Shown piece by piece: positions 1 to 42,086 of a stretch of DNA of 42,086 nucleotides. The DNA comes from a virus, in IMG/VR virus record IMGVR_UViG_3300010396_000028, positions 1 to 42,086 of that record; one strand, written 5' to 3'. The notes under the pieces are model-generated. The model had not been told where the DNA came from. It saw only the letters and a program-made list of their open reading frames with translations, and ran no database searches. The first letter of the stretch is position 1. Every line of letters begins with the position of its first letter. A program made the position numbers and the translations under genes.

Positions 1-123
1 CATTGCTGCCCATCCAGGAACATTTGATTGCGTTCCCAGTTACGACCAAGCTGTGTTTTCACCACAGAATCGTTGCGGTAGAACTTTTCAATATAGGACG
101 CAAGCTGATCCGGATCTTCCACC
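1..123. repeat. Terminal duplicate (identical to 41964..42086): circular-assembly overlap or short terminal redundancy
   Basis: Base-by-base comparison of the first 123 nt with the last 123 nt shows identity. Confidence 0.95.
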
Positions 124-173
124 TCGGAAAGATCAAGATTGAGTGCGCTGCTAGCTGCTGTGCTGCTTTCCAT
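1..173 (-). CDS. Portal protein, N-terminal 57 codons (continues across the circular junction into 41963..39872)
   Basis: Minus-strand ATG at 173. The frame is continuous with ORF 39872..42085 once the 123-bp terminal duplicate is collapsed (MESSTAASSALNLDLSEVEDPDQLASY...). Confidence 0.7.
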   Translation of the reverse strand, partial: MESSTAASSALNLDLSEVEDPDQLASYIEKFYRNDSVVKTQLGRNWERNQMFLDGQQ

Positions 174-177
174 TTAT

Positions 178-414
178 TTAATAATTTCCGCTCAAGAGCA
201 GGGCGGCTTCAGTGTTAATAGCTTCTTGTTTAGGGTCGCGCGGTATTTGATCTTGGCGGCCTTCGAGCACTGCATCGGCTTCGATTTGACTGTCGGTGGA
301 GAGCTTTCCTGGCTGCACCATGCGGCGGAGAAAAGATACCTCGTCCTTGAGGTGCGCGATGTGCGCGTCTTTGGCCTGGAGGATGGCCTGGTGCGCTCGC
401 GTAGAAATGAACAT
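178..414 (-). CDS. Hypothetical late protein (78 aa)
   Basis: ORF in the late operon between TerL and portal. Tightly packed with its neighbours (3-4 nt gaps). Confidence 0.5.
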   Translation of the reverse strand: MFISTRAHQAILQAKDAHIAHLKDEVSFLRRMVQPGKLSTDSQIEADAVLEGRQDQIPRDPKQEAINTEAALLLSGNY

Positions 415-416
415 GC

Positions 417-632
417 TTAAACAGGCTCCTTCATGCTGCCTGTGGCTTTGCGGAAACTGTTCTGCACCTTCTTGGCAGAGGAGGGGGCATCGTCGCCGTC
501 AAGATTTTGCTGATCGGGGTCAGCGTCTTCGTTGGGATCAGCAGGAGCTGCTTTTTTGGCAGGCTTCTTTCCAGCGCCGCCGTTGAGAAGGTCTTGCACC
601 ATGCCCGCAATGGCGTTGAGTTTGTCCATCAT
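417..632 (-). CDS. Hypothetical late protein (71 aa), Lys/Asp/Pro-rich
   Basis: ORF packed between late ORFs on the same strand. Low-complexity charged C-terminal half. Confidence 0.5.
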   Translation of the reverse strand: MMDKLNAIAGMVQDLLNGGAGKKPAKKAAPADPNEDADPDQQNLDGDDAPSSAKKVQNSFRKATGSMKEPV

Positions 633-635
633 AAA

Positions 636-902
636 TTATCGACCTATGATAATGGCTGTGCCGAACGCGTTGCCGAGTGGGTCTTTAAATGCCAACGTGG
701 CTACGTTTGTGGCGTAGGTGGGAGCTGCGGTATAAACCAGACCGCCATCCAGAATGACATGGAACACGTCAGTAAGACGGTCGGCGGTAATGGTGCCGGA
801 AGTGTCACCAGATGCGGCGGTGAACTTAACAATTTGAATCTTTACAGGTCCGATAGAAAAAGAACGCGGCTCCGATACGGAGTCAGTAGTAGCAAATGCC
901 AT
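636..902 (-). CDS. Hypothetical late (probably structural) protein (88 aa)
   Basis: ATG preceded by AGAGGA. First gene downstream of late-motif copy 1. Thr/Ala/Gly-rich, beta-type composition. Confidence 0.55.
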   Translation of the reverse strand: MAFATTDSVSEPRSFSIGPVKIQIVKFTAASGDTSGTITADRLTDVFHVILDGGLVYTAAPTYATNVATLAFKDPLGNAFGTAIIIGR

Positions 903-1007
903 ATTTTCCTCTTGTGGTATTTCCCGTCACTTGAGCGGGGAGCAGATGCCTGGCCTAGGTCCAGGCTGTACTCATTAGGGCTTTCAACATGAATGATCCC
1001 TCTATAT

Positions 1008-1024
1008 AAGGGGGAAAAGTTCTA
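1008..1024 (-). promoter_or_regulatory. Late-gene motif copy 1 (minus-strand TAGAACTTTTCCCCCTT followed by ATATA)
   Basis: 17/17 identical to the copies at 2980-2996 and 12893-12909. All three are oriented with the minus-strand late genes. Confidence 0.5.
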
Positions 1025-1031
1025 CAACTAG

Positions 1032-2495
1032 TTAGCCGCCGAAGGGATCGCTGCTCTTTCGCCCCTTCTTAAGTTCTTGTAATTCATTGTAAAGCATACG
1101 CTCTGAGGAGCCATGTTTGAGGTGGGCAATGGGGTCAAGCTTTTTAGTGACAGGCTCGGGGCATGTCATAATCATATATCTCAAACTGTCCATCAAATGG
1201 TCATTTACCTTCACAGGCTCTTCCCGCTCATTGAATTTACCCTGCAAACCTGCGGGGCGCTCGGCCCAGCGATATTGGGTTATTTCATCAAGCAAGTTCA
1301 CACAGGTGTCGAAAACATACAGGCGCGGCTTCCCGCGAGCATCAGGCTTTAGATAGGCCTTCACACGCTCTATGCCGGTCTGTACGCTCTTCTGAGCCTC
1401 CAGCATGGGAAAACCGCTGGGGAGGTGGCGCAGGTAAATATCCCAGTTGTTCAGGCCGTTGCGCACTTGTTTAGCTGCGGGGTCCATGCGCATCTGCTCC
1501 ACTTTGCGCCCTCTTAGCTTGGAGTAGGCACTAGGAAGGTGCTGCATATTCACCACCTTACCTGTTCGGCATATTTCCTCTATGAGCCACTCTTTCTGGT
1601 AAAACTCATCCCACACGTAGACATCGCCCTCTGGGCTTATCGCGGCGTATATCCAAGCAGCGGCGTTGCGGTAGCCATCGTCAGCGCCGATGCGTATGGT
1701 CCAGTCGTCAGGAATGCGGAAGGGTTTAATGACGTGTACAGCACGGTTGAATTCACTGTAGATTTGCCCCTCAAAGCTATCGTCTGAGCCCTCAATTTCG
1801 CGCCTTATGCGGTCTTCGCTCCACGCGGCCACGAGAGTGTCAATGTAGCCGTCGGGCAGGTGAATGTTCTCGGTGGAGGGGGCACGTATGTTGAGAAACA
1901 GGCGCCTTACCTCGGGGGAGGCAATGTGGTCTTTCTTAACAAACCAGCGCCAGGTCCAGTCATGGCCTCCGGGGTTCATTGTCACGAGGCCCTTGCGCCA
2001 GAAGCGGCCCCGTAGGCGTCCCTGGAGCAGCATGAAGGCGGCTTCGGACACCTGGTTGGCTTCGTCAATGTAAAACGCATTTAAATTCAAGGAGCGGAGC
2101 TTGTCTGGCTCCTCTAGGCCACGAAAGAGAATGGTGCTTACACCGCCGCCCACACAGTGCACCTTCACCACCATGTCAGCCACTCGCACTTCTTTTATCA
2201 GCTCAGGCGGGCACACCTCCATGAACGTCTTGTACGTGGTGTCTTTCAGCTCAGGCATGTATTGGCGGGCGACGAGGTAGTCGCCAGGGCGCAAGACAGC
2301 CATGTGAAGCATGGTGGTGCAGCCGATGAGCGTCTTGCCGCTACCGATGCCGCCCACATAGCGCACAAACTTGGCATAGGCTCGGCTTTCAGCCTCCGAC
2401 AGAGCTGCATCTAAGAATTGCTTCTGTTTGGGCAGAGGAGTGCGGGAGCCGTCTTTGGCAACAGGGAAACACTGGTTGAGGTCTATTGTGGGCAC
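1032..2495 (-). CDS. terL: Terminase large subunit
   Basis: 487 aa. Walker A GGIGSGKT, Walker B-like FYIDEANQ, C-terminal nuclease-domain motif DHLMDSLRY typical of large terminases. Confidence 0.92.
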   Translation of the reverse strand: MPTIDLNQCFPVAKDGSRTPLPKQKQFLDAALSEAESRAYAKFVRYVGGIGSGKTLIGCTTMLHMAVLRPGDYLVARQYMPELKDTTYKTFMEVCPPELIKEVRVADMVVKVHCVGGGVSTILFRGLEEPDKLRSLNLNAFYIDEANQVSEAAFMLLQGRLRGRFWRKGLVTMNPGGHDWTWRWFVKKDHIASPEVRRLFLNIRAPSTENIHLPDGYIDTLVAAWSEDRIRREIEGSDDSFEGQIYSEFNRAVHVIKPFRIPDDWTIRIGADDGYRNAAAWIYAAISPEGDVYVWDEFYQKEWLIEEICRTGKVVNMQHLPSAYSKLRGRKVEQMRMDPAAKQVRNGLNNWDIYLRHLPSGFPMLEAQKSVQTGIERVKAYLKPDARGKPRLYVFDTCVNLLDEITQYRWAERPAGLQGKFNEREEPVKVNDHLMDSLRYMIMTCPEPVTKKLDPIAHLKHGSSERMLYNELQELKKGRKSSDPFGG

Positions 2496-2592
2496 AGCGG
2501 TCCTTTAAAAAGAAAAAAGCTGCTGGGTGAGGGCTACCCTACAGAGATAGGGAGATCGTCGATTGTAGAGGCTGTGGTGGGCTTTAAATAAC

Positions 2593-2620
2593 GTTTGACA
2601 AGCGAATGACACCGTCAAAC
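2593..2620. repeat. Inverted repeat GTTTGAC-N14-GTCAAAC
   Basis: Perfect 7-bp arms read directly from the sequence. Lies about 100 nt upstream of the terL start. Confidence 0.6.
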
Positions 2621-2625
2621 ATTTA

Positions 2626-2909
2626 CCTGGCTGCGGCTTAGCCTGCGCCGGTGGCGGAGTCTTAGGCTGAGACACAGTAATATATTTAATAAATACCTGG
2701 CTAAGACTCAGCCTGCGTCTTAGATATGTATTTTAATCTGTGCCAGGCTGTGGCTTAGCCTGCGCCTCTGTGTTATCTCTTTCGCATCCCCGCTCTCGCG
2801 CCTGGCGCATTAGAGAGCGGAGCCAACTCCTACTTCGCTTTCCTTCGGGCTCAGTAGGAGCGCGTTTTTGTGGCTGTGTTGGTGCTTTCTCTGAGGCGCG
2901 GGCTAAGCC
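2626..2909. repeat. Iteron cluster: three direct copies and one inverted copy of (CCWGGCT..)GGCTTAGCCTGCGCC, separated by AT-rich spacers
   Basis: R1 2626-2649 and R3 2743-2766 are 22/24 identical. R2 2696-2719 shares the flanks CCTGGCT...GCCTGCG. The inverted copy GGCGCGGGCTAAGCC is at 2895-2909. AT-rich stretches lie at about 2668-2694 and 2722-2738. Confidence 0.7.
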
Positions 2910-2979
2910 TTGTCGGTGGTGTATTTTTAGCTGTCTGTGCCACCGCCTCGCGCGCAGCCGTAAGAGATACCTTCATATA

Positions 2980-2996
2980 AAGGGGGAAAAGTTCTA
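2980..2996 (-). promoter_or_regulatory. Late-gene motif copy 2 (about 485 nt upstream of terL)
   Basis: Exact 17-mer AAGGGGGAAAAGTTCTA on the plus strand. The minus strand reads TGTAGAACTTTTCCCCCTTTATATG. Confidence 0.5.
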
Positions 2997-3406
2997 CAAA
3001 GTTGCAAGTGGCTGTAACTGTTCTGGATAACAATTGTTAAGAATAGAACCTATGTGTTAACATCTCTTAACATTCTACAAAGCTTGTTTATGGGCAAGGG
3101 CGGGAAAATTGTGCGCGCCACCATATAACTCTACCTCGCTCACCACTTTTGCCCCACCCCCTAGGCCCCTTGCAAGGTCCATGCCATGATACAGTGGCAG
3201 GGTAGAGACAGGTGGCTTGGCATAGATCATTATTCGTGCCATGCATGATGCTATGCGGGGAGGGTATGTTGGCATGGGCATGTTGAGAATCATTCTCACC
3301 TCGTCTCACACAACACTACCTGTCGCATATTGCAACACTATCAAAAGCTTTGCTCCTATATAGAGCGCGCCACCGCGACGACAGTGGTGTCTAGGTCGGC
3401 GCTTTT

Positions 3407-3505
3407 GTACAAAAGATCGGCAATGAGTACATATGCCTTGCTTTACAACGTATTGCAGCGATTTTACATGAAACTTTCCTAAACTCGTACAAAAGATCGG
3501 CGATG
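3407..3505 (+). repeat. Two copies of the 19-mer GTACAAAAGATCGGCRATG, 80 bp apart
   Basis: Copies at 3407-3425 and 3487-3505 differ at 1 position. The first is embedded in the 14-nt palindrome CTTTTGTACAAAAG. Confidence 0.6.
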
Positions 3506-3547
3506 GGTTCACCGGTCTTGCTAATAGTTTCGCTGCTTTACACTTGC

Positions 3548-3575
3548 TTGACATCGGCATTACATCTGCTATACT
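3548..3575 (+). promoter_or_regulatory. Early sigma70-type promoter (TTGACA-N16-TATACT)
   Basis: Consensus -35 at 3548-3553 and near-consensus -10 at 3570-3575, facing the first plus-strand genes. A hairpin GCCGAG-TACTT-CTCGGC (3586-3602) follows. Confidence 0.6.
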
Positions 3576-3616
3576 TATTATAACAGCCGAGTACTTCTCG
3601 GCAGGAGGATAGCAAG

Positions 3617-3736
3617 GTGATCTACATCGTAATGACAAAGTGGGACATAAAGCTTACTGCCCTAACTGATCTGTCTGAGGCCCAGCGCGCTGCTAGAGCG
3701 TGTGGTGGCTATATCGTTTTTGTTAAAAACCGCTAA
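3617..3736 (+). CDS. Possible small early ORF (39 aa from GTG 3617, or 34 aa from ATG 3632)
   Basis: AGGAGG lies 7 nt upstream of the GTG. This is the first ORF after the early promoter. It is below the 60-aa cutoff of the track. Confidence 0.3.
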   Translation: MIYIVMTKWDIKLTALTDLSEAQRAARACGGYIVFVKNR

Positions 3737-3766
3737 AAACCGCTAATGAACGCTAATGGAGGTTGT

Positions 3767-4210
3767 ATGAAAAACATTCAACGTACTTCGGATTACGATA
3801 CCAACCTGGATCTTGCTTTTGGAAACCTTGTAATTAATCTCTGCGCTCACGACACCAGCCCTTGTGGGTTGCCTGCTTATATTGAAGTGCAGCTTGGTAA
3901 AGCGCCTAAAGACAAAGGCGCTACCGTGCTTGACCTTGGCAACTACATCTATCGTCGTTTTGGCCTTCGTTACCAAATGACTCCTGAATATTGTGGACGC
4001 GGCAAGAGCACCACGCTTCGTTGGTTTATGTCGTGGGACGATATCAAGCCCATACGCGCCAACATTTTCAAAGCTTGTATGCCTGAGGCTACTGAGCGTT
4101 TGGTTAATTTAGAACACTTTCTACCCGTAACCTTTCGCACATTGATTATTCAAAACCCCGAACGTGGAGTGCGTGCCCCAAGCAATTCGACGCAGGAGAC
4201 ATTGCGATGA
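3767..4210 (+). CDS. Hypothetical early protein
   Basis: ATG 3767 is preceded by GGAGG; the track ORF starts at 3746. Its end overlaps the next ORF start (ATGA). Confidence 0.6.
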   Translation: MKNIQRTSDYDTNLDLAFGNLVINLCAHDTSPCGLPAYIEVQLGKAPKDKGATVLDLGNYIYRRFGLRYQMTPEYCGRGKSTTLRWFMSWDDIKPIRANIFKACMPEATERLVNLEHFLPVTFRTLIIQNPERGVRAPSNSTQETLR

Positions 4211-4455
4211 AGCGCTACAATCTAGAATTCACTATTGAGATAGACTACGTGCCGTACACCGTGCTCGCTGAAGGCAATGACCTTGAGGAGCTACTAGCAG
4301 ATGCACAGTATAACGAGCAGGATAATGACAATGGAAACGATTACCGCGACATCGGCAACCTGCCCGCTAAAAAGTATGACGAAGTATTGCAGACGATCGC
4401 CTCTGAGATGCAAGCGTGTGATGAATCTACCTTAGAGAGCCGTCAAGATCGCTAA
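4207..4455 (+). CDS. Small, strongly acidic early protein (82 aa)
   Basis: ATGA coupling to the upstream ORF. Asp/Glu/Asn-rich (for example NEQDNDNGNDYRD). Confidence 0.6.
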   Translation: MKRYNLEFTIEIDYVPYTVLAEGNDLEELLADAQYNEQDNDNGNDYRDIGNLPAKKYDEVLQTIASEMQACDESTLESRQDR

Positions 4456-4489
4456 AAAGCTTAGTACTCTAAGCGAGGAGGATAATTCT

Positions 4490-5044
4490 ATGAAAATACT
4501 TACAGACAAAAAGCTCCAGTCTTTAAAACCTTGTGATGAAGGCTATGCTTGGTGGAAGAACTATGTTGGCGGCAAGAAGTCGGCAGATTTATTAGCTACT
4601 CTGCTTGCTGTTAACGAAGTCAATCCTTTGTGGGCGCGTTGGACATTTACACAGCTAATGAATACCAAGCGGCGCTGTGAAATAGCCATATATGCCGCTG
4701 AACAGGTGTTGCCTGTATTTGAGGCTAAATATCCTGGTGATAAACGGCCTCGGATGGCCATAAAGGCAGCGGTGTGTGTTTTAAAGCACAATACAAAAGA
4801 AAATCAAAGTGTCGCCGCCGCCTACTCCGCCGCCGACGCCGCCGCCGACGCCGCCTACGCCGCCGCCGACGCCGCCTACGCCGCCGCCGACGCCGCCTAC
4901 TCCGCCGCCTACTCCGCCTACTCCGACGCCGACGCCGCCGCCGACGCCGCCTACTCCGCCGCCTGCGCCGCCGCCGCCGCCAGAACAAACATGCAAGTGA
5001 AAATCATTAAACAAGCTGCGGCCATATTGAATAGGAGTGAATAA
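4490..5044 (+). CDS. Ala/Asp/Tyr hexapeptide-repeat protein with an Imm5-like (putative immunity protein) core
   Basis: GAGGAGG RBS. The core AAEQVLPVFEAKYPGDKRPRMAIKAA is followed by (AADAAY)n-type repeats. This pattern resembles the AxxCAxxVLPxFE...PxDxRPRxAI family. Confidence 0.65.
   Translation: MKILTDKKLQSLKPCDEGYAWWKNYVGGKKSADLLATLLAVNEVNPLWARWTFTQLMNTKRRCEIAIYAAEQVLPVFEAKYPGDKRPRMAIKAAVCVLKHNTKENQSVAAAYSAADAAADAAYAAADAAYAAADAAYSAAYSAYSDADAAADAAYSAACAAAAARTNMQVKIIKQAAAILNRSE
4811..4982 (+). repeat. In-frame 18-nt (GCCGCCGACGCCGCCTAC-type) coding repeat array
   Basis: Read directly. Encodes the Ala/Asp/Tyr repeats of ORF 4490..5044. Confidence 0.9.
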
Positions 5045-5482
5045 ATGAAGTATTTAATAACACTGTCATTAGTAGGTCTCTCAGGGTGTGGTCATGGTGG
5101 CGGTCAAGGACCGTCTGGCCCGCAAGGTAATCCTGGCTCACAGGGCAATGGATGCATTGTCACAGCCGAAGCCGCGTCAACCGTGGTGCCTTATGGTGGT
5201 AGCCTCATTACCTGCGGCGACACTACAAGCCTTGTTCTCAATGGATCTCCTGGTGGATCGGGTGTCACTGTGAGCGCGGTACAATTCTGCGCCGGTGCTA
5301 ACACGAGCTATCCGAGCACGTTCCCTGAGGTGGGATTTTGTTTAGGCAATGAATTGTATGGTGTGTACAGCGCCCATGATGGTTTTCTCACGCCTTTGCC
5401 GCCCGGAACATACACGAGCAATGGCATTAACGCTTCTTGCACGTTCACTGTCACTAGCGGGTGCAACGTTGTTACGCAGTGA
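5045..5482 (+). CDS. Lipoprotein with a short collagen-like GXY stretch
   Basis: Signal peptide with lipobox LSGC (Cys15), then GPSGPQGNPGSQG. AGGAG RBS. Confidence 0.7.
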   Translation: MKYLITLSLVGLSGCGHGGGQGPSGPQGNPGSQGNGCIVTAEAASTVVPYGGSLITCGDTTSLVLNGSPGGSGVTVSAVQFCAGANTSYPSTFPEVGFCLGNELYGVYSAHDGFLTPLPPGTYTSNGINASCTFTVTSGCNVVTQ

Positions 5483-5504
5483 GATTGTGGGGACTAATTA
5501 ATTT

Positions 5505-6029
5505 ATGAAAGTGGGCAGACCTAGAACAGTGCCTGTTGAACATATCCGTAAACTTCGTAGGGCAGGTTTAACTTATAAACAGATTGAACAAAAATGCAAT
5601 TGTGGACCTGTTACTGTTAGATGCGCTCTTATGACTGCCGAGGAGTATTTAAAGTATAAACAAGAACAGAACCAAAAACATAAGAAAAGATATTGGAGAG
5701 ATGTTTATAAGAGTCGGGAAAAGCGTCGTGAATCATACTCTAGATATTATGCCAAAAACAAAGAAAAAGTCTTAGCAAGAGGTAGACGCTTTGCTAATTC
5801 CGAGCGCGGAAAAGCATGGCGCGCTTCTTATAGAATTAAGAACCACAAGCATATAAAACGCTTGCTGTTGGATTTGTATAAAAAACACAGCAGGTCACCT
5901 GAATATCGAGCAAAAAAAGCACACTATTTTATGCAAAGAAAATACGGGGTATACGCGGAAATAGTAAAGCAAATTTGGGAATGTGAACGACAACTAAGGA
6001 GGAAAAATGGCAAAGAAAAACAAAAGTAA
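5505..6029 (+). CDS. Highly basic DNA-binding protein with an N-terminal resolvase-type HTH
   Basis: GRPRTVPVEHIRKLRRAGLTYKQIEQK fits the HTH_7-like pattern. The rest is Lys/Arg/Tyr-rich. Confidence 0.6.
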   Translation: MKVGRPRTVPVEHIRKLRRAGLTYKQIEQKCNCGPVTVRCALMTAEEYLKYKQEQNQKHKKRYWRDVYKSREKRRESYSRYYAKNKEKVLARGRRFANSERGKAWRASYRIKNHKHIKRLLLDLYKKHSRSPEYRAKKAHYFMQRKYGVYAEIVKQIWECERQLRRKNGKEKQK

Positions 6030-6237
6030 ATTGGCAGATATCGTAGAACAAGTGGGTCCTGTGGCGTTTGCGGCCATCAAGAAAGTGTTGGCTGGAAACA
6101 TTACTCCCGGGCAAGCATCCGCTGCGTTTGCAGGTGTGCGTGAATTGGGGCGCATGGACGCCAATGCTCGTGCTCGTGAACAGCTGCAAATTCAGAAAGC
6201 AAAGCTCGAACAAACTGCGTTCAAGAAATCGGCATAG
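6007..6237 (+). CDS. Hypothetical protein (76 aa)
   Basis: Strong RBS AAGGAGG before the ATG. Overlaps the upstream ORF by 23 nt. Confidence 0.5.
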   Translation: MAKKNKSKLADIVEQVGPVAFAAIKKVLAGNITPGQASAAFAGVRELGRMDANARAREQLQIQKAKLEQTAFKKSA

Positions 6238-6263
6238 TATCGGCGCGCCTGTCGGAGCAGGCG

Positions 6264-6485
6264 CTATTTCACTGTAGCCAGCAGCTCCGATGGGGAGAGG
6301 CCATAGACCTCGCATATTTTGTAAAGTGTGCTCATGTTGAAGTTCTTTCCCGTTTCAAGCTTTTGCAGGTGTCGCCAGGATGGATAACCGTGCTGTTCTG
6401 TTTCTTCTAGTGTCCATCCTTTGTTTTGCCTTACTTGTCGTAGCCGCGATCCAATTTGTTTGATGAAAGATTTTTCACAATTCAT
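6264..6485 (-). CDS. XRE/Cro-CI family HTH transcriptional regulator (candidate repressor)
   Basis: 73 aa. LRQVRQNKGWTLEETEQ...LQKLETGKNFNMSTLYKICEVYGLSPSELL matches the XRE HTH pattern. Encoded opposite to the flanking early genes. Confidence 0.8.
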   Translation of the reverse strand: MNCEKSFIKQIGSRLRQVRQNKGWTLEETEQHGYPSWRHLQKLETGKNFNMSTLYKICEVYGLSPSELLATVK

Positions 6486-6607
6486 CTAAAGAGTGTGAAA
6501 GATACACCCGTTAGTGAGTACATCATATCGGGCGTAAAAATGAGAGGGTGAGCTATTTTTAGCTAAACGTTTCCGCTAGCGAGCCGATACATATACAAGG
6601 AGAGAAT

Positions 6608-6823
6608 ATGTTCAGCAATTATAAAACAGTTCGTAAAATGTTAGATAAATCAGGCACCGCATACCGTGTGCATACGACCAGCGAGGGACCGGCATTAAGC
6701 ATATCTGCCGGTAATTTCAATCCCGGCGTGGTGGGCACCTATACGACGCTACAGTTCAACACGAAAGGTGCGCTTTTGTACGTCGGTGTGTGGTCAAGCG
6801 AAAAGCAGGTGAAGGCTGCTTAG
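6608..6823 (+). CDS. Hypothetical protein (71 aa)
   Basis: RBS AAGGAGA before the ATG. Confidence 0.5.
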   Translation: MFSNYKTVRKMLDKSGTAYRVHTTSEGPALSISAGNFNPGVVGTYTTLQFNTKGALLYVGVWSSEKQVKAA

Positions 6824-7023
6824 CGCTTCATTGCTGATTTCCACTTAGCGTATTTTTCACGTATGGCCGGCAGAGCATCGGTTATTAGGTCCGATACGAT
6901 ATCTGTCTGTGTTATGCCGGTCATATCTTTCATCTCATGCAAGGCGTTTATTGCCTCCTGTGTGAGACGTATAGACACCATTTTGGCTTTCTTTGGCTTT
7001 TTAAACCCAGGTTCTAGTGGCAT
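6820..7023 (-). CDS. Ribbon-helix-helix (CopG/Arc/MetJ-like) DNA-binding protein
   Basis: 67 aa. KMVSIRLTQEAINALHEMKDMTGITQTDIVSDLI fits a strand-helix-helix layout. Divergent from the promoter/palindrome at 7074. Confidence 0.6.
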   Translation of the reverse strand: MPLEPGFKKPKKAKMVSIRLTQEAINALHEMKDMTGITQTDIVSDLITDALPAIREKYAKWKSAMKR

Positions 7024-7073
7024 AGGGGCAATTTAAACGAAGTGGGAGATAAGCACAAGTGTTTTATTTAAGC

Positions 7074-7101
7074 TTGACATTGTAAAGCAACCTGCTATAC
7101 T
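7074..7101 (+). promoter_or_regulatory. Sigma70-type promoter (TTGACA-N16-TATACT) inside the 22-nt box AAGCTTGACATTGTAAAGCAAC
   Basis: Hexamers read directly. The same box, with one change, recurs at 7656-7677. Confidence 0.5.
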
Positions 7102-7198
7102 GGATAATAGGAAGAGGGGCAATATGGAACGTGCATACAAGCTACTACGAATCTTCGTCAGGCTTATTGTTCGTGTACGTCGCTAGAAAGGAAACGCT

Positions 7199-7699
7199 AT
7201 GTTTACATTCCTTGGTAACTTGTCCGAAAACTTCTATTTTGTGTCCGGCACCATTAACAAGCCCGATTGCGGCGAAAAGCGAGGCTTTGCCGATCAATGG
7301 CAGGCCGAAATGTATCTTGATGAAAACCGCGAACACGCCGAAGCCGCTGTGCAACATGACGGGCTGTCCCGTGTAATGCAAGTCATCGAGCGCACCACCG
7401 GCAATGTAATGTACGTGGAATTTATCTTAGGCGAGAAGCCGACCGCGCTTCCTTTGTGGATCGGCGACGTGGACGTACTAGTGGACGTTGGTGCAATTGA
7501 CGGTGAGCCCGCCGCAATGTCGGGCGTTGTAGATGATTGCGACAGAGAAGAGCTAGACATAGACCAGCTAGTTAAGCTTGACCAACTATTTCCTGAATAT
7601 ATCACTGCTTATTATATGGCTCTGCAACACGGCAGAGGTGTATTTTTTCGAGAAACAAGCTTGACATTGTCAAGCAACAAGAAGGAGAAGAGAGCATGA
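7199..7699 (+). CDS. Hypothetical protein (166 aa), acidic C-terminal half
   Basis: ORF downstream of the 7074 promoter. ATGA overlap with the next ORF. Confidence 0.55.
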   Translation: MFTFLGNLSENFYFVSGTINKPDCGEKRGFADQWQAEMYLDENREHAEAAVQHDGLSRVMQVIERTTGNVMYVEFILGEKPTALPLWIGDVDVLVDVGAIDGEPAAMSGVVDDCDREELDIDQLVKLDQLFPEYITAYYMALQHGRGVFFRETSLTLSSNKKEKRA

Positions 7700-7944
7700 A
7701 AGAAGTATACATCGGATTGTGGAAGACAAAAGGTGGCAACGCCCTTAGCAGCATTAAGGGATTGTCTCAAAATGAAGTGGACAGCTTGAAGAAGCTCAAA
7801 GCTGGTGACCGTCTTATCATCTACGTTAACGAGGAAGACGACAAGCTAAGCGCTTCGAGCCCCGACTATTCACTGAAAAAGTTTACGGTGCGTAATCCTG
7901 ATACAGCGAAATCAAACGAAGGTGGAAGCACAGACGGTATCTAA
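7696..7944 (+). CDS. Hypothetical protein (82 aa)
   Basis: RBS GAAGGAGAAG before the ATG. Translationally coupled to the upstream ORF. Confidence 0.55.
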   Translation: MKEVYIGLWKTKGGNALSSIKGLSQNEVDSLKKLKAGDRLIIYVNEEDDKLSASSPDYSLKKFTVRNPDTAKSNEGGSTDGI

Positions 7945-7963
7945 ATATCCCTGGGAGGGGTTT

Positions 7964-8140
7964 ATGGACAATATCGAGCAGCTTATTGAAATTCATGCGT
8001 GTATACGCAATTTGGAAAAGCGACAAGCCAGTGAAACGGACCCACGGGTGCGAGCAGATATAGCACAAACACTGGACATGCTTGAATCGTCTCTTGACCT
8101 CATTGTGAGCAAACTCGGTAACGAAAAACAACCGGCTTAG
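7964..8140 (+). CDS. Hypothetical protein (58 aa)
   Basis: ATG 7964 is preceded by GGGAGGGG; the track ORF begins at 7922. Confidence 0.5.
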   Translation: MDNIEQLIEIHACIRNLEKRQASETDPRVRADIAQTLDMLESSLDLIVSKLGNEKQPA

Positions 8141-8151
8141 TGGGAGGGTAT

Positions 8152-8361
8152 ATGCAAATTTATGCATTCGAACTACAGGGCGTTCGTGTGTCCATGGTAC
8201 AAGCCAATGAAATGTTCCGCGTTGTACTGGAGCAGCCGTTAGTGAAAGGTCAAATTGTGTGCCTCACTGAATGTCGAGAGCACGCCCGCGATAGCTTCGG
8301 TGTTTGTGTGGAGGCTGTTAAACGTGAAAAAGAAATTCACGAGCACGTATACGCCTCTTAA
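8152..8361 (+). CDS. Hypothetical protein (69 aa)
   Basis: ATG 8152 is preceded by GGGAGGG; the track ORF begins at 8140. Confidence 0.5.
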   Translation: MQIYAFELQGVRVSMVQANEMFRVVLEQPLVKGQIVCLTECREHARDSFGVCVEAVKREKEIHEHVYAS

Positions 8362-8487
8362 CGTGACGGAGCTAAATGCAATTGAGAGCAGCAATAGAAT
8401 ATTTGCTCTCATTTTGCGCAAACACAAAGGGTGGGCCTATCCACTAGAAACGCTGCTGCCGGTTGCTAAAATACCGGCGTTGGTGAG

Positions 8488-8679
8488 GTGCTCGTGACCC
8501 GGCAAGAAATGGCTTTTCAGATATTTCTCAAGCGATTGCCTAGCGAGCCCCTTAACGACAAAAACCGCGCTGGTTTTGTGGCCAAGGTTGCAGAAGCCAT
8601 TGAACTGGCAAAGATGATAGATGAGGCGCTTGTTGTGGAGGCGGCCTTGGTAATAACTGAATTCTTGGGTGGCGAATGA
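8488..8679 (+). CDS. Hypothetical protein (63 aa, GTG start)
   Basis: ORF ending in an ATGA overlap with the glycosyltransferase gene. The start is uncertain. Confidence 0.4.
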   Translation: MLVTRQEMAFQIFLKRLPSEPLNDKNRAGFVAKVAEAIELAKMIDEALVVEAALVITEFLGGE

Positions 8680-9638
8680 AAATACTCTTTTTCGATCCAG
8701 TAGCTCAAAAGCCGTACACCGCAAAAAGCCTCACCACGCAGCCTATGGGGGCAAGTGAGGCAAGCCTAATCCGTGTGGCTCGGGAGCTGGCTAAAGAACA
8801 CTCTGTGGCTGTGTTTCAGCTTGTGGATGCTCACCGTAAGCATCTCGTCATTGAAGGTGTACAGCATATAAACGAGAACACGCCTTTCTCTCCTGATGTG
8901 GTGGTGCACATGCGATCGGCGGAATACTTAGAGATGTACCCCGAGGCAAAGAACATTGTGTGGCTTCAAGATGCAGCGGGTGATTGGCTTAAGAAGGGCT
9001 TGTGGCACTTGGCGGACAATGTCGTGTGTCTCACGAATTGGCATATACAAAACATTCAAACCGCGCTGAATGACACTAAATATCCACCTATACGTCGCAT
9101 TTATAACCCAGTAGATCTTGACGGAGTCTTTGCCGACTTAAAAGTGCCAGACAGGTTGGGCTTCTTTTCCTCACCGCACAAGGGCCTCCAACAAGTTGTA
9201 GAGCTTTTCAATGAATTGAAAAAAAGTCGCTCTGAGCTTGAATTGGTTGTCGGCAACCCTGGATATATGCCCGACGTTATTCCGGAAGGTGTGCGCTTCC
9301 TCGGTAGTCTTCCACACCCGCTCGCTATGAAAGAATTGAGCCGGTGCCAAGCGCTTTTCTATCCGCAAACTGTGTTCCCTGAAACCATGGGAGTGATTAT
9401 GGCGGAAGCCAACGCTCTCGGGGTGCCGGTGTTGGCACATGATATGGGCGCGGCAGTAGAAGTGCTTATTACTGAAACCAATAAACACCACAATTTCGTT
9501 ATTGATTGCACCAACCACAAGCACATCAAAAACGCAGTAGAGTATATGTTGGAGCCCTGTCCAACCGCACCAACACTCGATGCTCGGTTTGAGCTGAGCG
9601 CTGTACTTGAACAATGGCGACAGCTTTTGGAGGGATGA
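8676..9638 (+). CDS. GT-B fold glycosyltransferase (GT4-like)
   Basis: 320 aa. The C-terminal half carries FPETMGVIMAEANALGVPVLAHDMGA, the E-x7-E-type sugar-nucleotide binding signature of GT1/GT4 enzymes. Confidence 0.8.
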   Translation: MKILFFDPVAQKPYTAKSLTTQPMGASEASLIRVARELAKEHSVAVFQLVDAHRKHLVIEGVQHINENTPFSPDVVVHMRSAEYLEMYPEAKNIVWLQDAAGDWLKKGLWHLADNVVCLTNWHIQNIQTALNDTKYPPIRRIYNPVDLDGVFADLKVPDRLGFFSSPHKGLQQVVELFNELKKSRSELELVVGNPGYMPDVIPEGVRFLGSLPHPLAMKELSRCQALFYPQTVFPETMGVIMAEANALGVPVLAHDMGAAVEVLITETNKHHNFVIDCTNHKHIKNAVEYMLEPCPTAPTLDARFELSAVLEQWRQLLEG

Positions 9639-9868
9639 TGCGTAAGCGTTTTTATTACAAGACACACTCTGGACATACTTTACTAATAATTGCCAATAAA
9701 CGCCCCAGTAAAAAGAACGCTCCGCCAAGTGGGACATGGCTTGCTCATGAGACAGACACGATTTGGCATAACAGCTTTGAAATTACATGGAGCGGACTAT
9801 CACAACTTAAGTACATAGGAAGTGTACCAATTGAAGCTACCCAAAACACTGAAAGTAAAAAACCGTAA
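9614..9868 (+). CDS. Hypothetical protein (start 9614, 9635 or 9638)
   Basis: ORF overlapping the glycosyltransferase stop. GGAGGG lies immediately before the ATGATG at 9635. Confidence 0.4.
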   Translation: MATAFGGMMRKRFYYKTHSGHTLLIIANKRPSKKNAPPSGTWLAHETDTIWHNSFEITWSGLSQLKYIGSVPIEATQNTESKKP

Positions 9869-10127
9869 ATACGCCGTTCTTGTGGTGCCTTATATCGCGT
9901 CAAAACCTGGCGAAGTGACTCGCGGCTATTGCGTTCAAGAAGATCGATTTATTGCCATACGAGAAAAGCTCGGTGCCCGAGAGGCATTCGCCACTCTCCT
10001 CCACGAAACCCTTCACGCCATCGAACATGAATACAGTTTACCAATTAAGCATGACCTTGTTTATGCGCTAGAGGAAGCACTGTCACAGGTGTTGCTCGAC
10101 AATTTTCGCATTGAGCCCAAGAAATGA
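9822..10127 (+). CDS. Small putative zinc metallopeptidase (HExxH)
   Basis: 101 aa with LLHETLHAIEHE (HExxH plus downstream His/Glu). GTG or TTG start. Confidence 0.45.
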   Translation: MYQLKLPKTLKVKNRKYAVLVVPYIASKPGEVTRGYCVQEDRFIAIREKLGAREAFATLLHETLHAIEHEYSLPIKHDLVYALEEALSQVLLDNFRIEPKK

Positions 10128-10414
10128 ATGGGCTGTTTCTTCTCTACGGCTTGACCTATGTGCCGGTCACCGCCGGAAACTACACAGCAGCAGTGGATGA
10201 GGCCCGCACAGCGGCTTTTATGCAAAGCGGGCTAAAGACGCAATGGGAAGCGGCGGATAAATGCGCCGAGAAACATGTTCCCGTCATTGTGTTTTTGGCC
10301 GCTGGCGCCGCCTCAGCGATTCAACACAAACAGCTTGAAGTGCGGCTGCAAAACTACGGCACGTGGTCGGTGAATAACAGTGGCCTAAAAACAACCTTCT
10401 CCTGGGGCTTTTGA
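10124..10414 (+). CDS. Hypothetical protein (96 aa) with hydrophobic segments
   Basis: ATGA overlap with the upstream ORF. Last gene before the integrase intergenic region. Confidence 0.45.
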   Translation: MNGLFLLYGLTYVPVTAGNYTAAVDEARTAAFMQSGLKTQWEAADKCAEKHVPVIVFLAAGAASAIQHKQLEVRLQNYGTWSVNNSGLKTTFSWGF

Positions 10415-10611
10415 AACTATTCATTGGCTTTTCAATTATAAATCGGCTACTTCTGAGTACTGGCCAGCACTATTATCCCGCCCTCAGCCACCATTTTTGA
10501 CAGAAATGTCAATATAATCAGTGGGTTAGATTTGGAAGTGTTGACCTGCTAGGTCAGCAGTGTCACGACGACATTCATTATATTTCGCCTAGCAACCGAT
10601 AGGAGCTAGGC

Positions 10612-11712
10612 ATGAGCTATTCAATCAATAAACGTAAACGTACTACTGGGGAGATATACTGGCGGGTTTGCTGGTGCACGCAAGAAAATGGAAAAAGACA
10701 CTGGCAACACATTCCAGCAGCACAGCTAATTCAACACGGGTTTTTGCCTAGCATGACGATAGAGGAGGCCAAAGCCCGCGCCTCGCAGCTTAATTCGCAA
10801 GCGCATTTAGAGCGGGCAAAGGTAAGCGCCCTTCGACGGTTACATACTGTGAACACAGTAAAGAGCGCCTATCTGCCCGAGCCGTTGCTACAAGAATTCC
10901 TGAAATATTTGCAACAAGAGATAGCGATAGGCCCTAACAGCGCCGCGAAGTGGAAGAAGGCTCAGAGTCACTGGCTCTATGCTCAGCGCTTGGTGGCGCG
11001 GCTCGAATTAGAGCCTCGCGATTGGTATGACAGCAAGCGGCGCATTTACGGCTACTTTGCGGAACAGGAAACAAGCCGGGAGTATGTCACTAAAATATTG
11101 AGGGTGCTTAATTTGTGGGGAGCGTTTCAAGCCCGCAAGACGGGACAGAGTTTTATCCAGGTGCCCGCGCCCACAGGGTATGACAGGGAAATGATAAATG
11201 ACGCCTTTGAAGACAGTACTAAAAAGAAAAAGACCAGTGCGCCGCTAACTCCCGAGATGTTGGAAACTGCTCGGTCGAAGTTCAGTGAAGCCCAATACCG
11301 ATGGCTGTATCTGTCAGTGTGGCTTGGGTTACGACCAAAAGAAGTCGATCGTATAGCAACGGCTAAGGTGAAGCACGAGCAGGGGGTAGACGTGTTGTGG
11401 GTGTACCAAACGAAGATAGGGGGAGTGACACGAGACAAACGCGTGAAGCCCATTCCTCTTGTCTACCCGGAGCAGCGTCTGTGTTTAGGCTTCATTGCGC
11501 AAGGCATACATAAGCCCATCGTCAGCACTATGCAGAAATATCTTGGGCCGGGTGTGAATTTGTACGGCGGAAGAAAGGGTTTCGTGGATTTGATGCTGTC
11601 TAAAGGGCAAACGCTTGAAGACATTAGCGTGTGGCTGGGCCATGCTAGCATCGAGCGTACCTGGAAAAGCTACAAACAAAAGCAGAAGGTAAGCTTTAGG
11701 AAAGTGGGCTAA
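10612..11712 (+). CDS. int: Tyrosine site-specific integrase
   Basis: 366 aa; AGGAG RBS. The C-terminal domain shows the LGLRPKEV, GGRKGF..L and WLGHASIERTWKSY pattern of tyrosine recombinases. Confidence 0.8.
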   Translation: MSYSINKRKRTTGEIYWRVCWCTQENGKRHWQHIPAAQLIQHGFLPSMTIEEAKARASQLNSQAHLERAKVSALRRLHTVNTVKSAYLPEPLLQEFLKYLQQEIAIGPNSAAKWKKAQSHWLYAQRLVARLELEPRDWYDSKRRIYGYFAEQETSREYVTKILRVLNLWGAFQARKTGQSFIQVPAPTGYDREMINDAFEDSTKKKKTSAPLTPEMLETARSKFSEAQYRWLYLSVWLGLRPKEVDRIATAKVKHEQGVDVLWVYQTKIGGVTRDKRVKPIPLVYPEQRLCLGFIAQGIHKPIVSTMQKYLGPGVNLYGGRKGFVDLMLSKGQTLEDISVWLGHASIERTWKSYKQKQKVSFRKVG

Positions 11713-11740
11713 CTGCCGATAGCGGGCAAAGGAGACATTT

Positions 11741-12019
11741 ATGAAATATATTGTGGCTTTTGTTTTGTTGTCGTTTGTGTCAAGCCCTGCGCGGGCTATT
11801 AGAAAGTCAGATCTATGCGGTATGGGAGTGCCCGAGCCGGGCCAAGACTGCGAGCAAGAGAAAATCGACAAGGAAGCAGAAGCGCTAAGCAAAGCAATGA
11901 AGAAGCAGCGGATGTTAGACCGCTCCGACACTACCTCAGACCAGCTCACCATGTGCCCAGATGGAACCTATGTGAAAGGCGACCATTGCACTTTAGCCCC
12001 AGACGGCACTTACCGCTAA
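11741..12019 (+). CDS. Secreted small Cys-containing protein (moron candidate)
   Basis: Signal peptide MKYIVAFVLLSFVSSPARA. Repeated C..PDGTY motif. AAGGAG RBS. Immediately downstream of int. Confidence 0.6.
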   Translation: MKYIVAFVLLSFVSSPARAIRKSDLCGMGVPEPGQDCEQEKIDKEAEALSKAMKKQRMLDRSDTTSDQLTMCPDGTYVKGDHCTLAPDGTYR

Positions 12020-12417
12020 CGAACAGTGAGCGTGAATGGCTTCCCGGCCTGCATGGTCATGAAGTCGTCAAAGGCCGCAGCAGAAGAGACAATGCATTTA
12101 TCGATCATGTCAACCGATTTGCCGAGCAATACACAGCCATCGCTGTCTTGGTTGTAATTGCCTTTGTGAAACAGTATTCCGCTATGGCCAGGCACCCCCG
12201 TTATTTCATAGAGCTGTTGAGGGCCGCCGTGGTCAAGCTGGTGAGTGCCGAGTATGCAGGTATAGGTGCCTGGTGGTATTTTTGGAGCATACGTACCATC
12301 GGGCTGTAGAAATGCGTGTTCCAAAGTCACCGCATGCTGTTTCATACTGTCATCTATAAGCGACGAAATAATTCCCCACTCATTGTGGCTTTCGCGTGTG
12401 AGAGTGAGACGATTCAT
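12016..12417 (-). CDS. DUF5675-like protein with a YkuD (L,D-transpeptidase)-like His...Gly-Cys motif
   Basis: PPGTYTC...VPGHSGILFHKGNYNQDSDGCVLLG matches the recalled DUF5675 signature (GxYxC...VPGRxGIxxHxGN...GCIxxG). Confidence 0.55.
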   Translation of the reverse strand: MNRLTLTRESHNEWGIISSLIDDSMKQHAVTLEHAFLQPDGTYAPKIPPGTYTCILGTHQLDHGGPQQLYEITGVPGHSGILFHKGNYNQDSDGCVLLGKSVDMIDKCIVSSAAAFDDFMTMQAGKPFTLTVR

Positions 12418-12887
12418 TTTTTCTGTTCCTTCACAACAATGGCTGGTTTCGGCTCGGGTGTTTGCCCAGCCAGTACAATTTGAATCGACCCTTTGCCCTC
12501 TTCGTCTTTGTTGGCGGTTTCTAGCCCGAGAGAACGAAGGACGGTTATGGCAGCATTGAGATTGTACTTGTCGAGCTGCTTTTCTATGGCTGTTACAGCC
12601 TTTTTTGCTAGCCGAGCTAGGTCAGCTCGGGTTTTGGCTTTGGCATTATCAATAGCGTCGTCACCAATTTCAGCAACAATGCGTTTATACAGCTCATCCC
12701 GCATTATCTTGCCAGCATAATAATTAGATATATTTAATGACTTGGCTATGGCGTACTTGGTGGCCCCGGAAGCACCTAAGGCCGCAGCGCGCTTTATCGT
12801 GGCCTCGGACATTACTTCGTCTGGCCCTTCGGGTTGTACTTCGTCAATTTCTTCAATGTTTTCAATGTCAGTGTTTTCTGTGCCCAT
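12414..12887 (-). CDS. HTH DNA-binding protein, possible terminase small subunit
   Basis: 157 aa. Acidic N-terminus, HTH-like ATKYAIAKSLNISNYYAGKIM, then a helical oligomerisation-like region. Directly downstream of late-motif copy 3. The start may be the internal Met. Confidence 0.45.
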   Translation of the reverse strand: MGTENTDIENIEEIDEVQPEGPDEVMSEATIKRAAALGASGATKYAIAKSLNISNYYAGKIMRDELYKRIVAEIGDDAIDNAKAKTRADLARLAKKAVTAIEKQLDKYNLNAAITVLRSLGLETANKDEEGKGSIQIVLAGQTPEPKPAIVVKEQKK

Positions 12888-12892
12888 ATACT

Positions 12893-12909
12893 AAGGGGGA
12901 AAAGTTCTA
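12893..12909 (-). promoter_or_regulatory. Late-gene motif copy 3
   Basis: Exact 17-mer. The minus strand reads TAGAACTTTTCCCCCTTAGTATATG, ending in the annotated ATG of ORF 12414..12887. Confidence 0.5.
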
Positions 12910-12915
12910 TTGTGC

Positions 12916-12944
12916 TTTACATCTGCTGTACGTTGTATTACTAT
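12916..12944 (+). promoter_or_regulatory. Sigma70-type promoter (TTTACA-N17-TACTAT) for the 12962 operon
   Basis: Hexamers read directly. Divergent from late-motif copy 3. Confidence 0.5.
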
Positions 12945-12961
12945 CAGTAGTAGAGGTGCAT

Positions 12962-13273
12962 ATGAAAAACAAAATGATTGGCAAGAAAGTCATTGTACGG
13001 GCAAATGTGGCCGGTGTTCATGCTGGAATTATCGAAAGTATCGATACCGCTACGCAAACCGTTACGCTCGCAAAGGCATATAGACTGTGGGGCTTTTACA
13101 CCCGCGACAATTCCGGATCTATAAGTGATTTAGCAGCTAATGGTTTGAAGCCTAATGGCGGCCATTCTATCGGTGCCGAATTAAAGTCTGTAATCATCGT
13201 CAATCCGGCAGGCCTGGAACTGGCTGAGATGACCGATGCTGCATATAAATCAGTTCAAGACTGGAAAAACTAA
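12962..13273 (+). CDS. Hypothetical protein (103 aa)
   Basis: ATG 12962 is preceded by GAGGTG; the track ORF starts upstream at 12737 inside the divergent gene. Confidence 0.6.
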   Translation: MKNKMIGKKVIVRANVAGVHAGIIESIDTATQTVTLAKAYRLWGFYTRDNSGSISDLAANGLKPNGGHSIGAELKSVIIVNPAGLELAEMTDAAYKSVQDWKN

Positions 13274-13276
13274 AAC

Positions 13277-13717
13277 ATGAAGGCGCGAAAGTTTTATCGC
13301 GACGGTCTGGAAGAGCACATAGTTGGCCCTGTACGGGTACACTACACGGCTGAAGGTCATGTAGTTGAGAGTTACCGAACAGACAAAGGAAAACGCCGAT
13401 ATTTTGCTACGCTTGCGGGCACACATTGGTGCGCTCACGGCGATTCAATAGCATCGGCTATTTCTGATGCTATTTGGAAAGATCCCAGCAGGCGACCATC
13501 AGCAGAAGCCTTGAAATCGGAAATCATAAAAGCGGGTAAAAAGCGTAAAATTACCCTTAATGAGTTTCGTGTTCTAACTGGTGCGTGTTTGGCTGGGTGT
13601 TGCACAGCTCTAAAACAAGCTGGAAGAGATGATTCTCCTATCACGGCTCACGAAATTAGAGACCTTGTATCAAAAGAATGGGGTGACAAGCTCCTATCTA
13701 TCTTGGGGTGGTTATGA
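13277..13717 (+). CDS. Hypothetical protein (146 aa)
   Basis: ORF ending in an ATGA overlap with the first Gly-X repeat gene. Confidence 0.6.
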   Translation: MKARKFYRDGLEEHIVGPVRVHYTAEGHVVESYRTDKGKRRYFATLAGTHWCAHGDSIASAISDAIWKDPSRRPSAEALKSEIIKAGKKRKITLNEFRVLTGACLAGCCTALKQAGRDDSPITAHEIRDLVSKEWGDKLLSILGWL

Positions 13718-13872
13718 TTGACGGCAGCGGCAACGGCGGCGGCAACGGCAACGGCAACGGCTACGGCTACGGCAGCGGCGACGGCTACGGCAGCGGCAAC
13801 GGCAGCGGCAACGGCAACGGCAACGGCAGCGGCAACGGCAACGGCAACGGCTGGGAAGAGGTAAAGTCATGA
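13714..13872 (+). CDS. (Gly-X)n dipeptide-repeat protein 1 (52 aa)
   Basis: Hand translation: MIDGSGNGGGNGNGNGYGYGSGDGYGSGNGSGNGNGNGSGNGNGNGWEEVKS. ATGA overlaps at both ends. Below the track cutoff. Confidence 0.55.
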   Translation: MIDGSGNGGGNGNGNGYGYGSGDGYGSGNGSGNGNGNGSGNGNGNGWEEVKS

Positions 13873-14150
13873 TTGACGGCGGCGGCAGCGGCAGCGGCAA
13901 CGGCAACGGCAACGGCTACGGCAGCGGCCGCGGCGACGGCAGCGGCGACGGCTACGGCAGCGGCAGCGGCAGCGGCAGCGGCTACGGCGACGGCTATGGC
14001 AGCGGCCGCGGCTACGGCGACGGCAGCGGCAGCGGCTACGGCTACGGCAGCGGCCGCGGCTACGGCGACGGCTACGGCGACGGCTACGGCTACAGCTACG
14101 GCAGCGGCAGCGGCCGCGGCCGCGGCAGCGGCAGCGGCAGCGGCAGCGGC
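13723..14150 (+). repeat. Hexanucleotide (GGC-NNC)n coding repeat arrays (two blocks, 13723-13850 and 13878-14150)
   Basis: Read directly. The units GGCAAC, GGCAGC, GGCTAC, GGCGAC and GGCCGC are each 67-100% GC. Confidence 0.9.
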
Positions 14151-14171
14151 TGGGAAGAGGTAAAGTCATGA
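13869..14171 (+). CDS. (Gly-X)n dipeptide-repeat protein 2 (100 aa)
   Basis: Track ORF. It has the same MIDG head and GWEEVKS tail as the upstream 52-aa ORF. Gly occupies every even position from 4 to 94 except Ser76. Confidence 0.6.
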   Translation: MIDGGGSGSGNGNGNGYGSGRGDGSGDGYGSGSGSGSGYGDGYGSGRGYGDGSGSGYGYGSGRGYGDGYGDGYGYSYGSGSGRGRGSGSGSGSGWEEVKS

Positions 14172-14398
14172 GCAAACAACACAAGCTAGATCACCCGTGT
14201 AAGGACACGTGCTCGGGCTGGGCAGCCGGGGCTGAGTCGAGAGATAAGGTGATAAAGGAGCTGCGAAAAGAGGCTTATAAGATTTTGGAGGCAATAGACT
14301 CGAATGTCGAACTGTGTGCACATATCTTCGAAGCTGCCGATTCATTACGCGAAGCCCTCGCCAAGATCGACGCCTTTGTTGGACAGGAGAATAAATGA
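14168..14398 (+). CDS. Hypothetical protein (76 aa)
   Basis: ATGA overlaps with both neighbours. Confidence 0.55.
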   Translation: MSKQHKLDHPCKDTCSGWAAGAESRDKVIKELRKEAYKILEAIDSNVELCAHIFEAADSLREALAKIDAFVGQENK

Positions 14399-15174
14399 AG
14401 GTCTTTAGATATTCCACTCTAAGTGATGCCCATAAATGCCTCAGATTTTTTGAGCTTAAGCACATTAAGGGCATGGATGATGGCAGTGACAAGAGCGGAG
14501 ATATGGCGTTCGGAACAACCATACACGCAGCCATTCAAGACCTGTTTGAAATTGGCAACGGCACAGATGTTTTTAGCGACCTGTGGGGAGCACAGAAGAA
14601 TGTTGAACTAGAATATAGCCGGTATAAATGGGAAGACCTCCGCGCATTGGGAGAGACGCTTATTAGCATCTTTCGCGATGAACACCAGGATAAGTTTGTT
14701 CCGCAATATTTGGAGAAGAGACTAGAAACACGGTTAGCCCGCACATCGGCAGATGGAGACAACCTTTTACAGTTTAATTACCACGGCACTGTAGATTTTC
14801 TTGGAACATTTAACGGCATACCTAGCGTGGTTGATTGGAAGACAAGCGCAATGCCTTATGATCGGTTCAAAATACAGTGCAACGAGCAGATGTATGGCTA
14901 TGCTAATTTAGCAAAACATTGCCTTGGTTTCGACGCACAACAGGTTGTTTATGCTGTGGCGATTAAGGACATGAAAAACCCTAAATGGCAATTCCGAACC
15001 GCGCCACTGTCAGACAAAATTGTTCAGTCTAAAATCGATAATATTTTCGATACAGCAATGAGCTTGCAGCAAGGCCCATACTACAAAAACCCTAACCAAT
15101 GCGTGGTTGGGAAACGCGTATGTCCCTTCTTCAACACTTGTCATGGAGGTGACAGTGGTAAAGAAGGCGCTTGA
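14395..15174 (+). CDS. PD-(D/E)XK exonuclease, Cas4/RecB-like
   Basis: GTVDF...VVDWKTS nuclease core. N-terminal Cys plus the C-terminal cluster C-x7-C-x5-C (QCVVGKRVCPFFNTC), as in Cas4-type Fe-S nucleases. Confidence 0.75.
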   Translation: MKVFRYSTLSDAHKCLRFFELKHIKGMDDGSDKSGDMAFGTTIHAAIQDLFEIGNGTDVFSDLWGAQKNVELEYSRYKWEDLRALGETLISIFRDEHQDKFVPQYLEKRLETRLARTSADGDNLLQFNYHGTVDFLGTFNGIPSVVDWKTSAMPYDRFKIQCNEQMYGYANLAKHCLGFDAQQVVYAVAIKDMKNPKWQFRTAPLSDKIVQSKIDNIFDTAMSLQQGPYYKNPNQCVVGKRVCPFFNTCHGGDSGKEGA

Positions 15175-15538
15175 TGCTGTGGGATTTGCCATTGCGTCTC
15201 TTCGCCGGGCGTCTTACCGATGGCCGGCACGCAGTCAGGTACAAGCTGAGGCCCGTGTGTCTCGGGGTGTATACAAGTGCGCCAGCTGTTTGGGGCAATT
15301 CAGAAGGAAAGAGGTGCAGGTGGATCACATCTCTCCTGTTGTGCCTGTGTCGGGTTGGGATAGTTTCGATGGTTTCATAAATAGATTGTTGTGCGGGCCA
15401 GAACAACTACAGGTGCTGTGTAAACCCTGTCATAAAATTAAGAGTGTGGAGGAGAACCGTGTCAGAAGAGAAAACAAACAGCTTAGTGAAGCAGCTCAAG
15501 GAAATGGTGTTCGAAGTAAAACAAAGAGAAGCGGCTAG
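15143..15538 (+). CDS. HNH endonuclease
   Basis: YKCASC...QVDHISPV...LQVLCKPCHKIK (CxxC, His-Asn-His, CxxC). The start is ATG 15143 or GTG 15155, which follows GGAGG. Confidence 0.8.
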   Translation: MEVTVVKKALDAVGFAIASLRRASYRWPARSQVQAEARVSRGVYKCASCLGQFRRKEVQVDHISPVVPVSGWDSFDGFINRLLCGPEQLQVLCKPCHKIKSVEENRVRRENKQLSEAAQGNGVRSKTKRSG

Positions 15539-15725
15539 AAAGATTGAGCGCGCCAGTAGCACCCTGTTGGGCGATTTCCATTTTGTTTATGGTCAGGAAG
15601 CTATCAAGTTAGCGACGGTGCCTATGGCGGACCTTAAGAAATTTATCGATGAAGTGGAAACGATACGCGCCGAACTAGATTTTGCCTATGACGAAGCACT
15701 TGAAAAACTAGGAGAAGAAAAATGA
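15459..15725 (+). CDS. Hypothetical protein (about 88 aa)
   Basis: GTG 15459 follows GGAGGAG; the track start is 15444. ATGA overlap with the annealase gene. Confidence 0.5.
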   Translation: MSEEKTNSLVKQLKEMVFEVKQREAARKIERASSTLLGDFHFVYGQEAIKLATVPMADLKKFIDEVETIRAELDFAYDEALEKLGEEK

Positions 15726-16471
15726 AGTTGTTAAGTGATGTTGAAAAAGAACTGTCTGCTAAAATCCCCCGCTCGGTAGTGTCTGAGCGGCAAGGGCCTG
15801 GCGGTAGGTCATTGTCCTATCTGCAAACCCACATGGTCATTGATAAAATGAATCGTGTGTTTGGACCCCTTAACTGGTCATCGTCTACCGAGGAAGTGCG
15901 GCTGGTGCACTCGGGTGAGCTGGAAAACAATGGCCGCAAAAAGTACACCGCCCATTACCTGGCTCGTGTACAGATTCAGGTACAAGCTCAAGGCGACGAC
16001 GGCAAAGTGTATCAAACCACCCATATGGGCACAGGCTACGGCGATGGTGATGACAGCACTAACCTCGGAAAGGCGCACGAGCTGGCAGCCAAAGAGGCGG
16101 AGTCAGATGCGTTCAAACGCGCAGCTAAGAATCTTGGCATGAGCATGGGCTTGGCTCTTTATGACCGTGACCAGGTTAACATTGAGGATGAACCTGCGGG
16201 GGAGCCGCAACGGGCTGCCCCTACAGCTGCCCTGTCACCTGTTGTTTCTAACGAAATCGCCCCCAAAGAAGGCACTGTTTCCTCGATTAACCGCGAGCAG
16301 CTCAATAAGAACCTGGCCAACGTGGCTCGTGTGCTAAATGAAACCGGCAAACAACCCTTCACCGCAACAAAAGAACTCATGAACAGCAAGTACGGCACTG
16401 CCATTAAAGAGCAGCTTAGTGACGCCCAGGCTTCCGAGCTGTATGAAACATTGAAAGGGCTCGCGGGGTAG
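15722..16471 (+). CDS. Rad52/Rad22-type single-strand annealing protein
   Basis: LSYLQTHMVIDKMNRVFGPLNWS and ESDAFKRAAKNLGMSMGLALYD resemble Rad52-family (Sak-like) annealases. Disordered C-terminal tail. Confidence 0.7.
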   Translation: MKLLSDVEKELSAKIPRSVVSERQGPGGRSLSYLQTHMVIDKMNRVFGPLNWSSSTEEVRLVHSGELENNGRKKYTAHYLARVQIQVQAQGDDGKVYQTTHMGTGYGDGDDSTNLGKAHELAAKEAESDAFKRAAKNLGMSMGLALYDRDQVNIEDEPAGEPQRAAPTAALSPVVSNEIAPKEGTVSSINREQLNKNLANVARVLNETGKQPFTATKELMNSKYGTAIKEQLSDAQASELYETLKGLAG

Positions 16472-16625
16472 CTACCCGCCATCGGGCCGGCAGATGTAAT
16501 TGCCGGTGTGCCGGTCAACTAGGGCACTGATCTAGTTATGGAAACGGTGCAAGTTCGCCACTTGCAACACACTCCTCAGTTTTGCCGTACCTGTGAAACG
16601 GCAGCTTTTCGAGGGGGAGGTTACT

Positions 16626-18416
16626 GTGCTGTTTCATCGCATAACAGAGCTAAAAGCTGCACAGGAGCTTATCGCGCGGCTTAACCGCAACGGCTCCCCC
16701 GTTGCACTTGACATTGAAACCACCGGCCTTGACCGATTTAAAGACACGATAATTTCTGCACAGCTCTGCTTTGCTGGTGAGGCAGAGGCTTATTACCTAG
16801 AAAAAGAGTGTCTGTCATCGCTTTCGGCTCTGAGAGCGCCGCTTGTCCTTCACAATTTCAAATTCGATTTCGGCATGCTTCAACAGACGCTTGGCATTGA
16901 CCTGCGACAGTGCCAGGTGCACGACATAATGCTCATGCACCACTTGCTGGATGAGAACGCAGGCCACTCTTTGGACGAGCTTATACAGGCCAGGTGGCAA
17001 GACGACTACAAAGAGCAGTTTTGGTGCTCTTACAAAACGTTTGAAACATCTCCCCCAGAAGCCCAGCTAAATTATGCGTGTCGTGACGCGGTCTACACAG
17101 GAAAGCTTTACAATGCTCTTTTGTCAGAACTGGCCGCAGCCGGCATTCCGGGCAGTCTTGTCGATCATGTTCACGCGCTAGCATTGGCCCTGTGCGACAG
17201 CGAGCTGCACGGCGTGCGGGTGGACCTGGATTATCTCCGCACAGCGGGCCAAGAGCTTACAGATAGAATAACCAGCTATCAAACGACCCTCCGCCTCTTA
17301 GCTCCGCTCGCGGTGGAGCAGGTCGAAATGAACCGTTGGCTGGCAGAAATTGCTAAGCGCAAATCCCCCAAAGGCAAAGCGGCAGTAAAAAAGCCCACAT
17401 TCAACTGGTCCAGCGGAGACGACCTTAAAGCACTTATATACGGCGAGTTAGGTGTCACCCCCATTACCAAATATTCGAAAGCCAAAAAGGCACAAATGCC
17501 CACTTTGGACGATGCTGCGCTAGAGGAGCTACAGGATGCACACCCGGTCATCGCACAATTACGAGCTTACCGCACCGACTCTAAAATCTTTGGTAGCTTC
17601 ATTGAGGGCACACTTGAGCGGCATAGAGGCGGGCGAATTTACCCCAATTTTCATGTCAACGGCACCGTCACTGGACGAATCAGTTCCTCAGACCCTAACC
17701 TCCAACAGCTACCTAGAGACGGAGGAATACGCGGTATATACGTGCCGGATGATGGGCACATGCTCATTAGCTGTGATTACTCCCAACTTGAGGTTGTCGT
17801 TGCGGCTCACTATAGCCAAGACCCAGCACTCCTCCGCATCATCAACGAAGGGGCCTCTAAGCACGATATTACCGCTCAAGGTCTCGGAATTGATCGGCAG
17901 CTAGCAAAGCGCATTAACTTCGCTCTGGGGTATGGCGCCGGCAAATTCAAAATTAAGAGCATTCTTGGCTGTTCAGAAAAAGAAGCAGAAGGTGCTCTCA
18001 GGCGCTACTGGGAAACATACGCCGGTGAGAAAAAGGTTATTGATGAGTGCCAACGCAAGGTAGACGCCGGCGAGCCCATTGTGTCCCTTTTTGGCCGCCA
18101 ACGGCATTTCCCCAAAGAATGGGGAACAGGCTCCCTAAAACAGCGCGCGTATAGACAGGCCTATAACAGCCTTGTACAGGGCACTGGTGCCGACATTACA
18201 CACGCGGCATTTTACAATGTCGCAAATGAAATTAAAGCCAAAGATTGGGGCCGGGCCCTATTCGAAGTGCACGACGAGGTGCTTATTGAGGCCCGCGCAG
18301 ATGAGGCCGAAAACGCCTCTAAGCTGCTTGTGCGTATCATGGAAGAGTCGGGCAAGGTGCTCAGTGTGCCTTTAAAAGCTGAGTGCGGGAAGCCCATGGA
18401 GCGGTGGTGTAAATAG
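16626..18416 (+). CDS. Family A DNA polymerase with 3'-5' exonuclease domain
   Basis: ExoI LDIETTGL, motif A CDYSQLEVVVAAH, motif B RQLAKRINFALGYGAG, motif C VHDEVLIE. GTG 16626 follows GGGGGAGG; the track start at 16593 is also possible. Confidence 0.92.
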   Translation: MLFHRITELKAAQELIARLNRNGSPVALDIETTGLDRFKDTIISAQLCFAGEAEAYYLEKECLSSLSALRAPLVLHNFKFDFGMLQQTLGIDLRQCQVHDIMLMHHLLDENAGHSLDELIQARWQDDYKEQFWCSYKTFETSPPEAQLNYACRDAVYTGKLYNALLSELAAAGIPGSLVDHVHALALALCDSELHGVRVDLDYLRTAGQELTDRITSYQTTLRLLAPLAVEQVEMNRWLAEIAKRKSPKGKAAVKKPTFNWSSGDDLKALIYGELGVTPITKYSKAKKAQMPTLDDAALEELQDAHPVIAQLRAYRTDSKIFGSFIEGTLERHRGGRIYPNFHVNGTVTGRISSSDPNLQQLPRDGGIRGIYVPDDGHMLISCDYSQLEVVVAAHYSQDPALLRIINEGASKHDITAQGLGIDRQLAKRINFALGYGAGKFKIKSILGCSEKEAEGALRRYWETYAGEKKVIDECQRKVDAGEPIVSLFGRQRHFPKEWGTGSLKQRAYRQAYNSLVQGTGADITHAAFYNVANEIKAKDWGRALFEVHDEVLIEARADEAENASKLLVRIMEESGKVLSVPLKAECGKPMERWCK

Positions 18417-18436
18417 AAAAAATTTCTGTTAAATGT

Positions 18437-18465
18437 TTGACATCGTCAAGCACATGTATTACAGT
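18437..18465 (+). promoter_or_regulatory. Sigma70-type promoter (TTGACA-N17-TACAGT) overlapping the TTGAC-ATC-GTCAA palindrome
   Basis: Hexamers and palindrome read directly. Lies just after the polymerase stop. Confidence 0.55.
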
Positions 18466-18486
18466 AAGAAGATGGGGATAGGGGTA

Positions 18487-18879
18487 ATGACAGCATTTCT
18501 TATAGCAGGCCATACCACGGGCATAGACCCAGCGCTACTTAGCAGCCTTTGCTATGAGGAAAGCAAATACAATACCCACGCGTTTGCGGAGCACGACGGA
18601 CATACACCTAGCTTTGGTCTGTGCCAAATCAAGCTGAAAACGGCACGAGAGCTGGGATACAGAGGGCGGGCGGTTGGTCTCATGGATGCAGAGACCAACG
18701 CCCTTTACGCCGCAAAATATTTAGCTAAACAAAAAAAGAGATGGGGAACTTGGGCGAGGGCTATAAGTGCTTACAATGCCGGGCACCCAGCGCGGTGTAA
18801 TCAGCACTACGTACAAACCATTTTATGGAGGTGGGAACATGAGCTTCGTGAGCGGCGCTTGGTACAAATGTATCGATAA
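18487..18879 (+). CDS. Lytic transglycosylase (SLT domain)
   Basis: CYEESKYN (catalytic Glu-Ser), GLCQI and AYNAG signatures. Start at ATG 18487 or 18472, downstream of the promoter. Confidence 0.8.
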   Translation: MTAFLIAGHTTGIDPALLSSLCYEESKYNTHAFAEHDGHTPSFGLCQIKLKTARELGYRGRAVGLMDAETNALYAAKYLAKQKKRWGTWARAISAYNAGHPARCNQHYVQTILWRWEHELRERRLVQMYR

Positions 18880-19285
18880 TCAAAATCCACCTAGACCTCT
18901 CACCGTAGGTCGCTATTATTTGGCGGGGCCTAACACTCGTTCTTTGTCAATTGAGGTCTTAGACGACAATAACGCCGTTGCCTGGGCATCCGTCGGAAGG
19001 TTTGATGAGCATTCTCAATGTGCAGCCTCATATGCCGCGTTATGTAATAGCCAATTAAATACGCCGGCACCCTCTATGTCAAACACAGCAGCCATGTCTT
19101 CTTGGCAAGGCTGGAGCATTCCTCCCTCAAAACAGAGCAATGACGACGAAGGCAAGCCGCCTAAGTGCGAATGCGGCGAGCGCACTGTAAAAAAAGTATT
19201 TGCTACCTTTGAGTATTTCTTCTGTCCGAAGTGCAAAGAAGAGGTGAATAAGTTTGGCGCCAAGGTGGTGACCAATGGCCGATAA
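18839..19285 (+). CDS. Hypothetical protein with a C-terminal zinc ribbon
   Basis: ATG 18839 follows GGAGGTGGG. CECG...CPKC pair near the C-terminus. Confidence 0.5.
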   Translation: MSFVSGAWYKCIDNQNPPRPLTVGRYYLAGPNTRSLSIEVLDDNNAVAWASVGRFDEHSQCAASYAALCNSQLNTPAPSMSNTAAMSSWQGWSIPPSKQSNDDEGKPPKCECGERTVKKVFATFEYFFCPKCKEEVNKFGAKVVTNGR

Positions 19286-20150
19286 GCTCACGGATGAGCA
19301 AATTGATATAGAGCTAGCCACTGTAAACAGAGGAAGTGCCAGAAAGCTGGGCTCGGTTGAAGTGGATTTCAATGTGCGGGCGCAGCGCACGGGCTTCACG
19401 TCATTCAACCACCATATGCTTGTCCGCGCACAGCGGCCGGATCTTTGCGTGATAGCGGCTAGGCCGGGCAACGGGAAAACTTCATTCCTCGTGCAAATCC
19501 TTCGCAACCTCACGAAAGCCGGCGAAGGCACCACGCTAATGTTTTCTCTTGAAATGGCCACCACACAGCTCATGCACCGAGCGCTAGCAAGCGAGTTAAA
19601 GGTACCCATGGAAAAGCTCCAATACCTAGATCCGGCGAGACTTAAGACAGCCACGCACAGAATTGAAGCAGAAAATTTCTACGTGGATGATACGGCGGGC
19701 ATACACATCAACACGCTACATAGCTTTGCTCGTGAATGGCACAAGATCTCTCCGCTGGCGGCTGTAGGCATTGACTACATACAAATCGTTAATGCTGACG
19801 GGGGTGACATGCGCGCTCAGGTGGGCAATGTCGCTCGGGGCCTCAAAGCCATGGCCAAAGAATTAAATGTGCCTGTCATCGCTCTGGCGCAGATGAATCG
19901 AAACATTGAAACGCGGCAAGCCAACAGCAAGAGTGCTCGTCCCACAATGAGCGATTTGCAGGAATGTTCCCTTGTCGAAAACTGGGCGGATCAGATTGTT
20001 TTCTTGGACGGCGCATGGAGGCGCGATCCATTACGTCAGGGAGAAATTGACGTGTACGTGGCCAAAAACCGCCACGGCAGAACAGGGGAATTCGTTCTTA
20101 AGTTTGAGGGCGAAACAATGACGTTTAGCGACGTGGAGGAAGGGATATGA
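19275..20150 (+). CDS. DnaB-like replicative helicase (RecA-like C-terminal domain only)
   Basis: Walker A ARPGNGKTSF, Walker B GIDYIQ, ALAQMNR motif. At 291 aa it lacks a DnaB N-terminal domain. Confidence 0.85.
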   Translation: MADKLTDEQIDIELATVNRGSARKLGSVEVDFNVRAQRTGFTSFNHHMLVRAQRPDLCVIAARPGNGKTSFLVQILRNLTKAGEGTTLMFSLEMATTQLMHRALASELKVPMEKLQYLDPARLKTATHRIEAENFYVDDTAGIHINTLHSFAREWHKISPLAAVGIDYIQIVNADGGDMRAQVGNVARGLKAMAKELNVPVIALAQMNRNIETRQANSKSARPTMSDLQECSLVENWADQIVFLDGAWRRDPLRQGEIDVYVAKNRHGRTGEFVLKFEGETMTFSDVEEGI

Positions 20151-20395
20151 GCGTAGTGGTGCATATACAACACATCAAGGATGAAAAACTTAAACGAGAG
20201 AGTTTTAGAAAGCAGCTCATCGTTGAGTACAAAAACAATTTGATCAAATTGACTCCCGAGCAGCTGGAGCAGGAACGCCAGAAGGTTGACAACAATCTGT
20301 ATGCGAACGCCACTCAACGTCTAGTTTTTGAAACCCAGCGTGAGCTTTTGCAGGAGGTAATCGATGACAACCCTTTCGCCAGCTACCAACGTTAA
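20147..20395 (+). CDS. Hypothetical protein (82 aa)
   Basis: ATGA overlap with the helicase stop. Confidence 0.5.
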   Translation: MSVVVHIQHIKDEKLKRESFRKQLIVEYKNNLIKLTPEQLEQERQKVDNNLYANATQRLVFETQRELLQEVIDDNPFASYQR

Positions 20396-20684
20396 TTACG
20401 AAGTGACAGAGGCCGACTTTGAGCAAGCCTGTAAACACGCCCCTTACTGGCAGCTACGGCGCTGCATGAAGAAGATGCAAAAGGTCATCTGGCGCAACGG
20501 AAACAGCCGCCCGCCGAAGGACGCGGAAGAATACGTAAAACGATTTGTTCTTTACTGGAGGGATTATGAAAAACAAGAAGCTGCGGCCCTGCCTGAGATG
20601 CTCGGTGCCGTTCCTGACAACGCCGGAAACGCGGGTGTGCTCCCCGTGCAAGGGTCTGAAACACTATCAGGAACTAACGAATAA
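20364..20684 (+). CDS. Hypothetical protein (106 aa)
   Basis: ORF overlapping both neighbours. Its 3' part overlaps ORF 20566..20739 out of frame. Confidence 0.4.
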   Translation: MTTLSPATNVNYEVTEADFEQACKHAPYWQLRRCMKKMQKVIWRNGNSRPPKDAEEYVKRFVLYWRDYEKQEAAALPEMLGAVPDNAGNAGVLPVQGSETLSGTNE

Positions 20685-20739
20685 TTTTCGTGTAAATGCG
20701 ACCATCAATTATCCCAAGACTACGAGGAGATTCGAATGA
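20566..20739 (+). CDS. Small zinc-ribbon protein (57 aa)
   Basis: ATG 20566 follows GGAGGG. CLRC...CSPC pair. ATGA overlap with the next gene. Confidence 0.45.
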   Translation: MKNKKLRPCLRCSVPFLTTPETRVCSPCKGLKHYQELTNNFRVNATINYPKTTRRFE

Positions 20740-21335
20740 GCGGCACTAAACATGACAACGGCAAGCCCATGATGGGCCTTATATCTGGAGCATTTCTTAC
20801 TGGATTGGCCACGGTGCTTACGTTTGGTGCCAAGAAGTATGCGGCTCACAACTGGCGAAAAGGGCTCGCCTACTCTCGTGTGTACGATGCCCTACAGCGC
20901 CATCTGGTGGCTTATTGGGCAGGTGAGGATATGGACCCCGAAACCGGCTTGTCTCACCTCGACCATGCCGCGTGCGAGCTAATGTTTCTTCGCGAGTTTT
21001 CAGAAACACGCAAAGACTTAGACGACAGATATAAAAAGGAAGCCCCAGCGCTGCCCGCATCGCGCCCAGACATGGCGGCGGTAACTGAGGATTTGAAAGA
21101 AGCGGCAAAGGTAGAGCCTAAGGTTTTACAGGTAAAAGCTGGTGCATATTACCGACGAAGAGACGGCAAGACTGTTGGTCCGATAAAAGACAGAGAATGG
21201 CCGTTGTCAGGTTTGCCGAGTTTGCCAATGTTATCGCATCCATTTAAATGCCCCGATGGCTTATGGTACCGCGCAAATGGAGCGCACACCCTTCTCCTGG
21301 ACCAACCAGAAGATTTAGTGGAAGAGGTGGTGTGA
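20736..21335 (+). CDS. DUF5664 / MazZ-like dATP-dGTP pyrophosphohydrolase domain protein with a C-terminal extension
   Basis: DNGKPMMGLI...VLTFGAKKYAAHNWRKGL...LQRHLVAYWAGEDMDPETGLSHLDHAACELMFL matches the recalled DUF5664 N-terminal domain signature. Confidence 0.65.
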   Translation: MSGTKHDNGKPMMGLISGAFLTGLATVLTFGAKKYAAHNWRKGLAYSRVYDALQRHLVAYWAGEDMDPETGLSHLDHAACELMFLREFSETRKDLDDRYKKEAPALPASRPDMAAVTEDLKEAAKVEPKVLQVKAGAYYRRRDGKTVGPIKDREWPLSGLPSLPMLSHPFKCPDGLWYRANGAHTLLLDQPEDLVEEVV

Positions 21336-21336
21336 T

Positions 21337-22035
21337 GTGCCCAAAATCATCTGCCCGTTCCATGAAGACACGAACCCATCGTGCGAAATCTACGAAGACG
21401 GATACCACTGCTTTGTCTGCGACGCCAGCGGGCCTCTTTCCGCACTCGGGCCAGAGTTTCGAGACATTAAGGCCCCGCCCAAGCTTCCCCCGACGGATTT
21501 ACCAAGCGAGCTTGCGAGGATTAAACTACTGCCTTTTGCACCTGTTCGCGGTTTGCAGCTTCCTGTTGATACTAATAGTTACTACGTGCTTTGGCCTGGC
21601 GACACTTACTTTAAGCGCCGCCTGTTTTTTCCAGGAGAAGGCCCGAAATATCTCTGCCCCAGAGGACACGCGAAGCCGCCGTTTTGGGCGCACCATGATA
21701 GCAAAAACAGTTCTCTTGCAGTTGTTGAAGGAGAACTTAATGCCCTGAGCTTAGAAAGAGTGCTTTCCGGCTGGGACATACTAAGCCCCGGCGGGGTGGG
21801 GGATTTCAACGAGAAGCTGCTGCCGATGCTCAGAGGATACAAACGGTTTGTACTGATATTGGACAAAGATAAGCCCGGATTGGACGCCGGGAAGAGAATG
21901 AAGGAGATGCTTGTCAGGATGACGCCGCATGTGGATTTGTTTCTCGTTGCGCCCGATCTGAATGACCAGCTTGTAAATGGCACCCTCGAAAAAGAAGTCA
22001 AAAGCTGGCATCTGGACATGCCCACACGGGTGTAA
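21337..22035 (+). CDS. DNA primase (CHC2 zinc finger plus TOPRIM)
   Basis: CPFHEDTNPSCEIYEDGYHCFVCDASG; TOPRIM VVEGELNALS and LILDKDKPG. GTG start after GAAGAGGTGG. Confidence 0.85.
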   Translation: MPKIICPFHEDTNPSCEIYEDGYHCFVCDASGPLSALGPEFRDIKAPPKLPPTDLPSELARIKLLPFAPVRGLQLPVDTNSYYVLWPGDTYFKRRLFFPGEGPKYLCPRGHAKPPFWAHHDSKNSSLAVVEGELNALSLERVLSGWDILSPGGVGDFNEKLLPMLRGYKRFVLILDKDKPGLDAGKRMKEMLVRMTPHVDLFLVAPDLNDQLVNGTLEKEVKSWHLDMPTRV

Positions 22036-22459
22036 CCAAACCGCTTGGTTTAATAAGAAGGAGCGCAGGAACGGCAAACTTGTATCCCGCCACCGTGGCT
22101 GCCCTCATTTAGAAAAACTACTGCCCGGCTCTCATCGCGGCGATAGCAGCGTTATTTATGATCCGAATCCAGAGCGTTTTTTATTGGCGGATGTTTCGGA
22201 CAACAAATCTTTAACAGACGAAGAGGAGGTTTGTGCTGAACCAATTTCAGACTATGACCGCATGCTCGGCTCTCTTCGCAAGGCGGGCCTTTCAGAGAAG
22301 CTGTCTAAAGTGGTGGCTTTGCGAATTGTGGGGGGAATGAGTTGGGAAGAAATTGCCTTGGAATGTGGGTGCACATCAAAGGGCAGCGTGTATGTGGAGT
22401 TTGCGCGCGCAATTAAATTTCTAAAAAAGGTGGGATATGGCCAAAGTAACAAAACCTAA
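21977..22459 (+). CDS. Sigma-70 region 4-like (LuxR/ECF-type HTH) regulator with an N-terminal Cys/His cluster
   Basis: LSEKLSKVVALRIVGGMSWEEIALECGCTSKGSVYVEFARAIKFLKK fits the sigma70_r4 pattern. N-terminal CPHGC...GCPH. The only canonical start overlaps the primase gene by 59 nt. Confidence 0.55.
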   Translation: MAPSKKKSKAGIWTCPHGCNQTAWFNKKERRNGKLVSRHRGCPHLEKLLPGSHRGDSSVIYDPNPERFLLADVSDNKSLTDEEEVCAEPISDYDRMLGSLRKAGLSEKLSKVVALRIVGGMSWEEIALECGCTSKGSVYVEFARAIKFLKKVGYGQSNKT

Positions 22460-23231
22460 AGTACTGACGTGGGACATTGAGACATGGCCCATTATTGCAA
22501 AGATATGGCGCCTCTACGACATAAACGTGGGTGTAGACCAAATCATAACATCATCGTCGATCGCTTGTATTGCTCTTAAATGGCAAGGCAGTGACAGGGT
22601 GTATTGGACTAGCACCAAAAAACAGAAAGATGCCCGCGATGACCGCAAAGTGGTGGCGCAGGCGGCGGACATGATTAACGACGCCCATGAAATTGTCACG
22701 CAGAACGGGGTGAAGTTTGATTTGCCCATCCTTATTGGGCGGCTCGCAGTGCACGGCATTCCAGCTCCTGCGGTGCCCCGTCATCACGATACCCGAGTTA
22801 TGGGCAAGCGCGCAGGGTATCCTTCGGCCAAGCTGGCGTTTCTCACGCGCACGCTGTGTCCGGAGCTAGAGAAAGGCACACACAAGAAGTTCCCTGGACA
22901 GCTTCTGTGGGATGAGTGCGAGGTGGGAAACCCGGCCGCTTGGAAGGAAATGGAGAAGTACAACAAGCTTGATGTGCGCGGTACTGAGCGTGTTTTTGAG
23001 AAGCTTTCTCCGTATATGAATGTGCCCCGCCTGGACGTATTTAACAGCGACATGAATTGGGTGTGCCGGTGTGGTTCAACTGAATGGGCGGAGAACGGCC
23101 ACCAGTATACATCTACCGGAGTATTCAAGCGCTACCGCTGTAAAAAGTGTGGGGCTAACGCGCAGGAAAAGGGCGCTGTAAATAACTTGCTGACGCTTAG
23201 TAAGCGCGCGGCCATGAAGAAGGGGGCTTAA
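22437..23231 (+). CDS. DEDD-type 3'-5' exonuclease (RNase H-like, PolB-exonuclease-like) with a C-terminal zinc ribbon
   Basis: ExoI WDIETW, ExoII QNGVKFDLPIL, ExoIII YNKLDVRGTE. CRCG...CKKCG. Confidence 0.7.
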   Translation: MAKVTKPKVLTWDIETWPIIAKIWRLYDINVGVDQIITSSSIACIALKWQGSDRVYWTSTKKQKDARDDRKVVAQAADMINDAHEIVTQNGVKFDLPILIGRLAVHGIPAPAVPRHHDTRVMGKRAGYPSAKLAFLTRTLCPELEKGTHKKFPGQLLWDECEVGNPAAWKEMEKYNKLDVRGTERVFEKLSPYMNVPRLDVFNSDMNWVCRCGSTEWAENGHQYTSTGVFKRYRCKKCGANAQEKGAVNNLLTLSKRAAMKKGA

Positions 23232-23524
23232 TGGATATTAAGGCACTATGGGCAAACGTCAAAACTGGGTGCGCATTCTTAGCGGCACACATTACGCTCG
23301 TGCTATTTGTGCTGGTGGGTATTTTATCACTCATCATACGGTCGCTACGCTCGACGGTGGCTGTGCAGAAGGCTGCCAAGGAAGAGCAACAACAAAAAGA
23401 CACATTACAACAAGAAAAGAAGGAGGAACAGGATGCACAGAAACAAGCTAGCGACTCTCGCGCTGATTGGGACAGCTTTGCTAAGCCCTATCGCGGTAGC
23501 AGCGGACCAGATGGGACCCCCTGA
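23231..23524 (+). CDS. Membrane protein: N-terminal TM helix plus charged coiled coil (holin, antiholin or i-spanin-like)
   Basis: CAFLAAHITLVLFVLVGILSLII is followed by a KEEQQQKDTLQQEKKEEQDAQK stretch. First gene of the lysis cluster. Confidence 0.5.
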   Translation: MDIKALWANVKTGCAFLAAHITLVLFVLVGILSLIIRSLRSTVAVQKAAKEEQQQKDTLQQEKKEEQDAQKQASDSRADWDSFAKPYRGSSGPDGTP

Positions 23525-23747
23525 CCCAGTTGGGGAATGTGTACAGAAGTGTGACAAGGCCTTGGCTGATCAAGACAAAGTAATCGAACTGGGAAGGAAG
23601 GTAAGCGCCACACAGGACGCTGTGATAGCGGCGCAAGACAAACAAATAACTGAGCTGTCAAAGAATGACGGCAACATAATCAAGAGCCCCGTATTTTGGC
23701 TAGTCGTGGGAGTAGCTGGCGGGCTGTTTTTGGGAGGAAGAAAATGA
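23433..23747 (+). CDS. Periplasmic coiled-coil protein with a cleavable signal peptide and a C-terminal TM anchor (spanin-like topology)
   Basis: ATG 23433 follows GAAGGAGGAA and lies inside the previous ORF in another frame. Signal peptide ends AVA-AD. C-terminal helix VFWLVVGVAGGLFLGG. Confidence 0.5.
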   Translation: MHRNKLATLALIGTALLSPIAVAADQMGPPDPVGECVQKCDKALADQDKVIELGRKVSATQDAVIAAQDKQITELSKNDGNIIKSPVFWLVVGVAGGLFLGGRK

Positions 23748-23914
23748 ATAATAGAGACGTGTGTCTAGTGTTGATGGGCGCCAACGCGATGGGCACAGCA
23801 ACAATGTTTGTTGCCTTTTTAGTAACCGGAAGTGGGATTTATCTGAGCCTTACGGCTTTTTCGGCTTTTGCTGTGGGTTTGTTTTATGTGGAGGTAAAGA
23901 ACAATGCGACGTGA
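23744..23914 (+). CDS. Small two-TM membrane protein (holin-like, 56 aa)
   Basis: ATG 23744 follows GGGAGGAAG, with an ATGA overlap. Two hydrophobic segments. Below the track cutoff from this start. Confidence 0.5.
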   Translation: MNNRDVCLVLMGANAMGTATMFVAFLVTGSGIYLSLTAFSAFAVGLFYVEVKNNAT

Positions 23915-24572
23915 AACACTATTATTGCTGACACTTGTGGTGGCAGTGGTTGGCTATGGAACGTACAAGATAGTATTTGGTGAAAGTGAGCCGATTACTC
24001 GTCTTGAAGTTTTACCAGCGTTTGAGCCTGGCAGCGATGCCATGGACCCAACGCAGGCGGTGGTAAGGCTTTACGACAAGAGAGGGTTTTTCTGTTCAGG
24101 TGTGGTTATTGGTGACAACTATATAGCCACTGCCGCTCACTGTCTGCACGATGATAAAGGCAACCTGTCTACGGATGTCATCACAGTACAGGGAGCTAAC
24201 AAGCACGAAGGCAGAGCGGCAGGGTATTATGCCCGCACTGATATTGGCCTTGTTACAGGCGATTTCAGGGGAGAGGTGACGGTAGATGTGGAAATCGACC
24301 GGATGGGCTTGAACGTAGAAAAGGCCGTGGTGTGCGGCTACCCGCTGGGAAATCACACTCTGTTGTGCGAATACGCCCAGCCAAAAGCTATGGATGCATT
24401 TGCTGTGTGGGCCAGTGGTTTTGCATTGCCCGGCATGAGCGGGGGCGCTGTATTTGATATGTCGGGGCGTTTAGTAGGGCTGGTAAGCGGTGCCTATTTG
24501 AAAGAAGCGGGCAGCGGCATTGCACTAGCTCCTACAACCGGGTTGTTGGCAATCTTTGGGTTGTCTAAATAA
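23904..24572 (+). CDS. Chymotrypsin-fold (S1) serine protease with an N-terminal signal-anchor
   Basis: His motif TAAHC, Asp in TDIGLV, Ser motif GMSGGAV. N-terminus MRRETLLLLTLVVAVVGYG. Confidence 0.8.
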   Translation: MRRETLLLLTLVVAVVGYGTYKIVFGESEPITRLEVLPAFEPGSDAMDPTQAVVRLYDKRGFFCSGVVIGDNYIATAAHCLHDDKGNLSTDVITVQGANKHEGRAAGYYARTDIGLVTGDFRGEVTVDVEIDRMGLNVEKAVVCGYPLGNHTLLCEYAQPKAMDAFAVWASGFALPGMSGGAVFDMSGRLVGLVSGAYLKEAGSGIALAPTTGLLAIFGLSK

Positions 24573-24828
24573 GGTTACACCATTTTAGAATCAGGTGCCC
24601 AATTAGCGCAAGTACACCTGTTCCTAAAGCGGTCAGCACATAGTGAATAATGTCGTATTGCTTCTCTAATGGTACGAAGCGTTGGGCCTGGAGTTTTTGC
24701 TCTTCTTGTAGGGCAAGGCTCCGGGCCTCGTGCTGTCTAAGCAGCTCGTTGTGGCGCGCTCCTTGTTTTACAAGCTCTTTTACGTCTGCTTTTATTTCGC
24801 CAAGGTCGGCTTTATCTTGAAGATCCAT
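24565..24828 (-). CDS. Coiled-coil protein with a C-terminal TM helix (last late gene)
   Basis: 87 aa. Its stop overlaps the stop of the convergent protease gene by 8 nt. Confidence 0.5.
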   Translation of the reverse strand: MDLQDKADLGEIKADVKELVKQGARHNELLRQHEARSLALQEEQKLQAQRFVPLEKQYDIIHYVLTALGTGVLALIGHLILKWCNLI

Positions 24829-24832
24829 GGCA

Positions 24833-26161
24833 TTATGGCTCCCTCGTTTGCTGTGCGGCGCTGAGGGCCTGTTGAAGTGTAATAGGATTTATCTTACCTA
24901 GCGCTTGGGCTCCCTTATTAGCCAGTGCTGCACCTTCCACTGCTCCCCTAACGGGCACGCGCCCTATCTCTTTCACAAGCGACACTAAATCGTGCACACG
25001 TCCTGGGTCTATAAGTAGGCTTTTGGCCCTGTCAATATCATGCCCCAATCCGCGAAGACCAGTGCCCGCCATATTGTCAACTTGGTCTACGATGGCACCC
25101 CGGCTGGTGCCGGGCTTGGCCGTGAGGGTTTCAATCGGCGAGGTGGCCTCTTTGTTAGTGAGCGCATTTCGCAGAGAAATAGCATCTTCCATGTTCTGGT
25201 TCAGTCCAGCTCGCTCGGGGTCAGAATTTATCTGCCTTCTAAGTATGTTACCAAGCGCGGAGGCGTCAGCTTCTTTTGATACAGCATCGGCGTCGCCCAC
25301 GCCAATCTTGCGCTGCCAGTTAGCAGCATCATCTGCGGCTTGTTTTAAGTGCAGAGCTTGGGTGCCGGATATATCGGCGCGAAGAGGAACAGAGGCCTTT
25401 GGACCGCCCGCTATCTCCAGTCCTTGGTTGGCGGCGTCTTTTGACAGATTATATTCCATCTCTTCACCTAACCTCGGAAACGTCGGCTTCACGCGATCGG
25501 GGTTAATCTGAAAGGTCTCGCCTTGCAATAATGATTTAAGTTTGTCCGAAGCCGGCGCTACAACCTTGTTATTGATATCATCCGCAGCAGAGTTAATCGC
25601 ATCTTGCGCCCGCGTAGCCATTTCACCGCTCTTAATGTCGGAGATATCTTTGCTGGCCTTAGCGCCGCCCTTTAACAGAGCAGAACCAGCTTCACCTATA
25701 GTGTGAGCAGCGCCACCAATCAATCCACCTAACACAGCATCACCAGTACGCGCACCAAGCGTATCATCACCTTCGGGCTTTTGTAGAAATCCTTGTGCTG
25801 CATTTATGCCAGCATTGCCTAGTATGCGACCACCTGCGGATTCAGCTGCGCTGGCAGGAGAAGCAGCAGCCATAGCAACCGTGCCTCCCACGCGACCGAG
25901 AGCATGTCCAGCAACATCATCGCTAGCTTCGCTGGGATTTACGTTACCAAGAGAGGCAGCCTGCACAGCTCCGTGTCCAGCGCCTTGTGAGAAGCCAGGG
26001 CGTATGAGGTCCATAAGGGAGCGAACAGAACCGCCAGTGAGGCTAGGCTCTTGTGGAGGCTCTGGTTGACTGATAGCAGCCAAGCCCGCGTCGCTCACCT
26101 TAGACATGTCGCCGGATTGCAATGCGGCCAAGTCTTGGTCTGAAAGCTTTGACAGGTCCAT
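24833..26161 (-). CDS. Putative internal virion/ejection protein (442 aa)
   Basis: Ala/Gly-rich large ORF at the distal end of the late operon. TAATG coupling with the upstream gene. The function is assigned by position only. Confidence 0.4.
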   Translation of the reverse strand: MDLSKLSDQDLAALQSGDMSKVSDAGLAAISQPEPPQEPSLTGGSVRSLMDLIRPGFSQGAGHGAVQAASLGNVNPSEASDDVAGHALGRVGGTVAMAAASPASAAESAGGRILGNAGINAAQGFLQKPEGDDTLGARTGDAVLGGLIGGAAHTIGEAGSALLKGGAKASKDISDIKSGEMATRAQDAINSAADDINNKVVAPASDKLKSLLQGETFQINPDRVKPTFPRLGEEMEYNLSKDAANQGLEIAGGPKASVPLRADISGTQALHLKQAADDAANWQRKIGVGDADAVSKEADASALGNILRRQINSDPERAGLNQNMEDAISLRNALTNKEATSPIETLTAKPGTSRGAIVDQVDNMAGTGLRGLGHDIDRAKSLLIDPGRVHDLVSLVKEIGRVPVRGAVEGAALANKGAQALGKINPITLQQALSAAQQTREP

Positions 26162-27096
26162 TATTGGCCTCCGGCCTTTCTCTTGGCAGCGCGCACAGCT
26201 ATTTCACGAGCCGCCGCACTCTGCATATCCATTCCCCCGGCTGCTTGTGGCGCTTGTCCGCCGCCTTGTTGGCTGGGGCGGAAAAATGAGGTGAGCTTGT
26301 CCACGAGGCTTTGGGGTTGTGTGGGAGTTCCACCACCAGTAAATGTGGGGTTGGTGGGGGCTTTTTTAAACACCGACATTTTTTGCTGGAAACTGTTTTC
26401 TATAGGAGCGCCGATATTTGCTAATTGCGATTCACGGCTTGGGTCAGCAAAAGGGTTCATGGCATAACCATTTGTCACGTTCTGCACAAGCTGCTGGTGC
26501 TTGTCATGTGCGGTGTTAGCTGCCGTCATGAAAGCGCTATTTAAAGCCGATTGCTCATTTTGCGTCAGCGGAGTGGCGTCATTATCCGCGGCGTTGCCAA
26601 TATTTGCGATAGATCCATAGATACTATTGGGCAACAGCGATTTCGCTTCTTGTTCGTTAAACCTATTCATGCCTAAGCTTTTCAGCATGAGCGTCTTGGC
26701 CTGACCTCTTGCCATCCGGTTGTTCGGGTCATTAACGGCTTGTAGGCCTTCGAATGCAGAACCGAGAGCATCTTGAATCTTAGGCACACCGGATTGATAG
26801 GCTTTCACTGCACTCTGAATGGCGGATGCCCCGCCTTGCATCATCTTTCTTTGAGCAGCGACGTACGGGTCAACACCAGATGACAAATCCCCAACGCGCA
26901 CAGAAGCCCCGTCTGGAGCCTCATTTTGTAGCTGCTTAAGAGTGGCTAACGAATTCTGCTGTTCTCTATTTGCCTTGTCTACATCTAAATCGGCCTTTTG
27001 CTGGTTCTGCCGTCTTGCATTTTGATCGCCAAGAATAAGTTGAGTAAGGGAGTTAATACCCGGCTGTAATGAAGCTAAATCACTCTGTAACGGCAT
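26161..27096 (-). CDS. Putative internal virion protein (311 aa)
   Basis: Gln/Asn/Ala-rich ORF packed in the late operon. Assigned by position only. Confidence 0.4.
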   Translation of the reverse strand: MPLQSDLASLQPGINSLTQLILGDQNARRQNQQKADLDVDKANREQQNSLATLKQLQNEAPDGASVRVGDLSSGVDPYVAAQRKMMQGGASAIQSAVKAYQSGVPKIQDALGSAFEGLQAVNDPNNRMARGQAKTLMLKSLGMNRFNEQEAKSLLPNSIYGSIANIGNAADNDATPLTQNEQSALNSAFMTAANTAHDKHQQLVQNVTNGYAMNPFADPSRESQLANIGAPIENSFQQKMSVFKKAPTNPTFTGGGTPTQPQSLVDKLTSFFRPSQQGGGQAPQAAGGMDMQSAAAREIAVRAAKRKAGGQ

Positions 27097-27097
27097 A

Positions 27098-28021
27098 TTA
27101 TATGTTTCCTACTAAAGCGCCGCTAAGGCTTTTTCCAGCGGCAGTTAAGCCGTTGGAGGCAGCTCCCCCGAATGCGGCCTGAGTGCCTTGGTACATTCCG
27201 TTGCTCATCGCATCCCCAAGATTTCTTATTTTATTGGCGTTCTGTGAAGTTATGCTGGCCTGGTTGGCATTTTGTTGAGCGGTGTAATCATCTCTATTCT
27301 GGTTAGCAGCGTCGTTAGCTGTGCTCAGTTGGGCATTGTAGCCGCCCAAGTTACGATTGTAGGCGCTGTTCTCTGCGTTCTGACCCATACTACCAAGGCT
27401 GCCAATGAAGCCTTGAAGCTGTCCCATGCGCTGCATATTCTGATTGTAGCGGTTCTGAGCAATGGCCATTTGCATCTGACCAAGCGCCTCGTTCTTATTG
27501 CCCTGTAGGCCCGAGAACTGCGCCTGTGCTCCTCCGGTGTTTCCACCCGCCATGCCTCGGTCGGCTAGACTTTGAGACAAGCTCTGCCCTGCCTGGCCAA
27601 ACTGACGAGCTATGTTTCCAGCTGCCTGTCCGTAAGCTTCCACGTCTTGAGGCTGCAAAGTGAAACCCTGGTTGTTGAGCTGGTTCCACGTGTTGTTAGC
27701 ATTGCTCATAGTGCCGCCAGCACCATATAGCCCCGCCAACGTGGGGTCACTCATTACCTGATCTTGTGCCACCTTCGAGCCATAAATGGGGCTGGCTGCA
27801 AGAGCTGCGCTGTCGGTTGGGCTCATACCACTCAGCACAGAGGTGAGGCCGGCGCCGTTCATCAGTGCGTTGCCTGCCTGACCTAGTGACGGGCTGCTGT
27901 TCGCCGCCGTCATGGTGTTGAGGGCGTTAGTGCCTGTGTTGCTTAGATTTCCGGCTTTGTAGTAATTGCCTTGGGAGCCGTTGAGGCCTAGGACATCTCC
28001 AAGTGGTGTTAACATTGACAT
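27098..28021 (-). CDS. Putative internal virion protein (307 aa), Gln/Asn/Gly/Ala-rich
   Basis: Low-complexity ORF packed in the late operon. Assigned by position only. Confidence 0.4.
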   Translation of the reverse strand: MSMLTPLGDVLGLNGSQGNYYKAGNLSNTGTNALNTMTAANSSPSLGQAGNALMNGAGLTSVLSGMSPTDSAALAASPIYGSKVAQDQVMSDPTLAGLYGAGGTMSNANNTWNQLNNQGFTLQPQDVEAYGQAAGNIARQFGQAGQSLSQSLADRGMAGGNTGGAQAQFSGLQGNKNEALGQMQMAIAQNRYNQNMQRMGQLQGFIGSLGSMGQNAENSAYNRNLGGYNAQLSTANDAANQNRDDYTAQQNANQASITSQNANKIRNLGDAMSNGMYQGTQAAFGGAASNGLTAAGKSLSGALVGNI

Positions 28022-28024
28022 AAA

Positions 28025-28720
28025 TTAATTAGTTCCTAAATAAAATCTGCGTATGATGAGGCATCCATCTGTTCCATGCCCGCCGCCCGGCGCGCCCGAT
28101 GTGCCGCTTCCTGCTCCGCCGCCGCCTGAGCCATATCCAGAGGCATCGCCCCCAGATGGCACAGCCCCGGTGCTAGATCCGTCACTGCCAATGCCGCCGG
28201 CACCAGACCAGCCAGCTCCGCCGCCGCCTCCGCCAAGATGCCCACCAACAGTGGCGCCGTTAGCGCCGCCTAAGGCCAAAGCATTGTCTTGCCGGCTTTG
28301 GCCAGGCAATCCTTGTCCGCCGCCATCTCCACCATAGCCAAAACCGCTGTCAGGGGTGTTGCTTCCGCCGCTCACGCCAGCTATGCCTCCCAGTATGTTT
28401 AACACTGTATTGCCAGCAGAGTCCGTCATCGTAGTGGCGCCTCCGTTGCTTCCGATGGTGCTACTGCCTTGACCAATGCTTATGCTATAGAGCGCTCCTG
28501 GGTTTACACTAAGAAGTAGGCCGCTTATTGCCGACCCGCCACCGCCACTAGAGCAGTTGGTAGAGTTTCCGCCGCCACACCCACCGCCGCCCGCCCCTTC
28601 AATAACAACGGTGTAAACATCGGGAGGGCAGCTCCATTGCTGTGTTTGTGCCCCGTAGGCCTGAAATAGTATTGTGCTCTTAGCCGGGTTATGCGGCAGC
28701 CCGCGTTTCAAGCCATCCAT
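28025..28720 (-). CDS. Glycine-rich domain protein (fibre/receptor-binding accessory)
   Basis: WSCPPDVYTVVIEGAGGGGCGGG...VNPGALYSISIGQG pattern of phage glycine-rich domains, followed by long Gly runs. Confidence 0.6.
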   Translation of the reverse strand: MDGLKRGLPHNPAKSTILFQAYGAQTQQWSCPPDVYTVVIEGAGGGGCGGGNSTNCSSGGGGSAISGLLLSVNPGALYSISIGQGSSTIGSNGGATTMTDSAGNTVLNILGGIAGVSGGSNTPDSGFGYGGDGGGQGLPGQSRQDNALALGGANGATVGGHLGGGGGGAGWSGAGGIGSDGSSTGAVPSGGDASGYGSGGGGAGSGTSGAPGGGHGTDGCLIIRRFYLGTN

Positions 28721-28722
28721 AA

Positions 28723-29136
28723 TTAATAGTCTCCGCCCACGCAGGTCACCATAATGCCTGTACTAATGGCCGTGCCGGTTGTGGCTGTCAGTGTGTAGCC
28801 AGAAGGAAGGGCAAGGTCTAGAGCCACCTCAACACGAGACGATGCGGCTGTCTGAGAAAGAGAGTTAGATGCCATGGCCACTTCATACACAAGCGCGTTG
28901 TTAGCTGCGGTGCTGGTAGCTGATCCATTATTTACAAACAAACGGACAACGGTTCCGGTGTTGCTGCCGAGAGCTTCAAGGATGACCTTTTCAATCTTGG
29001 AGCCATTGGCGCCTGATGCGGTGAACACGGTGGCTACTGTGCCTGTGCCGTCAAGGTTGGTGTTTGCACTGGTGCCGGTGGAGGCCCAGCTTACGCGAGG
29101 GGTGAGGATGAAAATCGGTGTTGTGTTGGCGGCCAT
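28723..29136 (-). CDS. Hypothetical structural protein (137 aa), Thr/Ala/Ser-rich
   Basis: ORF packed in the tail-fibre region. Confidence 0.5.
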   Translation of the reverse strand: MAANTTPIFILTPRVSWASTGTSANTNLDGTGTVATVFTASGANGSKIEKVILEALGSNTGTVVRLFVNNGSATSTAANNALVYEVAMASNSLSQTAASSRVEVALDLALPSGYTLTATTGTAISTGIMVTCVGGDY

Positions 29137-29145
29137 GGTATTTCC

Positions 29146-29532
29146 TTAGGTAAAGTTTAGATATTGATAGACACGAGCGGCGGGAGCGGATGGTGCGGGA
29201 GCCAGTACAAACGCAGTGCCTGCGCTGTTCACTTGAGGCACGTTACCGGCCACGCTCGACGACAAAGTCATGCTTATTCCCACTCCGCCTCTAGCTGGTG
29301 CGAGAGCTGCTTCTTCGCTCACTTTCCCGCTGCTGTCGTTGATGACCACATAATTGGGATTGCCTGCTTTAAGCTTGGTGGCGCGCGTAATGCCCGCAGC
29401 TTGGATGTTGGTGTCATCCAGACCTGTGACGTTAAGAAGCGTGGCTATGTCGGTAAACTTGGCGTTTACTTTCGCAGAAGCGATAACTGTGTTTGGTGTG
29501 AAATCTGGGTAGTCGTATACAAGTAGTGGCAT
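29146..29532 (-). CDS. Hypothetical structural protein (128 aa)
   Basis: ORF packed in the tail-fibre region. Confidence 0.5.
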   Translation of the reverse strand: MPLLVYDYPDFTPNTVIASAKVNAKFTDIATLLNVTGLDDTNIQAAGITRATKLKAGNPNYVVINDSSGKVSEEAALAPARGGVGISMTLSSSVAGNVPQVNSAGTAFVLAPAPSAPAARVYQYLNFT

Positions 29533-29535
29533 AGG

Positions 29536-29898
29536 TTAGCTCGCTTGCCACTGTTTGGTGGCTTCATTCCAGGTGTAATATTTTCCATCGGTGGGATAGG
29601 GCACAGGCGCCTCCCACAGCCAGGTTGTTTGATTTAATGTCCAGCTTGGATAGGGCTGCGGAGCATAGAAAACATCATGTGTCGAGTCGTACAGCGACCC
29701 GATGCCAGCATAATTTCCTCGCAGAACTGCTCCACCGTCGGGCTGCCCATCTGCTCCATAATGTACGTTGCCTCGGGTGTTGTAGGATGTTTGCAACCAT
29801 GTTCCAGGAGAACTATCAACAAACGTTTTGAAGAAGTCGGCTTCGGCGACAATCACTTGAACAACTTGGCCGTTTAGTACTTTTGCATAGTGACTCAT
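29536..29898 (-). CDS. Hypothetical protein (120 aa), Trp/Tyr-rich
   Basis: Begins MSHYAKVLNGQVVQVIVA, a start typical of a widespread small phage protein family of unknown function. Lies downstream of the fibre gene. Confidence 0.5.
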   Translation of the reverse strand: MSHYAKVLNGQVVQVIVAEADFFKTFVDSSPGTWLQTSYNTRGNVHYGADGQPDGGAVLRGNYAGIGSLYDSTHDVFYAPQPYPSWTLNQTTWLWEAPVPYPTDGKYYTWNEATKQWQAS

Positions 29899-29899
29899 A

Positions 29900-32245
29900 T
29901 TACGCGGTATAGCTCCCCGAAGTGGTAAACTTGATAATGGTGTTTGCCCCGCTTGTTGTGACAGTTGGTGAGCCGGTCGTGGTGCCGCTGTAGTTTGCCG
30001 TTGGAACAGATAGGATAACTACTCCCGATCCCCCAGCTCCCCCTGTGCTCGTAGCGAGCGTTGCTCCTGCACCGCCGCCGCCCCCTGTATTGGCAGAACC
30101 CGCAGTGCCGTTTCCTCCGTTATTAGCAGCCGCTCCGCCACCGCCACTGCCTCCACTTCCGGCTGTATTAGTAGAACTGGCGCCGCCACCGCCGCCACCA
30201 GCATAGGCCACAGAGTTAAACGTACTGCCTGAGCCCCCATTTCCTCCCGCACTGCCGGTGGCATTATTACCGGTTGATCCTGCACCACCGCCGCCGCCGC
30301 CCCAGTATGGCGAACTACCAAGCCCTGATCCGCCTGCGTTTCCTTGGCCAGCAGTTCCCGATCCGCCGGCAGTACTGGTAGTAGGTGCGCCGCCTCCGCC
30401 GCTTCCACCACTAACACCAGCAGTTGAGTCGCCGGCTGAACCTCCGCCGCCCCCACCAGTAGAAGTTACTGTGGTGAGGCCAGAGCCAGACAACACGGAA
30501 TTACTCCCAGAGCCCCCGTGAGCATTTGCACCGGCGGAGCCGCCGCCCCCAACAGTAACGGTATATACTGAACCTGCAGTAAGAGTGCCGCTGCCGGTTT
30601 GATATCCACCAGCACCACCACCTCCGCCTTGGCCACCTCCGCCCCCGCCTCCAGCCACCACTAAATAAGTAGCAGAGTAGTTTTGAATGGGAGTTTTGCT
30701 GTTCATGCCAACGTACGGTACCCATCCCTGCGTGGCGTCTATGTAGACAATGATAGCCCCTTCACGGTCAACAGTGAGGGTTACGTTTGAAGTGCCGCCG
30801 TTAAACTTATTTCCATTAAGTGCGAGCGTTAGGTTGTTGTTTGCAAAAGTGCCCGCATAATCGACAAATGCAATAAACTGTCCTGTGCTAGGAGAAGCAG
30901 GAAGAGTGGCCGTGATACCAGCTGAGCTTGTGTTTACTGGGTAGCCATTACCTGCCACGGCATTGAAGGCACTTGTTTGTACCGCTTGCCAAGAGATATA
31001 AGGCAATAGTCCTGTAACTTGGGATGACGGAAGAGACAGTGCCGATAGAGTGGTTAGCGTGCTATTACTAGAGGCTGTAATATTAGCAGCCGTGCCGGTG
31101 GTGTTTTGGTTTAGAGTGGGGACATCACCCGCAGCTATGGTGCCCCATGCAGGAGCGGCAGAAACAGAACCAGTGCCGGTTTGAGTGAGAAATTGTTTAG
31201 TGGCAGAGGTAGACCCAGCAAGGCGAGCAGGGGTAGGAGTGGCGTTCTCATAAATAAGGTCGCCGAGAGTGGTCATCGGGTTGGAGAAGCCGCTTGGAGG
31301 GGCTGCCCATGTGCCGTCTGCTTTTAAGAATTTACCCGCAGCCGCATCTCCTGCGCCCGGAGCGGGGGCTAACCCATGCGTGCCGCCTGTCCCGCTGTCG
31401 CCGGCCAGGTCGGTAGTATCCCAGTAGTCAGTCTTTGCCGTGGCTGGTGTGAGACCGCCAGTGCCGTTTGCTTTTTGAACAGCCGAGCCTGTAGTAGCTG
31501 CTTGAGTAGCAATAGTGCCTAAACCCAGATTGGTACGGGCTGTTGCTTCATTCGCCAAATCAGAAAGATTGTTTGCTGTCTGTGCAAAAGCAGAAGAGGC
31601 CTGCGTAGCGGCTGTGCCTAATCCAAGATTTGTTCGTGCCGTGGCCGCATTGGCTACGTCGCTTAGGTTGTCGGCGGCATTGAGCGGCGTATATCCTAGA
31701 GCAGCTTGCTTGCTGTTAAACGTGGTCCAGTCGGCGGCACTGAGGGCTCCCGCTTGGGTGGAAGAAGCAGTTTGTATGCTGATTACGCCAGCAGTGTCGG
31801 ATAGCGGAGAAGTGGCGGAAATAGCGGCCTGAGCGCGGGCGGCAGTGAAATATAGGTTTGTGGTGCCTTCCGGCAAAGCGTCGGTGGTGGGGGCATAGGC
31901 AAGCGCGGCAGTGCCCGATCCAAGGTTCACCAGGTCCGAAAAATTGGCAGTAGACTGCGCGGGGATGACGGCAGCGTATTTAGCACTGCGCGACTGGTTG
32001 TTGCCAAGAGGATAGTCAAACTGGAAGGTAACAGAATGAGACAGAGCCTGTGTCTGGATAACAGCAAGGCTCCAAGTGCCATCTGCGGCAGTGGTGGTTT
32101 CTGCAAGAAGGCCGGCAGGAATGTAGTTACCGTGTGTGTCTGTAAAGGCACAGGTGGTGTACACACTTACCGTAGCGCCAGACAGCGCCACAGCATTAGG
32201 ACCGTAGAGTACACCAGATACAGTGCATGTAGTAGGAGCTGGCAT
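29900..32245 (-). CDS. Tail fibre protein with a C-terminal glycine-rich domain
   Basis: 781 aa. Two copies of NLSD(V/L)AN.ATARTNLGLGT.ATQA. The C-terminal ~250 aa contain GGGGGG runs and a YSATYLVVAGGGGGGG...VYTVTVGGGG pattern. Confidence 0.75.
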   Translation of the reverse strand: MPAPTTCTVSGVLYGPNAVALSGATVSVYTTCAFTDTHGNYIPAGLLAETTTAADGTWSLAVIQTQALSHSVTFQFDYPLGNNQSRSAKYAAVIPAQSTANFSDLVNLGSGTAALAYAPTTDALPEGTTNLYFTAARAQAAISATSPLSDTAGVISIQTASSTQAGALSAADWTTFNSKQAALGYTPLNAADNLSDVANAATARTNLGLGTAATQASSAFAQTANNLSDLANEATARTNLGLGTIATQAATTGSAVQKANGTGGLTPATAKTDYWDTTDLAGDSGTGGTHGLAPAPGAGDAAAGKFLKADGTWAAPPSGFSNPMTTLGDLIYENATPTPARLAGSTSATKQFLTQTGTGSVSAAPAWGTIAAGDVPTLNQNTTGTAANITASSNSTLTTLSALSLPSSQVTGLLPYISWQAVQTSAFNAVAGNGYPVNTSSAGITATLPASPSTGQFIAFVDYAGTFANNNLTLALNGNKFNGGTSNVTLTVDREGAIIVYIDATQGWVPYVGMNSKTPIQNYSATYLVVAGGGGGGGQGGGGGAGGYQTGSGTLTAGSVYTVTVGGGGSAGANAHGGSGSNSVLSGSGLTTVTSTGGGGGGSAGDSTAGVSGGSGGGGAPTTSTAGGSGTAGQGNAGGSGLGSSPYWGGGGGGAGSTGNNATGSAGGNGGSGSTFNSVAYAGGGGGGASSTNTAGSGGSGGGGAAANNGGNGTAGSANTGGGGGAGATLATSTGGAGGSGVVILSVPTANYSGTTTGSPTVTTSGANTIIKFTTSGSYTA

Positions 32246-34605
32246 TAAGTTCTCATTCCCAAATCTGCGTAGACAATAGAGAAGCCATATAGGAGTACAG
32301 GCTGTTCACTGTTGCTGTTACGAAAACGCAGCTTGATGGTTTCGCCTTGGTTGTTGTTGTAAGGAGTGGCGGCTAGGTTGAATATCAGCCGTTTAGGGTG
32401 CGGGTGGAAATCGTCCCACTTGGCCACGTCCCAGAATGCAATATCCCACAAGGCGTCGTCAGATTGATTGGCGGTGGTGATGGTTTGGAAGTTGGTAGAC
32501 GCTTCGCTGTCATCGAGACGGAAATCGGTCCAGTAGTCTAGGTACAGCGGCCAGTTCCCAACGTTCTCAACCCAAGCAATGACCTGGAAAAACTGTTTAT
32601 ACGCACCAAGCTTTTGCATATCAAAATCTTTAGTGACGTAGGACCAGGTGTAATCGTTGGGGCCTATTCCGGTTGTGGCATAGAACTGGCGATAGGTGTA
32701 TCCAGCGTTATCTCCCGACAACACCACGTATTCCTGGCTAGCACTTGTTGGGAATATGAAAGCGGCGGAAGCATATACAGGGTTATTAACTATGCCTTGT
32801 AGGAAAATGCCGTCAATTACCCGCTGGTTCATCATGGGCGTAATTTGCTGTAGGGTGAGCTTCAAATCCAATTTGAGTATGTAAACTTGCTCGCCGTAGT
32901 CCAGGTGGGACAAAAACCAGACGATTTGGTTCTTGTCGCGGAGGAACTGTCCGCTGCCGAGAGATAGCTTGGCTAAGTCGAGCTTCCCATCAACGCTCCA
33001 CAACTGCTCGATGGGCCGGCTGAGATAGATGGGCTTGCTAAGGCCGTCCCACAGGTAAATGCCGCGGTTATCGATGTAAACTAAATGGCCACCAGCCGTG
33101 ACAACGAGTGGCTGTGCAATGGTGCCAGATGCATCTACAAACTTTAGTATCCAATCAGTGTAAGAAGAGCCTGAAATGACCCACAGCTCGGCCTCTTTAA
33201 ACACACACAAGAATTCATCCGTGGATTGCGCGTTGGGCGAGAAACTGACAATGGCGAGCGCGGTAATGGCGCCGCCACTAGGTACGGGAATGGTGTTTGT
33301 AAGGGGCCAGCTTTCTGGTTTGTCCAGGTCGCTTATGTAAACAGTGCTGCCACTAGCTACCACAGCGCGACGTTTCCACAATGCAAGCGTATTGTACGTT
33401 CCGGTGGGCAGAACGTTGTTATCAAGAATGACGTTGCCTGGGCGCGGAGTATTTTGGCTGTCGTCGATGCTGTCGCCGCCGTCTACGAACTTGCTATTAT
33501 ACGAGGAGCTGCTGGGATCGATTTCGGCCACAATGTCGCCGGTAGTGAACAGAGACGCGCCATTGAAGGCGCTACGCCACAGCACTATACGGTCGTAGAG
33601 GGTGGAGTCAAGGTTAGTAAGGCCGGATAGGGAAATGGTCTGTACGCCGGTTGTATCGGTAACTGAGGCTTTAACGTCCAGCACCACGTTAGAAAGAGCT
33701 TGTGTGCTTTTCTTTCTATATTGCACACCATAATAGTAGGTGCCCGTGGCTGGCCAATGGCCCGTGCTAGCAATGGTCTCGGCTACTGATAAGCTGCCGG
33801 TAGGTACCTGGCATCCATTTTCAGTCACCTGTGTCACTACAGGCCAGGAGGCGCCGCCATTGGTTAGGAATGTAGCAGCCATGGCGGTGCAAGTGGATAC
33901 GCGCGAGAAAATGACGTTAACCAGAGCAGCGGCAGCGGTGTTGTTTAATATGGCCGAGGTTATCTGCGCAGTGGTGCTAGAGCCAGATTGAATGGACACA
34001 GAAATGGCCGTGTCCGTTACGGTGACAATTTCCGAGCCCGCAGCGCCGCCGATGACAAATGCTACAGATATACTGTTGCCGCTGGTGTCTGCTTTGTTTG
34101 CCGTGAAGGTGAGGTTTTGAACAGAGAGTGTGGCGTTGGCCGCTTGTTGTGTGCTTAGTACACCTCGTGGGAAGGCCATGCCGCCGCCTGTAAGCCATAG
34201 AACATCCGCGCTGGGTGATGTGTACATGGCGCTAAGCACAGGTTGTATGGTGCCAGAGGTAAGAAAGTCTGTAGCGGCGCTCGCAGTGTCGTCGGCTAAA
34301 TTAGTAAAGCCGCCCTGCAACGTCATGAGCTGCACTTTGGTGCCGGCAGCCCGAATAATGGTCTTTGCGCTGTTCTGGGTGTTACGAAGCGCCAGCCCTA
34401 ACGTGCGCAGCTGGCTGTCAGCGGCGGAGTTTACACGGGAGGGACAAAAACTCTTCTGTATGGCTCCGCGTACAGTGTATTCGAAGTTGTAGCCGTCAGT
34501 GTGTTGCCCCTCTTGCACAATAAACGGCGAATCGGACAGGTTTAACCCTCCGATGTTCGCTTGAAAATGTGCCACGATCTTTTGGACCGCTTGTTGCTGG
34601 GGCAT
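32245..34605 (-). CDS. Large tail protein (tail tubular/nozzle or spike-like, 786 aa)
   Basis: Largest ORF of the tail module. TAATG coupling to the fibre gene. The function is assigned by size and position only. Confidence 0.45.
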   Translation of the reverse strand: MPQQQAVQKIVAHFQANIGGLNLSDSPFIVQEGQHTDGYNFEYTVRGAIQKSFCPSRVNSAADSQLRTLGLALRNTQNSAKTIIRAAGTKVQLMTLQGGFTNLADDTASAATDFLTSGTIQPVLSAMYTSPSADVLWLTGGGMAFPRGVLSTQQAANATLSVQNLTFTANKADTSGNSISVAFVIGGAAGSEIVTVTDTAISVSIQSGSSTTAQITSAILNNTAAAALVNVIFSRVSTCTAMAATFLTNGGASWPVVTQVTENGCQVPTGSLSVAETIASTGHWPATGTYYYGVQYRKKSTQALSNVVLDVKASVTDTTGVQTISLSGLTNLDSTLYDRIVLWRSAFNGASLFTTGDIVAEIDPSSSSYNSKFVDGGDSIDDSQNTPRPGNVILDNNVLPTGTYNTLALWKRRAVVASGSTVYISDLDKPESWPLTNTIPVPSGGAITALAIVSFSPNAQSTDEFLCVFKEAELWVISGSSYTDWILKFVDASGTIAQPLVVTAGGHLVYIDNRGIYLWDGLSKPIYLSRPIEQLWSVDGKLDLAKLSLGSGQFLRDKNQIVWFLSHLDYGEQVYILKLDLKLTLQQITPMMNQRVIDGIFLQGIVNNPVYASAAFIFPTSASQEYVVLSGDNAGYTYRQFYATTGIGPNDYTWSYVTKDFDMQKLGAYKQFFQVIAWVENVGNWPLYLDYWTDFRLDDSEASTNFQTITTANQSDDALWDIAFWDVAKWDDFHPHPKRLIFNLAATPYNNNQGETIKLRFRNSNSEQPVLLYGFSIVYADLGMRT

Positions 34606-34608
34606 TTA

Positions 34609-34911
34609 TTAACCTAAAGAGTAGTGAACAACTGCTGCTGCGCCTGTTCCGCTGATAGAGCAGTAAAGACCGGCGTTGGCCTGTATACCGCCCTCAGGAA
34701 TGTAGAGGCTGGCCGAAGAGGATGCTCCGGGAACAATTAATTTAGCCAAAACAGTTCCAGAGCCTGCGCTGGGGTTGTCGTAAATGATGACAGTGGCGGC
34801 GTTGGTGCCGTCAGTAAGAACGATGAGGCCTTGAAGTCTTCCGTTGATGGTTGACAGCGCTTTAGAAGAAGAAAGCAGGCCAGATGATTGTGCGGCACAT
34901 AGATGACTCAT
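34609..34911 (-). CDS. Hypothetical structural protein (100 aa)
   Basis: ORF packed between the adaptor-like gene and the large tail gene. Confidence 0.5.
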   Translation of the reverse strand: MSHLCAAQSSGLLSSSKALSTINGRLQGLIVLTDGTNAATVIIYDNPSAGSGTVLAKLIVPGASSSASLYIPEGGIQANAGLYCSISGTGAAAVVHYSLG

Positions 34912-34920
34912 GATTTTCCT

Positions 34921-35607
34921 TTAGTTCACTTCCCAGGGAACAACGTAGGTGGGGAAACGGCTGCGCTTGCTGCTCAGCTCGCGAAATTGTTTGAAAAGAT
35001 CGGCGAAATTGGCCAAGGCATTTTCGTGTACCGAAACACCGTTGCACAGACTCTCTTTAAGCTTGGCTTGGTAAATGGCATACTTCTCAATGCACTGGAA
35101 AAACAACACGCAGATTTGATTTGTCACTTGGTCAGCGCCGTCTGTCAGAGCAGCGGGTAGCTGTATGTACTCCAAGAGAAGGCCGCCAGTTTCGTTAAAT
35201 GTCGGAGGAGGGCGCAGAACAATGTTATTGCCGCGAAAGAAATAATAGGGAACGTATGTCTCGGAATTTGTTCCGGCGCTCGTGTAGTAGCTCTTAGTGA
35301 GATCATTGATATATGGCAGGCGGATGTTTTGGGTTGGCAATACTTTGAACAAACCCAGACACACGAAGAAGTCAGAGGGAAGCGCAATGGTGTCAGCACC
35401 AGATACAATGTTTAGGGAGGTGACGGTTGCGCCTTGGCCTTCGTTTACACTAGACAGCTCCGCCATGAGAATGCGAATGGCCTCGTTGTTGTAACGAGTA
35501 AGTTCGGTGTCGGACCAAAAGCTGTTATTCGGGTCAGGCTGGTTAAGCATGTCCCGCTCAGCTTCAATCAAACTCTGCAATGTCGGAGCTATCAGTGGTG
35601 TGGACAT
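34921..35607 (-). CDS. Putative head-tail adaptor/connector protein (228 aa)
   Basis: Assigned by its position between the capsid and tail genes and by its size. No diagnostic motif. Confidence 0.35.
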   Translation of the reverse strand: MSTPLIAPTLQSLIEAERDMLNQPDPNNSFWSDTELTRYNNEAIRILMAELSSVNEGQGATVTSLNIVSGADTIALPSDFFVCLGLFKVLPTQNIRLPYINDLTKSYYTSAGTNSETYVPYYFFRGNNIVLRPPPTFNETGGLLLEYIQLPAALTDGADQVTNQICVLFFQCIEKYAIYQAKLKESLCNGVSVHENALANFADLFKQFRELSSKRSRFPTYVVPWEVN

Positions 35608-36149
35608 TAACTTTCCTTAGAGGGTGCGTCTTCTTCTTTGGCGGGTTCTGCCGCTTTCTTATTGAGCATTCCGCTCTGTGATGCTTTGAGGCGGGCAAGG
35701 CCGATACGCGCGTGCTCTGCGTCTGCCTTGGCGGTGTCTTCTTGCTTGCGCTGGTAGGCCAGCAGTTCGTCAATGGCCGAAAGGTCGCCCTTAGTGGCAT
35801 ACACGCTGATATCAGCTTTGATGTTGGCGGTGTCGAGGTCGCTGCGAAGGCCCACTTGAAGGTTGTTTACCTGCGTTTGGAGATGAGAAATTCTCTTGGA
35901 TATGCCGACGGTCTTAGCTTCGGCCAATTCTGCGATGCCATCCTCGCTTTTTGCATAGGAAGGGTCATCAAACTTCTCCGACACAGTCACCAGGCCCAAG
36001 TAGCCTTTGTTGCTGTTGAGAAAATGGCCGATTTCAGGGCGCATGCGCTTAATCTGTCCCGGTTTAAAAGAAAACCAGTTACCGAAAGCTTTGCACTCGA
36101 CGGTCTTGTCAAGGGGGTTATACACAAATACGTCTTGGTTCAGGTCCAT
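35607..36149 (-). CDS. Hypothetical late protein (180 aa) with a coiled-coil C-terminal half
   Basis: ORF with 1-nt TAATG-type coupling to the downstream gene. Confidence 0.5.
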   Translation of the reverse strand: MDLNQDVFVYNPLDKTVECKAFGNWFSFKPGQIKRMRPEIGHFLNSNKGYLGLVTVSEKFDDPSYAKSEDGIAELAEAKTVGISKRISHLQTQVNNLQVGLRSDLDTANIKADISVYATKGDLSAIDELLAYQRKQEDTAKADAEHARIGLARLKASQSGMLNKKAAEPAKEEDAPSKES

Positions 36150-36157
36150 ACAGTTAC

Positions 36158-36685
36158 TTAACCTTTTATGCCTTTGAGAAAGGCGCCAAGGTCGGCTCCT
36201 TCAGAGACAAGAGAGGCAAACTTTTTCCACTCTTGCTTATGTTGTTTGAGGTCGTAGCGCATTTCTTCGTTAGCGTTCTTGCGAACTTTTTGCTCATGCT
36301 CGACGGCTACGTTTTCGAGATGTGCATCAAAATCTTTGTACTTCCACGCGTCCATGGATTTAATTTTTCCAAGCAGCCCGTAATGCAAAACAGGGCAGTC
36401 TAGAACGTGGTGAATGAAATCTACTTCCTTGCGCTCATACGTGTAGAGCTTGCTGCCATCATCAAGTGTTCCGTGGCACACCATCGTAGGATATTCAGGG
36501 GCTCGGCGTATTTCCCAGCAACCTCTCCCGTCTAGCTTGTCGGTATTCCATTTGATGTATAAATATCTGTCGTAAAACTTGAGGGAGCGCTCTAGAGCAT
36601 CTTTATTGCAATCCAAAACAGAACCAGTGACAACACGTCCAAAACCACTAAGTTTATGGCTAGGCTTCTGCATCGTTTTTCCCAT
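36158..36685 (-). CDS. Hypothetical late protein (175 aa)
   Basis: ORF in the late operon. Confidence 0.5.
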   Translation of the reverse strand: MGKTMQKPSHKLSGFGRVVTGSVLDCNKDALERSLKFYDRYLYIKWNTDKLDGRGCWEIRRAPEYPTMVCHGTLDDGSKLYTYERKEVDFIHHVLDCPVLHYGLLGKIKSMDAWKYKDFDAHLENVAVEHEQKVRKNANEEMRYDLKQHKQEWKKFASLVSEGADLGAFLKGIKG

Positions 36686-36905
36686 CTTTGTCGTTCATGG
36701 ATGGATGTCGGCGAGCCGCATACAATGCGCCCAGTGACCCGACAGAAGCTGCGAAATCCCCACCGCCAAAAGCGCTTAAATGTAATGCTCCAAGCTCTAG
36801 ACCCGAAAAGCACATTTTTGCCAAACATACGGCAAAGCCAACTACCAAAAGGGTCAGCGTAACGGAGGGCTCTTTCGTCTTCGGGTCTGTCAGCCATATG
36901 GTCAT
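36660..36905 (-). CDS. Possible small membrane protein (81 aa)
   Basis: ATG 36905 follows GAGGGG, which forms part of the post-capsid hairpin. One hydrophobic helix. Overlaps the next ORF by 26 nt. Confidence 0.35.
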   Translation of the reverse strand: MTIWLTDPKTKEPSVTLTLLVVGFAVCLAKMCFSGLELGALHLSAFGGGDFAASVGSLGALYAARRHPSMNDKDGKNDAEA

Positions 36906-36913
36906 AAAATATA

Positions 36914-36934
36914 CCCCTCTATGAGGCCGAGGGG
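36914..36934 (-). terminator. Hairpin CCCCUC-N9-GAGGGG followed by UAUAUUUUAU, directly after the capsid gene (leaky terminator or attenuator candidate)
   Basis: 6-bp GC stem and a U-rich tail on the minus-strand RNA, 15 nt after the capsid stop. Confidence 0.4.
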
Positions 36935-36948
36935 CTAGGCACTAGTTC

Positions 36949-38163
36949 TTAGGAAACGCCAGCAGGGGTTGCTAGACCAGTAATCATCCCGAAGCCGTTA
37001 CGCTTGCCTGTTCCCAGGTTCACGTAATGTCTCCAGTAGGATTGATAGAGGTCGAAGTTGGCCATGCGGAGAAACTTATCGCTTCCATCATGGGTTCCGA
37101 CTTCGAGGGCAGCCAGCTCAAACTTCTCAAGCAGCTTCTTGGCGAAGGCATAGACAGTGTTGTTCTGGCAGTCTACGTCAAGCCACAGCTCAATGCCGTT
37201 GAACTCAAGCTTTTGAAAGCCGGCGTCCATTTTCTGTTCAGCATAGCGCTTCTGAGGCACCACGATATCGAGGTACTTCCTGCGCTGCTGGCGGTGCATG
37301 ATGAGGGTGTCAACGTTCTCGCCAGAGAGGATGGCTACATCATCGATAATGCGTTGAAGAAGGTCAGACGTGAGGTTTGCACCGCTTGCGTCGATTCTTC
37401 GTCCGCGCCACAGATAGTTGGTAGCTGCCGAGATGTTTTCAAACGTGGTGAGGTTGGTACCGTCGTCGCAGATACCTTGTAGCCCCATCATTTCTTTTCC
37501 GTCAGCAGGAGCGCTGTTGAGGATGTTTTGCTTCACGAGCGATGCACTGGAGGTCAAAGCCGCACCTACCGACGTGGAGAAACCAACAATGTTGTTTACC
37601 TTGTCAACATAGGATACGCGGAGAGCCGTAGCCACGAGCGAGCTGGACAGGGTGACATCGAGCACCATATTCTGACGAATATATTGCGTGCTGGTAACAG
37701 TGAAGGAGGTGAGGTTAGAAGCTACGTTCCCAGCGGGAGCGCAGATAAAACCGTTTCCGAGGCCATAGAACTGGCGGTTCTCGTCTTTGATAAGACGGTC
37801 ACGAGCGCGTTCCATAGCATCCATTACAACGTTTACAAAGGATTCGTCATCACCTTCGGCAGCTTTGCTTACCAAGCCAGAGAACTGGATTGGAGCTACC
37901 ATGATCTTGGGAGTAACTTTCCATTGTTGATAGTCTTCGCTATCGATTGTGCGGAATTGCTCTTCTTCGTTGATAGCGCCTACAGATTCGTTACCGTAGT
38001 CGTTAACGTCTCCGAAGAAGCCTTCACCGCCCGGTGAATAGTTCTTGCTGCTCTTGACGATTTCATTCATCGCCCGAGCTTCCAAGTTCTGGAGTCGCGA
38101 AACGTTCTTGTCGTAGACCCGTTTCAACGCACCAGCAACTGAGCTTAAATTTGTATCAGCCAT
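36949..38163 (-). CDS. Major capsid protein (HK97-fold type)
   Basis: 404 aa, directly downstream of the scaffold gene. Size, position and sequence character fit a major capsid protein. Followed by a terminator-like hairpin. Confidence 0.75.
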   Translation of the reverse strand: MADTNLSSVAGALKRVYDKNVSRLQNLEARAMNEIVKSSKNYSPGGEGFFGDVNDYGNESVGAINEEEQFRTIDSEDYQQWKVTPKIMVAPIQFSGLVSKAAEGDDESFVNVVMDAMERARDRLIKDENRQFYGLGNGFICAPAGNVASNLTSFTVTSTQYIRQNMVLDVTLSSSLVATALRVSYVDKVNNIVGFSTSVGAALTSSASLVKQNILNSAPADGKEMMGLQGICDDGTNLTTFENISAATNYLWRGRRIDASGANLTSDLLQRIIDDVAILSGENVDTLIMHRQQRRKYLDIVVPQKRYAEQKMDAGFQKLEFNGIELWLDVDCQNNTVYAFAKKLLEKFELAALEVGTHDGSDKFLRMANFDLYQSYWRHYVNLGTGKRNGFGMITGLATPAGVS

Positions 38164-38172
38164 TGCTTACCT

Positions 38173-38955
38173 TTAGATTTCTTTTTCTGCTCTGGAGGAG
38201 TTGAGAGCTTCGCGTTTAATTTCTGCGAGCAGCTCTGCTTTGCTTAAATGCTGTTCCTGTTTGTTGGCTTTCGCCGGAGCACTTTTAGGAAGAGTGGAAG
38301 GCTTGCCAGCTTCTACGCGCTTATTATCGATAAGCTGCTTATTGGCTGTGCGCTCTACACCTTGAAACATTTTGCTTAAGGAGTCGTGTACTTGCTTCAT
38401 TACGGAAGGCAGGTCACTAATGTTTAGCTTTGGATTAGAGTCGGCAACTTGCTTTATCATTGCCTCATACAATCCTCGGCGCTCCTCGGGCACTTTATTT
38501 TCGGTGTAGAAATTGGTCTTTGTGCTGGCTACTTGCTGTTGAGCAGTTTGCGCACTAGACGTTTGTCTCCACTGGTTAAAGTCGTCAATTTGCTGGCGCG
38601 CGGTCTTCAATTCATCACGCATGTTTTTAACAAGCGCTCCGAACTGTGGATCAATGCCAGCCAAGCGTTCCATAAGCTCATCCCGTTCTGCGGGAGTGGC
38701 TTTCTTCACTTGGTCTTGAAGGCTTTGTAATACTTTCGCTTGCGCCTCGATTTGTTCCTTGAACGTATTGCGTTCTTGGATCAGCTCTTGAAAGCGCGGG
38801 TGCTTGTGAAACGGAACATTATCTTCGCTAGGTGCAGATGCAGCCGCAGGAGTGGTCTCCGCAGCAGCCCCTTCACCAGAGGTGGGTTGTTGTTCTGTTG
38901 CTTCCGCAGACGATTCGGAAGGAATTGTTTCGTCTTGTTGGTCTTCAAACGACAT
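38173..38955 (-). CDS. Scaffolding protein
   Basis: 260 aa. Acidic, disordered N-terminus and a long helical Gln/Glu/Lys-rich body. Immediately upstream of the capsid gene. Confidence 0.65.
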   Translation of the reverse strand: MSFEDQQDETIPSESSAEATEQQPTSGEGAAAETTPAAASAPSEDNVPFHKHPRFQELIQERNTFKEQIEAQAKVLQSLQDQVKKATPAERDELMERLAGIDPQFGALVKNMRDELKTARQQIDDFNQWRQTSSAQTAQQQVASTKTNFYTENKVPEERRGLYEAMIKQVADSNPKLNISDLPSVMKQVHDSLSKMFQGVERTANKQLIDNKRVEAGKPSTLPKSAPAKANKQEQHLSKAELLAEIKREALNSSRAEKEI

Positions 38956-39086
38956 TGATGTGTCCTACTGTTACGTGCATATACCCGGCACGACGGGCTA
39001 CTGTAGGTTTACAATAGTTACTTGGTTGTTTACTCAGAGCCTTGCTTGTAACCAGCAAGGCCTTGGAGTGAGCTGGACGGGGCTCG

Positions 39087-39875
39087 TTACGTCCGAAATT
39101 TGTTTATGAGAGCCGCTGTGGGGCTCACTATGGCTGGCTTCTTCTGCTCGCGTATCCTGCGGGACACTTCGTCCAGCATAGGCTTCACAATGCCTGCATA
39201 TGCATCCACGCTTTTCTTGGCGTAGGACATCGCGTAATTGTTCATCTCCAGCAGGCACACGCTCTTGTAGTGGCGACACACCTTGCTGTAATCGACATAA
39301 AACTGGTAGCCGAGGTCAATGACCTTGTGGCAGAACGACAAATCCTCGCCGGCAGTCATGTTGCGCGTCTCGCTGTCAAACTCGAAAGCGAAGTAGGGCT
39401 TTTCAAGCTCTTCAAGAAGCTTGCGCTTGATAAATAAGCAACCTGTGGCCAAACCATCGATGTAGTCGGTTCCTTTGGCAGGAACATCGGCTGCCGCAAG
39501 GCCGCCGTTCTTTCCTTTGCCTTTGTACGCAGTGAACTGTATTTGTGGCTGGTCGTGGCCGGGTGGGGTAATGAATATAGGGTAAGGGGCGCCAGCCACT
39601 ATCCACTTTTCGTGGTCAAGCACGAGATCGAAAATGTCAGGAGGAGGCACCACGTCGCTGTCCAGGAAAAACAAAATGTCTGCTTCGCTCTTCAAGAAAT
39701 TTTCAACGTGCATGTTTCTTGCGAAATCATGAAACACACGGCGCACGCACATCTCAGGCCAAATAAATTCGATCTTGTCAGCGTACAGCTTCTCAGCATC
39801 GCGCCAGAACCACACCTGGGCATCGGCGATGGTGCCCATGGTAGGAACAGCTACATAAACTTTTATTTTATTCAT
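39087..39875 (-). CDS. GT-A fold glycosyltransferase (GT2-like)
   Basis: 262 aa. VYVAVPTMG first strand, DxD motif FFLDSDVV, and GEDLSFC. ATGA overlap with the portal stop. Confidence 0.75.
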   Translation of the reverse strand: MNKIKVYVAVPTMGTIADAQVWFWRDAEKLYADKIEFIWPEMCVRRVFHDFARNMHVENFLKSEADILFFLDSDVVPPPDIFDLVLDHEKWIVAGAPYPIFITPPGHDQPQIQFTAYKGKGKNGGLAAADVPAKGTDYIDGLATGCLFIKRKLLEELEKPYFAFEFDSETRNMTAGEDLSFCHKVIDLGYQFYVDYSKVCRHYKSVCLLEMNNYAMSYAKKSVDAYAGIVKPMLDEVSRRIREQKKPAIVSPTAALINKFRT

Positions 39876-42085
39876 GCAGCACCTGGACCGCGCATGGCAC
39901 CGCTGCCCTTAATTTGACCTGGCACGAGCGCATCGCCAAAAATAGCATCCTTCAAGTTCTGCCCAACACCATTGCCGGCTTTGTGATGCTTATTCACAGG
40001 AGCATTGGGGCCGGGAGGAGGCGGGGCAGGCTGCTGGCCGGCCATCGCGGCTTGCATGGCCTGCTGCTGCTGTTGCATGGCCTGCATTTGCTCGTGCTGC
40101 TGAATGTGAGCGAACACGGCCTGCTGCACAGGAAGAGGCAATGCCATGAAGCGCGGCTCTTTCGTCATGTTGCCATGTACGGTAATATGTACACCGTGAT
40201 TGTCGGTGTCGAGCACGACAGGTTTGGTGTCGGGCGATTGATTCACCTCGCGCAACAAATCGTTTTCCCACTCAGCACGCCGCGTGTCTGGTCCGACATC
40301 GCTGTCATATCCGCTAATACCGAGGTCTTGTAAGAACTGAATGCGGTTGGCTGGCTGGTCTAGCTGGAGAGCGCCAGTGTTGGCCACTTCTAGCTTTAGT
40401 GCCTGTTCGGCTGCTTGTAGCTTAGGCACGTTGCTGCCTGCCTCAATGATGACATTGCAATTGTCATAGAGGTCTTCGCCGATAAAGTTTTCAATTTCCT
40501 GCTCGGACAGCTCTTGGTTTTTCATCATGAGCATGCGGATAAAGTCTGGGCGGGGCTCTTTATATTTCGTAGCGATGAGACGCAGCTGCTTCTTCTGGCT
40601 GCACTCCACAAACCTCTTCCAACGGTCCAGTACTGGAAAAAGTTTCCCCGTGCCTACTTCGTAAAGCATGCTCAGCGCCGAGGCGGCTGTGACTCCCGGA
40701 GGTCTATCGCCCTTTAAAATATCCATAGCGCCCGTGACGCTTTTGAAATCCTCTAAAGTCTTCTCGCGCTCTATGAAAACGCTTTCGTGCACGCCTGTGG
40801 GCTGTATAGTTTCGGGCTTAGCGCCGCCAGCACCGTCAGCACGATAAAACTGTTCATGGCCGGGGCGTCCCGTCCAGCTGCCGGGCTCTACACCGATACC
40901 GAGCGGAATGAGACGCTGTGGAATGGCCATCGTCTTGCGAGTGAGGATGACAGTGGCATCAATGCTATTTAGCTTCTTCTGAATTTCAGCGCCGTCGTCT
41001 AGCGGCCCTTTGGCCCAGAAACGACCAGGCACTATTTCCCAGCGGCACTCAGAATAAGGGTGCCAATCGCCGAGGTCGGGGCCTTCGCAGGGGCTATCGC
41101 CCACGTAAAGCGGTATACCATTGGCCACAACAACCATGCGCCCTTTGGGGTGCTTCTGTGTGGGGCGTTCGTAGTATTCTTTTACCACTGCGGTGTTGGC
41201 AAGGCTCGGGTCGGCAGACGTGCCACCCGTATCGGGCGCGAAGCCGTTTTTAACGCCGCTAGAGGTCTTGAGCTGGAAGAATCTGCGCAGGCTGTTGTTG
41301 AGGGGGGTTTCAGCCTTCACCTCGTCAGCGCGGCCAGTGTAGCCTACAGAATTGGGGTCATTCTGTGGTTGCGCGTAAACAGTTTGAATCCAATCAAGCT
41401 GCTGTATGCTGTATTCCATCACCCAGCGCGTCTTCTGTAGAGATACAGCAAGAGGGTCAAGGGCAATGCGGTAGGGTTCAATAATATCAGAGTTGACATC
41501 GCCGAGCGGTAAGACATCCACCACAGGCTGTCCAAACTCATCAAGCACAGGCACTTCTTGTTGCCCTGTCACAGCGCCCGTTTGAGGGTCAAAGGTGGGC
41601 TGAATTTGCGTGCGAGGCACCTTTACCTGGCTCACATAAGACTTGTCCCAGTAGTCTTTCTTGAACACGTTGCCGTAGGTAACGAGAACAGATGCTGCGT
41701 ATTCGAAGTTTTCTTCTTCGGCCAGGCGCTCATAATTCGTTTCACTAACAAGCGTGGAAAGCTTGGCGGCGGTCTTGTCCCGGTACATCATCGTATTGGG
41801 TCGAACAGTGACGCGTGGCTTGTTCTTGAGCAGGTAGCCCTTGAGCGTCTGATAGGCGTCGAACATAATGTTCGTGACGGGGCGTGGAATGTATTCGTTC
41901 TCTTTAGAAACGCGCAACGTCTTCCACATGCCGCCTGATGTGTTGTTCTCTTCCCACACGAGCCATTGCTGCCCATCCAGGAACATTTGATTGCGTTCCC
42001 AGTTACGACCAAGCTGTGTTTTCACCACAGAATCGTTGCGGTAGAACTTTTCAATATAGGACGCAAGCTGATCCGGATCTTCCAC
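39872..42085 (-). CDS. Portal protein (C-terminal 697 codons from 41963; 41964-42085 duplicates bases 1-122; true start at 173 across the junction)
   Basis: Large ORF between terL and the scaffold and capsid genes. The collapsed full length is 754 aa. Gln/Pro-rich C-terminal tail. Confidence 0.75.
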   Translation of the reverse strand: MEDPDQLASYIEKFYRNDSVVKTQLGRNWERNQMFLDGQQWLVWEENNTSGGMWKTLRVSKENEYIPRPVTNIMFDAYQTLKGYLLKNKPRVTVRPNTMMYRDKTAAKLSTLVSETNYERLAEEENFEYAASVLVTYGNVFKKDYWDKSYVSQVKVPRTQIQPTFDPQTGAVTGQQEVPVLDEFGQPVVDVLPLGDVNSDIIEPYRIALDPLAVSLQKTRWVMEYSIQQLDWIQTVYAQPQNDPNSVGYTGRADEVKAETPLNNSLRRFFQLKTSSGVKNGFAPDTGGTSADPSLANTAVVKEYYERPTQKHPKGRMVVVANGIPLYVGDSPCEGPDLGDWHPYSECRWEIVPGRFWAKGPLDDGAEIQKKLNSIDATVILTRKTMAIPQRLIPLGIGVEPGSWTGRPGHEQFYRADGAGGAKPETIQPTGVHESVFIEREKTLEDFKSVTGAMDILKGDRPPGVTAASALSMLYEVGTGKLFPVLDRWKRFVECSQKKQLRLIATKYKEPRPDFIRMLMMKNQELSEQEIENFIGEDLYDNCNVIIEAGSNVPKLQAAEQALKLEVANTGALQLDQPANRIQFLQDLGISGYDSDVGPDTRRAEWENDLLREVNQSPDTKPVVLDTDNHGVHITVHGNMTKEPRFMALPLPVQQAVFAHIQQHEQMQAMQQQQQAMQAAMAGQQPAPPPPGPNAPVNKHHKAGNGVGQNLKDAIFGDALVPGQIKGSGAMRGPGAA

Positions 42086-42086
42086 C
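41964..42086. repeat. Terminal duplicate of bases 1..123
   Basis: Exact identity checked base by base. Confidence 0.95.

Follow-up and report, generated by a model that had tools for sequence, protein, structure and literature searches.

A 17-nt box, TAGAACTTTTCCCCCTT, was found in exactly three copies in the window (the whole stretch of 42,086 nucleotides that was analysed, IMG/VR record IMGVR_UViG_3300010396_000028), all on the minus strand and each facing packaging or virion-type genes, and the closest complete relative carries an unrelated box, likewise in three copies, at the same three positions. The repeats are genuine and not due to chance, and their interpretation as a set of promoters is well supported by genome comparison. 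The best explanation, which we regard as rather probable, is that the boxes are promoters of the packaging/morphogenesis regulon ('late' as judged from gene functions only), read through a phage-encoded specificity determinant, most likely host RNA polymerase acting with the protein of ORF 21977-22459.

Bases 1-123 of the window are identical to bases 41964-42086, as in a circular or terminally redundant assembly, so the window represents a complete genome of 41,963 bp with the portal gene spanning its ends. A plus-strand early/replication module (3746-24572) encodes an exonuclease, an Erf-like protein, PolA, a helicase, an amidase, a primase and a second exonuclease, and is interrupted by a two-gene minus-strand island (12887-12016); the minus-strand virion genes, including that of a tail-fibre protein, extend down to 24565, and three small minus-strand ORFs accompany terL and portal in this gene set. 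The genes relevant to the boxes are:

1032-2495, minus strand: terL, the gene downstream of copy 2
636-902, minus strand: 88-aa ORF, the first gene past copy 1, conserved and lying between terL and portal in about 20 relatives
39872-42085, minus strand: portal, running across the window ends
36949-38163, minus strand: capsid
12016-12887, minus strand: island that copy 3 is a candidate to drive, encoding a 157-aa HTH protein and a DUF5675 protein

The earlier note had described this island as TerS-like plus DUF5675-like; the DUF5675 assignment held, whereas the TerS identity of ORF 12414-12887 was a guess and was dropped, as the PDB and Pfam comparisons gave only weak HTH matches. The lineage is uncultured with no isolate close: a 12-kb megablast against isolated phages gave no match, the isolate relatives of TerL and capsid are all <30% identical, and no literature on this phage lineage was found. 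A search of reference genomes with the portal profile returned one 44-kb contig, binned in a Pseudobdellovibrionaceae MAG. Rfam and tRNA scans of the window gave no matches.

The three sites, with their sequences read 5' to 3' on the minus strand, are:

998-1024, minus strand: box copy 1 (17-mer 1008-1024) with AT-rich stretch and G-run TAGAACTTTTCCCCCTTATATAGAGGG, facing ORF 636-902, portal and the 17.5-kb virion operon; site ttgTAGAACTTTTCCCCCTTatatagaggga
2970-2996, minus strand: box copy 2 (17-mer 2980-2996) with TATATGAAGG, 485 nt before terL; site ttgTAGAACTTTTCCCCCTTtatatgaaggt
12883-12909, minus strand: box copy 3 (17-mer 12893-12909) with AGTATATGGG, facing ORF 12414-12887; site caaTAGAACTTTTCCCCCTTagtatatgggc

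The claim that the motif is conserved 17/17 at three sites and occurs nowhere else was borne out, for no fourth match appeared in the window even with 3 mismatches allowed (0.08 matches expected by chance at that tolerance; 0 of 100 dinucleotide shuffles gave 3), and the sub-motifs TTTTCCCCC, GAACTTTTCC and CCCCCTT..TAT matched only the three box sites, which leaves no degenerate extra copies. All three boxes lie in non-coding DNA, which makes up ~7.5% of the genome (chance ~4e-4), and all are oriented like their downstream gene, as the earlier note had stated in saying that every copy faces late-type genes. Copy 1 begins 7 nt past the terL stop and 105 nt ahead of ORF 636-902; copy 3 stands 5 nt from the ATG of ORF 12414-12887, with the -35 hexamer of a divergent early promoter of sigma70 type 6 nt away, in a gap of just 74 nt that this promoter mostly takes up. 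Each 17-mer is followed, after 0-2 nt and not the 1-3 nt first given, by the TATA element within an AT-rich stretch, and then by a G-run. Outside the box, the shared bases are an upstream TTG (copies 1 and 2 only) and the downstream AT-rich stretch and G-run; since identity is confined to the box, the copies are not remnants of a longer duplicated segment, which points to selection on the box itself. In an ungapped comparison, the three sites had T at position 17, AT-rich bases at 18-22, G/G/A at 23 and GG at 26-27, and the box is asymmetric, having neither dyad nor core-type symmetry.

Outside the window, the exact 17-mer was matched once in IMG/VR, by a contig that has no TATA element there and came up in none of the protein-homology searches, so that this match is probably due to chance; in metagenomes 80 single matches were obtained, none with the TATA/G-run context or with protein or DNA similarity to the window. 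A near-match with 4 mismatches before terL in two further contigs was rejected, because it aligns with another conserved element (window 3071-3119) and not with copy 2.

IMG/VR searches with TerL, portal and PolA yielded about 25 contigs with terL / 88-aa ORF / portal synteny. The closest complete relative, R1 (IMGVR_UViG_3300025921_000036), is syntenic over the whole genome, with neighbouring proteins 36-77% identical, and has a box of its own, CnGCGACAAnnGGGGCnT, at the following sites:

after terL: CCGCGACAAACGGGGCGTATGTAGGAGGG
about 305 nt upstream of terL: CCGCGACAAGTGGGGCATTAGTAGGGGGG
directly before the homologue of ORF 12414-12887: CAGCGACAAATGGGGCATTGTTAGAGGCA

When the post-terL regions of the window and R1 were aligned, the flanks on both sides were ~80% identical, against 4 matching bases out of 19 in the box, and the ungapped block match paired GAAC/TTTT/CCCCC/TT-ATATAG of the window with CGAC/AAAC/GGGGC/GT-ATGTAG of R1. 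Position 17 is T and position 26 is G in all six window and R1 sites, with G23 in five, and GGGGC replaces CCCCC at all three orthologous R1 sites. From the alignment shown for the post-terL site, the three sites appear to have been swapped as cassettes between sister genomes amid conserved DNA. Repeated boxes of the more distant relatives are also genome-specific and stand at equivalent places:

L029, three boxes: about 1 kb upstream of terL, after terL, and within the virion operon
L022, two boxes: about 790 nt upstream of terL, and after terL
L028, L023 and L019: two boxes each
L009, two boxes: one of them before the homologue of ORF 12414-12887

No further box copies were found in R2 (L013), whose post-terL promoter has an ordinary extended -10 sigma70 look with a palindrome upstream. 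The positional bias for which the earlier note had proposed to look in related phages was seen in R1 and others, with different box sequences. Same positions combined with a wholesale change of sequence fit a promoter set read through a co-evolving phage-encoded determinant: as the sister phage has a different box at the same three places, the reader is probably a fast-evolving phage-encoded factor and not the host's standard promoter-recognition protein. The comparison therefore upheld a phage-specific, promoter-like signal for packaging and morphogenesis genes as the best reading, with a positionally conserved set found in several genomes and co-divergence with a factor that is only suggestive.

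The plus-strand module is served by promoters of another kind:

3548-3575, plus strand: near-consensus early promoter TTGACA-N16-TGnTATACT
7074-7101, plus strand: its near-consensus twin, TTGACA-N16-TGnTATACT
12916-12944, plus strand: divergent early promoter TTTACA-N17-TACTAT for the gene starting at 12962, a possible early/late switch with copy 3

These near-consensus elements indicate a host that uses ordinary sigma70 promoters, from which the boxes clearly differ, as had been remarked before; the sigma70 consensus scan did not report the three box sites, nor any sigma70-like promoter between copy 2 and terL. Among the six window and R1 sites, TAnnnT occurs in one (copy 3), with no -35 at 16-18 nt, and the boxes were accordingly rejected as sigma70 promoters of the extended -10 type, a type that L008, L012 and L013/L015 do carry at the orthologous site. 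A sigma70 start from the TATA as -10 would, moreover, remove conserved SD sequences. The analogy with ECF-type sigma promoters drawn in the earlier note had to be given up as well: GAAC lies 10-13 nt from the TATA and not 16-17, no conserved motif and no ECF-type -10 is present 16-17 nt downstream, R1 has CGAC at the place of GAAC, and the protein concerned has no region 2. By eye, none of the sigma54 (GG-N10-GC), sigma32 and ECF spacings fits any of the six sites.

A register for the start site was provided by the -10 elements that stand before the post-terL leader in relatives (L008, TGCTACAAT; L012, TGCTATTAT; L013/L015, TGTTACTAT; L007, TATAAT), where the seventh base past the hexamer is the G of, or the base just after, the 'TAG' preceding the G-run; by this register, leaders of 2-4 nt before a conserved ATG result for the internal promoters of L029 and L023. 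Carried over to the window, it would put +1 at site position 23-24, with predicted starts on the minus strand at:

copy 1: 1002/1001
copy 2: 2974/2973
copy 3: 12887/12886, at the ATG of ORF 12414-12887

CCCCCT/CCCCTT (R1: GGGGCG/GGGCGT) would then occupy the -10 slot, the 17-mer would extend from about -23 to -7, and the TATA stretch would lie just upstream of +1, which means that it is probably placed between the -10 slot and the start site and is not the -10 hexamer. The copy-3 mRNA would be leaderless or nearly so, agreeing with the leaderless mRNA considered in the earlier note. The same TATATGG arrangement is found in L009, and R1 reads GAGG-N7-ATG from the equivalent of position 23. In both the window and R1, ORF 12414-12887 has an internal, conserved Met (MSEAT) that could be the true start and would weaken the leaderless argument. 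Downstream of copies 1 and 2, two leaders follow:

903-1001, minus strand: leader past copy 1, with a 5' hairpin, an 11-codon mini-ORF (955-990), a GC hairpin (948-967) and a CAAG-loop hairpin (923-940), then the SD of ORF 636-902
2496-2979, minus strand: long leader between copy 2 and terL, with three direct GGCTTAGCCTGCGCC-type repeats and inverted copies

The post-terL leader is conserved in all relatives (purine-rich G-run/SD, 5' hairpin, mini-ORF, GC hairpins, and the SD of the 88-aa ORF). No terminator was found between terL and copy 1, and copy 1 thus resembles an internal promoter that boosts the virion genes.

The 17-mer might instead be an operator for a phage repressor or regulator, for example to silence the late genes during a temperate or early phase, with the promoter proper being the adjacent TATA region used by host holoenzyme. 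This is unlikely in our judgement, even though the genome carries an integrase-like gene, the box abuts or overlaps the presumed core promoter, copy 3 adjoins the divergent early promoter, and R2 has a palindrome of the dimeric-regulator type at the equivalent position beside a good extended -10. What remains as a core without the box falls short of a sigma70 promoter (no -35, no TGn, TAnnnT in one of three), so an activating or specificity function would still be needed; the asymmetric box always points the way of transcription, and in R1 the swapped block includes the entire -10 slot.

For promoters read through a phage-encoded determinant, one candidate reader was present:

21977-22459, plus strand: candidate specificity factor of 160 aa, with an N-terminal Cys/His domain, an acidic linker and a C-terminal sigma region-4 HTH

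The ORF shares 59 nt with the end of the primase gene and encodes the only recognisable transcription protein of the genome in Pfam and PHROGs scans. The sigma-region-4-like character ascribed to it earlier was confirmed: region 4 was the only sigma region matched (Pfam Sigma70_r4_2, aa 104-149), and AlphaFold with the family alignment modelled the C-domain confidently as a sigma region-4 fold (pLDDT 97-98), to which the nearest structures in Foldseek were ECF sigma region 4 (SigD4, sigmaE region 4 on -35 DNA, AlgU and SigH). The N-domain, with the motif WxCxxGC...CPHLE, had no structural match in Foldseek. NCBIfam ECF models align to the family by their C-terminal parts only, none reaching the cut-off, and no sigma region 2 was detected in this protein or its family members (Pfam, NCBIfam, Foldseek); the protein is therefore not a sigma factor, and no sigma factor with region 2 was seen among the scanned ORFs of the window either.

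A full HMMER search of 1.84 billion proteins gathered 19 representative clusters of this family, of 117-157 aa, and a word-indexed protein search returned only the protein itself. In R1, R2, L029, L022, L043, L044, L139 and L137, a family member is encoded at this locus, directly ahead of the exonuclease gene; L137 (P0002 locus) showed no overlap with any portal-bearing contig. The window protein and its R1 counterpart are 31% identical, versus 36-60% for their neighbours, and their recognition helices differ, while L029 and L022 have similar helices and similar boxes; this co-variation of box and factor agrees with a link between them and is suggestive, coming from five genomes and being confounded by relatedness. 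R2 has a family member yet a sigma70-like post-terL promoter, so the family is not tied to non-sigma70 promoters. That the ORF 21977-22459 protein reads the boxes is the best available guess, to which we would give somewhat less than an even chance. A sigma region-4 domain is expected near -35, and AGAACTT would stand near -20 in the preferred register; no bacterial holoenzyme is known to melt either CCCCTT or GGGCGT as its '-10'. An additional factor resembling sigma region 2 may be required; the ORF scans revealed none.

On the preferred explanation, three transcription units would depend on the boxes as promoters: terL, the virion operon (ORF 636-902 through the tail genes) and the island 12887-12016. 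Recognition of the boxes by the host's primary sigma factor alone would fail, and the specificity determinant would be phage-encoded and have co-evolved with the box. Host RNA polymerase would be redirected by the Cys/His plus sigma-region-4 protein of ORF 21977-22459, which may contact AGAACTT in the 5' part of the box in the way that sigma region 4 contacts DNA, and may hold the polymerase on a core without -35 or consensus -10; transcription would start at site position 23-24, with the box at about -23 to -7, CCCCTT in the -10 slot and the TATA as the melted region upstream of +1. Taken jointly, these steps would describe a minimal non-sigma factor (a Cys/His zinc-ribbon-like domain, an acidic linker and a sigma region-4 HTH, a layout reminiscent of archaeal TFB) that steers host RNA polymerase to contiguous T7-like promoters in which a phage-specific C5 or G4C block replaces the -10 hexamer, and in which the recognition code of all late-regulon promoters was swapped at once between sister phages; as a whole, this joint reading is doubtful.

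Phage-specific late promoters with a phage-encoded reader are a classic theme, and here the recognition code would be readable from comparative genomics alone. What would be unusual is the contiguous box with a non-AT -10 slot, the T7-like geometry without a phage polymerase, the region-4-only candidate factor and the cassette-like swap of specificity between sisters. If the region-4-only protein is the reader, it would give a function to a class of small, mostly unannotated phage proteins and show that bacterial polymerase can be steered to promoters lacking -35 and consensus -10; the orthogonal box/factor pairs of sister phages would, if true, be useful for synthetic gene circuits. Small region-4-only proteins are frequent among predicted viral structures.

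The arrangement resembles that of phiEco32-like phages, in which short phage-specific consensus sequences precede the late genes and the early genes rely on host sigma70. The late promoters of phiEco32 (gp36, tAATGTAtA) and phage 7-11 (gp47, GTAAtg-N16-aCTA) lie at the same map positions with different consensus and diverged phage factors, as shown experimentally (PMC8948821). Their factors, however, are bona fide sigma factors with region 2, whereas the present candidate has region 4 only, and the 17-mer described here is contiguous, takes in the -10 slot and is known from sequence alone. RinA, the C-terminal half of which resembles sigma region 4, activates the late operon promoter upstream of terS and the terminase genes (PMC3152322), and appears to be the nearest functional analogue of the ORF 21977-22459 protein. 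The RinA/ArpU/Ltr activators (PMC3152322, PMC3753634) are likewise small (~140-160 aa) with a sigma region-4-like C-terminal half, and switch on the promoter before the terminase/morphogenesis operon, to which boxes upstream of terL and the virion operon are analogous in position. They differ in the N-terminal domain, which is a Cys/His domain here, in acting on one promoter compared with three dispersed ones whose binding site abuts or overlaps the -10 slot, and in belonging to Gram-positive temperate phages, whereas the present host appears to be of sigma70-consensus type; in the NCBIfam comparison of 19 family members, sigma-factor models were the only ones among the families listed, with no RinA/ArpU model (TIGR01636/TIGR01637) for the window protein or within the top 25 families.

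In T4 middle promoters, the MotA box lies closer to the -10 than a normal -35 does, with the sigma70 -10 at 11-13 bp from the box. There too a phage box replaces the -35 and a phage protein takes the role of sigma region 4 (MotA and AsiA, PMC2988021). These promoters keep a good sigma70 -10 (TAnnnT), unlike the present boxes, and no MotA or AsiA homologue was found among the early proteins with PHROGs. The zinc-containing lambda Q regulator has its binding element in the late promoter between -35 and -10, and a long structured leader precedes the terminase genes. The likeness lies in the phage-specific element within a late promoter and in the long structured leader before a terminase gene; lambda Q, however, requires a strong sigma70 promoter and a promoter-proximal pause element, neither of which is present here, acts at one promoter compared with three, and shows no homology.

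On the ungapped alignment of the six sites, the boxes are consistent with the geometry of T7/T3/SP6 promoters, which are ~23 bp contiguous elements of rigid spacing, with a 5-bp block differing between sisters, a TATA before +1 and a G-rich start. The boxes could accordingly be promoters of an unrecognised phage RNA polymerase, as contiguous elements of ~23-27 bp with a block at -12 to -8, TATA at -5 to -1 and a G start, a proposal that we consider very improbable. The block swap from CCCCC to GGGGC recalls these promoter families, some relatives have ..ACTATATAG.. and ..TAGGGAG, and late-region proteins of 786, 442, 311 and 307 aa are without a family match. Against it, no ORF scanned in this complete genome matches RNA polymerase families (Pfam, PHROGs), in contrast to the single-subunit enzymes of T7, T3 and SP6; the largest early ORF without assignment has only 184 aa, the large unmatched proteins sit within the virion module (the 786-aa protein agrees in size and position with a tail-tube or nozzle protein), and ordinary extended -10 elements occur at the same site in relatives.

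A host alternative sigma factor such as sigma32, whose -10 region is CCCCATNT and -35 is CTTGAAA, is just as poor a candidate. CCCCCTTAT does resemble CCCCATNT, and CTTGCAA, like the -35 CTTGAAA, stands 15 nt upstream of copy 2; copies 1 and 3 lack such a -35, the 17/17 identity across the spacer is left unexplained, and R1 has GGGGC for CCCCC at all three sites.

Packaging, replication or site-specific recombination sites, bound for instance by the island HTH protein or the integrase-like protein, both encoded nearby, would suit the repeat-rich, possibly pac- or ori-like region adjoining copy 2. We consider this reading very improbable, as the copies are dispersed, share their orientation and mark precisely the 5' ends of three transcription units, each with an AT-rich stretch, a G-run and a conserved leader, the position upstream of genes is kept in many relatives, the box lacks dyad or core-type symmetry, and direct repeats would let a recombinase delete terL or the early region.

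Hardly any weight falls on an element acting as RNA (a 5'-UTR element, processing site or CCCCC/GGG hairpin) in transcripts from further upstream, although TGTAGAAT (~3075-3082), upstream of copy 2, could be an extended -10, terL transcripts necessarily read into copy 1, and a small hairpin CCCUU-AUAUA-GAGGG is possible in copies 1 and 2: in copy 3 this hairpin is weak, and R1, being G-rich on both sides, cannot form it, which led to its rejection; Rfam gave no match, and the 74-nt gap at copy 3 is largely divergent promoter.

With the boxes again read as promoters, the leader between copy 2 and terL could itself function at the RNA level or serve as a DNA site (pac or TerS binding). Its length of about 485 nt with repeats, pointed out in the earlier note as an oddity, proved to be a conserved feature, because boxes 0.3-1 kb upstream of terL are also found in R1, L029 and L022, and as RNA it is predicted to be unusually structured, with a z-score of -4.6.

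By querying the non-coding DNA around the three box copies (identical 17-mers on the minus strand, putative late promoters), a conserved leader was found between copy 1 (1008-1024) and the 88-aa ORF lying between terL and the portal gene, where the following features were located:

903-1001, minus strand: leader downstream of copy 1, before the 88-aa ORF
955-990, minus strand: leader mini-ORF in the window, encoding MLKALMSTAWT
948-967, minus strand: GC hairpin at the mini-ORF stop
923-940, minus strand: hairpin with (Y)CAAG in its loop

The window and R1 (IMGVR_UViG_3300025921_000036, the closest complete relative) share this leader at the sequence level, and its architecture recurs between terL and the 88-aa ORF in the IMG/VR relative contigs L007, L008, L011-L013, L015, L018-L020, L022-L024 and L027-L029. 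It comprises a 5′ hairpin directly after the predicted transcription start, a Shine-Dalgarno sequence (SD) with a mini-ORF of 6-12 codons, the GC hairpin, the (Y)CAAG-loop hairpin, and a further CAAG immediately 5′ of the SD of the 88-aa ORF. The (Y)CAAG-loop hairpin is formed in 13/13 relatives with varying stem sequences, including CCCG/CGGG, CGCCU/AGGCG, CGCUU/AAGCG, AGGUC/GACCU and UAGAC/GUCUA. The leader has no Rfam match; it resembles a cis-acting regulatory RNA or an operator bound by a protein.

Around copy 2 (2980-2996), which precedes terL, and further along the plus strand, conserved, repeated and promoter-like elements were recorded:

3071-3119, minus strand: conserved non-coding element, also at ~4150-4200 of L002 and ~9540-9590 of L003
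2496-2979: non-coding stretch from box copy 2 to terL
2615-2650, 2685-2720 and 2732-2767: three direct repeats of ~24-36 nt each, core CCTGGCTG.GGCTTAGCCTGCGCC
3407-3442 and 3487-3522: 36-nt direct repeats near early promoters, both within the long non-coding region 2496-3745
3540-3580 and 7066-7106, plus strand: pair of early promoters of consensus type, almost identical to each other, GCTTGACAT-N-CTGCTATACT

When the non-coding DNA upstream of terL was aligned, 3071-3119 (window GGCGCGCACAATTTTCCCGCCCTTGCCCATAAACAAGCTTTGTAGAATG, R1 CGCCTCGCACAACTTTTCCGCCCTCAGGCATAAACAAACCTTGTT) was the sole strongly conserved stretch common to the window and R1; in each genome it precedes box copy 2 by ~80-110 nt. 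Its window version terminates in TTGTAGAAT, which has TTGTAGAA in common with copies 1 and 2 and is similar to an extended -10. Besides its direct repeats, the 2496-2979 stretch contains inverted partners, exemplified by 2752-2768 and 2893-2909 (94% complementary), and its RNA folding is much stronger than that of shuffles (z = -4.6). Possible roles are as a pac or TerS-binding region, as an origin, or as a leader with RNA structure. Both early promoters conform to TTGACA-N16-TGnTATACT.

Copy 3 (12893-12909) shares its intergenic region with a promoter of the opposite direction:

12888-12961: intergenic region with copy 3 and a divergent early promoter
12916-12944: divergent early promoter, TTTACA-N17-TACTAT, for the gene starting at 12962 (DUF6948)

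Because 6 nt separate the end of the box from this promoter's -35 hexamer, a complex on copy 3 could interfere with, or be coupled to, early transcription of the DUF6948 gene, and the region may serve as an early/late switch point. The 157-aa product of 12414-12887, called TerS-like in the earlier note, had no family or structure match supporting that label; the protein has an HTH and, at its N-terminus, an acidic tail, and R1, L009 and L042 have conserved counterparts.

The sigma region-4 ORF (21977-22459, plus strand), the candidate box reader, shares its first 59 nt (21977-22035), read in a different frame, with the 3′ end of the primase gene (21337-22035); its true start may be internal, or its translation may be coupled. 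In R2, the genome of L013, the place of the box is taken by a perfect palindrome, TAACAATAT-A-AATATATTGTTA (L013 6390-6411), which lies upstream of an extended -10, TGTTACTAT, and suggests a dimeric regulator there, in contrast to the asymmetric box of the window. L025 encodes a TerL homologue of 760 aa (1344-3626) versus ~480 aa in other genomes, with 1.46 kb from terL to the 88-aa ORF, and likely carries an insertion, intein- or homing-endonuclease-like.

An exact 123-bp repeat was found at the window ends (1-123 = 41964-42086), and the portal ORF runs on across their junction. The genome is either circular, at 41,963 bp, or assembled with terminal redundancy.

Follow-up and report, generated by a model that had tools for sequence, protein, structure and literature searches.

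Acidic Gly-X repeat proteins in a phage early-gene module with DUF6948 and p146: a candidate multivalent binding arm

The analyses reported here place two small proteins of strictly alternating Gly-X (GX) sequence, encoded by a viral stretch of 42,086 nucleotides (the window, that is, the whole stretch of DNA analysed), within a conserved three-part early-gene module that consists of DUF6948, a GX arm and the protein p146. We suggest, at odds somewhat better than even (a probability of roughly 0.55), that the GX polymer works as a multivalent binding arm of the DUF6948/p146 module, a mode of action that we base on the linkage of the genes, on composition and on complementary charges. No close sequenced relative of the phage emerged, as neither megablast with the region nor tblastn with the PD-(D/E)XK protein returned a match among GenBank phages.

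Two coupled Gly-X genes and their junctions

GX gene 1 (13714..13872, plus strand), whose ATG start overlaps the p146 stop (ATGA), encodes the 52-aa product MIDGSGNGGGNGNGNGYGYGSGDGYGSGNGSGNGNGNGSGNGNGNGWEEVKS, of the form MIDG-(Gly-X)21-GWEEVKS, and GX gene 2 (13869..14171, plus strand), with ATGA overlaps at both ends, encodes 100 aa of the form MIDG-(Gly-X)45-GWEEVKS. Translation bore out what the first-pass annotation had read from the DNA, namely two ORFs with a common MIDG head and GWEEVKS end, Gly at every even position (4–46 in the first and 4–94 in the second, with Ser76 as the sole exception) and X residues limited to N, S, Y, D, R and G; R occurs in GX gene 2 alone, where five Arg stand in GRG contexts. 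The net charge is −3 for each product (pI 4.1 and 4.5, respectively), GGC is the codon for 69 of the 69 Gly residues of the window tract, and, since MID alone lies ahead of the tract, a signal peptide would not fit. The distinction from collagen (GXY) likewise holds, Gly recurring at every second residue and the DNA with a period of 6 nt. On reading the translations for the RTX nonapeptide motif (GGxGxDxUx), no GG.G.D was found in either window ORF, and a Pfam TrAA12-like match (PF22807; 19.9 and 17.3 bits against a cut-off of 30.9) was rejected as low-complexity noise, confined as it is to a Gly-rich patch of the model.

The proposed chain of ATGA overlaps at 13714, 13869, 14168 and 14395 was confirmed; it runs from p146 (13277..13717, plus strand) through both GX genes to a 76-aa gene of no known family (14168..14398, plus strand) and a PD-(D/E)XK (Cas4-like) nuclease (14395–15174), each gene being shifted by −1 relative to the preceding one. 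Junction cassette 1 (GGCTGGGAAGAGGTAAAGTCATGA; 13849..13872, plus strand) encodes the GWEEVKS tail, and its codons, which begin with GGC TGG GAA, continue with GAG GTA and end with AAG TCA TGA, carry a Shine–Dalgarno sequence GAGGT (13858–13862) 6 nt upstream of the next ATG (13869), which overlaps the TGA stop. Cassette 2 (14148..14171, plus strand) is identical to the first, with its Shine–Dalgarno sequence at 14157–14161 and the same 6-nt spacing, and couples GX gene 2 to the 76-aa gene.

The same arrangement recurs in relatives, in which an NTGA overlap (ATGA or GTGA) ends 38 of 48 GX ORFs and a Shine–Dalgarno-like motif accompanies 36 of those 38; GAGGTG, GGAGTG or GGGGTG is encoded by both tail classes, an LGWEEVKS cassette also ends p146 homologues, and the tail is often missing from GX ORFs that have no overlapping downstream gene. 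The identical GWEEVKS ends noted earlier therefore stand as an observation, but not as mainly a feature of the protein: the E-V (or G-V) codons are the Shine–Dalgarno sequence, and the final codon overlaps the start of the following gene. What is conserved in the tail is for the most part this ribosome-binding sequence together with that start, so that translation of each unit is coupled to translation of the next. A frameshift or read-through joining p146 to GX was considered and rejected, given that no conserved slippery site is found at the junctions and that read-through of the TGA enters an Ala/Thr frame.

Selection on the peptide and turnover of the array

A survey of codons and composition covered 56 related loci with 143 tracts. 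The dominant Gly codon was GGC at 37 loci, GGT at eight, GGG at four, GGA at one and mixed at six; Ser was drawn from TCN at 35 loci, from AGY at 11 and from both at four. The Gly-X pattern was kept throughout, with X comprising 28% Ser, 22% Tyr, 18% Asp, 4% Ala and 3% Lys plus Arg, and the IDG head was retained across loci despite synonymous changes in its codons, while antisense and shifted-frame peptides showed no conservation across the related loci. Because the DNA of the repeat unit differs among the 56 loci while the Gly-X peptide persists, comparison of these sequences indicates that the GX ORFs are true protein-coding sequence under selection at the protein level, and this upholds the view that they are real, translationally coupled genes in which the Gly-X frame is the conserved one. 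A role as tRNA-Gly sponge or codon-specific timer was discarded, as phages differ in their dominant Gly codon.

The GX ORFs, ranging from 26 to 134 aa, are acidic, with a pI near 4.1 and, in nearly all of 48, a net charge between −3 and −15, and aromatic residues make up about 12% of the proteins, with many [G/S]Y[G/S] triplets. AlphaFold2 with an alignment gave GX gene 2 a pLDDT of 37 and no secondary structure, low confidence of this kind being weak evidence for disorder, and the GX proteins are predicted to be intrinsically disordered, acidic, strict Gly-X polymers in which X is mainly Ser, Tyr, Asp and Asn. Two analogies offered by the first-pass annotation apply in part. The heavy chain of Bombyx mori fibroin (GAGAGS/GAGAGY) also places Gly at alternate positions along extended runs and has Ser and Tyr at some of the X positions, and to that extent the silk-type comparison is apt; it fails in that X in the phage proteins is not dominated by Ala and Ser, the pI is about 4.1 and a signal peptide cannot be accommodated. 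Silk fibroin is huge, secreted and uncharged, has mostly Ala at X and forms beta-sheet crystallites, whereas the phage proteins are small, cytoplasmic and predicted to be disordered. The likeness to the prion-like domains of FUS and hnRNP proteins is apt as regards richness in G, S, Y and N, repeated [G/S]Y[G/S] and evenly spaced aromatics, but not as regards charge, which is strongly negative rather than near-neutral; the phage tracts also have a strict period of 2, lack Gln and are linked to specific basic partners.

Beneath both GX genes lies a (GGC-NNC)n hexanucleotide array (13721..14150), which Tandem Repeats Finder reported as a single period-6 array of 71.8 copies with a score of 328, far above chance. 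In a second assembly of the same phage an in-register deletion of 101 nt (about 13788–13888) fuses the two ORFs of the window into one GX ORF of 118 aa, so that the presence of two genes is either a polymorphism or dependent on the assembly; all tract lengths and copy numbers were taken from short-read assemblies, which can collapse repeats. Elsewhere, two loci that are otherwise identical, with identical flanks, differ by a 60-nt indel within the array, and proteins 97.6% identical in their domain carry 6 versus about 35 GX units. Both cases agree with the earlier suggestion that repeat number is altered by slippage. The array is thus a substrate for slippage and in-register recombination, tract length evolving by slippage of hexanucleotide units and gene number by recombination between repeats or between the junction cassettes of 24–36 nt; because the repeat register of the DNA is also the codon register, such events preserve the Gly-X frame. 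Frame switches do occur inside the arrays of two loci (L016 and L023), and these represent either decay or assembly error. Genomes in number with intact DUF6948 and p146 but a missing array were not seen, nor were the three frames equally frequent. Among known systems, the C9orf72 hexanucleotide expansion, which yields poly-GA, poly-GR and poly-GP dipeptide-repeat proteins (PMC10637751), offers a parallel in that a hexanucleotide DNA repeat gives rise to Gly-X dipeptide polymers from several open frames; there the translation is non-canonical and pathological, whereas the phage frame has a start, a ribosome-binding site and a stop and is conserved under selection.

The DUF6948–GX–p146 module

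Directly upstream of p146, on the same strand, lies a gene absent from the first-pass annotation (12962..13273, plus strand), which encodes a basic DUF6948 protein of 103 aa (pI 9.3; Pfam PF22253, E 1.5e-10). DUF6948 may be a small Sm-like barrel, as suggested by a match to the LSM14 Sm domain (E 1.7e-4, below the cut-off and in two of 12 members) and by alignment with Sm protein F across the Sm1 motif (E 0.56). The p146 protein of the window (146 aa, 281 homologues) is likewise basic (pI 9.4; family median 9.2), and H54, G55, T101, G102, C104, G107 and G136 are invariant across three clades. Its AlphaFold2 model has a pLDDT of 91, and comparison of the fold with the PDB gave no match (best E 0.2), as did a sequence-profile search against solved structures.

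At every locus where p146 is at least 43% identical and upstream sequence is available, DUF6948 adjoins the GX genes, of which there are between one and eight. When a scan was seeded with DUF6948 alone, 44 of 46 loci (33/33 close and 11/13 distant), down to 30% identity, proved to have a GX tract immediately after it, and only four of 54 loci had one located elsewhere. The window conforms to this arrangement, with DUF6948 upstream on the same strand, a p146 core of the form HG...TGxCxxG...[YW]G and acidic GX tracts of 21 and 45 units, where the module is defined by at least seven acidic units. The first-pass annotation had assigned the GX genes to a recombination/replication operon, and the window does contain, in addition to the PD-(D/E)XK nuclease, genes for HNH, Rad52 and a family-A DNA polymerase. 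That assignment was not borne out: PD-(D/E)XK, Rad52 and PolA are missing from the related loci, where DUF6948 and p146 are the constant partners. The 76-aa gene, which is not conserved beside GX in relatives, is for that reason regarded as context outside the module.

The N-terminus of p146 bears a GX tract or leucine-rich repeats in other phages. A GX tract is fused to p146 at two loci (L022 and L060), and gut-phage proteins consist, from N to C terminus, of a short helix, a GX tract and the p146 domain; homology of the window p146 with such full-length fused proteins is established by BLASTP with MT835900.1 (E 1e-6). Since the tract is fused to the p146 N-terminus in these distant relatives, the stand-alone GX ORFs of the window are a split-off and duplicated N-terminal arm of p146 rather than an independent gene family. 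In the window, p146 itself carries no such arm, a point that counts against the binding model put forward below, which gives no account of how p146 would meet the free polymers. Distant homologues of p146 have long N-terminal extensions, which were expected to be GX tracts but proved to be so in only two of 71, many of the others being BspA-type leucine-rich repeats. A suggested relationship between the ‘GAC’ N-domains of some GX proteins and the C-terminal half of p146 was unsupported (hhalign probability 1.4%), and the ‘AHG’ half comparison gave just P = 4.8e-4 across 23 columns.

DUF6948 is also found upstream of GX proteins with other domains, and GX tracts exist on proteins with no DUF6948 nearby (L039, where the gene upstream of the GX protein was ruled out as DUF6948). 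No single-chain fusion of DUF6948 to GX occurs in the best 120 of more than 6,000 DUF6948 matches, all of which are stand-alone proteins of 96–129 aa; on this sample, the GX arm appears physically tied to p146 and to other domains rather than to DUF6948. The ‘ribonuclease inhibitor’ of Riemerella phages CRP5/CRP6 (WIL01335.1) resembles the fused form in having a p146 core (HG...TGACxxGC...YGW) behind variable N-terminal repeats in an early DNA-metabolism region, and differs in that its repeat module is a folded leucine-rich-repeat solenoid, not a disordered GX tract, and that no DUF6948 gene accompanies it. PADLOC, PHROGs and NCBIfam hold no family that covers GX, p146, DUF6948 or the fused protein, and no description of the family was found in the literature searched on DUF6948 and on phage Gly-rich low-complexity proteins.

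Possible roles of the arm and their significance

In the mechanism that we favour, the GX polymer would be a flexible, negatively charged, aromatic-studded arm able to bind repeatedly, with the repeat number setting the count of its binding sites, and it would engage the basic surfaces of DUF6948 and p146 and possibly host nucleic-acid-binding proteins. Such an arm would have its counterparts in the disordered tails of Hfq and SSB, acidic or rich in Gly, which mimic nucleic acid and tune or autoinhibit a basic core. In Hfq, which in Escherichia coli ends in an acidic tip, the acidic C-terminal domain acts as a nucleic-acid mimic towards the basic Sm core (PMC5606850), and the function of Acinetobacter baumannii Hfq requires redundant GGFGGQ repeats (PMC11617691). 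What the phage system shares with Hfq is a small basic (here putative) barrel paired with a disordered, Gly-rich, acidic repeat that contains aromatic residues; in the phage this repeat is a strict Gly-X on a separate gene or fused to p146, whereas the Hfq tail is on the chain of the core. Escherichia coli SSB similarly has a Gly-rich disordered segment, acidic and aromatic, that contacts basic nucleic-acid-binding surfaces (bioRxiv 10.1101/2022.01.17.476650), with the difference that its linker has no dipeptide repeats and shares a chain with an OB fold, and that its tip is a defined motif (DDDIPF). Were DUF6948 oligomeric, the GX polymer could cross-link it into a mixed-charge condensate (coacervate). 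We put forward only tentatively, and with considerable doubt, the broader idea that DUF6948, GX and p146 may form a very widespread, unrecognised phage system, built from an oligomeric small basic barrel and an acidic polymer of genetically tunable length and acting either as a mixed-charge condensate or scaffold or as a nucleic-acid-mimicking decoy, in which the His/Cys of p146 or other fused domains would be cargo or effector.

Other accounts of the GX polymer appear unlikely to differing degrees. It might, in line with the scaffold or condensate that the first-pass annotation named first, form a condensate by itself, in the manner of FUS, with Tyr, Trp and Phe as stickers and Gly and Ser as spacers, and so concentrate replication and recombination proteins; this unlikely reading accords with the G/S/Y/N composition, triplets and aromatic content described above, with the predicted disorder and with a length and number as variable as would be expected if only the count of binding sites matters, and it has precedents in the self-assembly of synthetic GYGYGYG, SYSYSYS and NYNYNYN peptides (PMC8163036) and in the phase separation of a Gly-rich tick protein (PMC11794139). 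The uniformly negative charge (pI about 4.1; Asp 18% of X) nevertheless opposes self-association, the close genetic linkage to two basic proteins points instead to co-assembly with partners, and the recombination genes are not conserved neighbours. That linkage, strongest to the phage's own DUF6948 and p146 rather than to a host system, also makes it distinctly unlikely that GX is a host-directed mimic of ssDNA or RNA that would tie up host nucleases, defence sensors or proteins that interact with SSB, and so serve in anti-defence or takeover. The flexible backbone does bear acidic side chains in alternation with aromatic ones, the genes lie in an early region near DNA-metabolism genes in both the window and Riemerella phage CRP6, the p146 core stands behind leucine-rich repeats (a typical target-binding module) in other phages, and an arms race would fit the fast evolution; against this, PADLOC and PHROGs gave no match, and the known DNA mimics Ocr and ArdA are folded proteins.

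A precursor of the RiPP or microcin type, processed by a p146 enzyme into a bioactive product, is brought to mind by several tandem small ORFs with conserved ends that adjoin a protein with invariant H54 and C104, and by lineages rich in Cys, Ser and Trp (L002 and L016) that recall microcin B17. We regard it as improbable, in that MID alone, and no leader peptide, precedes the tract, lengths vary between 26 and more than 100 aa, p146 itself bears the tract at its N-terminus in many phages, p146 has no match to a known enzyme fold and, as the first-pass annotation had correctly observed for maturation enzymes, no YcaO, radical-SAM, protease (peptidase) or exporter (ABC) gene was matched nearby. 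More improbable still is a neutral or selfish microsatellite in a coupled junction, its peptides being tolerated by-products of an open frame: hypervariability of the array, the openness of all frames, the frame switches in L016 and L023, a tail that is a ribosome-binding-site cassette and the recent homogenization implied by 69/69 GGC would all fit, but the array is kept in 44 of 46 DUF6948 loci down to 30% identity, separate lineages use different codons to re-create Gly-X with S/Y/D and a net negative charge, the I-D-G head survives synonymous change and the tract is fused in-frame to p146 in many phages. The least probable of the readings is that GX is a slippery tract which stalls or evades ClpXP or Lon, shielding the p146 to which it is fused or, when free, soaking up proteases. 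Gly-rich tracts beside folded domains impede unfoldases, as in the EBNA1 Gly-Ala repeat, NF-kB p105 and Caulobacter DnaX, and an N-terminal position on p146 suits protection; yet bulky Tyr, Trp or Phe frequently fills the alternate position and offers pore loops a good hold, and the obligate DUF6948 partner and the acidity would be left unexplained.

Returning to the module itself, public data hold at least 6,358 sequence clusters of DUF6948, and a Gly-X tract comes after nearly all of the copies sampled; given this abundance, we are dealing with a large uncharacterized part of phage biology and not with a curiosity of one genome. In practical terms, GX ORFs tend to be missed or mis-framed by gene callers and annotators, and GX arrays break or collapse short-read assemblies. 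The GX proteins further provide a clean natural case in which selection acts on how a disordered protein is composed and patterned rather than on its exact sequence, the DNA repeat having been replaced repeatedly while Gly-X, Ser-Tyr-Asp and acidity stay, and they supply a natural allelic series in tract length, gene number and fused versus split forms. If a role as condensate scaffold or nucleic-acid mimic is correct, low-complexity-domain biology, so far mostly eukaryotic, would enter phage infection, and the arm would offer a compact, tunable part for synthetic biology. These would then be the first natural, selected dipeptide-repeat proteins arising from self-renewing hexanucleotide arrays and functional in a virus of bacteria.

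The Gly-X genes and their shared ends

The two genes, GX gene 1 (13714–13872, + strand; 52 aa) and GX gene 2 (13869–14171, + strand; 100 aa), encode proteins that begin with MIDG, end with GWEEVKS and between those ends carry Gly at every second residue, with Ser76 of the 100-aa protein as the sole exception. X is N, S, Y, D or G in both proteins, with R added in the 100-aa protein only; all Gly codons (69/69) are GGC, and Tandem Repeats Finder (TRF) reports one period-6 array of 71.8 copies at 13721–14150. ATGA stop/start overlaps (13717/13714, 13872/13869, 14171/14168 and 14398/14395) form a chain in which every gene is shifted −1 relative to the preceding one. The strict Gly-X coding and ATGA coupling proposed in the first-pass annotation are thus borne out by translation, TRF and overlap coordinates. 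Upstream lie the genes for a DUF6948 protein (12962–13273, +) and for the 146-aa p146 (13277–13717, +), which belongs to no family; downstream are those for a 76-aa protein, a PD-(D/E)XK (Cas4-like) nuclease, an HNH protein, Rad52 and a family-A DNA polymerase. The longest HNH ORF (15107–15538) shares 68 nt with the 3′ end of the PD-(D/E)XK gene (14395–15174), so that HNH translation probably starts downstream of 15107.

The tail sequence GGC TGG GAA GAG GTA AAG TCA TGA carries a Shine–Dalgarno (SD) motif, GAGGT, 6 nt ahead of the stop-overlapping ATG (13858–13862 for the start at 13869; 14157–14161 for that at 14168). ATGA or GTGA ends 38 of 48 GX ORFs, 36 of these 38 with an SD-like motif; whether a tail is of the W-x-E-V-x-S or the G-V-[M/L/C]-x class, its codons spell GAGGTG, GGAGTG or GGGGTG. 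An LGWEEVKS/LGWEEVIS cassette also terminates many p146 homologues, a 36-nt direct repeat of the junction flanks the GX gene in one related locus (L001), and the tail is often missing where no downstream gene overlaps the GX ORF (L003, L017/L018, L028). Considering the SD content, the similar ends of p146 homologues and the loss without an overlapping gene, the tail is mainly a coupling signal and recombination cassette, made up of an SD with an overlapping start, rather than the protein feature for which it had been taken. The I-D-G head, retained with synonymous changes (ATT/ATC, GAC/GAT, GGC/GGT/GGA), seems to be a genuine feature of the peptide.

Conservation and turnover of the repeat

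Sequence searches found no close relative of the phage in GenBank; p146 homologues number hundreds in metagenomes, and one to eight tandem GX ORFs adjoin p146 on almost every related contig. Among 56 non-redundant loci with 143 tracts, GGC is the dominant Gly codon at 37 loci, GGT at 8, GGG at 4 and GGA at 1, while 6 loci are mixed; for Ser, 35 loci use TCN, 11 use AGY and 4 use both, TCN and AGY being codon families that are not interconvertible by single substitution. A single codon prevails inside each array, as expected from homogenisation by slippage. The DNA repeat differs by lineage, and X is Ser in 28%, Tyr in 22%, Asp in 18% and Lys or Arg in only 3%. The Gly-X frame is kept in the 56 loci, and the others are not: antisense and shifted-frame readings follow the codons and differ among loci. 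Since the same Gly-X peptide is kept with differing codons, the frame is conserved as protein. It is the selected one, the DNA repeat being merely its vehicle, and this answers the main check proposed in the first-pass annotation. Tract length and the number of GX ORFs vary freely, but pattern, acidity and aromatic content do not.

The earlier proposal that repeat number changes by slippage agrees with two pairs: loci L017 and L018, from different samples, have identical flanks and differ solely by one 60-nt (10-unit) tract indel, and the GX protein P0014 and its MT835900.1 relative, 97.6% identical in their domain, carry about 35 and 6 units, respectively. A second assembly of the window phage, ERZ27256653 (41,867 bp), agrees with it at every position over 600 nt apart from a 101-nt deletion, which runs from a unit of ORF1 to an identical, in-register unit of ORF2; the junction is lost, and the resulting in-frame 118-aa ORF is called by the gene caller there. 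Because repeat register is codon register, the Gly-X frame survives such deletions, even over the −1 offset between the ORFs. This one-ORF form may be truly polymorphic or may stem from collapse during assembly. Another contig of the same phage, the third, ends at the repeat (L095 and L096 are the other assemblies), and the exact 100-aa protein has no called-gene record; short-read assembly is systematically unreliable at GX loci. Internal frame switches occur, with no stops met, in the multi-copy arrays of L016 (1814–2351) and L023 (4427–5776), for example from G-D/F/A to G-T/S/P to G-R/V, and may mean that redundant copies are decaying or that the short reads were misassembled.

The DUF6948-GX-p146 module

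The first-pass annotation placed the GX genes in a recombination-replication operon. Related loci lack the recombination and replication genes seen here and have only DUF6948 and p146 in common with the window. DUF6948 adjoins in all loci with p146 of at least 43% identity and upstream sequence; both DUF6948 and GX are absent beside distant p146-core proteins (about 32% identity). In a DUF6948-seeded scan of 54 loci, counting only those with enough downstream sequence, a same-strand GX tract lies just downstream in 33/33 close and 11/13 distant (30–44% identity) loci; a tract elsewhere in the roughly 10-kb loci was found in only 4 of the 54. The gene after DUF6948 in the distant group encodes one protein comprising an N-terminal helix (MEE.I..FL), 8–50 GX units and a p146-homologous domain; p146 of the window matches the fused MT835900.1 protein at E 1e-6 (BLASTP). 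The environmental clade includes fused GX-p146 proteins (L022, L060), GX ORFs between DUF6948 and p146 (e.g. L006, L021, L075) and GX ORFs 3′ of p146, the arrangement of the window, and in L037 and L038 DUF6948 precedes GX proteins bearing other domains. Fused and split arrangements thus both occur, and the window GX ORFs are the detached, duplicated low-complexity arm of a DUF6948-GX-p146 module. What stands of the first-pass reading is that these are real, coupled genes evolving by slippage; its account of the shared ends and its choice of relevant neighbours are wrong.

Some small metagenomic proteins likewise carry the (G-[Y/S/D])n tract, joined to DUF7666 (P0008, P0030) or to a TIGR02996-like ADWLEE-type N-domain (P0001, P0007, P0020, P0037, P0046). 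The one such locus examined, L039, has no adjacent DUF6948 gene, which indicates that use of the tract extends beyond the module. In L021 an ORF of 84 aa (2946–3200), about 270 nt upstream of the DUF6948 gene, consists strictly of (Gly-His/Gln)n dipeptides; it may be a further gene of the dipeptide-repeat kind or an artefact of reading an alternative frame. Elsewhere in the window, a 184-aa ORF (4490–5044, +) contains an Ala/Tyr/Asp/Ser-rich low-complexity tract, AAYSAADAAADAAYAAADAAY..., with a repeat at 4813–4981, and a similar tract occurs in L003 (4836–5642). Since the antisense strand of 4813–4981 reads as poly-Gly/Val, the 'poly-Gly' domains previously noted in other parts of the genome may have been read from the wrong strand.

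Partners and possible function

The predicted fold of p146 (pLDDT 91), a five-strand beta-meander with six helices, has no match among solved structures (PDB) by fold or by sequence profile, and in a viral structure library it matches only uncharacterised phage models. An exhaustive profile search gave 102 cluster representatives, many with BspA-type leucine-rich repeats (LRR) N-terminal to the p146 core, so that the GX tract fills the position of a binding solenoid. One of these is a Riemerella phage protein, auto-annotated "ribonuclease inhibitor" but made up of LRR plus p146 core, with Erf, YqaJ, an SSB-like protein and a helicase as gene neighbours. In Riemerella phage vB_RanS_CRP6 (L040; 2722–3018, 3165–3773) the block with this protein lies between Erf/YqaJ and a replicative helicase, and a 98-aa protein two genes upstream of it has the C-terminus DDDDLPF, an SSB-like acidic tip. 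Invariant over three clades (alignments A1 and A7) are H54-G55, A61, K68, T101-G102-x-C104-x-x-G107 and G136, with Cys52 and Cys108 kept in the window's clade; His54 and Cys104, plus these clade cysteines, could be a Cys/His active site (catalytic dyad) or a metal (Zn) site. DUF6948 (about 100 aa, basic) forms at least 6,358 clusters, its 120 closest members are all stand-alone, and its N-terminus is weakly Sm1-like (LSM14, E 1.7e-4, below cut-off; Sm protein F, E 0.56). PHROGs, PADLOC and NCBIfam hold no family for GX, p146 or DUF6948, and literature searches found no description of the proteins.

Gly makes up about 44% of GX proteins and aromatic residues about 12%, and the proteins are uniformly acidic (net −3 to −15; pI about 4.1); the partners are basic (p146 family median pI 9.2; DUF6948 pI 9.3). 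AF2 with alignment gives the 100-aa protein no secondary structure (pLDDT 37). Considering the variable length and number, the fixed pattern, acidity and aromatic content, and the basic partners, we infer that the GX polymer would be a disordered, negatively charged, multivalent arm that engages basic surfaces of DUF6948 and p146 and possibly also host nucleic-acid-binding proteins. A ring with several binding sites together with a repeat polymer is a standard recipe for a mixed-charge condensate, which might form here if DUF6948 were a ring. The nearest worked-out precedents for the arm are Hfq tails: the acidic one acts as a nucleic-acid mimic on the basic Sm core (PMC5606850), and Acinetobacter Hfq function needs redundant GGFGGQ repeats (PMC11617691). 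Though alike in kind to known disordered Gly-rich tails, GX differs in its strict dipeptide periodicity, its separate (trans) or three-protein organisation and its self-renewing genetic architecture.

The composition would also suit a condensate formed by the GX polymer alone, an unlikely account given that neither the charge nor the obligate basic partners fit; a host-directed nucleic-acid decoy is plausible but lacks a target, and we consider it slightly less likely still. The first-pass annotation already doubted a RiPP precursor, and we find it improbable: there is no leader, no maturation or export genes lie nearby, GX length is extremely variable, and the tract is fused to p146 itself. 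Retention of the array between deeply diverged loci, in which different codons rebuild the same peptide, contradicts a neutral microsatellite, which is a shade more improbable, and a protease-slippery tract, leaving both DUF6948 and the acidity unexplained, seems the least probable of all. DUF6948-GX-p146 is, in sum, a new, widespread and uncharacterised phage module.
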